DNA of 51,929 nucleotides, counting the filler, from Bipalium vagum (lineage: Eukaryota), in NCBI GenBank assembly GCA_037834085.1. It is 3 parts of 3 records of this genome, joined end to end, with 100 filler letters (N's around TTAATTAATTAA, not from the genome) between each part and the next. Parts side by side here need not be neighbours in the genome. Positions count along the whole stretch, not along the records: positions 17,536 to 34,389 come from JBBMKC010089975.1; 2 more parts are not named here. One strand, written 5' to 3'. Every line of letters begins with the position of its first letter. Position 1 is the first letter of the stretch. Position numbers and translations under genes: made by a program. The notes beneath the pieces are model-generated. The model had not been told where the DNA came from and did no database searches. It was given only the letters and a program-made list of their open reading frames with translations. Positions 1-51,929 of the stretch are shown piece after piece.

Positions 1-913
1 TTAAACAAATCAGAAAACGGTTTGAATAAATAAATTTTTATGGAGACTAATGATTTTTTAGCAACCACTAACAATCATTATTTTAAATTTCCAAATCAGA
101 TAGAGATCAGATACACACAGATCAGTATATTCTAAATTGTTAGCAAGCTTTATGGAAAAAGTTGAATTCGAATATTAGTAAAAATTTCATATGAAAGAAA
201 AAGATAAATTATTTTTTTTTTAATTTAGAAGAACGGATTTTACATATTTTTCATTTTTATATTAATTTTTCTTTTTTGTGTTATTTCTTTAACAACATAA
301 GATGTATAACAATTTGCTTTATCTTTTCTTGTATCGTTTTCATATTTATTAAAGAAAAAGCTAAAATTATAATTGAGAAAACATTAATTTTCCTTTTTGT
401 GTAAGTGAAATTTAATTTGTTTTTTTAAATTCATCTGCTGCATAAATTCCAATGAAAAACTAATATCTTTAAAGAGGAGTTTAAAATATAATCAGGTATA
501 ACTTTTTTTTAAAATATATTTTATTGGAAGTGTAAAAATTAGATGAAAAATACTCTGCAAACATTAAGATTTTTAATAATAATTTTAAATAGAGAACTAC
601 AGTACCTGGTTATTGAAAAAGAATCAAGCAAAATTATCTTTTTTAATCGTAAATTCAATTTAAAATGGTTATTTAACTTAATTCATTATTAAATATACGA
701 ATAATGATTTATTATACTGAAAACACTAAAAATGTTATACATATCTATTGGGCTAAAGAAATTAATATTTGGTCCACATTCTCTTGTTTTTGTCTGCTAA
801 ATATTTTTGTTGTCATGTCACAAATACTTTATTTTCTCGATCATTTCACATTTCGTAGTCACTTTTACATTTTTGAATTTACATTTATTAAATTTAAAAG
901 CAATATTGGTAAA

Positions 914-1320
914 ATGGGAAGAAAACAAAAATTTTCGGAATGCACAAGAATTCAAATTAAGATGTTGTTGGAAGAAACAAGATAGCTAAATGTGAGATAG
1001 CACAGAAAATTAATTGGTCACAGTTTGCTATTAAAAATGTGAAGAAAAAGATTAAAAATGGGCAGAATCTAAAGTCTCAGTTTTAAGGACCAACTCGAGA
1101 AACAACTGCTAGAGACGACTGAACCATAATAATCAGTATTTCGCGATTTCGAAGGAAACCCATTAAAGAAAGTTACTGAAATTGTAACTTCAAGTGCAAA
1201 TGTTTTTGCGAGGACTGTGCGGCGACAGCTAAAAGTCAAACATCACCCAACCATTAAGCATATGTTAACATCGGCCATGATAAAGAAGAGACTAACTTGG
1301 AGACTGAAATACAAACACAA
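914..1320 (+). pseudogene. Tc1-like transposase, N-terminal DNA-binding fragment
   Basis: MGRKQKFSECTRIQIKMLLEE start, then frameshifted RETTARDD, RTVRRQL and LTSAMIKKRLTW segments typical of Tc1 paired-like/HTH regions; contains stops and frameshifts. Confidence 0.7.
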
Positions 1321-2694
1321 CGGAGATTTTGTTCTGTTACTACATTAAATTCTATTCATGATCTTAACCATGTTTATTTTTTTAAAAATACTTCATTATG
1401 AATCTTTAATAAAATTTCATGATCTAAATACCAATCTAACATTGAACATAATTATATTTATTAAATTAAGTTAACATTACTTTTTCTTAAAAGGTATTTA
1501 TTATTTTTAATTTGATAATTTAATAACATACTTTCTGTTACTTTACTTTTTTCCGGCTAGAATGGAAAATATTTAGTTTTATCATGAAGATATAATATAT
1601 AAATCAACTACATATATAAATCTATCTTCATTAGATGATGATAACGATGTTCTTTCATAAATTAAATTTTTATTTTCTTTCATTTATAATTTTAGTAAAG
1701 GCCTTTTCATTAAACTTGAATACATTCAAATCCCGTTTTAAGAGACAGGTTCGCTACTTGTAGATTATGAACGTAATTACTAAAAATTGTTATGACATTT
1801 TAAAGTTATTTAAAAGTTATTAATAGTTGAAAAAAAGAAAAAAATTTTTATAATATGGTGGGTGAGCCATAACCTCCCATCCTAAGTCTTTAATTTTTAA
1901 AAAATGTGATCTTCGAGGTGTGTGGCTTGGCATTCTCCTAATGAAAAGCCAATTTCGGACATTTTGCTTAGTCGGTACACATGTAGCCACTGAATTTAAA
2001 AAATTATAATCTAAAAAATAAATATGATTTCTTATACTTCAAATATTTCTATATCAATATTATTAAAACAACAATAAAATTGTCAATATTTACCAATTAA
2101 TTTTAACAATTAGAACAAAGAGGTTACTTTCTGACTCACCTAATATTTACTAATCCTTCGATTTTCTTGTACAACAAGACATTCTCATCTTTCCTTTTGT
2201 ACTTCGTTATTATTCTAGTTTAATAAAATGACTCTTTGGCTAACAAGTGCATCTGAATTTGTCACCTGATTCACTGTCTTACTTCAGGATGTCTACACTT
2301 TTCTTAGCGTAGATTGAACTCTTCTTTAAAGTAAACAATCATCATTTTGATCCAACAATAAAATAAAATTAACTAAAACGTTTGTCATTTTTTTATTGTA
2401 AATTGCAAAATATATATATATGCAGGGATTGTAAAGTCTTGCATTACCCAAAAATTTAAAATTTTTAAAACATTTTATTTTATGCTAGAATTTAAAAAAT
2501 GTAATAAAATATGTAGAAATGATTGTAATATATGTGTATACAAGGTATCAATTTGTTTTTCTGTTTAAAAATAATATTGATATAATTGATTATTAAAGTT
2601 GACTAATTTGGAATTATATTTATCCTCTACCATTCTTATTATAAATTTATTATTTACTGGAAACCACTTGATCACAGAGAACCATAACATAATT

Positions 2695-3283
2695 GGGTAC
2701 TATTGAACTAAAAAAAATACTAAAAAATCCATACACACTAAAAAAAATTTGTGTGTATGCAGGGTTTTTGTGATGTGATTTGAAAACATGACAGGTTGAC
2801 TAATTATTAGTGTGTTATTATTATTAATTAGTTATTAAAAAAACCCTGTGTAGTGTGTATATCCATACACAATAAAAAATTAATTTTTAATGTTTCATCG
2901 ATTCATAGAAACTATTATTTTTTATTATTATTTATTTTATTAATTTTTAAATCAGTAAATTTAATTAAATGAGAAAATTGATAATTATAATAATAATTGA
3001 CACAAACTGTCCTGAATTTCTTTTTTTGCAATATGCCTTGTCAAATATGGGATGTTCAGTTGTCCTCTGTAATCCAAATTATACCGAAAGTAGTGATATT
3101 CTAAATTTTTAATCTTTTTAATATTCTTAATTTTAATTAAATTTAAAGTTACCTGCCATGTCATCAAATTACATCACAAAAACCCTGCATACACACAATT
3201 TTTTTAGTGTATATTAGTGTGTATATCCATTAAAATATGCTGTGGATACACTACACAGGGTTTTTTTTAGTTCAATAGTACCC
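2695..3283. mobile_element. Non-autonomous DNA transposon (MITE-like) with long terminal inverted repeats
   Basis: GGGTACTATTGAACTAAAAAAAA at 2695 is the exact reverse complement of TTTTTTTTAGTTCAATAGTACCC ending 3283. A second IR block (TGTGTGTATGCAGGGTTTTTGTGATGT) at ~2749-2776 pairs with ~3170-3197. No TSD seen. Confidence 0.85.
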
Positions 3284-3930
3284 TCAATGAAATTAACTGC
3301 CATTGTTTTAAACCATGGAGAAGGAAAATCTACTCTCAAAATTGCTTATATAGTAAAATGTAATCATCAATTACCAGGAAAATTAAAATATACAATGAAA
3401 CCGTAAGAATAGACGATAGACCTCGAACCGGACGTCCAAAAAAGAGACGACACCATTTCCTAAGGAAGAATTTTCACAGAAGTGTATTTTACCAACGATT
3501 AAGTATCCAGCTTCAATAATGATGTGGGGTTGCATGTCATCTACTGGCCTTGAAAGATTGCAAATCTTGTCAGGGACGATGACTGGATCAAACTATATTA
3601 AGGTTTTGACCTCAAATATTCTACCAAGTAGGAAGGGCCTTTTTAAAGACAGATTTTATTTTTCAAGACGACATTGCTCCATGCCACAGGGAAAAATAGT
3701 TCAAAATTAATTAGAACGTAGTAACCTGATCTTAATCCAATCGAAAATCTGTGGTAGAGTGTTGGCAATATTATTTCTAAAGGAAATCAAAGAATAAAAA
3801 AGATTTAAGTGAAACATTATAACACATAGTATAATTGCAACACAGAACCGGAATTGAAGAAATTAGTAGATTCAATGCCGAAACGATGTAAATTATTAAT
3901 AAAGAACAAGAACTGGCCTACTAAATATTA
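3284..3930 (+). pseudogene. Tc1-like DD34E transposase remnant
   Basis: PRTGRPKK, MMWGCMSSTGL, FIFQDDIAPCH, PDLNPIENLW and SMPKRC...WPTKY* motifs across frameshifts. Confidence 0.85.
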
Positions 3931-4371
3931 AAAAAGATGTTATTTTTCTATATTATTGTACAAAAGCATTTTTAATAAGACATTGAAAATTGGTCAATGT
4001 ATATTTTGACTCACAGCAGCCCGAATTCTACAATGATTCATGCTTTGCCTACAAGATGGCAAAACATCGTTAGTATCAGTGTTAAATATTTTTTGCTTTG
4101 GTTATTTTTAATTTTTAATAATGTTTCAAAACTGAAAATTATTTTTACTAGCCCTACATCAAATTTTATAAAACTTTAATAAAAAGGGTTAGGAAATAAT
4201 ATGCAAAAGTTAAACTAAATTCGATAAAAAAAATTAAAAATCCAGCAAAGATTTATTTAACAAAAATGTTATACATTAGAAATATAAGATATCAACTAAA
4301 TCAATATCTAGAACATCGTTACCGATACTTGAGTCATCCTCTGAACCTAGAGAATTTTAAAATTAAAATCA

Positions 4372-4770
4372 TCACAAATATATCATACAATTTTTCATAA
4401 TATCTAATGACATTTGAAGAGCATTTACAGATTCCGTTCTGGTTAAATCAAACTCCTTATCTAAAAAATTCATAACTGATAAAGAATAATTTAGAATCCT
4501 ACAGTCATCAATAGGATAATATGGTTTTTCTATAGGCCCAAAATTATCTTTACTATCCTCATCCTGAGAAATAACCTCGTCAATAAATTTAAAATCAGAA
4601 ACTTCATTTTGTTTAATTTTTTGGTTTACTGTTATTCTAATTTTAGGTAGACAATTATTTTTACGCATTCCTTGAATAGGTAAATTATTAAGGTTGTCAC
4701 AATTCACTATTTTTAATTCCTTAAGAGGCATGGGATTGAATTTCATTTTGTTCACCAAGTTGTCCAACAT
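4372..4770 (-). CDS. Hypothetical 132-aa protein, possibly an accessory gene of the adjacent Polinton fragment
   Basis: Uninterrupted ATG-to-stop ORF in very AT-rich DNA, same strand as and downstream of the Polinton integrase relic; no recognisable motif. Confidence 0.35.
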   Translation of the reverse strand: MLDNLVNKMKFNPMPLKELKIVNCDNLNNLPIQGMRKNNCLPKIRITVNQKIKQNEVSDFKFIDEVISQDEDSKDNFGPIEKPYYPIDDCRILNYSLSVMNFLDKEFDLTRTESVNALQMSLDIMKNCMIYL

Positions 4771-5463
4771 TTTGAATCTATAATTAATTTTAAATATAAA
4801 AACAAATATACAAATTCAGAAATATAATTAGTAAAACAATTTAATATATTTTTTGGTATTTTATTTAAAAACAATTTTATATATTAATTGGTTTTTTTTA
4901 AAAAGTAATATAAATATAATATAAGATACTTTATTTTCTTGTTTTCTCATTTTAAAATATTTTTTATTTAAAAGTATCTTTAAAATGATATAAAAACCTT
5001 TCGAATGAGGAAATATTTCACAATTCTCTAATTATTTTCAATAGCTTATATTAATTATTAGTTATGTTAATTTTTATATAAATTCTTTTATATTTGTAGA
5101 TGACAGAAAGTTCATTGGAAAACAGACCTAATGAAAAAAGTATGGAATCCATTTGAAAACTTTATTAAGGAATCAAATAGAAAAACATGTTTCCCTTCAT
5201 TTTTTTAGACCAACATCTTCATCTACTTAAAAAATAAATATTGATAATATTAAAAATTAAAGATGAATAAGCATTTATCATGAATATTTTTTCCTGATTT
5301 TCAGATTGTTTTATGTGATAGAAAATAAATTTATTACTTTTAGTTCTAAATTTTTTACGTTTTAATATTAAATAAAAATTATTAAATTTAAAATTCAAAA
5401 TATAAATTAAAAATTAATATTAAAAAATTTTTTTCTTAACATTATTTTTTTAAAAAATCTTTT

Positions 5464-6420
5464 CTAAAAATTGCTTTTTTGTAACTTATTTTCATAAAAT
5501 TTTTGCCTGTATTTCCTTCCTTTTTGAATAAATGATTCCATATACAATTGGATTTTTAAAATAAATTTCATTTATCAATCTTTTGTATTATTGCTTTATA
5601 TCAATTTTCAAATTTCTTTTTAAATTTAAAAATTCTTACATGATCTCCAATATAAAATTTTTGTTTTATAGTTAAAGGATTAATATTTTTGATTTCAAGT
5701 TTTTCAATCTTTAACTTGACGATTTTTATATGTATCATTAGGAGAAATATCGATTGAACTATGAATTTTATTATTGTGAAAATTAATTAAGTTTGATAAA
5801 AGATGTAGCCATTTTCGATTTCCCTGTTCAGTAAATATTTTAAACATTAAATTGTTTAGAGTTTTATTAAATCTTTCAATAACTACATCTTTTCTTCATT
5901 GTCTGTTGAATAAATTTCACTCTCATTATCATCGCAAAATTCTTCAAATGTTTTATTGTGAAATTCTGTATTTTTATCAATCCAAAGTTTTTCTGGTTTT
6001 CTTTAGGAGTTGACAAATATTTTATCAAAAGCATCTGTTATAGAATTTCCTGTTTTATATTTTAAAGGAACAGCAAAAGCAAATCTTGTAAATAAATCGA
6101 TAACTGTTAGAATTATTTTATAATTTTTTTCTCTTGGAACAAAAGTTAAATCTGCAGACCAAATATCATCTTTGTTATTTACTTTTATTTCAGAAAATTT
6201 TTAGGTTTTCTGAATTATTTATGACTTTGATTTCCTAATTGTTTACTTTTAGGAGGAAAAATTTTTGAGTTTTCATAGAGTTTTCATTATCAATAGTTTT
6301 TGTTGTTCTTGGTAAACCTAGTTCTAAAGCAATCTTGCTCTTCATAATTAATTTTACTAGAGCTCTTTCAAGTTTTTCTTTTTGAGTTGGATTTGAAATA
6401 ATATTCATTTCATGAATCTT
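5464..6420 (-). mobile_element. Polinton/Maverick fragment 1: C-terminus of PLA2-like ORF plus degenerate retroviral-type integrase
   Basis: Minus strand gives NPTQKEKLERALVKLIMKSK, DDIWSADL, LTVIDLFTRFAFAVPLKYKTG, KPEKLWIDKNTEF, VIERFNKTL, FTEQGNRKWLHLL and FYENKLQKSNF*; colinear with and clearly homologous to 30420-31368. Confidence 0.9.
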
Positions 6421-6974
6421 CACAGGAAGATTTATTATTATATACACAATACAAACTGTAAATCATACAGTGGTTATAACAAATAAAATTTATATTCGTT
6501 ATATGTTCAAACCAGTCTCCAGTGGTTGCCAAGATGATCCGTCCGCGATTCCTAAACAAACATAAATGCAGATAAAGGTCGAGACAAACCATATTGGCTC
6601 ACTAGAGAGTTAAAATCGATCTCTGTCTCCATTGCATTAGACATCTACCAATAGAGACAGGAAAAAAACTCCCAAGCATGCAAACACGAAAAGGACACAC
6701 TATATAGTAGAATGGGCTAATAAACACGGGATTAAACTACGCTAAGATATAAAAAGGATGACAAATAACTAAGGCAAGAAAGGTGAAGGCAACGACGAGA
6801 TTACTCTACCAGTCGAAAACAAATAAAGCAATCCAGACTGCGGCAGGGACTTCCATCATTTGGGCCGCTGAATATGAAACAGGTTACGAATTGACTAAAT
6901 TTGGATGCACAAACATAATGGAGAAATATATACAAAATGACCATATCACACATACCAGGAGGAGTACACCGTAG

Positions 6975-9900
6975 GGAGGCGGAAATATAGAGATTGTAAA
7001 GTATGTACAGAGTGAAGGGTGAGGATAGAGAGGGGAACATAATAAAGGGAGGGAATAATAAAGATAATACAGAATAATAGTATATAAAGATAAATATATG
7101 TAAATAATAAAAGAAGAGAGGCTAAACCTAGCCAGGGGTGGTAGGTAAAGTCGGAAGGCGGGTGATGTGCGTGAGGTAGATATGGTATGATTCTCTGACG
7201 GCAGCGATAAGTAGGGCATGGGCAAAGGCCCCACGTTGATCATTGGAAAGGCCAAAATTCTTCAGAGGGCCATCATTCGCTGCATCCCATGACCTGAGGG
7301 AACCAACATTGATGACGTCAAGGAAGACCTTTGACCGAGTGACAACGGCGAGTTGGATAGCCAATTCTGTATACTTCGTGCGATTGGCTACACGGGATGC
7401 ACTGAAGTTCGTCAGAGAATCAAATGGAACCTTAATATCTAGGATGTATATCGGGTTTTTGGTTCGGTACCGGATAACCAGGTCCGGACGGAGAGTGGAT
7501 CGGAGTTTCGGCGGCACCCTGTCGGCATCCACATCGTAACCCAGGCCCCGAAGATGGTCGGCATCAACGTTAAGGACAGCATTGTGTTTAGCAGTGGGGA
7601 CAAAGGGGCGGCTTTTGCAATGGTTGAAGATATGGGCCTGGGTCTCGGCATGGTCATTGCAACGCCTACAGAGGATTGGTTTACCTTTATTGACTTTGAA
7701 AGGGTGGAAGTTAAGGGCCAGGTTGTTACTGCGGGCTTTCAGCAGGAAACGCCAGATGGTCGGAGGGAGGTGACATTCATGTAAGATGAAGTAGGAGACG
7801 GGGCTCAGACTGAAACAAGGTACAAGAAGGCCTTGGGATTTGAGCGACTTCCATTCCATAAAGTGCTGTAGAGCGATAGATTCGTGAAGGGTGGCTGTGG
7901 CCTTGTGAATGTTTTCACCGTCAAAGAAATAATGCAAAGTCTCCTGGGGGGTCGAGACGATGACGGTGAGGGCCACAGCGGCTCCGGCAACCATAAAGGA
8001 ACAGTCCACATGTTGTGCCCTCAAAGCCTTGAAAGCCGTACGAATCTTGCTCCACCAGGTGGCCTATTCAAACAAGGAGAAATTCCTTTGGTTTGATAAC
8101 CACGACAAGGCCACAGCAAGATCCGTATGGGCGTCACTGAATGACTTTTTCGTACCACATGCAGCAGGTGGTTGACTGAGAAGGTCCGGAAAGCAGCATC
8201 TAGACTTGTCAGATATCTGAGTCCTTGTACCACGCTACAGATGTGATATTCGTCGATAGAGCGGGTCACTCCAAAGCCCCTCAGTGATGTCGGCGAATAA
8301 AGATAAGCCTTATTCATATTTTTGAGATGCTGCTTGTCCCTGATTTGCCGGATTATCCTGCGGAGCCGCTCGTCATGTCCCTGTTTCTGTTCTCTGTGAA
8401 GGGCTTGACGAGAATGCTTTGACGCGAGGGTGAGATGGTCGATAACAAGATTCGAGAAATGGAATATAAGTCGCGAACGGAGGAAAGTTTTGTAGGGGTG
8501 AATCATTTGAACCGGATGCAAGTCTTAATGAATAATATGGGCGAAATCCGAGAGATTCCTCTCGAGGGTTTCATCAGTAGAGGTCCAGAGATCCACTCCA
8601 TGTGTGACCCCCAGATATGAGTACACATGAGCAGGATCAACCGGAGAGATGAGTTCACATTGGATGAAGAGAGAAGACGGCGGAGTGCCCAAGCAAAGGT
8701 AGCCACATTTTATGCGTCGGAAGGAAAGGTGGATGGCGTTCGTAAGTCCGCAGAGGGCTTCAATCATGGTCTGTAGCTTGCCGTGTGAAGATATCATCGA
8801 CATATGCTAGACAATCAAAGGTGTCTTCGAAGACTTGGAGGCGGTTCCTATAGGAATTAAAAATGTCCTAAAAGGAAATTTATGGCCAAACAGAACAGGG
8901 ACATGGACAGCGGACAATCCCCTTATGTATGTCAATGGATGGTTTGGTGAGGTGGTGACACACATAAAAGGTTGAGTTGTCCGCATATATATTTTGGAGA
9001 AGTTGAATGTCCATGTCCACCATACTGGACTTACGAAGGGTGATACAGAGAAATTCATGGGGCAGACTGGGAAATGCCTCTGCAACATCCAGAAAGCACA
9101 CATGAAGTTCCTTCTGGATCAAATTACAATATTCAGAGAGGCCCACAATGGTTTCGTTATGTTCCCCACAACCGTTATGTGAATGAATGGCCTTCTAGTT
9201 ACAATGGAGAAGGCCCGTCGGGATTATCCATTCAAGGAGGCGGTTGTTGAGCAGAAGGGCAAACAAACGATAAGATGTGACGAGGATAGCAATCGGTTTC
9301 CAAGACCATGGCAGGTGTGAGAACGAGTTTGTCCGGCTTCAAAATCAAGAGGGTCTTGAAGGTCTTCCAAGATTTGGGGATGATGCCATGGCCGAGAATA
9401 TGGTTGAAAAAGGCCACAAGGGAGACACACTCCGGGTCGATGGCAGGCCAGTCAGATTAGGTGAGGCCATCAGCACCCAGAGACGAGGTGGAGGTTATCT
9501 TAAAGTTCTTAACAATTTCAGCGGCATCAATGGGAGGCTAGCAGAAGATAAGAGGCTGGAAGAAAATTTAAAGAAATTTAGGGAATTGTAGAATTTGCCA
9601 CCAACAGATCTAGATAACATTATTAACGAGCCTGGAGTCATCACGAGAGAAGAATATAATAAGAAACATCCAAAACTCGGAAAGAGCCAGCAAGAAGTAA
9701 AGAAGGTAACCATGGATTTCACGTGGAAAGTGGCAATCCGTGGATCACCAAGTCATCAAGTGGCAAAGAGAAAGCGAGAAGTACCTCCAAAACCCAGATG
9801 GGAAAAATGATAGCGGAAGAAGATATTATAGTATTGATAGAGTCAATTACGTTGGACACATCAGAGGAAGAGAAAAGCAATAAGCAATCACTAACATCAA

Positions 9901-10410
9901 GCTGTGAAGAGCTAAGAAGAAGTCAGTTCCGTTTGAAGAACACACTTGCAAAAATACATGCAATGAGCGAGGAGAATGCTTGGGATTGGGCGAGATAAAG
10001 TTAAAATCGAGAACAGGATAAGAAGTGATTTTAAAAAATGATAAAGAGTGGGAAGAGGGCGGTTGCGAAAAATGAAGAAGATAGGATCAGAACAGGCCAG
10101 CACCAAAAAGAGAAAGAAGGAGAAACTAAACTGAATCCTACAACTTTGTGTCGATGTTGTCTGTGATTTTAATAAAAATTAAATAACGCTTAACCACACC
10201 ATTCCTAAGACCTTATTATCTCCACAAGGCAAGACATTTGAAGTAGTAGCAGTTATTGCCCGAGGTCCCAAAGTTGAGCATGTAGTTTTACACATGCCTC
10301 AACCTTCTTTGGGGACTAAAGTCTTGAAGACACGGGAGAAATGTGGAGGCTACGTCAACGAAAACAAACACAACAAACAAACCCCTCTACAACATCAAAG
10401 CCTGGCGGAT
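6975..10410 (-). mobile_element. Non-LTR retrotransposon with C-terminal restriction-like endonuclease (NeSL/Utopia-like clade), frameshifted
   Basis: ORF 7128-8024 has a CCHC knuckle (CRRC..AETQAHIFNHC), KHN, RPDLV..ILDIKVPFD, KYTEL and VGSLRSWD..ND. RT pieces upstream: IPKSWKTFKTLLILK, FLDVAEAFPSLPH, YSYLG, LYSPTSLRGFG. GC-richer than flanks. Boundaries approximate. Confidence 0.9.
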
Positions 10411-13279
10411 CAATCAATACAGAATCAATCAATACAGATATGCAATCTTAAAACTTTTTTATTTGTTATCATCCTAAAAATTGTGTATGAGTTAAAAACT
10501 TAATAGACAAAAACTATTTTATGATTATTCAAAAATAAATACATATGTGTTAAAAACTTTATTTGTGTATGTGTGAAATTCAAAATATATAAATTGTATA
10601 TTCATTTCATCTAAAACAATTCTGATCGAAAAAATTAATAATAATAATTAAAGAAATTAAATAATAATAAAATAATAATTAAAGAATTATAGGTATTATT
10701 ATTAGATTTGTAAAAAAAATTTTTTTTCAAGTAGCATTAAGTTATTAAACATAAAAATTAAAAGAAAAATTTTATGGTTAATACTAAAAGTGGAAACAAA
10801 ACAGATTAGGCAAATTAAGTAAAGTAAAAGGCGGTTACTAAAAATAAAAAAAAATGATCGTATAAAAGAGAGTAAAAAATTCTAAACAGGGACAACAACA
10901 AAAATATCTTTTAAAGCTACAGTATTGGTGCAAGTAATCAGCGACCAACGATTAACTACAAATCATTTCAACTCTTTGCCGGAAGAAGTTAAACCATTAT
11001 TTACCCAAAGAACAGAACAGACTAGGATCCCACAGTAAATTACAGGAAAAGACTGAATAATTACTCGATTAGAAAAAGAGACAGTCACAAATTACCTGAA
11101 AAGATTAACTGCCGGTTCAATATTTAAAGATTGCAAACCCCGTAGCAGAAAGCAAGCAAAAAATCAGAGATACCAAGTCACGATTCCAGTTTAAACTTCA
11201 AAATAAAAATAGAACCCATTCAGCTCATTTGCACAATTTCTAGATTCCAAGGACCAAACCAATTCATACGAGTATTTACTATTCCCGTCGGTTCTCCGCG
11301 ATTCATTCGATTCTTTGCCATTCTCATTGACGAAATTCACTTTCTACAAATCTTTACCAGTCCAGTAGCTTCCTAAAAATTCGTACAATTTAATTACGGT
11401 CAACATCCCTCAATTTATACTTAATTAATTTGAAACGTAATTTTTATTCATTTTTTTTATATTGAAAGGTATCAAAGAAAGGTATACATATTATTAACTA
11501 TTTGTTGTTATTTTACTTGATTTTAGTTATTGATTACTTAAGTACAATTAGTTGGTATATATTTTATTGACTTAAAATTTAAAATTTTAAGATCGTTTAT
11601 TATCATAACAATTATTCTCATAATATACTTAAGTTTGCAAGAATATCTTATATTTTATTTTGTAAGTCATATTGGATAATATAATATAAACCGGCTTTCA
11701 AATTAATTTGTAAGACTGGTCTCGATTTATAGTAAATTTATTTTATAATTTAATTAACCAAGCGTGTCTTGTTAGGCAGGACACAGTTTGTAGTAAATAA
11801 TAGTAAATAAATTCTCAGGCTAGGCCCTGAGCATCAAATAATTTTTTAAGCTCCTTTTCTTAGATTATAACTTTTGTTTATTTTTTGTTCATATTTCACA
11901 TGCTAAGTAGGGCGGTGAAATAAATTTGTTTTTCTTTATTGAGGACCTCTGAGCCTAAGAGCGAGAGGATTTTTATAAATAATAACTACAATTAATAAAA
12001 TCATAATCGGTCAGAATTGTTATCAATCATTTGTAATATAAAGTTTTAATTCGATTTCAATAAAAGTATTAAACCTATATTGTTATCTCAGTTTATTTAA
12101 CCTTATCGAACACAACCTATTGCAACCTTCAACCTTTGAGACCTAAGCCAAAATTTAAAGCTTCGTAATTTAACATCATTTTAACCACCCACTTAGGATC
12201 TTAACATAATAATTAAGGTATAAGCATTTGTTTTCTTTCATTAACATTTGTTAATTGATATTAATGTTGTGTCCTGTGATAATTCGTTATCTGAAATCAT
12301 TATTACTTGAAAATTTATTTTTAGATATTATATATTCCAGATAGATATTATTGTTAATTGTCTGTTTATAAATTAATATTGAATTTTGCCATAAATAAAA
12401 GTTATTAGTTTACTGATCTTTGTTAATTACATCAACTATTAGTGAACTGATTCAGGTTAATTTCAAAGTAAATCGATAAACTTGTTCTATGATCGCTGTA
12501 AAAGATATAATATTAATCAACTTCAAAATTTCTCAACTTTAAATTTTACTTAATAATTCAAATTAAATTTGCGTAACAACTAAAAAATTGTGTCTTTGTG
12601 GTTTATTAAAATAGTACTATTTGTATAAATTTTTCAGACAAATTCACCCATATTCCACGTTTTTATATATATTCTGCCCGTGACACCATAAGAAATTTTA
12701 CAATTGCCCTTGTTTTAGTAGTTAAAATTCTTATCGCAGTGCGCATTTTCTCTGTTTAATTTTAACCTATAATAGTAATATAAATTAAGAATAATTATTA
12801 TTAACAAAATATTGTGAAAATAATAACAATAACATGATCAAATAATAATATCGATAGTTATAATACTCTTAAAATTATGATTCGTTACTAATAATAATTA
12901 ACCCAAAGAATAAGTTTCTTTTTCACAGTTTAGCTGTCTAAAAAAATTAATCTTAGTAGGCCTTACCAAAAACCATAATAGGCTTCATTTTCTTATTATT
13001 AAATGATAAATCTTTATACCACCAATGATTGTCACAACTTGTAAAATTTTTTATTAAAATAAATGCGCGAACATTTGCAAAATTGAATATCAATCCTCTT
13101 GAGGAGACTCAAAAAGAATAGACAATTGTTATTGATAGTTTTGACAAATTTGATCTTGATCCTTGATTCCTTTTTATTGTAAAATAAAAACAAAAATCAT
13201 TTTATGTGATTTTTGTTATTTTGGTTAATGTAAAAATAGGAAACTCTGAAATATAAAGACCTTAAATAAAATAAAAACA

Positions 13280-13340
<61 letters not shown>
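13280..13340. repeat. (ATT)n microsatellite
   Basis: About 20 perfect ATT units. Confidence 0.98.
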
Positions 13341-14486
13341 GCAATATTACCAATTATTTTTAAAAAATTATTAGAAAATGTAAAAATAGAAATATCTAGA
13401 TTAAATTAAAAAGAAAATTAGGAAAGAAAAATATATAAAAATTTTAAAAAGGAAAAAAGATTAATTCTAAAAATAAAATGGAAAGAAATTTAAAAATATA
13501 CATCATATATGTCTATATAGCTTATAAGGTCAATATAAGTTGACCAAATCGAACGAACAACTTATGGACAAAAAAAATTATTAAAAAACGTCTGAACTTG
13601 GAATTATATCTAATTTCAAATCACATTGTGTTATAAAAAATCATCAATAGACCACGTATCATCCACGACTAAATTGTAATATAAATACATATTTTTTGGA
13701 TAACATTTGGAATTTTAAAAAATCAGTCTACAACAATTCATGGATCATTTATATCGCATTCAAGGATTATCAATATAAAGTAAATATTAGCGTTATTGAT
13801 ATTGTTTATCATTTAATTACTATAAATTCTATAATATAACAGAATCAAAAGCAGAGGTTTTGACCATTCTACATAAAGTGAAACAGGTAAAACCACACTT
13901 AAACCAGCTATTATTGCTCAGTATTTGAGAGACGTCTGAACATCCTACATAAACCAAGTAAGCCCACGCGCTCAATTCAGCTATCATTACCATCATTATA
14001 AAGTCTGAACAATCTTATAAAAAAAGATAAAAAGTGGAACGTCTATAAACCATAACGGTAAATAAATCAAAAGAAACAAAACTCAAACAGAAAGCAGAAA
14101 TGTCAAATATTATATGTCCATTTAGTTTTTGACGTAATTTTATTTAATTTTTTATTTTAATTAAAAAAGAAAACTTGATGCACTTAGTGTGATAAAGTAA
14201 CACATTTTAAATTTATTATCTATTATACATTTTGTATAAACATTTGTATAGTGCTGACTTGTAACCTCAGAGTTAACAATACTAATAGCTTTTAAAATAA
14301 AATTCGATTCATAAATCAATAAAGCAATTTGGATTACATAAATTTAATAAAGCAATATATATTTTTATTAAAACAGGTGTGTCTTGTTAGTCATAGAATC
14401 ACAATAAGCTACACTTATTAACATCCCTTTTAGGATCTTAACATTATTATTATTTTTTATTATTTTTTATTATTATTATTATTATT

Positions 14487-14880
14487 CGCCAAACACAATT
14501 GATGAATAAATTGTGTTCAAGATGCATTTCATCAATTAGAAGCAAATACTCTCGATAACGTTTTTACAACATTGCAAGCATGTATGGAGTTAATTATGTT
14601 AGCAGGTGGAGAAAATTGCTATAAAATACCTCATTTAAGTAAAGAAAAACTTTGTCGCGAAGGTGGACTGCTAGAAAAATATGTATGCTCCAAAGAAGCG
14701 TACAATAAAGCCAAATCAAATTTCGAGTGAAAAATCATTCTTATTTAATTAAAATGTTTCAAATAAATATACTTGTCATGTACATTTTTTGATTTATTTT
14801 ATTTTTTCGCAAATGTATACCATATTTTTGGACAACAAAAATCGCTAAAATGTATACCATATTTCCGGACGGAGGGAGTA
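14487..14880 (+). mobile_element. 3' end of a DD39D (plant-mariner/Stowaway-type) Tc1/mariner element
   Basis: C-terminal peptide PNTIDE..LEANTLDNVFTTLQACMELIMLAGGENCYKIPHLSKEKL, and terminus GGACGGAGGGAG+TA (reverse complement TA-CTCCCTCCGTCC). Confidence 0.85.
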
Positions 14881-15269
14881 TTATTTATTTTTATAACTAT
14901 TATAATTATTAATCATCAAACCTATAAATTCAAAATTAATATTGTTTAAAAAATGGATATATGAATATTACATTTATTTTAAAATAATGAGCCAAACGGG
15001 TTTAAAACGTTTTTCTCAGATCGCGGATCTATATAAAATTAAAAATGTCAATCGGGTCTGGTCACTGGTTTGGCACTCGCAAGAACCTATTTAATTTCCA
15101 ATTTTTTAGTTTTCAAATCATCAAAAAATTATATTGTCATTCTATTGACTAGCTTCAGTGATTTTGAATTATAATCATTTGGTGATAAGAAAACTTTGAT
15201 AACTATTAAATATTATGCTATTTGATATCTATTTTAAATAAAAAGTTCGTTTAAACTGTAGTCTGCATA

Positions 15270-15894
15270 CACAGGGTGAATTTTAAGTAGCTTTACAACT
15301 TTAACATTTAATAAATATGTCATTACTTATTTTTGTTTATCTGAACTATTTACCATTTACTATTGATATTACATTTTATAATTTTAATGTAATTCCCTCC
15401 ATTGTCAACCTTAAGTATTGAAGAAAGAATAAAAATTATTGAATTAAAATATAAATGTGACAATTCCACGCAATTTGAAAAGAGAAATGAATTTTAATAA
15501 ATATAATTGTAAATAATCCACCAAGATGAGATTTTTAACAAGTTCATCAAAACTGGGATTGTCTTGAATGCACCAAGGACGTCCATTGAGCAAATAATTC
15601 AAGTTTTGGGATGAAAAAATTAAAGAAAACTTCAACACGTCATTTGGACGACTATCCAATGAATATCATACTTCATATGAAACAGTTCGTAAAGTGATGA
15701 AGAAATTACATTTCAGTCCAAAAATCCATAGATTGCTGCAATCATTGAGAGATGATTTTGACAGACGTAGGGGGTTTTGTGAGAAATTTCCTACTTTGAT
15801 TCACAACAAAACAAATCTTCCGAATCTTATTATTTGGAGCGATGAGGATAAATTTCACGTCGATTCAAAATTCTATTTATTTCATGCCCGTTAG
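15270..15894 (+). pseudogene. Tc1/mariner (DD37D/DD41D-like) transposase, 5' remnant
   Basis: TA-CACAGGGTG TIR-like start; LHFSPKIHRLLQSLRDDFDRRRGFC..IIWSDEDKFH contains the first catalytic D. Confidence 0.75.
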
Positions 15895-16225
15895 CAAACG
15901 ATTGGACGCCTAAGGATTGAGGTCAGTGAATTTTTTTTTTAACCAATTTTAATCGGATGATTTATTTCTTAATCTCTCACATCAAACCATTATCGTATAA
16001 AAAGATCTATAAATACAACATTTTAAACGTTCACCATTAATTCATTAAAAACAATTTTCAATCTAGTCAAAAGCCGCGAATTTAAAAATTCTGTTTATTT
16101 CTTTCCCGTTAACAATTGAATGTCTAATGTCAGTGAAATTTGAAAATTTCGCTTTCTTTGTAAATATTTTAAACAATAACTTTTTTTGTTTATTCGAAAT
16201 TTTTTTATTTTAAATAACGAAAATT

Positions 16226-17110
16226 TTGTTATTGATTACAGTAAAAGGATGTCGAAGGAAAGAACATCAGACATACGCAAAGTTTCGGTGGGAAATTGAT
16301 GATGCTGAACAAACACAGAGAACTTTAGAAAATTTAATGACTAAGCAAGATGATAAGCTTGAAAAAGTTATACGGAGATATCGAGGAGTACTTGTGGCAG
16401 ATAACTACGATATCAGTTGCACCACGCTGGTAGTACATAGGTAGTTACAAAAGAAGAACCAATAAATACAAAGCAATGGAGACAAGTAATAAATCGAGAA
16501 GAAAAGATTAACACTGACATCAAAAATTTAGCGGATAATGACATTATCAGAAAATTTAATTCACAATGGAACACAAAGTTAATGTGTTTGGAAGAAAGAG
16601 AGAAAGGATGTTAGACTTTGCCTAGATTTCAGAAAAACAAGCGCAATTACAGAAAGGCAAGCGTTTTTTATTCCTAATGTAGAAGAAATGTTAGATAATC
16701 TTCATGGAGCTAATTATTTCAGTACTACAGATATGAGAAATGCATATTACTAAGTTCCATTAGAAAAAGAGTCACAGGAGAAAACAGCTTTTTCTTCTAA
16801 AGCTGGTCAGTATTATTTTTACAACAGAATGTCATTTGATATTGCAGTAGCGCCAAGAACGTTCCGGGAACAAACGACGAAATTATTATACGGTTTAGAG
16901 AGAACAATGGTATATATGGACGGCATGATGATATTTTAGATATTTTACATAAAAATTATGAGAGCTTGGGACGCGTTTTAGACCGCATTTAACAGGCAGG
17001 ATTACGAATGAATCCAGAATTATTACAGAAAGAAGTAAAGTTCCTTTGGCATATAATAGACAATGAAGGGATTCAAAAAGATCCAACAAAAATTGAAGCT
17101 ATTAAAAAAG
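16226..17110 (+). pseudogene. Ty3/Gypsy pol reverse transcriptase remnant
   Basis: RLCLDFRK, IPNVEEMLDNLHGANYFSTTD, SQEKTAFS, RMSFDIAVAPRTF, MVYMD and VKFL-G motifs with stops and frameshifts. Confidence 0.9.
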
Positions 17111-17274
17111 ATTTGAAGACTGAAAATAAAAATAATTAATAATCATGTGGAGACTACGACGATAAACAACAACAGGACCAGCAGGACCAACAAGTACAGC
17201 CTCAACCAGTTCAGACAGTCAGAAGGTGTAACTTCTGTTCAGCCTGAGAGACTTTATCAATAAATTAACATTAT

Positions 17275-17425
17275 TTGTGTATCTGACAATTTTTATCGAA
17301 TAATTCTTCTCCTTATATACTTGTTATTGTCGAAAATTGTGTCTATTGTGTTTCTGACAATTTTTATCATTATCGAATTATTCTTCTCTTCTGCACTTGT
17401 TATTATTGAAAATTGTATCTATGTT
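17275..17425. repeat. ~70-bp imperfect tandem duplication
   Basis: TCTGACAATTTTTATC...ATTCTTCTC...ACTTGTTATT...GAAAATTGT occurs at 17282 and again at 17352. Confidence 0.8.
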
Positions 17426-17435
17426 TATAAAAAAA

Positions 17436-17535
17436 NNNNNNNNNNNNNNNNNNNNNNNNNNNNNNNNNNNNNNNNNNNNTTAATTAATTAANNNNNNNNN
17501 NNNNNNNNNNNNNNNNNNNNNNNNNNNNNNNNNNN
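17436..17535. other. Artificial contig linker (44 N + TTAATTAATTAA + 44 N)
   Basis: Exactly 100 bp; the palindromic 12-mer puts stop codons in all six frames; identical to 34390-34489. Confidence 0.97.
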
Positions 17536-17785
17536 CATAATTAAAATTCAAAAGGATCACAAAACACATAAACATAATTAGAATTCAGAAAGAAGAGTTA
17601 AAATTCAGGTTCTAAAGGATAAGGATCACAGCACTATCAATGTTTCAATCAGTCTTTGGCTGTCGATTGGGGTTTTCTGTTTTTGTAGTTGCTTTTGATC
17701 GTCTTGAATTGCTTCATCTTAGAGTTTCCCCAATAATAATATAATCTTATATAAATATGTATACATTCAATTTTTATATGAAATT

Positions 17786-18590
17786 ATGACTAAAATTCAT
17801 CTGGATAATGAGAAAAGGGCTATCATTAATTCATATAGGTCTGATGGGCTTTCTCTCAGGGAAATTTCAAAGAAAAATGAATATTCAAAAAACCATAATA
17901 GCCTATAAAATAAAGCGATACCTTGATTAAATTCAAACAAATCATTCATCGAGACCTCGTGTGATCACAAAAAAGAAGATAGATCAATTATACTGTTGTC
18001 TAAGGGAAACAGACGGCTAATGTCTCATGAAATTCCAGCGGCTTTCATAGCGTTAAATGAAAACTCCAATCTGCTGATCTTTTTGGTAGAATTGCCGTAC
18101 ATAAACCACTGTGAGATCCGGAAATACGAAGAAACAACTCCTATAGGATCAGAAACATAAGAATTGGACTACAGAAAACTTCAAAAAAGCTTTATGAACA
18201 GACAAGTTTGAATATTTGGCAGTAACAGACGGATCTATGTTAGATGTTCGAGACACAAGAAAATGATGTTGAACTGCATAGCTCGAACTGTTAAATTAAG
18301 AAGATTCAGTAATGATTTTGGGTGGATTTTCATTCCAAGGAATCTGGCCTCTGTACTGGGTCAAAGATATTTTTGAACATAAGCAATATAACAACATACT
18401 GGTTCACATGACAGTTCCTGCAGGAAAGCAACTTATCAGATATGGATTTTTTATGCAACAAATAATGATCCGAAACATAATGTTAAACTATGTCAGGGTT
18501 ATCAAAAGCAAAAACAGTTAGATGGAACTTTACAAATAATAGATTGGCTACCGCAGTCTGTGGATTTGAATCTGATCGAGTTGTTGGGAT
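17786..18590 (+). pseudogene. Tc1-like DD34E transposase remnant
   Basis: GLSLREISKK, RPRV, VMILGGFSFQGI, FFMQQ-NDPKH and DWLPQSVDLNLIELL motifs, heavily frameshifted. Confidence 0.85.
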
Positions 18591-18619
18591 TCATAAATAA
18601 AGAGGTCCCAGGACCCATC

Positions 18620-18790
18620 AAATCCCACAAAGAATCCGGTCTTTTTTTCAACGGTTTTTATTGACATTATTAATAGTTCCATCTTTTTCTAATTTATCCT
18701 TTATTCGACTGATTGTCAGTCTTGTTGGAGGATCCACCTGAAATTCTTTCTTGAACAGGGTCAATAATTGAAAACTTTACAATCACATAA
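18620..18790 (-). pseudogene. Tc1/mariner transposase N-terminal HTH fragment
   Basis: Minus strand FKKEFQVDPPTRLTISRIKDKLEKDGTINNV resembles the N-terminus of DD37D/DD41D-type transposases. Confidence 0.6.
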
Positions 18791-19037
18791 GTTTTTATAT
18801 TTTAATTTTTTAAAATTTTTAAAATCTTAGTTGTAGATTTGTAAAATATTAAATAAATTATATTATTTATTATAATAAATCGTTATTATAGTAAAATCGT
18901 TTATTTAAATTAAAACTAAATTTATTTAAATTAATATTTTAAATTTCATTTCTCTGAATTAAATATTTCATAATAATTATTATTAGATAAGTTATCTAGG
19001 CTTTCTTAATTAAAATTCATTAGCTTGCGTTTTTAAT

Positions 19038-21116
19038 ATGGAGGCCACAGATTCTGATATAAGCAGTGAAGGAAGTGAATTTATTGCCACAGATGAAATG
19101 CTAACATTGGCGTATGATGACGAAAGTACAATAAACGATGAAGAAGATATGGCTGAAGAAGACGTAGCTGATGAAGATGAGATCAATAAATTAAAACTTG
19201 TACCTTAAAAAATACTTTCAACATAATAAATATTTTTTATTAGGAAAGTGAAATGCCTATTGAAGAATTATTGCGATTATATGGTTCAGGCAGTAATGAT
19301 AATGAACCTGGACCCTCAAACATTTCTACAACTCGACAAGCTCTTATAGTATCAGATGACAAAGATGTATGAAAATTATATGCAGTTAACTATCATTTTA
19401 TCTGTTAGGAATCCAATGTTGCTTCGGACACTCAAGAGAAACTGGAACTCATTCATGAAAATGGTATTGTTAATGAGATCGTTAATAATGAAACAGAAAA
19501 GGAAGTGCCAAGAGGGTCAAATCGATTGTGGTGCAAAGCTTTAATTGGTTATTTATAACTGTTATGATTTAATTTGAAATTAATTTCATAAGAGAACAAT
19601 TCGAATTACAATTCCGAAGACGATGGTGATTACATACCCATAATTAATTCCAAATTGTTTTCAAACGCTGTAATAATATTTATCGTTTAAAAATAATTTC
19701 ATAGATCAATTATTATTACTGTAAATAAATTTCATTTTGATTTAGAAAATCCGGATCGGTGAAAACTATCAGGCACAGATTCCGACAATTTACAATAACA
19801 CATCATGTACCGCTGATTTGATTGGTTTTCAATTGAGGCGAAACGAAGTATTGTTGTGGAAATGTTTTGATGATACAGACCATTTCCAACAGTCTCTGAT
19901 ACAATATTTACAACGGTATGGTGAAATAAGTGGACAAACAGGACTGAAAAACGGAAATATCGATGATGCTACGGTAATAGTTGCATAATAATATCCTAAC
20001 TTAACTTATGATTATATTGATCATTGTAGAGCGTAAAATTTTGAGCATTTATCTTAAAACAAATTTATTATAATACACAATATTAACAAATATTAAATAA
20101 ACCAATTTAGTTTATGTTGTTATCATATATATATATCGATTACAAGTGACATGAATCACATTACAGTATTGATTATCGTTAATCAGCTTAAAATGGTTAA
20201 TATTATTGAAGCATGAGTGATTTCTTTATACCCAGCTTTAATTAACATTACTGAATTTGTGTATCACTGGTTATTTGTATTTCGTTAGGCATTGTATACT
20301 TTAATGGAACAAGATTATGATTTTGAGGCAGCAGTTACTTACCTGAAGAACAAACCCGTCAGTCCCTCTAGTAGATTTTATAATTATGGTCATCAAACAT
20401 CAATTTAATTAATAATCCAGACTTTCCAACAATTATGGAATCTTGGTCGGAACAAGAATGCATTGAATTCGAAAAGGGGTTCGAAATTCATAACAAAAAC
20501 TTCAGAGTAATTAAAGAGCAACGAGTAATTTTATTAATACTATAATTGCTTTAATGATTTCCATTAAAAATCAATTAGTTACACACAAGAAGTGTTTCTG
20601 AAATTGTCGAATTTTATTATTTCTGGAAAAAAAGTGCCAGATATGATGAATTCATTAAATGGTGTAAAAGAGACCGTAAGAAACCATTGAGTCAAATAAC
20701 GTATAAATCGATAATAGTACAACATTGATATTAAATATTATCATTTAGAGATTTTATTGATTGCTTAGCACCTGAAGTTAATGGGAAAAAAGAAAGTTAT
20801 TTATTGGGAAATTGGCCTGGAGTACGAGTCAACAATGATATACTTCAAGTACCAGGTTTGAAATTATTAATTTATTTTTTCTCTAAACTTTATTTAAGAA
20901 AATAACCAAACGGCCCAGTTTCTCAACAAGTTACTCATGTGTAATGGATCAGAACATGAACGCGTCAAAAACGGAAGTTGGAACATGACAACATGTAAAT
21001 TGACAACCCACCAAAAAGAGTCTGGTGATGCCAATTCAGATAATTCAACAAAAGAAATTAAAACAAGCCCCGAAACATCCAGTAACACGGACTCTACTAA
21101 TAACAATGACAAATGA
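19038..21116 (+). CDS. MIER1: Mesoderm induction early response (MIER1-like) ELM2-SANT corepressor, 10 exons
   Basis: Exons 19038-19199, 19244-19366, 19409-19547, 19593-19669, 19746-19973, 20289-20370, 20421-20524, 20579-20700, 20749-20855, 20899-21116 splice in frame at GT-AG. Acidic N-terminus with DDESTINDEE and ESEMPIEELLRLYG; ELM2 KIRIGENYQAQIP; SANT WSEQECIEFEKG..RSVSEIVEFYYFWKKSARYD. Confidence 0.92.
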
Positions 21117-21310
21117 TGATTTTTTAAACCAAATATTATAATGTGGCATCAAAAATTGCTTGGCAGCTTTAAATTAAAAACAGAGAAAGAGATGTTTTTC
21201 TTTGCGTACCTCAATTCTCTGTACTATATATATTATATATATCATATATACTGTTCGATAACCAAAAGTATTTATTTTTATAAATTATTACAAAACTGTC
21301 TTTTTGTTTG

Positions 21311-23832
21311 TTACTTGGCTCTTAGGCGAACTTCGGATCCGTCGGAGAGTTTCACATCTTTACCATGATTGAGATAAAACAAATATTTGAGATATGCAGA
21401 TAGAAATGATGAGACCAAGTGTGACTAAAGAAATATGAAAAGATTGAATTTTTAATTTAAAAAGTAAAACTGTTTTTGCACACATTATCTAATTACTTAC
21501 TTGGCCACCACAATAGACCAGGGTTATCGCAAAATAAAAATTTGCATTTGCAGTTCCGTTAACCAACCATAAATAGTGCATCAATGGACCGAGGATTATA
21601 ACACAAAATATCATGATTGATGTTACAATACCAAATCTCAAATCTAAAATTTTTTGTCAATAAAATAACAAATCAAAACTATACATCGAAATAAATGCTG
21701 GTAAAAAGGTGCTAATGCAATTAATTGTCCGATTTCGCCGATCGATGGATAGGGTTTTAAGACATTTATTGTCCACTGGAGCATATAGGTTAGAAAGACT
21801 AAGTCATCCCTAAAAAATTAAATTTAATTATACTACAACAGAGGAGGAATAGTCTGAAATGTTCTTTTGTTTAAAATCAATCACTGATATAATATATTCA
21901 CTTCTATATTATATGATATAAAGTTAATTAGTAATTTAAATAAACTAATTAAATTAAATCAATAAATTTGAATAAAAACTCCCTTTCGTTTCATACGCTA
22001 CAACGTATAATTTTATCACTCATTTTCTATAAATGCTACTGATGTATTGTATTCTAAACCTCTTTATTTCATAAATGAAGAGTTTCAGTGATGAAATCAA
22101 ATTTGTTGCGAATCGCAGTGTGATAATTTAATTTTTTTTATAAACTCCCATTGCTTTGCCATATAATTTTTATTTGACATTCATTTTATTTTCCCACAGA
22201 ATCCAGTTTTCATCAATAAAACTCATAATCGATAAAGATTAATTACAAGTTTCATGTTTTTTTGATAGCGAGAAGAAATTAAACTAATAATTTTTTTTCC
22301 AAAGAACTTGCTTTGTAATTATGAATATTTAATTAAAAATCGATTTTAATGTGTTCTTGGCTCTCTTTTCCAAAAACTGGTAACATAACAAAGGAAAAGG
22401 TTGGCTCACTTATATTTTGCACTCAATCCGAAACAAAGGCTGGCTAAAATGATTTGGAATGTGCACTTGAAGAATGAACGGAAATGGTCAAACATTGTAG
22501 CCATCATGTACCAATAGAGATTCATTTGCGGATTTGAATCGTTCAAATAAAAACTAAACGTGACAGAAATGAGAAATAACAGGGTCAATGAGAGAAAAAC
22601 ACAACTCACTGGTGCCAGTAGACATTTGGGACGAATCGATAACCAACCATACAATACGAGATAGTGAGCAAAAAAAGTAAATTCGAGAAAAATATTCCTA
22701 GTACTGCGAGACATGATCCATTCTGAATCAATAATAATCTATTATTTCTCTATATATAGATTCAATTTAAAATTTCAACTTCTAATTGAAATCGATCTAT
22801 ATTTGTAATAAACTTTGAATAAATACATTATTACAAATAATATACCTTTTTTGCTCCTATTAGAAGTACGAGCAAAAAGAAAAACGGATACAAACTGGAA
22901 TAGGCCATAAATGAACATATCCAGGCAGCGAAGTAGTAGTTTTCTGAAAAATAAAAATATCGAAATAGCCAGTTCGATAGGGAAACAAAAAAATTTTTTT
23001 TAAATTATTGAACTATAATGAAGATGTGATTAATTTTTCAATTTAAAAAATTATAGAAAATTTTTTCAGTTATTGATGATTTATTGACAACTTTAAAACA
23101 ATCGTTTTATATCAGACTTTACCTTTAACAATGTTAAAAAACAGGATGAGAAAAAGCAAGTTGTTTAAACAGGTAATTGATTGAGACAATATTGAAATAT
23201 TCAATAACGGATTGAAAACGTGCCTAATAAACGTGTTACTTTCAAAGATAATTGAAAAATTCAAAATCAAACCACAGACAAAGCATAAGTCTTAGTTTTC
23301 TTAAGCTTTTCATCTCAATCAATAGACTTTTATCTTTAGTGTTGAATTTTTCTTGATTTTTCACAAAAATGGATATAATTTCGGTTGACAATTTTAGAGT
23401 AGCATATATACAGAATGTATCAATTATCTAAGAAAATAATTAACCTATAGTTTTCAGTAAAATATACTCACACAAAAAGAAAGAAATTCATATTTTTTGA
23501 ATAACCTCATAACCATTTTCCAAAAGGATAAAACCAGAGGAGGCTGATAATATAAAATAAAATTTAAAATCAGTTAAATATACTTGATGAATTCCATCTC
23601 CATCATATACAGGGAGATCTGAGTTTTGTAAAGCGATTGATTCAAGAACTTCAATGAGAAAATGTTACATTTTTAAAAGTTACTCACACTGCTTACTTGT
23701 TTCCCATGATTCTGTTGAAGAATAAGAAAGGCTTATAAAAGAATTATTCTTCACATATTTTCGTAAAAACAATTTGACAAGAAAATTAATACTAAGAAAT
23801 AAAGCTTCAGATATATTTAAAATATTCTTCAT
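21311..23832 (-). CDS. PIGU: GPI transamidase subunit PIG-U, multi-exon
   Basis: Spliced minus-strand exons give PVYDGDGIHQPPL, FNPLLNISILSQSITCLNN, AYSSLYP, DSNPQMNLYWYMMATMFDHFRSFF, LKPYPSIGE, LWLVNGTANANFYFAITL and DGSEVRLRAK*, matching PIG-U motifs in order. Confidence 0.92.
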
Positions 23833-24884
23833 TAAAATTTAATTAATTATTGAAATTGATATGATAAAACAAGTCACAGAAAACAAAATTAATAATTAAT
23901 AAATTTATAAAAAAAATTAATTTTTAAAATTACATATGGTTTAGAAATCTGATTTAATATCTAGTATATTGTGTGAAAAGGTTTGGTTTTAATTTGTTAA
24001 GAGTTAAAATAGTTTAAATTTTTAGTTTGAATATATTCTATCTACTGTTAACTTCAAAATAAATGTTTATCTAAATTATAAAAATCCTTATTAAGGTTGT
24101 CAGATATATATAAATGAATAATTACTAAATCAATTTATATTATTTCGTTGCGTTATTGGTATTTCTCTTGCTCCCTTTTGTTTGAATAATCTTTTCATTT
24201 AGATTCCTCTTCATCTCCATTTTACAATATACGAACGAATGCAACACTGGGTTGCCTGTCAATAAGATAAGTTTTACTGGTACTTTTGGCAAGTTTTTAT
24301 TAATTATCTTGTACTGTACTTGTCCAGGTGCAGTTGGTATTATTTTCTTTTTTAGTCAACCGTGATTCCCTGGCCTAATTGTTTATAAATGCACCCGTCA
24401 TTTTTCACAACACACTCTTTTCAGTTTCGACAGTTTCTTACTATGACAATGTATAATAACAAATTTAGCCAGAAATGGAATCCGAACCGTAATCAAGTGC
24501 CATTTAAGCCCAATCGTTCTATGCAGTGTGAACTGACATTATTATCGGTAAAATTCACTTCACCAACATGAATATTGTGTAAATACCAATTGTTCCTGCA
24601 ATAAAATTCCCAAACTCGTAAACTTTCTTCAGATTCTCTTCATTAGCTTACTAACTACTTTCTAATAATAATCTAAACTCAGTTAAACTTCATAGCTTTG
24701 TTCACCCGGTGCTTCCACATTACTTCGCAAAACTATTCCTCTTTACTCTAAGAACATATTTCTTCCAATATCTTCGATGTCTTTTGTGGTATCGATTCAA
24801 CCTGATTCTTATTCACAAAACTCTTTAAATTTCAAACCAATTTCTATTCTAAATTTTCTACTTTTCTTGTTTCGAATCCTTGGG

Positions 24885-25160
24885 ATGTATTGGTGATGGA
24901 CAATTGCAGGTTCCATCAACGCAAAGATGTTATTAAGTTGCTGACAGAACGAGGTATTTCTTACAGATTTCTGCCACCATACTCGCATCAGCTACAATAC
25001 TGTATCATTCTTTATAAGAACCATTTAGATCAGGACGATTGATTATTCAAGTACTCATACATAACGATATAGATTTACGTGATTATTTTCGTGACATGAG
25101 GCGGTTTTTAGAAAAACCTTGGTGAGACAATAATTTATTTAGTGTACATTTCCATTATAT
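24885..25160 (+). pseudogene. IS630/Tc1-family transposase C-terminal fragment
   Basis: VLVMDNCRFHQRKDV...YRFLPPYSHQL, the DNxxxH..LPPYSP motif. Confidence 0.8.
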
Positions 25161-25329
25161 ATTTCTGGAAATTTTTCTATATACTTCTGAATATTTTTTT
25201 ATATATTTTGAATAATTTTCTATATGTTTTGAATATTTTTATATATATTTCTGCATAAACCTGTAAGAATTTTAATGATTTTAAAGATTCAATATTGTAT
25301 GATTTATTTTTGAGGATTATCATTAGCTT

Positions 25330-25995
25330 TTGCAGAAAATTATTATGACTCTTAATCCTCCCTTCTTTTATACAGTGACAGAGAACGTGAGCTTGCGTTT
25401 CAGGTGCATTACAGCCTCTTCTACAGTTTACATTTTCCTTACGTAACACTTTATATGGTGCATAATTTAATTTAATTATATTGTTTCGAGCTTTTACAGC
25501 AAATATCCAATCATGAACCGGGAGACATCCTTGTATAATGATCTTATTGGACCATGGATGGAGCGATAATGCATCACTTAATTGCCCTTGGGATTTGAAT
25601 TTAGACCACGACCTGAAATATTCAATTCCTATAAGTTCATGCAAGTAATTACATATTTTGTTTTTTGAACGAAAGTCAAAATAAGCTTTCCTAGGTTCTA
25701 TGGCTGGTGACTTTATCTGCATTTCAATACCCTGTTCGCCCAGCTTGAAAATTACATCAATATCAAATTTTCGTTTCATATCTGTTACGCTTTTTCGGAC
25801 TTTGGACCACAATGTTGCTGCATGTACATCCTTATACTGTTTTCCATTGATCCACTCTAGTGCTACGTGGATATCAGTCTGTTTTCCTTTGTTACGTGCT
25901 TCTGTTGTGCTTATTAGTTCAGCAATTACTAAGTGTCGTAAGCTTCCATCAGAACTTGTCATCATACGAAACGTATGTACTATGTTTTGGACCAT
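25330..25995 (-). mobile_element. Second REL-type non-LTR retrotransposon fragment (post-RT region and CCHC knuckle)
   Basis: Within ORF 25177-25995: WSKFKSQGQL, FAVKARNN, CRRGCNAPETQAHVLCHC..RIKSHN; homologous to but diverged from 7128-8024. Confidence 0.88.
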
Positions 25996-26960
25996 ATATT
26001 CATCAAATTAATAATAAAACTTTAAATATATTTAATGAGAAATAAATTCTTACACAATTTGATAAAAATAATCATAAAGTTGAAGGTGGTTTATTAGATT
26101 TTTATTTAGATCAAGGGATGATATTGAAATTAGTGCATAAGGAATTAATATTAAAAAAATCTTACTGGCAAACCATTTATTCAATTTAATATAGAAAAAA
26201 AATCAGCTAAAAGAGATCGAGTTATCTTTGGGGATTTCTTTTTCAAATTATTAAATAATGCATATTATGGAAAAAAAATAAAATTTTAGGAAGGGAAAAA
26301 TATAGAAATCGTTAGGGATTATAAAAAATTTAAATTATATGCTTCTAAATTAACATTTGAAAGATCAAAAATATTTTCAAAAAATAGAGTTGCATGTCTC
26401 ATGAAAAACTAAAAAAAATGATAAATTTAATAATGTACGATTTTTTGTTTTAGAATATTCTAAATTAATAATGTATGATTTTGTATATAATTGTTTAGAA
26501 AAAGAATTATGTGAAAAATATAAAATTCATTTTGATGATACTAATTCTTTATTTAGTGAATTTATTTTAGATAAAATTAAAACAATAAAAGATATAGAAA
26601 ATAAACTATCAAACTATTTAGGAAATGAATTATTTCAATTTAAAGATGAGAAAACAAATGAGACATTTAAAGAAGCCTATTTTATAAAATCTAAATCTTA
26701 TGCTTATGAAGAAATAATAATAATAAAACTAAAGAAATATTTTTTGATCAAAATATGAAAGGAATAAATTAAAGAGTTAAAACAGACTTAAATGATTATG
26801 AAAATGCATTAAGCGGAAAAATAATTAAGAAAACAAATCATGGAAGGCATCTGATAAACATAATATTTATTTATATCAACAAGATAAAATTACATTAAGT
26901 CCCTTTGATGATAAACTTTTGATTGATAATAATGGAATAAATAGTTTTTCACATGGTTAT
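25996..26960 (+). pseudogene. Polinton protein-primed DNA polymerase B (pPolB), C-terminal part
   Basis: KPFIQFN, FFFKLLNNAYYGK (KxxxNxxYG motif), MYDFVY..FDDTNSLF (degenerate YxDTDS), FIKSKSYAY, LSPFDDK, HGY. Confidence 0.88.
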
Positions 26961-27295
26961 ACAATTAAATGTAATAATTGGGTTTTTAAATTAGAAGTTA
27001 TTTCTGGATCTCATGAATGTATATATATTTTTTCCATAAATTATTTTGTAATAAATTTGATTTATATAAAAATGAGTCAAATATCTACTTTAAAATATTT
27101 CGAATTAAATAATATTTTATATTTAAAGGATTTATATTTTGATTTATTAAATCTTCAAATATTAAGTTTACAAGATTTTTATGATTATTTTGAAATCGAA
27201 TATTTTATATTTTCATGGGAAGAATAATATTAGTTTATTTATAAAAAATATTTATTAAAAATTTTTTAAATATTTATTTATTAAAAAACAAATAT

Positions 27296-27966
27296 TTACA
27301 AATATTTATTAAAACAATTTTTAGAGATTTGTCTAACTTTAGTTTCAATATTAAACATTTTTCCTTCTTTAATTTTTATTTCCATAAATTGTTCCATTAA
27401 TAAAACTACATTTATTTCTCCTTTAAAATCTGTAAAAAATAAAATATGTAAAGTGACAACTGCTCCATTTAAACATAAATTTTCTGGTTGATCTTTTAAA
27501 TCAACACAACATATGGAATATAAATTTTGAAATTCTAATAAACTTAGTTGAGGGTTATTATTAAAATATCTAACATAATTATTATCTAACAAATTATTTT
27601 TTCCTTTTTCAAATTGAATTGGATTTAAGGGATAATAAGAATTATTTACTTCTATTCTTAAAGATTTAATTTTATCTTGAATAAAAAAATTATGTTTATT
27701 AAATTTAAATTCTGATTCTCTAAGAGCTGTAAAAATGTAAATTAGTTTATTCGGTACTATATATAATTGTAATGTTTGAGTTATACCTTCAGTTAAAGTT
27801 ATTTCTTCACAATGTCTAGATAAAAAAGTTATATTTATAGATTTTCCATCATCTATTCTTGTCAAAAGATTTAATTCTGATGTATGATTTAATTGTAATT
27901 CTGGAATAAATAATTTTAAATCAAGTAATTTTATTTTAGAGTCTTCTTTTGTTGCATAAATATTTC
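27296..27966 (-). pseudogene. Polinton major capsid protein (double jelly-roll), C-terminal half
   Basis: KIKLLDLKLFIPELQL..INITFLSR..IKSLRIEVNNSYYP..LSLLEFQNLYSICCVDLKDQPE matches the Polinton MCP layout; continues 29346-29800 once the Merlin insert is removed. Confidence 0.78.
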
Positions 27967-29345
27967 GGATGAATTTCGGTAAATGTACCACCAAGGTACC
28001 ACTTTTGTTTAAATATTGTATTTTCATAACTTTTGTTAATTGAATAAAATTTATTTACTTATATATTTATGTGAATGATAACGATCCTCTTTAGAGCTAT
28101 GTATATTTATTGATTGTTAAAAGAAAGAGTTATTATTCTTTGAATATCTATTAAGTATTAACCAAAGAATTAAATAAAAATTATTAAAAAATATATAAAA
28201 AAATTTTTACATAAAAAAATTTTACTGATCAAGGAGTTTTAATGTTCCTAGGTTTAAAATATAAGCATTAAATTATTTAATTTTTTTAGTCTTTAATTTT
28301 ATAAATATAATTAATATAAAGTTAGTGCCTCTAGAAAGCTTTCCCATATATTTATGAATGCTTCTCCAAATACATTCGAACAAATGTTCTTGTATGTGTT
28401 CGGAATCACGATTCATTGGTTTAATTTGTATTTTTAAACCATTCCAAATGCCTTCAATATTATTGGTGTGGACACCAGTAATTGGATTTTTATATGAAAC
28501 CAAGTGATTGACAGTTTCATGTTCATATCCCTTTTGAGCTAATCCAGTACACCCTTTCCACATATCGGTGTGTATGAATGTTCCATGTTTGACATGTTTC
28601 GTAATTATATTTATTAATGTATCTGAAGAACGATCAGGTATTTTTATAAGAAATTTCTTTCTTTCTTCTGTAAGTTCTATACCACCGAGAACCCATGCTC
28701 CTTCAACACGATGACCTAGGTGATATTTTCTTTTTCCCCATTTTGATTTCATCGATTTTGTCGATGATGCCTTCTCCTCCGATAATTGTATCTTCATATT
28801 CTAATATATTTGAGACCACATCACGAAAGTTTGCTGGAATGGGGTAACAGTTTCAGAACTGCACTTAGAAATCGAAATGATTGAAGTTGTTGGCAATTTA
28901 TTTAGCCAAAAAAAGCCAATAATAAAAATTTTGAAAATTGTATTTTCTGATCTTTGAATATTGTTTCACTTTTTATTGAAATTGTTTTACGGCATTTTTT
29001 ATTTCCGCATCTAAACCACTTGTTATTCATCTCCATATTCATAGGCTTGTTACATTTTTGGTATGCTTTATCCAGAGGTAATAATTGAATTATAAGAAAT
29101 TCTTTTGACATTTCTTTATTAAATAGTATTTCATAAAATTCTGAAACTGAGGGTAGCATCTAAAGGATAGCCATAATATTAAATTTTATTTATTAAATTT
29201 TTTAGTATAATTTTCTTACATTAAATAAGTAAAATTAGTTTTAAATATAATTTTTTTAATAATCCAATTTATATACTAAGAAAGCTGCTTTATTTGATGA
29301 ATTGAAACAAACGTCAAAAGATGGTACATCTACCGAAATAGATCC
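27967..29345 (-). mobile_element. Merlin (IS1595/IS1016-like) DNA transposon, both ends present, transposase frameshifted
   Basis: TIRs GGATGAATTTCGGTAAATGTACCA and TGGTACATCTACCGAAATAGATCC; 8-bp TSD AATATTTC (27959-27966 and 29346-29353). Zn ribbon in ORF 28902-29159; KRKYHLGHRVEGAWVLGG, IHTDMWKG, HETVNH and GVHTNNIEGIW in ORF 28273-28797. Confidence 0.95.
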
Positions 29346-29800
29346 AATATTTCTTTATCAATTCTTCTTGTAAATGTTAATTCTCCTTGTATGTCATGAA
29401 TTATTAAATTATAAAATTTTAAAAATCCAAATATTAATTTTAATGGAAATTCATCTTTAAATTTTTATTAAAATATAAATATTTTCTAGTTTTAAATCCT
29501 TTATTATCTTTAGTTTCATCATTTTTTATTTTATCTAATATCCAGCTAAATTACAAAATTCGTTAAAGAATTTGATGGACCTAAATTTTCAATTGTTTCT
29601 ATTTCAGGTGAACCTAATTTTAAAGTAGTATTAGAAAATAAATATGGAAAGAAGTGATTTTGTAAGGTTATATTTTCATCATCTTTCATATCTTGAATTT
29701 GAATTTTACATTTTAATTTTATTCACATTTTTCAGCTGTTAAGTCTTTTTTTATCTAGATTTAATTTGAAAGTATTTAATAGAAAACATTGAGACAATAA
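29346..29800 (-). pseudogene. Polinton major capsid protein, N-terminal half
   Basis: Minus strand ITLQNHFFPYLFSNTTLKLGSPEIETIENLG, GFKTRK and FPLKLIFGFLKFYNLIIHDIQGELTFTRR. Confidence 0.78.
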
Positions 29801-30160
29801 TTGGAATGTTATTTATATTTCTTAAAAATATTATGAACTAGATAAAAATTCAATAAGAAATAACATAAACGTTTTTATATTTTTTTAGAATTAAGTATTA
29901 GACATAAAAATTAATTTACATTGATTTACTTAGAAACATTATGGAAAACAACTGATTTCGATCAATTTGTTAATAATTATTGGAATGTAAAATATAATTA
30001 TATTTATTTAAATCGAGAAAATAAAGAAATAAAAACAGATATTTTTAATGAAGAAAACAACGAAGAGTAAGGTAGACTAGAAAAAGTTGAAAGAAACTTG
30101 CAGTCTCAAATAACAAATGATAAATGTTTAGAAAATTTTACAAATCCATGAGAATTACAT

Positions 30161-30559
30161 TTGAAATCTTTAAGTCCTTTAAATAAAACAAATCCGGTAC
30201 ATTCATTTTTAGGATCTGGCTCGTATATTGATAAAAGATTAGAAAACTATAATGACATTATAGAACATTACAATGAAACTAGAAAATTAGATATTCTTCA
30301 AATTCCAAAACAAGGCTCATTACCAATAAACAGAATTGATGCAGCTTCCATGAAACATGATGTAAAATATATTTCAAAAGATAGACATGCTGATTATGAT
30401 GAAATGATACATGAAATGAAAAATATTCAAAATCCCACTTTAAGAGAAAAACTTGAAAGAATGATAAAAAAATTAATTATGAAGGGTGCCTATAGTTTAG
30501 GTCTTCAAGAAGCTGCTAAAAATATTGCAAATGAAAAACTAATTAAAGGCAAAGAATAA
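30161..30559 (+). CDS. Parvovirus-VP1-like phospholipase A2 domain protein of a Polinton/adintovirus
   Basis: HSFLGSGSYIDKRL (YLGPG-like Ca-binding loop) and PINRIDAASMKHDVKY (DxAxxxHDxxY, catalytic HD). Confidence 0.8.
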   Translation: MKSLSPLNKTNPVHSFLGSGSYIDKRLENYNDIIEHYNETRKLDILQIPKQGSLPINRIDAASMKHDVKYISKDRHADYDEMIHEMKNIQNPTLREKLERMIKKLIMKGAYSLGLQEAAKNIANEKLIKGKE

Positions 30560-30560
30560 T

Positions 30561-31368
30561 AATGAAAAAAAATTAGCAAATGAACTTCATAAAGAATTTA
30601 GAAAACCTAAACAATTTTTAAAAGTCAAAGTATTTAATAAAGATGATATTCGGTCAGCAGATTTAAATTTTGCCCCAGGAGAAAAAGATTATAAAATAAT
30701 TCTAAAAGTAATTGATTTTTGCACAAGATATGTTTTGCTGTACATTTAAAAAATAAAACAGGACAATCTATAAAAAAATGCATGTGATACAATATTTGGA
30801 GACTACCAAAGAAAACCAGAAAAACTTTTGGTTGATAACGGTACTAAATTTTACAATAAAAATTTGAGGAATATTGCGATGATCACGAAATGGAAATTTA
30901 TTCAACAGAGAATGAAAAGAGAGTTGTAGTCATTGAAAGATTTAATAAAACTTTTAAAAAATTAATGTTCAAAATATTTACAGAACAAGGAAATCGAAAA
31001 TGGTTACATCTTTTACCAAATTTAATTAATTTTTATAATAATTGACCACATTCATCAATTGGTAGTTCTCCTAATGAAGCATTTAAAAATCCTGAGAAAT
31101 TAAAAGTAAAAAATAATAAAAATGAAAATACTAATTCCTTAACTTTAAAATCTAAATTTCATATTGGAGATCGTGTAAGAATTTTTATATATAAAAATAA
31201 ATTCGAAAAGAGATATACAGCAAAATGGGCAAATGAAATTTTTATTATTAATGAAATATTATTATACAAATCCATTTGTTTATGGAGTAATTGATTTTAA
31301 AGGACAAAAAATATTAGGTAAGTTTTATGAAAATGAGTTGCAATCATCTAAATTTTTTATAAAATGAA
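30561..31368 (+). pseudogene. Polinton retroviral-type integrase, fragment 2
   Basis: LANELHKEFRKPK, DDIRSADL, KPEKLLVDNGTKFYNK, VVVIERFNKT, HSSIGSSP, KFHIGDRVRI, YTAKWANEIF and GKFYENELQ. Confidence 0.92.
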
Positions 31369-31563
31369 TAAAATGATATATTTATTTTTAAAATTTATTT
31401 TAAGGATATGGTTTGAATTTAACAAATATTTTGCGTTTTATAGCTTTTGATGTGGGTTTATTAAATATTTAAAATTCATTTGATATTATTATCTTTCAAA
31501 ACATTAATAAATTTCAAAATATAATTTAAAAAATTAAATTAAAATTAAAATTATAAAGACTAA

Positions 31564-31667
31564 AATTAAAACAAAAACTGTATACAATTTTACTGATTCA
31601 GTTTTTCAATTTTTTTTTAACTCAAAAAATGAAACCCCAAAATGGTATACCGTTTTTGTTTTAATTT
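31564..31667. repeat. 29-bp inverted repeat
   Basis: AAATTAAAACAAAAACTGTATACAATTTT pairs with AAAATGGTATACCGTTTTTGTTTTAATTT (2 mismatches) across a spacer of about 45 bp. Confidence 0.7.
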
Positions 31668-32357
31668 CAAAGACAAGCATGCGTAAAACTATTAACATAA
31701 AAAAATTTATAATTTCGATATATTATTTTAAATATATTTCTGTATGTGATCTAGATAAAGATTAAATGCTCTTTCTGTTGGTATGATTTTCATTTTGACC
31801 CGATCATTATTTCTTATCAAATAATCGATTTTTTGATTTTTTTCGAAAGTATCTCAGAAAGTAAATTAATGACACATATTTGTTATTTTATGATAATTAT
31901 TAATATATAATTCTTTATCTTACTGCACAAAAAATTTTATACCCAGATTCAGGTTTTAATAAGATATTGACTTTTACATGTATTTTTACCATTTTTGACA
32001 CTTAATAACTTTTTTCCTCTAAGAGATATTAAGTTGAAATTTTATCTCTGTGTAGATTTTAAGATGCTCTATCTGGTAGAAGTAAAATAAATGTCATAAA
32101 TATTTTAGTTTTGAATACATGAAGAATATTCGAATTTTACATGTAGTTTAATTAAAACGAAACTAAAATACTTATTAGAATTTGGTTGAAGAAATATTAA
32201 ACTAATTATAAAGGTCTAATAGAATAATCATATTCGATTTCAAAAAGTTTAAAATATTCGGTTTTATAATTATTCGAAGTTTTAAATATTTGAACCTTAA
32301 TATTTCCTAAAAGAAGATATATAGAAAAAATCTAATGAAACTTTTAATTTGTTGGCA

Positions 32358-32705
32358 CTACTTCAGCCTTTTATATTTCTGAATATCTGTTATTAGAGGG
32401 CATATTTTCTTATAGACCAGTCTAAATTGTTCAGCTAAAACAAATCTTTGCATGCTACTACTGTGGATTTGAGTCGCATTTGAAATATCGGAGATGATAC
32501 TAGACCAGTTTCTAAAAATTGTTGCTGACACCGCTGCTCGTCGGTCTTCATAATTCTTAATATAATGTCTTCCAGAAATTTGCTTCCTAGCCAACGTACC
32601 ACTTTCAAAAAATAGATCCCTCAATTTTCTGGCATAGTTTTTGTTGAAATTGAAAGATCGACATGAATCTTTGACCCTAGTATATTCGGGTTCCACTTTT
32701 TCCAT
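32358..32705 (-). pseudogene. Tc1/mariner-like transposase N-terminal (HTH) fragment
   Basis: LFFESGTLARKQISGR..ISDISNATQIHSSSMQR..KKICPLITDIQKYKRLK; no catalytic domain follows. Confidence 0.65.
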
Positions 32706-32775
32706 TTTGATCAACAACTTTTCATAATTCAGTAATAATAAAAAAGATTTGATATTTCTAAATTCAAAAGCGGCC

Positions 32776-32826
32776 AGAGTACTCATGCGTATGTGAAAGG
32801 TCCTGGGTTCGAATCCCGGTATCTCT
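32776..32826 (+). pseudogene. Partial tRNA (Ala-like 3' half) pseudogene or SINE head
   Basis: ATGTGAAAGGTCCTGGGTTCGAATCCCGGTATCTC contains a T-arm/B-box (GGTTCGAATCC) and resembles tRNA-Ala 3' halves; 5' acceptor strand and D arm are missing. Confidence 0.6.
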
Positions 32827-33657
32827 GATTAATTTTCAACTAACAAATATAATATATTTATATTTTTAAAAACTATTACTAAGAATTTTTATCATTACAT
32901 GATAAAAATAATTTTTAAATGAGTAAAATAATGACTTTATTACATTATAAAATAAAAATTTATGATAAAATGATTTTGTGACTTTATTTTCATAAAATAT
33001 CCGGAAAATATGAGAATTTAAAAAATAATTAAAAAAAAGAAAAATTATTTATTCAATTTTAATAAACAAATACTATTAACCAGTCCTTTTCAATAAATAT
33101 CATCAGAAAAGAAAACAACGAAAAGTCAAGGGAAAATATTTTTATTATTGCAAATATTGTCAATAGTAAAGAAAAAATAGGTAAAATAAATGACATGCAG
33201 TGTCATTAAATATTCCTAAAAATCATTTATTGATTTTTCCTGAAAATATTGATTAAAAATTAAAAAATCAATTGACATGAGAAAAGCTCACAAATAAAGT
33301 TAGATACGTTCTCTCTCGAAACGCTGGACGATTTAACGGTCTGAAAATGCAAAGTTAATAAAATATTAATTTGATTGAAAGAAACAATATTGATAAATTC
33401 TCAAAGTTAAATAATTCACTTTAAATTTTTAAAATTTTAAATAATAAACTGAAGAGTCTAAGGATGATATGGTAAAGAAGTATGAAAAGCATTTTATTAT
33501 CTTCAGAAAGGTGGTAGAGTTGTTTGAACAACAAAAATTTATCAAAGAAACCAGAGTTTTTATTAATATCTCCAGATTGTCAGAGAAAAGAGAAAATCAC
33601 ATTCTTCAACTTTTTAAGTATTAAAAAATATATTAAAGCATGATTTGCTTAAAATTT

Positions 33658-34219
33658 TCATAATTTCAAAGGACGCACTGATGTAGAAACCATTAGAGTT
33701 GTAGCTTTTGCAGTTGAACCAGGCGCCAAGCTTCCAGCTCGGACAGTGGAAACCGAACTGCGGTTTTTCGTTCTCAGTTTCTGTAAAGCTTGTTCAGCCT
33801 GGTCGGCTCTTTCTTCGGAATCCTCTATTTCCTGCTGAATCTTTCGATATTTGGCCAAATTAACTGCAGCGATTTCTTCGGCTTCTTCCACTTGTCTCTT
33901 GTAGATCTTGATTTTGGACTGAAGTTTTTCAACCAGGTCTTGCAATCTTTCCTGATTCTTTTTGTCTTCCTCAGTCTGAAAGAGAAAATCGTTGATTACA
34001 AGATCTGTGAAAGTGTCCTTTTAGTACTTGTAGTCCAATTTCCTTGATTCGTCTTTCCATTTTTCGTGTACTTTTCTGAGTCTCTGTATGTCGTCGTTGT
34101 TCCGCATCCAGTTCTGACTCCAATTCACGAACTCGTTGTTCCAGTTTACTGACGACTTTTTTTCCATCTCTTATTGCATTGTTTTCAGACTCATCCAATC
34201 TCGCTTGATAATCTTTCAG
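33658..34219 (-). CDS. Mhc: Muscle myosin II heavy chain, last rod exons (5' part cut off by the linker)
   Basis: Exons 34219-34028 and 33975-33658 with a 52-bp intron: [68 protein letters not shown]. Confidence 0.95.
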
Positions 34220-34334
34220 CTGAATTTTAAAGAATAGTATCAGATCATACAAACAATATTATAAAAAATTACAAATCCATAATTTATTATTTTTTTATTA
34301 GCAAATGAATCATTATTAGGTTTAATTTGTATTA

Positions 34335-34335
<1 letters not shown>

Positions 34336-34389
<54 letters not shown>

Positions 34390-34489
34390 NNNNNNNNNNN
34401 NNNNNNNNNNNNNNNNNNNNNNNNNNNNNNNNNTTAATTAATTAANNNNNNNNNNNNNNNNNNNNNNNNNNNNNNNNNNNNNNNNNNNN

Positions 34490-34556
<67 letters not shown>
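34336..34556. repeat. (ATT)n and (AAT)n microsatellites abutting the second linker
   Basis: ATT run ends at 34389 and AAT run starts at 34490; opposite orientations on the two sides. Confidence 0.95.
34390..34489. other. Artificial contig linker (44 N + TTAATTAATTAA + 44 N)
   Basis: Same 100-bp structure as 17436-17535. Confidence 0.97.
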
Positions 34557-34557
<1 letters not shown>

Positions 34558-34586
34558 TCTCTAAAAATCTCTATAATCACATCAGC

Positions 34587-36088
34587 TTACCATTAAACCT
34601 TAAAGCTTTTGTATTACTTTCTAAAGAGAGAAGAAGAGTCATTGGAACAAGTAAAAGCTTTACTTTCTGGAAAGTAAAGTACCAACTTTCCATCTGCATA
34701 AGGGTAAGAAACCAGCACCAAATTTGTCCTGGAAACACAAACAAATGTTATAAGAAATCGATTGCATAATCAATTATGAACCATTAATCAAAATTAACAA
34801 GAAAGGAGAAATTGATTGACCATTCCTAACAATCGTCAGTTATAATCCTGACACATTTGGCAGGTTCCTTTGTTAAAAGAACGATGAACAAATAACTCAA
34901 CGAAAGATACTTTGCAAAATGATCCTGGCCAAACAATCTTTCCTCGAAAATAAAACAGAAGTGATTACACAGACGGATTGCGAAAGTTGGTTCTCGGACC
35001 TTATCAGTAGAATGATTTCTATTGGTTCGACACAAATCGCCGGCCAATCAAAACGCAGCTGGACACAAATATATTCGGACGATTTTTATTCACAGTAATA
35101 ATCATTCAAGTTTCGTAATAATGCAAGAGTAAGACTTATGTGATTCCTCTCCATACCTTGGTAATTTTTCGTTCCAGACCGTCACTGTCTTTAATCAAAT
35201 CGAATCGTCGAGGTAGATCAAGGTCGAGAGTGAGCCGACGTCAATCGAGGAAAATGTAAATAATTGATTGTTAATCAATGATATCAATTGATTATTCTTA
35301 CTTCAGGGGAAACAGAGAAACGACAGAATATCGGATCAATAATAACAATACTTCCCAGTCGACAATCGTTCCTGAAAACATTGGACTTGCAAAGTAAGAT
35401 CCGTCAGTCGTCATGGATATCATTTAACTCGTCGTAGAATTTTACGCCTAAAGCAGCCCGATGGTCAACCGAAACCTCCTCGTGAATCGGTGCAAAAAAT
35501 CACAGTTCCGCAATTTGATAAAGCGTTTCTGGCTCAATTCAAAATTGTCACACTTGATCGTTCTGTTCGGAAAGATCCAGAAAGTGAGAACATTTGTCCT
35601 TTCACATTTTCCCTATTGCTTTCCTTCATCGCTTCTTGACATTGTCTGGAAAGGGTGTGGTCAGTATTTTTCGATCGACAAATGACGTAACAAAATATGA
35701 TCTCAAAATTATTGTCATTTTAGACCAATGAAATGATAGATTTAATTCCACCGATTTCATTTTCAAGAAATAAATGAACTGCTTTATTTTAGGTCCCTGT
35801 GTTACTGTGAAGAAGTTGAGCACAAGTCCAAAAGAAGCAAGTCTTCCAACCGGAGAGAAACGATCGAGCAGTCTCACTCGATTTGTGAAACACGTCAAGA
35901 GAGCGATCACACCAACGAGATTCTGTCGAAAAAGTGTTAATTTGAAAGACATCGAGTGCTTGGGAGAAGAGAGTGTCAGTAAGAAAACGAAATCGAAGTT
36001 GAACATCAGAAAGTGCAAAAAAAGAAAGAGTGAAGTGAACCTGGTAAAGATCACCAATCTGTTCAGTCCGCTGGTGAAGGGAGCATGA
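34587..36088 (+). CDS. Unknown multi-exon protein (basic, Ser/Arg-rich C-terminal half), 5'-truncated, with one in-frame TGA
   Basis: GT-AG introns 34611-34657, 34704-34754, 34835-34879 and four more downstream join in one frame into ORF 35774-36088; the only interruption is TGA at 34817-34819. Confidence 0.6.
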
Positions 36089-36699
36089 AACATGTCAACG
36101 AAAGACAGTTCACCAGATCGCTCTGCTGAGACCAGCCTCACTTACTTTTCACAACGAGATAACTTCGAACGAGCCCCAGATTATTTATTTTCGCAAATAC
36201 AACTTGATTCTATTTTCTTTATCCTTTGACCTACATTGTGAAATATGAACAAGAATTTTCCGTTGCTTAGTTACAATAATTTATTAATATTTGACTTTTA
36301 TTCCGTGTACCTAAAATGATGTCGTAGATATGTTCCTTTAAATTGCGCCATTTCACTTGAAAAATTGGAACAGTCACAAAAATTATTGCTTAAAATATAA
36401 AAATAATAGAACTGATTTCATTGGTCAGATTAAAAACGTGTGTGCATGCTCGCGATATGAACCCTGAAAATTGGGAATATAATTTTACTGCTAAACTTTT
36501 GCTGAGACAATGAAGACAAGCTTTCACTTCCTTTAAGGGATCAAATTTTTAAACTCGAGTTTTTTGTTTGACCTATTTTCTACTTTACGGAACGAACTAC
36601 ATAAGCAACTCTTGTTGAGACCATCCTTAACGTTAGTCTTGAAAATATGATAAGTTACCATAAATGAGGGTGAGAGAAAGAAATAGCCAGTAAAGAGTA

Positions 36700-37540
36700 C
36701 CTATGATAAATGGTAGTGAACCGATTTCATCACCTTGAAATGATTTGGCTATGGTTTAGTATCTCCCACGTTTTTTGACTGGTTCGCCATTTAAATTATT
36801 GAACGGAGGAGATACTATACCGTTACCAATGATTTGTGTTATTCGACTTTATTATACAGGGTAAGTGCTTCAGTTTCGGAGAAACAAAAGGTGAAACCCT
36901 ATTACTGGTGGTATTTCTGTGTAAACGATCAGATTGGTCGGCTCATTCTGGAATAATACAACTTCAGATGATGAGTTTGGAAAAAATGCTACCTAATTTT
37001 TTAATTTTTAACTTTTTAAATGTTGAGTACAATTTATATTTATTGACTTTGCCTGAATTATTATGCTCATGTCTGGAGGCAAAACAGTGATAGTGAGGCA
37101 ATTGAGCAGATTGGCACTGGAAATTGATGTGAAGTCTTAAACATTGAATTAAGTCTGACTCTTTTTTCAGTCGTGATTTTTCCATTACATTCCATATGAC
37201 TAGCATTTTTGTACTAAAATTTAAACATATTCTGTATATTCCTGACCTTGTCAAGGGATGAGCTATATTGACACATATTTGACCAGTCATTGGTATTAAA
37301 ACCTTTAATAGAAATGAAGTTCTTTTTCCTAATTCAGTGTTTAGATATGGGTTGGATTTGGAATACAATTCAATCAGCCCTAGGTAAATACTTTTTCAGA
37401 CTAATGACATTAAAAAGGTTGTATAAAATTGATTGGTTCACCAAAAGCTATTTTCCAGCGATATCTTATAGTATAGGACAGCAGGAAACTCAGTAGTAAT
37501 AATCACGATAATAATGTTGAAGCTCGAATCTATTCTTGAC
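36700..37540 (+). pseudogene. Possible DIRS-like RT/RNase H relic
   Basis: Faint ordered motifs YGLVSPTFF, LFDFIIQGKC (YLDD-like), DLVKG*AIL (DASxxGWGA-like) and DNNVEA; very decayed. Confidence 0.35.
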
Positions 37541-37679
37541 TTTTTAGTCGATATGACTTCATCTTAAATTATAGAAAAAATAATGAGCTGGGTATTTTAA
37601 TATTATTTATGTTAATTATTAAAAAGTAATTTAAATTAATTAATTAAATTTTGTAAATAGAATTAAAAGTATTAGTTTA

Positions 37680-37900
37680 AGAACAACTACTTCGTTTTAA
37701 TCAGTAGCATGTTACCATAAACTACAACAAATTTAATTTTAAGAACATTTTAGAATTTAAAATTATTTTTAGAATTACTTATTTAAAGAAAGAACGTTAT
37801 TATTGATCGCTTAACTGTTCTATCATTGACTTTAAATCATATCACGAAACAATATAACCCGGCGAAAAAATATTATTATTTGTTCAACAGTTACCGATAT
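37680..37900 (+). repeat. Dispersed repeat, copy 1
   Basis: CAACTACT..TCAGTAGCATG, AGAAAG.ACGT.AT.ATTGA..GCTTAACTG and GCGAAAA..TTATT blocks are shared with 50420-50715. Confidence 0.7.
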
Positions 37901-38282
37901 AAAAATAAGTATACTTAATATATTTTAACTGACCAGAAAATCCTAGTAGGTTCGGTTCGCTAAAAGACTTGTGACAACAATAATAAAAAAGAAATAATAC
38001 TATTTATAATAAGAATAATAAATAATTATAACATAATGAAATGATCGAGAATAATAATAAAAGACACAAATAATAATCAATTTTTTTGTGTGGCAACCAT
38101 TACCAAGTATTAAAGTGGCAACCAGCTAATTTCAAGGATATTTTGGTAAGATTTTTGCATTACATAAATTAACATACATCAATATTAATTAAACAGTGCA
38201 GTCAATAATAATTAAATAATTTAAAATCTGAGTTATTAAAACACAAATTAAGTAAATTAGTAAATTATTAGAAATTTTACTG

Positions 38283-38684
38283 GGGGGTGAAAACACTTTT
38301 GGAGGGTACATAGACCTTGAGCACGTGTAAGTACTTTAAAAGTAAAAATATTGATGTGCTGGATTGGCCAAGAAATTTTCCAGATGTCAATCCAATCAAA
38401 AATATTTGGGGATACCTTAAGCATGCAAAAGCAACATGTTCCATGCGATTTCAAAGAACAATTGTAGAAAGCAGTTCAACAATACTGGTATTCTTTGAAT
38501 AGAAAATATTGTTAAAATCTCGTGGAATCAATGGCGATGCGAGTCAAATCTGTTCTCAATATGAAAGGGCATCCAACTACGTATTAAAATGTAATTGTGG
38601 TGAATATTTGATAAAAATATCTAGACTTACATTTGTTTTTATTTATTCTGATAGGGGGTGAGCAAACTTTTTGAGGGTACCGTA
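38283..38684 (+). mobile_element. Tc1 transposase C-terminal remnant between two right-end TIR copies
   Basis: VLDWPRNFPDVNPIKNIWG..KGHPTTY*; GGGGGTGA..ACTTTT.GAGGGTAC at ~38283 and ~38654 in direct orientation. Confidence 0.8.
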
Positions 38685-39479
38685 AAGGCACAAGTAAATG
38701 ACCGGATTGATCATTTGACTGACAAAGGCAATAATAAATGATCAATGTCAATCCATTATAACTACCCCGTAGTAAATAGAATTGTGGGATTAGTTGAAAA
38801 ATTGTTGAAGAATGACAAAAGTAAATTGATTTTTCGATGCTAGAAGACAAACGAGAAGATTGTTAATTGTTAGAAAAACAATCAAATTTATTGCAAAGAA
38901 AATTGAGATTGAAGCTTTTGAAGAAAAGGATTTGAGATTTCAATTTTTAAAAATCAGTAAGTTTATACGCATGTCAGAAGAATATGAAGTCAATCCTATA
39001 TAGCTCTGGTTCTCAAGACGACCGCAAGGTGTCTAACTGACTTCAAATTTTGATTAAGTTTCGTGCTGATGAGAACAACTTTATGTTTCTTTTTACTATT
39101 TTTTCTTGTGTTGTTAATTTATCATCAAATTTCATTTTATTATTTATTTTAGAGTTTTGTCATTTAATGCATCGATTCGATAGTTAATTATTATCTTTCT
39201 TTAAATAATTATTGATAGACATTGACATAATTTAACATTTGATCGACTAATTTCTATTTTATTTTGTCCACTGAAAACTGTGATCCTATTGTGAATTGTC
39301 AGCATCAATAAATCTTTATGTTGCTTGAACTGATTACTTTTACACCAACCAGTATTCAACGTCAGATTCAGACGTGCATTATAGTGTTAACTTAAAAGTT
39401 TAAGTAATTTTATTACATACTTACAGAGATCATTAAGTCAAGGTCAATTCATAATTGTATACATTGATTTCATTATACT

Positions 39480-40050
39480 CTTCTCACGCTGTTCTTGTAA
39501 CTTTCGTATCAAACCTGTTCGGTAATCTTTAAAATTCATCAAAACGAATGGACTCATAAACAGTTCTTCGACCAGGTATTGAGCTAGGCTTCGGTTACAT
39601 AGCTTAGTTTGCCAGTTCAATCTTATATTGCCGTAAATCATTCTTCCAATATCAATCCAATTCAAACCGAGAAAAGGTTGGCTATGACAAACAGATCAAG
39701 ACGACTACACGATCTAGGAAAAATTCAAAAGAATGGAAAATGCGTTTCTCATAATTATAGTGGAAGTACTATCTTTAATCGTTTAAGTTCAGTCACATCT
39801 GTACCTATCAGACAGAGAAGAGTTTTTGTGGCGAATTGTTACAGGTGATGCAAAATGGATTTATTTCCATAATCCAAAAAAAGAAATCACAAATTGATTC
39901 ACGACCGAAATCAACATCAACCGCAAAGAACAATAATTTCGTTATGTCATTTCGAATGAGCATTTGAAATCGAAGGCCACAGTTACGGAGGAACGACATC
40001 AACATAAACATGAATTGATTAAAACAAGCAATCGATGCGGATTCTTTCTT
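39480..40050 (+). pseudogene. mariner (DD34D) transposase remnant
   Basis: NPIQTEKRLA, SRRLHDLGKIQKNGKCVSH (WVPHEL-like), KSFLWRIVTGDAKWIYFHNPK and STSTAK. Confidence 0.88.
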
Positions 40051-40547
40051 TTGTATGACAATAGGAGACCGAATCTGTCTTCAACGGTTAAGGGTACATC
40101 TGATTGATTTTATTGTGTCGATTTATCATAAAATAAATATTAAAAGTTGTTTAAAAATTCTAAAATCAATACATACCCCAAATATTTAGAACTTAATAAA
40201 CAAGAAAATCTAAATGGACACTTTACAACACAAAATTGACAGGAAGAAATCTTTTGTAATCGGTCGAAGCTGTTTGAAGATCACCCTTTGATAACTTTCG
40301 TTCTGTGTGCATTTAGCGATTGTGAAATCGATATTGTCATAACTTGCGTGTTCTAGAAATCGATTTTTTTCTTTAATAGAAGCATCAAGTATGGCAGCAA
40401 GCCTGTGCAAGGAAGCGACAGAGTCTCAGTTTACAGAAACGGGTTGTTATCATGATGAAAGTTCACGGTTGAATGATTTATTTAGTATCAAATATCGCTT
40501 TGAAATTGTATATAAATATGACATGTCATTCCGGTCATTCTTCAGCC

Positions 40548-40973
40548 ATGTTTCGAACACGAGAAACTTGTTTTATTACGATATCAATTGTAACATTCTT
40601 CAACATTTTCCTGATAGATTCATCATGGTGTCCTCCACTTCATTCCAAGGAATCCGTGTTTAAACTCACATCCAAGCTTGATCGACAATACATTATCAAC
40701 ATGTCAGCGTTGAATGATTCTTGCGGTATGATCATTGAACCGATTCCGATCACGTCGCCCAAGACGTTGCTGTGCAGTTATAGATTGTCTGCGAACATCA
40801 ACCAGTGCCGAGAACCTCCGCTGATCATTGAGGCAATTTGCGAAGAGAATCTGAAATGTAAACAAGCTTTCGTAACGATGTCGATTGAGGTGCAGCAGTG
40901 TGCGCACTCAGACTACCTGGCAATTCAGGATCAAGTCGTCTACCAGAGAAAATGTGGTTGCGAACTTGTTTAA
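40548..40973 (+). CDS. Secreted cystine-knot protein, IL-17-like (141 aa, intronless)
   Basis: TATAAAT at 40511, GCCATG start, hydrophobic signal peptide (CFITISIVTFFNIFLIDS), then CSYRL..REPPLIIEAIC..C..V..CGC, resembling the IL-17 RxPxxIxEAxC...CxC pattern. Confidence 0.62.
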   Translation: MFRTRETCFITISIVTFFNIFLIDSSWCPPLHSKESVFKLTSKLDRQYIINMSALNDSCGMIIEPIPITSPKTLLCSYRLSANINQCREPPLIIEAICEENLKCKQAFVTMSIEVQQCAHSDYLAIQDQVVYQRKCGCELV

Positions 40974-42191
40974 AATTTATGTGCTAATCTATAATATTTC
41001 TTTTCGGATTTGAATTACGCGTGTTTTTATTTACACAAATGAAGGGCAAACCTTTAGAACTGCATTTGTATTTCAGATATGAGTCTGGACATTTGACTCC
41101 AGTTTTTCTATTAACATTAAACTGGTGATACAAGTAGAACCCAAGTCCCCAGGTATGAATTTGGTGTCATAGAATTTCGAATAGTTATTTTTATTGTTTA
41201 TTAAAGTCTTCAGGATGGAGATGGGATTTAAATCATTGTTGTTTTAAATACAGTTCTGAGTATTAAATGAAAAAGATGGAAAACAAGAAATACTTAAGGA
41301 AATATTGAATTACCTAAGTGATTTGAAGAACCTTCTTTGAAGAAATGTAACGATGCTTTTCGGTCTCGACAAGTCGGAATATTGTAAATTCCAGTGAAGT
41401 GTTCGAAAAAAAGTCAAAGTATATTGAGTTACGAAACAGAAAGAACTAATGATTTTTGTCATTCACCTTAACTTTATATCTCTATTAAAAATTAAGGGAA
41501 AAAATCAATACAAGATCATAAGGACGAGGCACCATACTGAACCGCCTTTGATTGTATTGTGACATCAAAGGAACCCCATGACACCTTGTCAATTAATAAC
41601 AGTATACCCTTCACCATTCTTAAGACTATTCTCTCTTAAGCCCGAATTAAATATCTCAGGTCTGAATTTTCAATTTCGTTATCATAAAATATTTGTATTA
41701 ACAATCCGTTTTCAAAGCAAAATAGATTAAATAGGGATAAACCAAACACTAACAGATATTATTATTATAAATTCCAATCAATTTTTAATCCTTGATTTTT
41801 AAAGTAGTTTTTTAGAAAGGCTGACCAGCAACTTAAAATGAGTTCACAAATTTAGCAAAATTTAATACACAAGATTTCAAAAATATAAACTTAAAATTTC
41901 ACGAATCTTTAAGTTACATTTTCTTATCGAGAACCTATTTCGTGATAAAATGAAAATCCAAATAGTTTGAATTAAATATCGAGGATTAGGAATGGTTCAA
42001 AAATTATAATAATTAAAGGTCACTTTGTTTGATTAATATTCAAACTTTCTATTGGACAATTTCAAGGTCAACAAAAACTTCATGATTTGGTGACACTAAT
42101 GGATAAATTTCTCAGAGCACTTAAATATTTTCTCCCTGATGCTAATAATCTCTAAAATTCGCGTGTCACACATACAAGCCTAAAATTGTCA

Positions 42192-42951
42192 TCAACACGA
42201 CATTTTTAAACCAATAAAATCATTTGGCAACAAAATAGACAAGATCTGCTGGGTGAAAATCGCCGTCAACCCCCAGATCCGGGGGTAGTCTCCTTGGAAG
42301 CCACCGAAAACCGGTATTCGGTAAAAGAGGTTGTGATCGTTGATTTTGTAACGAAAGACGGTATATCCCAAATTGTGAGGTTGACATAGAAACTCAATGC
42401 TTCTGACAAACGAGGTGAGGACTTCTTTTCTGTCTTCAGATAGGTTATCGAGCTCTAGGTGACCAATATAGGCTACGACCGGGGTGATTACAGTGCTCAA
42501 GTTCTGAAATTGTGTCCATCAGTCAGACGTTACGATCAATGTCTTTTCAGTACTTGGGACACGGATTGGCCAAACGAACCCCACACGTCACCGGGAGAGA
42601 TATCTAAGCCGATCTCCTCCCGAGTTTCTCTCAGGGCCGTTTCAATCACTGAATTGTCAGTTTCGCTTTTTAGCCCACCTGGAAAACTGAAAATTTTAGC
42701 GGATTTTAAATTAATTATCAAAGATATATATACCACACATGCCCCCGGTGACTTGGGACACTCATTGATCGCTGACAAAACAATATCGATGGTTTATTAT
42801 TGTATAAGCAAAGAGGGATCAATACGGCTGCCTGTTTTAAGTTTTGATCGAGTTTTGGTAAATATTTCGGTTCATCTTTGAAAATCTTCTGGGCGCTCAA
42901 TTTGTTCTCAGCGGAAAATATTCGACTGATTGACCTGGTCAAGTTTGACAT
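42192..42951 (-). CDS. NUDT8: Nudix hydrolase, NUDT8/NUDT7-like CoA diphosphatase, 3 exons
   Basis: AAVLIPLC..RS..SHRGHV/FPGG..ETALRETREEIG (Nudix box), ITPVVAYIG and RIWGLTA; two ~50-bp GT-AG introns. Confidence 0.9.
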
Positions 42952-44274
42952 TTCAAAATCGCTCCAAAAATGACTTCGTTTAAACAAATTATTAATAAAT
43001 AAATTGTTAGTACAAATTTTTATTGAAGGTTTGTTGAATAAATATTTTTACTAATAAATATTCTCCTTTTTTGTTATTTATTTTAATTAATTTTTTTTAA
43101 AAAATAACTTTACATTAATTATTGAAATACTTCAAGGAAATGTCTTGATTTTTATCCAATTTCCTGAATATTAAATATTTTAGTTAGAATGTACTAGGAA
43201 AATAGTTTTGTAATTGCATTATAAAGTCAAAGTATCAATCTTTTTTTATATTAATTGTATTGAGGTATTAATTTCTTAAAAACTGAAAATTGATCTGAGC
43301 ATCATAGCAAATTTTTTATTTGTATAAGTTTATTAATTGACTGTTCAAAATGTTATTATTATACCCTATCGAAATAACTCTCGCTCGTAATAAATGATTC
43401 CTCGCTTAACAATGTTGTGCTCGTCGTCTTATTGTAGCCGCACAAAGTTAAACTCAATCTGAATCAAAACTCTCACAATAATACTTTATATGCACCCTAA
43501 TTGAATCAAAGACAAAAATTCTAAAAATCAAATAATTTTGTTCTTCCGTCCAAAAATTAAAAAAAACCTCAAAAAGATCGTAAATAATAATAATTTTCAG
43601 TAATCTCTATTATGCTTAACTTTAGCCTTAACTCTAGTTCACCTCTATTTTATTCAACTTTACTACTTCTCAATTCAGCCATAATTCTGAACTTTACTTT
43701 TCTAATTAGTGCTTTTTCTAGTTCTGTTTAGACAACTGTATGGGTTCGCAGAGCTCCTGAGATTCGCCAATCCTGATGTACAAATGAATGTATTTTTTTT
43801 AATTCAACATCATTCAATTCATTCATGATAACTTGCAATGCTAAATTAAAAGTCCTACAACTCCTCCTTTTGATCAGTCAACATAAAGTCACTATACATT
43901 ACTCATTTCCCCTTCATTTCCATTTTACCATCATCCAATGAAGCATCAGGAGCTAAACAGAGAACCATAATTGAATAGGTTATTTGGAAGCAAAAAGGAA
44001 AATTATTTCCCTTTTTTGTCTCTCTAGCAAAGTGGAAGTTAATTGAAAAAGCCCTATTCCAAGCTTTTTTAGTAAAATTACTAATTGAAGTTTCATTTTT
44101 TATTTATATTTATAATTATTATAATGATTATCTAGTATCATTCTTATTAGTCGACTATAATGACAGAAAATAAGTAACACTGGGGATTATTGATATTTGA
44201 ATAAATATTAAAAAAATGGATTTTGTTTTAATATATTATTAAAATTTCCCTAAATGACAGATCAAAATTATATA

Positions 44275-44830
44275 AATGAATTCATTCGTGCTGTTAGTGG
44301 TTTCCTTCATTTAACAGCTCTGAAATCTTGGATCAATTCAAATTTTGTAAGCGGTGGATAGATTATTTGCTTCAACCTCTCCAAGAAAAAGATGTTATTG
44401 GTACATGATAGTGCAAGAAGTCACATTTCGAATGAAATGAAGAAACATTTGCAAAAAAGAAAAAATTGTTAAATTAGGTAGACTAACTGAAATATTTGAA
44501 TCTGAAGGTATATTATGGTTTAAATCAATTAAAGATGTGTTTAGAAACATTGAAGTGCAATGATTCCAATCAGATATTTGTAAATGTGTTTGGATCTATA
44601 GAAAAAAAAGGTCTTAGCACCCATCAATTCAAATCCAAAGTCCACAAAGGAGCTGGAGCCGCTACAGCCAGAAGAAGAGCTTATGGAGGATGATTCTCCA
44701 AAGATCATAATTGACACTTAAATAACATTTTAATTGTGAAAATTTGCATGAAAAAGCCTTGTTAGGCTTACTTTCTCTTATATTATGATTCTTTTTAAAT
44801 ATTAATACGTGGGGGGTTATATTTAGTAAG
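44275..44830 (+). pseudogene. pogo/Tigger-like DDE transposase remnant
   Basis: SWINS..RWIDYL..MLLVHDSARSHISNEMKKHL; a TIR-like GGGGGTTATAT near 44811. Confidence 0.6.
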
Positions 44831-46061
44831 TTCTATAATATAAGAACTTTCTTAAAATAGCAAAAACCCATATATTACTCTATTAACGGAAAGTTTTATT
44901 TTCCACCAATCAAGAGATCAGGAATGTGAAAATCAGGAGTATATAAGGTCTAGGTTTTTTCATTCAATTCGCAATTAACTTTGCATCAGACAAGTTAAGC
45001 TGGTAATAATAAAAGGTAATAAATACGCTTCGGCTATTTAAAAAGTATTTCGACCTCTTTTGAGAAAATTCTAAATAATTAAATAATCATTAATGTATTC
45101 AGAGAAAATACTCTGCAATACGTTCTTTTTAATATATTCTCTCGTTCCTGTTTTTTGTTATCTTGGCAATTTGATTCAGCTTTGCTCTAGGCGACAGAAT
45201 GCGTATTTTAAACATCAGGGCTTCTTCGGTTATCATAAAACCAAGAAGACTCAATTAATTAATATTATAATTGTGGTAAGAGTTGTATTTGTTTTATAAA
45301 CTATATTTTTGTAACAAAAATCGTGTTATCTCAGTTGATTTAATTAAACTTAGTTCATATCTTAGAACACTCATTTGTTACACTACCTTTGACGTAGTTG
45401 GTGAGCTCATTTCTAACCTATATTAATAGTGTTAGCATTTTTATATTTTCGAGATTAGATCTCACCGTAAGCGTCGAACCAAACACCTACAAATGTACAA
45501 GGACAACGGAAATCAAGCGCTGTCAGAAAAACTTGTTTCTCAATATTTAATGGAATTTATTCAATGAAAATCAAATCAAAAACCGTTTTCAGAAGATACT
45601 TGTTACTATCGACTATAGCCCAGCTCAATCAAATCAATGAAAATGTATAACAACATCATTTGCATTTTCTTTTAATTCTGAAAAAAATCGATCTCTTGGA
45701 AAATTAAAAATAATCTCATAGGATAATAAGTTACTTTTCTACTCCATATCAAGCCATGCCAGAATCACAGAACTTGTGATCATTTTGACATTGATGGACA
45801 TCTTTGACAAAAGATTCCATATCACTCACAGAAATAATATAAATGTCTTGTGAATTGGTATCTGTTCTGGTAGTGCCTATAGTGCCTCTACAGCGAACAA
45901 GGTGAGAGTTGTTGATCCTTCAGATTTTCGATCATGAACATTTAAAATATGTTGATTAAATTTACTTAAATTTTTATTCGTCGATGACGACTTTTAAAAT
46001 TTAAAGTACCGCAACGTAACATCAAATTAAAAAAGAGATCGGATTATGCAACAACATATTG

Positions 46062-46422
<361 letters not shown>

Positions 46423-46859
46423 ATGAATGTTTAATAAAATTTATTTATCTTGAAGCACCTTTGTTTTAATAGTCCATTTAAATTAAAAGTGATTTCAAAT
46501 TTTAAAGTTTGAAATGTACGAAGTAAATTTACTCTTTTATATCGGATTAGGGTTAGTGTTACGTTAGGTTAGAAATATTTAATTACAAATTATTGTTTGA
46601 AATTCTAAAAGATATTGTTACAATTAAGGTTAAGGTTTGATTTACTTTTTTTAAAAAGAGTAGATTTTACAAAATCTTATTTTATGTATTGTTTAGATAT
46701 ATTATTTTATTATGAAACTATGGTTACCATGTTAAACTTGAATTTTTTAAAGTTTTTCTGATTTTTGTTTGTTAATAACTTTTTAGATATTGACAGATTC
46801 TTAAGAAGAATTTTATTCTCTTTAAGATTATATATTGATGATAATATATAATATAAAAA

Positions 46860-47500
46860 TCCCGGAACAAGTGTTCAATTGCAAAATACGGTAACGATAT
46901 AATGTTAAGACATGAAAAGTATTCGAAATGATACGCCAAAAATCACCTATGTTGAATGAAACGATTGCTTTTATAAAAAGAAATCTGTGAATAAAGTTAT
47001 GTTTACATGGATTTTAAAACAGGCAATAGCAAAGTTTCCAATTATAGCTAAATGGCGGACCTGATTAATCTTTGGACAATTTTTTTTGATAATTTTATTG
47101 GTATTATGGAATTCATTTCCAGCTTACCGAAACGCTTATAGTGTTGATGATAAAGTGGGAGCATTAGACAAAATTTCATATGAAAATGAAATAAGATGTG
47201 CAGGTAATAGCTGGTTTTTGGTAAAATCTGTAGAGAAACCTAAAAATTAGTCGAAAACTTTTGGAAATAGAACCTCATATAACCAGATTTGATACAATAT
47301 TGAACAGAAATCCAGATATAAACTTTTTTTGAATTTCTATGTTTTAAAGTGTTAAAGATAAATGTTTGTCCTATGTTACACTAACATCTGTAGATTTTGA
47401 AAGAAGCCTCAGTAAAAGTAAACAAATACTAACGGACCAGAGACAAAGCCTATTAACAGAAAATGTGGAACAACATTTATCCATTTATTTCAACAAATAA
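46860..47500 (+). pseudogene. hAT-family transposase remnant
   Basis: C-terminal dimerisation-like motif TSVDFERSLSKSKQILTDQRQSLLTENVEQHL*; the upstream part is heavily decayed. Confidence 0.65.
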
Positions 47501-48473
47501 AGATTTTCTTTGGTATTATGTTTTTGTGGTTGTGAGTTTATATAATACGCATCTCTTTTAACAAATCATTATCCTGCTTAAAAAGGACAATCGAAAACCT
47601 GGTGAGAGTGGCATTTTTAAAAAATTATGAGAAGACTGTGAATTAACTAAATAGGTACACCAGAAAACTTAACGTTTTCTTTATACAGTTTACTCATTTA
47701 ATATTTTTTTGGTTTCTTATTTTTTGGATCGAAGCACTCTCAGAGAACTTAAATCACATATTAGTACATAATATAAATGACAGGTTAAATGAAAATTGTA
47801 ATTTACTTTGTGCAGCGAGATATTCAGGGTAACTGAAGGTAAGATATCACAGGAAAATGGCACAAACAGCACCTGATATTCCCACACAAAAATTACAAAA
47901 GCAGATATATTGGATTTTACTGTTAATATTGACAACGAAAAACTGTCTTTTGCGGTTAGAATTGAGGTATGCAACTCTATTCCTATTCTCTTCAACGAAA
48001 TGGTGTACAGATTGTTAGTCGAACAGATTTTTGTAAATTTGTCAATTAATAAAGGACCAAATTTCCGGGTTTGTCAGTGTTTCCATTTGACTTAAGATGA
48101 CGATATATATTGTCACTGCGTCCAAGCATGTTAACGTCTGACAATTAATAACGATAATTAAATAATCAATATGAATGATTAAAACATGATGAATTGATTT
48201 CATTGATTTTATTAGATGCTTATATTTTTCGTATTTATATACTTTAATGAAAAACGACAAATAAATAAAAAATTATATGGCTTAATTATGTGATTTCAGT
48301 TGACCCAGCGAAGAGCTTGGCTACCACGCCAATCCCAATTTTGACATTTAGTTCATAAAAAATACTTTCTTTGTAAAACGGAAAGAACAATTACTATTCC
48401 GTATCTTTTTTATTATGTAATAAAATTTAAATGGTATTTAAAAACTATTTTAAAATAAATAATTACAAATAAC

Positions 48474-49655
48474 ATGTCTTTACATTTGCTAAAGAAAGAA
48501 TTCAGAAAAGCTAATCAATTCCTTTCAGAAACCTTAGGGTCTACTAAGCCCACAGATCTCGGTAAAGATTTTATTCTTGTTGAAGACCAATTCAATGCCT
48601 ATCATCACCTTTACAAATCCATGTCAAAAAACTGCAAATACATAATGCATCCTGACAGTTCAAATATGATATTCTTGAACACTGCCAAAAAGTTTAAAGG
48701 TGAGAAGGATCAGCTGGATTATTGTCACCCAGAAAAACTGATTTCAGAAAGCTGTTTGAAATACGGCAAGACATTAGAGGAATATCCCTTAGGTTCTGTT
48801 TTGACAGACATTGGGAAGTGTTATCATGAAATGTTGGATCATCAGGTCGAGAAGGATGTGATGCTGAAGAAAGACTTCATTGATGCATTGAGAAAGGTTC
48901 GGTTAAATGAAATAAAAGCCATCTTAAAAAAACGGAAGAAGATGGAAAGCTACAGGTTGGTGTATGATGGTTACAAACGGCAGTGCCTCTCAAATCCGAA
49001 ACTGTCCGACGCTAATATGATGAAAGCAAAGAAGAAGTTTTCGGATATGAAGAGTACCGTTTACCAAAATATGTTGAGCTTTTTATTCTCTGAAGAGTCT
49101 ATATTACATGCCTTCTCAAGGTTTGCAGAGATACAAATAAGTTTCCACAAAAGATGTTATGAGATCAATAAAACGATGTCTGCAAATATCAAGCAAAAGA
49201 AAGAGGAATCGTCAGAAAATCAACAGAATACTGACACTGATCTTTCCAATTCTGAACGCAATGATCCAAATTCAGATACTGATTGGCCTCATTCTGAATA
49301 TAATGAATTCAATTCGGAGAGTGGTCGATCTCGTTCTGAATATAATGAATCCAATTCGGATAGTGATCATCCCCGTTCAGAATATGATGAGTCCACGTCC
49401 TCCAGTTCTAGCTCATATAACAACAGTAGAAGTTCCACAGAATGCTTATCAGAACAAGATGAGAGATCAAAAATACCAGTCGGTGCCAAGTGCTGTAAAG
49501 TACTGTATGACTATTATGGAAGTGATGAAGAAGACCTGAAAGTACCAGCTGGTAGTATTATTGAATTTTTATCAGAACAAAACGAAGACTGGTATGTTGG
49601 CAAGTATAATGAGGCAATTGGATTGATACCACAAAAGTTTGTGAAATTTTGTTAA
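48474..49655 (+). CDS. Endophilin-A-like N-BAR + SH3 protein, intronless (393 aa)
   Basis: MSLHLLKKEFRKANQFLSETLG matches the endophilin H0 helix; KKRKKMESYRLVYD is a BAR motif; C-terminal SH3 CKVLYDY..EEDL..DWYVG..GLIPQKFV. Confidence 0.9.
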   Translation: MSLHLLKKEFRKANQFLSETLGSTKPTDLGKDFILVEDQFNAYHHLYKSMSKNCKYIMHPDSSNMIFLNTAKKFKGEKDQLDYCHPEKLISESCLKYGKTLEEYPLGSVLTDIGKCYHEMLDHQVEKDVMLKKDFIDALRKVRLNEIKAILKKRKKMESYRLVYDGYKRQCLSNPKLSDANMMKAKKKFSDMKSTVYQNMLSFLFSEESILHAFSRFAEIQISFHKRCYEINKTMSANIKQKKEESSENQQNTDTDLSNSERNDPNSDTDWPHSEYNEFNSESGRSRSEYNESNSDSDHPRSEYDESTSSSSSSYNNSRSSTECLSEQDERSKIPVGAKCCKVLYDYYGSDEEDLKVPAGSIIEFLSEQNEDWYVGKYNEAIGLIPQKFVKFC

Positions 49656-50419
49656 TTTAATAAGCTATGACATTGACAACATATCTTCAACCATCTTTGT
49701 GGTATCCTATATTTTTCATTTTTTTAAAAATAAATGGTATAAAACGAATCTTAATGTTACTTTGATGTATTTTTGTGTTAATGAATTTTGCTTAGGGTAG
49801 GTAAACTCACTTTTCACAAATTCAATACAACGAATCCAATTAATATTTGAATTAACTGGAGCACTAGGTAGCGCTATAATGAGTTATATTTATTTTGACA
49901 ATAATCAATTGATATAATTTGACGGTGTTGTTAATAACCTTAGGTTGCTTCTAAAATTTATTTTTATTTTATTTAAATGAAAGGATGTATACCTTAACGA
50001 CTAATGATGGTCTAGTTAAGTCCTCAGAAAAACTACAAATCTCCACAAAAATTGTTAAAATTCTGGGTTCAGATCAAAATAGAAATTTAAATAATCCTCC
50101 AGGGGAAGAAGAAGGAATTCCTTGGGTATTTACTTAATGTAATTATTACAACCCATGTCCTTGAAAATCAAGATTTACGAAAAATGAAATAATTATTTAA
50201 AGTTATTATTATCTCCCAGTAAATCTCTACAATTCATGGAGAGAAAGATAAATATTTTAATAATAATCAAAACTCCCAGGTAAATAATAAAAATATGTTG
50301 AAAAATAAAATTTAATTAATAAGCTGGCAAATTTAAATTATGCGTTTAATTATTAATTTAAATTAAAATTTTTAAAATTAATTAAATAAAATTTGAAAAA
50401 AATTTTAAAATTATTTTAG

Positions 50420-50715
50420 GAGTACCTACTAATTTTTGATCAGTAGCATGTTAACCTAAAATTATTAAATTATAATAAATTTTGAATAAAATAAATTTTA
50501 AATAGTATCAACTACTGATTTTTAGTCAGTAGCATGATTTTATAATATAATTTTCAATTTTTAGAAATTTATTTTATTTTTACTAATAAATATATATAGA
50601 AAGTACGTCATGATTGACAGCTTAACTGGTCAACCAGAGACGCAAAAATGAACAGTAAAATAGTATTTAAGCCAGCGAAAATTCATTATTTTTCACCCAG
50701 AAAATTGCCATAAGG
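50420..50715 (+). repeat. Dispersed repeat, copy 2
   Basis: Two CTACT...TCAGTAGCATG units plus downstream blocks homologous to 37680-37900. Confidence 0.7.
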
Positions 50716-50799
50716 TAATGTTTTATCTTGGTAATTTTTTCTTTCTAACCAGGGTTTTCCATGGCACAGGTTTTTCATTAAGGCTTGGTGTTTGTGTTG

Positions 50800-50888
50800 A
50801 GACTGCCTGTGCAGTTTGGTGATTTAGTTTGATTGCCGATTGTTGCAGTTTGTTTGAGAATGAATGCCTGTTGCAGTTTGTTTGTGTA
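50800..50888. repeat. Three imperfect copies of TG(T)TGCAGTTTG
   Basis: TGCCTGTGCAGTTTGG, TGTTGCAGTTTGTTTG and TGCCTGTTGCAGTTTGTTTG. Confidence 0.6.
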
Positions 50889-51142
50889 ATTAAAAGGGTC
50901 TTAACCTCATTTTATTAATATATTTTTGGAATAGTTGTTTTGTGTTTTTGTTGCGTACTCTTTAGATAGGCGTGCTTAACAAGAGTTGTGTCAACATTAT
51001 TTATGAAAGATATTACAAGAAAAATGACTTACTAACTGAAATTGGGAGCAGCATGTAATATTTGTGTAATAATAATGTCCTCTCTTTGTTTATTTGACTT
51101 CTGCTTGGATATTTTTGATTCAATAACCTTCTGATTGATAAT

Positions 51143-51415
51143 TTAATAGATTTGAAAGGGCGATATGATATGGAAATTAATTTTAAAAGTGCTATGGAAA
51201 AGAATTATGCAAAATATAAAGATTTAAAGTTTCAATTACACCAAACCACAAGATATCAGACGTCACTGGATACAATTACTGTTGGTTCATCAGATCCAAA
51301 GAATGACATGGTTCATAAGAAGATAGTTGTAAATAAAAAACAAATCAATGCTCTATCTAGTTTATTGATTTAAAAACCAATTCAAGAATCATATAATTCA
51401 TATTTAAATCACGTC
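51143..51415 (+). pseudogene. Third REL-type retrotransposon fragment (endonuclease C-terminus) followed by a pyrimidine-rich 3' UTR
   Basis: LIDLKGRYD..NF..KYKDL..QL..LDTITVGS..ND..LLI..QESYNSYLNH aligns by eye to ILDIKVPFD..NF..KYTEL..QL..LDVINVGS..ND..LLI..RESYHIYLTH of 7128-8024. Confidence 0.8.
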
Positions 51416-51929
51416 TATAAAGAGACCAGAACTAATTTTGAATCACTTAAAATCTAAAAATTTACCAGTAATTATTAAAAATTGCTTACTTTGATCTTAC
51501 ACTATATTATTGGTACTTTCATCATTGTCTTGGTTTTTACTGCTACTATTTTTCCTATTACTCTACATTTAGTACTACTTTATGTTCTCAATATTCGTGA
51601 TATTCTTATCACCATTTTCTCTTAACGTACTATATTTTTAATCCTTACTAAATTTTTCTTCATTTATCTTTACTCTGTCACATCTCTGTCACTCTTTCCT
51701 TCTCGAAACTTCTCTGCTTCCTATCTCATTTGATGAACTTTCAGGGCATATCAACAGTTGAGTGGAGGCAACCAAAAACTAAAAGAATAGAAAGATGAAA
51801 AGACAAATACACCAAATCAACGAAGAAATGGGGCTAAATGTACTTTTCCCTCGAAAGAGGTGTTTTTCATCCCATTCCTTTTTTCAGATCCCAATAATTT
51901 TGAAATTTTTTATTTTACTAATATATATA

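Follow-up and report, generated by a model that had tools for sequence, protein, structure and literature searches.

The Bipalium vagum DNA analysed here contains a defunct Polinton/Maverick element with internal deletions, one of the many copies of a capsid-encoding family; we put the probability of this reading, in which the family likely spread in several waves through the host genome and has ends predicted to fold back as hairpins, at about 0.85. In the window (the whole stretch analysed, 51,929 nucleotides including filler) the remnant sits in positions 17536-34389, which are the entire 16,854-bp contig JBBMKC010089975.1. The muscle myosin II of the genome is of invertebrate type, in keeping with a flatworm host. 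Its identification as an endogenous, decayed, capsid-encoding and adintovirus-like fossil is supported. The protein-primed polymerase (pPolB, +), the split major capsid protein gene (MCP, -), the PLA2 domain and the integrase (+) named in an earlier sequence-only reading were all found near where it had placed them (Table 1), and its proposal of a fossil of an integrating dsDNA virus is borne out by the double-jelly-roll (DJR) fold of an MCP homologue, by the joining of the genes in other genomic copies, and by termini and one 6-bp target site duplication (TSD) elsewhere in the genome. Taken alone, the window copy is an ordinary fossil, and the Polinton/Maverick kind is already known; the unexpected trait is an inverted inner copy of the terminus at the family's ends.

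Table 1. Features of the remnant, its passenger and its flank, in positions along the whole window.
Feature	Position	Strand	Evidence
Flanking fragment, likely C-terminal part of a non-LTR retrotransposon	25177..26007	-	276-aa frame clusters with two unrelated loci
Beta-like (pPolB2-like) protein-primed DNA polymerase, 3' third	26002..26980	+	tblastn to L047 open frame; blastn to L084, L073, L076
DJR major capsid protein gene, 3' part (predicted fold)	27296..27966	-	PF21738; 50% to P0001 residues 194-411
Merlin/IS1595-like DNA transposon, broken transposase	27967..29345	-	PF12762 DDE_Tnp_IS1595, E 3.6e-16; TIRs; TSD
Major capsid protein gene, 5' part	29346..29800	-	tblastn to P0001 residues 75-117 and 160-192
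A32/FtsK-like packaging ATPase, type B, 3' remnant	29793..30034	+	tblastn to L117, L124; divergent from capsid gene
PLA2-like domain fused to rve integrase, one broken gene	30083..31355	+	52% to L032 frame

In Polintons the integrase cuts the element out and inserts it, replication of the linear DNA is protein-primed and carried out by pPolB, and the icosahedral particle is the work of the ATPase, protease, penton and MCP. This replication model is largely inferred from sequence. Polintons of planarians have entries in Repbase.

The 3' part of the window MCP gene matches the Pfam DJR-like domain PF21738 with an E value of 6.3e-10, and over 27961-27329 it is 50% identical to P0001, its closest database homologue. 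P0001 is modelled as a double jelly roll, with a pLDDT of 85 and Foldseek matches (E 1e-14) to the capsids of iridovirus and PBCV-1; from this model, which is of the homologue and not of the broken window gene, the window MCP is predicted to be a double-jelly-roll capsid protein. The 5' part is frameshifted, carries an internal deletion and matches many genomic copies at 67-87% (blastn). The MCP has 152 matches in its own genome. In a database search no longer homologue was present among 959 candidates; a search for homologues of near length gave 1 among 178, and a full HMMER scan gave 41. The insertion that splits the gene is a 1,379-bp Merlin element with 24-bp TIRs (21/24 matching), flanked by an identical 8-bp target duplication, and other genomic copies of it begin at the same end. 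Transposons of the Merlin/IS1595 family have an IS1595-type DDE transposase, short TIRs starting GG and an 8-bp TSD; the insertion resembles them in transposase type, TIRs and TSD, with no difference of note, and is a passenger. The split points given earlier for the two MCP halves were therefore right, and their cause is a transposon insertion.

The sequence-only reading had seen no ATPase, protease or penton. The last two are indeed absent from the window, but a 3' remnant of the ATPase is there. It matches the ATPase regions of L117 (tblastn E 2e-21) and L124 (4e-20), both of which match Pox_A32-positive type-A ATPases, and its DNA is 81-90% identical to other type-B loci; a genome search with Pox_A32 gave 26 matches among 150 scored. 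PLA2 and integrase are both present as claimed, though as one frameshifted fusion gene and not as two. The window gene is 52% identical over residues 10-434 to the frame of L032, a single 496-aa ORF with PF08398 (PLA2, E 4.5e-6) and PF00665 (rve, E 5e-11), and against this open frame a separate PLA2 gene was rejected. In the window itself the two domains fall short of the Pfam cut-off, PLA2 with E 0.026 and rve with E 0.096, and owe their identity to this open-frame relative. The gene has 150 matches in the genome. Novelty of the fusion was also rejected, since many other proteins have it: of 1,487 homologues, the 120 best include 93 in which PF08398 and PF00665 occur together, and PLA2-rve fusions of other animals and of metagenomes (e.g. 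Oculina patagonica P0120) have the same domain order, some with a C-terminal chromodomain that the copies here lack. A search with an integrase alignment gave six distant loci, and in the three of them scanned for inverted repeats no element ends were recognised. Viral contigs searched with the L032 integrase or P0001 gave no match, and a metagenome scan gave a single weak match of 36 aa.

The window pPolB is broken by frameshifts and stops, and its 5' two-thirds are absent. Positions 26037-26915 correspond, in several frames, to residues 635-940 of the open-frame polymerase of L047 (tblastn, best combined E 1.6e-17); blastn gave 81.6% identity to L084 over 1,085 bp, and matches to L073 and L076 that begin at 26002. 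Against L046, a polymerase of PF03175 type (E 1.6e-32), the window pPolB had no meaningful match (best E 0.56). L047 has no PF03175 match in a protein scan and a weak one in a genome search (for PF03175, 75 matches among 91 scored candidates), and the polymerases of L046 and L047 match each other at E 0.004. The L047 polymerase also matches that of IMG/VR contigs L226 and L227, and L047 carries a weak HNH-like Endonuclease_7 domain (E 0.024). By these comparisons the window polymerase is of the divergent, non-PF03175 kind and would belong to the Beta class of Starrett. Within the genome, two barely alignable pPolB classes share one capsid family and its termini.

Assembled across copies, the gene set of the family comprises PLA2-integrase, protease-like, penton-like, ATPase, MCP and pPolB. 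Linkage counts, which cover 168 selected loci, gave the adjacencies ATPase>MCP (39), penton>ATPase (27), u6>integrase (26), integrase>pX (14) and pX>protease (10), where pX is the gene after the integrase, which we take to be pX-like. MCP is directly convergent with a Beta-like pPolB in 7 cases and with a PF03175-type pPolB in 4; five further Beta-like pPolB genes adjoin an HNH gene 3' of MCP. No complete full-length copy was seen, and the order was pieced together from overlapping short contigs; L071 and L078 hold 8-9 linked genes apiece, where an element with all the core genes would be expected to measure 13-25 kb. The conserved protease-like gene has His-Trp, Phe-Asp and Cys-Gly motifs, presumably those of an adenain-like cysteine protease. 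PF00770 was found in one of six of its members (E 0.043), a genome-wide PF00770 search gave no match (its control was silent too) and a PDB search with the gene returned nothing; the adenain-like assignment is weak. Another conserved gene lies one gene from MCP, which is the usual position of the Polinton penton (PMC4028283). Adeno_Penton_B is found in 18% of the members of its look-alike cluster in the Atlas (score 0.96), its single-sequence fold model has a pLDDT of 36, and we call it penton-like on the strength of its position and the Atlas look-alike.

Three gene orders occur in the family, and the commonest differs from that of the window, whose divergent MCP/ATPase layout is found at 4 of 16 type-B ATPase loci (the others are L128, L146 and L214). 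Layouts follow the clades of a 53-copy MCP tree, which has 8 layout changes; shuffling gave a mean of 11.5 and so low a number in 3/200. The earlier description of a compact layout, with pPolB and MCP convergent and MCP and PLA2-integrase divergent, holds for the order, that of a minority subfamily. The compactness is due to deletion: gene spans put the elements of this family at roughly 14-15 kb, and the compact layout as an intact genome was rejected. The window copy would have been a member of this minority layout, with polymerase and capsid on one side and ATPase and integrase reading away; it would then have lost its ends, most of pPolB, the 5' portion of its ATPase gene and all that lay 3' of the integrase, and would also have taken up the Merlin insertion. 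No element terminus was found in the window copy. The fragment that abuts its truncated pPolB is outside the virus and has no significant Pfam match; its 276-aa frame contains what we take to be a CCHC-type motif.

The ends of the family were studied elsewhere in the genome, where the terminal motif has 344 exact matches, against 1 for the reversed control. The TIRs begin AC-AC-A. In L106, a deleted element of 4.4 kb without capsid genes, both TIRs are present and align over about 140 bp (100-1,500 bp being the range sought), and identical 6-bp flanks form a TSD (sought at 5-8 bp, typically 6 bp); it is the only element with a clean TSD, and the flanks of the two-ended unit L192 agree at 4/6 only. 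Paired terminal motifs as free MITEs were rejected, flank agreement being at most 4/6 among the short pairs listed and the inner flank being conserved.

About 90-300 nt inside the end, in these copies outside the window, lies an inverted inner copy of the terminus. It was found at 28 of 58 testable motif-anchored loci, compared with 6 of 1,160 shuffles; the other 30 termini fail the strict test, some as near misses and others because they are truncated or decayed. Folding z values were -3.1 to -5.7 in six of seven ends tested. Among 19 ends of the short class, 86% of cells are paired (79% when shuffled), and covariation is 0.177 against 0.073 shuffled (0/500 shuffles as high). In short-class ends the letters of the two copies agree at two variable sites in 24/24 and 22/22 cases, and in long-class ends they do so at three different sites, in 21/22, 23/23 and 21/21 cases; agreement is weaker at short-class positions 16 (16/23) and 17 (14/19). 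The loop trees contain only one independent pair on supported branches, too few to show that the arms changed together repeatedly and independently. From these data the ends of the family are predicted to fold back into a hairpin. A displaced single strand would fold each end onto its own inner copy, which would create a double-stranded origin on the spot or let the 3' end prime itself, and would also give a template that keeps both arms matched. We put forward, as a tentative and rather doubtful extension, that this is an animal Polinton lineage with hairpin-ended TIRs in which the ends of displaced strands fold onto the inner copy, rebuilding the double-stranded origin locally or self-priming in parvovirus style while still encoding a protein-primed polymerase, and in which fold-back allows a single set of ends to be used by two unrelated pPolB classes and promotes the inversions behind the three gene orders.

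The inner copy may instead be a second protein-binding site, a reading to which we give somewhat less than an even chance. Bound by the terminal protein/pPolB, by the integrase or by a transcription factor near a TATA-like flank, it would act in double-stranded DNA, and its arms would match through use of the same protein or through conversion, with no hairpin. A conserved TATA-like flank does follow the inner copy, upstream of the first gene, short-class stem positions 13 and 15 are mostly unpaired (13/19 and 11/19), and the co-variation of the arms could descend from few ancestors. Yet complementarity in the long class reaches about 50-60 nt, more than one binding site, L071 has the same private letter in both arms, and the co-varying positions differ between the two loop classes. 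If the hairpin reading is true, replication in this family would be initiated or repaired by an unusual route; the terminal structure, kept matched in many natural copies, offers a short substrate for origin tests that needs no virus.

The other alternatives concern the viral nature of the family and the integrity of the window. That the family was only a transposon in its host, with an inherited capsid module that no longer made particles and with excision, copying and reinsertion inside the cell, seems to us unlikely. Most MCP matches (among the 150 listed) are partial or have stops, deleted elements with both TIRs exist, such as L106, and neither a free nor an expressed form turned up in the assembly and the one set of contigs covered; against this, across several starred clades of the MCP tree with short end branches (median 0.052) the virion genes are linked in conserved order, which suggests that these genes were kept during successive waves. 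Far less probable is a chance join of two unrelated broken elements, or a mis-assembly, as the source of the window layout. The assembly is in 272,664 contigs, and the exact junction of the window is spanned by no other copy among 40 scored, but three other loci share the divergent MCP/type-B ATPase order, two of which (L146 and L214) have 77.6% identity along a 643-bp alignment that begins in the MCP gene and runs on into the spacer common to both. Among the listed contigs of sequencing run X1, none had the length to cross the junctions of 27900-31200, which bears neither way. Sampled MCP copies are, moreover, only 71-83% identical to that of the window, which would make assembler chimeras unlikely.

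In the part of Starrett et al. 2021 (PMC8502044) compared here, adintoviruses and animal Polintons have, like the family here, pPolB, rve integrase, FtsK-type ATPase, DJR capsid, ITRs and a PLA2-like domain, and their penton-like and adenain-like genes have candidate counterparts in it; Alpha and Beta polymerase and virion modules are described there as exchanged. In adintoviruses PLA2X stands as a gene of its own, has a pX domain at its C-terminal end and is characteristic of Alpha virion modules, whereas the family here joins PLA2 and integrase in one gene, with a pX-like gene next to it; set against the adintoviruses of that part, the window polymerase is of the non-PF03175 class. Flatworm terms are absent from the main text and one supplement of that paper. 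The one passage found to link Polintons to flatworms reports Orthopolintovirales insertions in Rhabditophora (10.1101/2025.04.19.649669); bioRxiv supplements, which lay outside the search, may bear on this.

Nematode Polintons with pPolB1 and pPolB2, as far as presented in the portion of Jeong et al. 2023 (PMC10748475) used here, likewise have two pPolB classes with shared capsid genes and termini, and their second class has an HNH-like domain, as L047 weakly does. They belong to another host phylum; the family here has several gene orders and no fusogen was identified in it. The word hairpin is absent from the nematode paper. With the Bipalium family, nematodes are joined by a second example among animals in which a single capsid family goes with two polymerase classes. 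For ends of the type described here, the only relevant account in the literature searched (bioRxiv supplements, again outside it, may bear) is a preprint on virophages and PLVs of Halocafeteria seosinensis, the consulted part of which reports palindromes at TIR extremities and proposes them as priming hairpins (bioRxiv 10.64898/2026.07.28.741278). Those palindromes are tight (52 nt in one subtype, with a search gap limit of 10) and occur in a protist, in elements mostly without pPolB, whereas here a loop of about 50-250 nt separates the arms, and the element is an animal Polinton that encodes pPolB. If the predicted fold is right, terminal palindromes would extend from protist virophages and PLVs, mostly without pPolB, to a pPolB-encoding animal Polinton.

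The fossil lies in the second of the three stretches of the window, which is the entire 16,854-bp contig C89975 of the 441-Mb assembly (272,664 contigs) that we searched for further copies. The host is an animal: the contig carries a myosin II tail exon whose best PDB matches are invertebrate striated-muscle myosins. It is likely a flatworm and, with a GC content of 26-31%, probably a planarian. The sequence-only reading had taken the region for a capsid-encoding Polinton with its major capsid protein (MCP) in two halves, and both claims hold. The best database relative of this MCP, P0001 (413 aa, 50% identical), maps onto two segments separated by a Merlin/IS1595-type transposon, whose terminal inverted repeats (TIRs) match at 21/24 positions between identical 8 bases and whose copies elsewhere in the genome begin at the same end. 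The capsid fold was checked on P0001: its model from the alignment (pLDDT 85) resembles the double-jelly-roll capsid proteins of iridovirus, PBCV-1, Sputnik and mavirus (E 1e-14 to 2e-11). The integrase is present, as is a protein-primed polymerase (pPolB) remnant, which covers residues 635-940 of an open polymerase frame (941 aa) found elsewhere in the genome.

Features located in the window
Feature	Position	Strand	Remark
MCP, 3' part (252-aa frame)	27299-28054	-	match to double-jelly-roll family PF21738
P0001-matching MCP segments	27961-27329 and 29677-29351		
Merlin/IS1595-type transposon	27967-29345 (1,379 bp)		splits the MCP segments; TIRs and duplicated 8 bases
Packaging ATPase, 3' part	about 29793-30034	+	fills the spacer between capsid and integrase
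DDE transposase fragment	24806-25042	+	flanks the fossil; DDE_3, E 4.8e-8
DDE transposase fragment	32358-32828	-	flanks the fossil on the other side; presumably Tc1/IS630-like
Myosin II tail exon	33661-34020		
Another decayed copy of this Polinton integrase	5467-6417	-	first stretch, another genomic place
Endophilin-like frame (398 aa)	48459-49652	+	single frame; BAR and SH3 domains; intronless over this span

The PLA2 and integrase domains read from the sequence are both there, but as one gene, since at locus L032 they share a single 496-aa frame to which the window aligns across frameshifts. This fusion is common: among the 120 top-ranked of 1,487 homologues, 93 have both Pfam domains, one of them from a coral. 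An unfused comparison is given by the IMG/VR contig L226, a distant Polinton with an ATPase upstream of its integrase, a convergent Beta-like polymerase and a stand-alone gene that we take, from its motif, to be PLA2-like. Packaging ATPase, protease and penton had all been reported as not visible, which fails for the ATPase.

Genome searches returned 152 matches for MCP (150 scored of 2,956 first-look candidates), 150 for the PLA2 part (150 of 2,378), 26 for Pox_A32 (150 of 318) and 75 for PF03175 (91 of 676), and clustering the open frames around them recovered more conserved genes. A neighbour tally over 168 loci picked by anchor gene, in which some contigs possibly enter two times, confirmed the linkage of these genes in other copies. 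The main order is u6 (a small gene), PLA2-integrase, pX-like, protease-like, fibre-like, two uncharacterized genes and one of membrane type, penton-like, ATPase, MCP and, on the opposite strand, pPolB, with an HNH-like or HTH-like gene sometimes standing between the last two; the pX-, fibre-, HNH- and HTH-like names are our assumptions from motifs. In a second order, an ATPase of another type (aligning in pieces at about 30-60% identity) immediately precedes the integrase (7 adjacencies), and MCP points away from it in 4/16 distinct loci, the window included. The divergent order thus recurs, and the compact layout first proposed is not an intact genome: the window copy is most likely a deleted member of this minority layout, judged from the shared MCP/ATPase order of L128, L146 and L214. 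L146 and L214 share 77.6% identity along 643 bp that reach from MCP into the spacer, and none of 40 scored copies spans the exact window junction. A third ATPase type, in open frames with the best Pox_A32 scores, was seen at L021, L023 and L027, short contigs without linkage to the window's MCP family, and possibly belongs to another Polinton-like family.

The MCP 3' halves of 53 copies are 71-83% identical to the window's, and their tree contains several starred subfamilies. The window copy is an older one, given its end branch of 0.11 against a median of 0.052. Within 3 kb of these MCPs we found a Beta-like polymerase in convergent (14) or tandem (6) orientation, a PF03175-type polymerase (7) or none (26). 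The two classes barely align (E 0.004), and one starred MCP clade of 7 contains both (3 and 2). Given the starred branches, the PF03175-type label must have changed at least 2 times, a count that neighbours created through deletion could inflate. A study of nematode Polintons (PMC10748475) describes a parallel swap between pPolB1 and pPolB2. Tandem copies (L014, L075, L082, L089, L090) sit in two starred MCP clades, so the inversion likely preceded amplification.

Upstream of u6, matching DNA ends at a sharp point where copies start AC-AC-A, and the 15-base terminal pattern has 344 exact matches against 1 for its reversed control. L106, a 4.4-kb deleted element, has two TIRs, which align over about 140 bp, and the same 6 bp flanking it on both sides; the window copy itself lacks a terminus. 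Of the Polinton features, pPolB, integrase, MCP, ATPase, TIR and TSD were found in the family; the penton-like and protease-like genes are candidates, and the set of core genes is pieced together from several contigs, none of which holds a complete element. The copy in the window is a commonplace fossil, and its kind is known. At L071, L095, L109, L112, L180, L186 and L188 the termini adjoin genes that belong to a different copy of this family, which points to insertions that are nested or clustered. L192:498-2831 (2.3 kb) is bounded at both sides by a fold-back end, holds only two accessory genes and has flanks matching at 4/6.

In many ends the first 12-60 bases recur in inverted form further inward, mostly at about 110-120 or about 215-290 bases, and a conserved TATA-like flank comes after this inner copy. 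We took 60 more loci anchored on the terminal motif, drawn from the first 100 matches listed; 58 were long enough for a strict test, which 28 passed (6/1,160 shuffles), and about nine others looked like near misses by eye. Folded as DNA, six of seven ends gave z of -3.1 to -5.7, and one -1.5. In 19 short-class ends (short loop between the two copies), 86.4% of cells pair, against 79.3 when shuffled and 24-53% in slid controls. We compared arm letters in 24 short and 24 long units, leaving out 3 loci whose partner has no inner flank and 2 whose length is intermediate. Among the short-class positions listed, the two arms carry matching letters at 9 (24/24) and 11 (22/22) and do so less often at 16 (16/23) and 17 (14/19); in the long class they match at positions 16 (21/22), 21 (23/23) and 23 (21/21).

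Polintons are excised and inserted by their integrase, copied by protein-primed strand displacement and packaged into a double-jelly-roll particle. Once a strand is displaced, its 3' end could pair with the inner copy of the terminus, so that the last base of that end would sit annealed next to template running into the element. Such a geometry would offer a local duplex origin or self-primer, and a way of keeping the two arms identical; we give this predicted fold-back a probability of about 0.3-0.4. The matched arms could also be paired protein-binding sites in duplex DNA, which we consider close to an even chance. In the short class 7/22 pairs change on both sides, a count not above shuffles (82/500), and a test of independent co-change was not passed, as just 1 independent pair fell on supported branches of the loop trees.

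By analogy with parvoviruses, PLA2 is proposed to aid membrane passage (PMC8502044). Terminal palindromes are reported in protist virophages and PLVs, where they are tight and mostly in elements without pPolB (bioRxiv 10.64898/2026.07.28.741278), bidnavirus ITRs reportedly form no hairpins (PMC4061559), and a recent preprint notes Polinton-related insertions in flatworms. Within the reach of our literature search, which stopped short of the founding paper, two reviews and Repbase, ends of the predicted fold-back type were not described for animal Polintons. With its predicted fold-back ends, its three gene orders and both polymerase classes, this family is a modest new variant among Polintons, one that deserves a targeted check.
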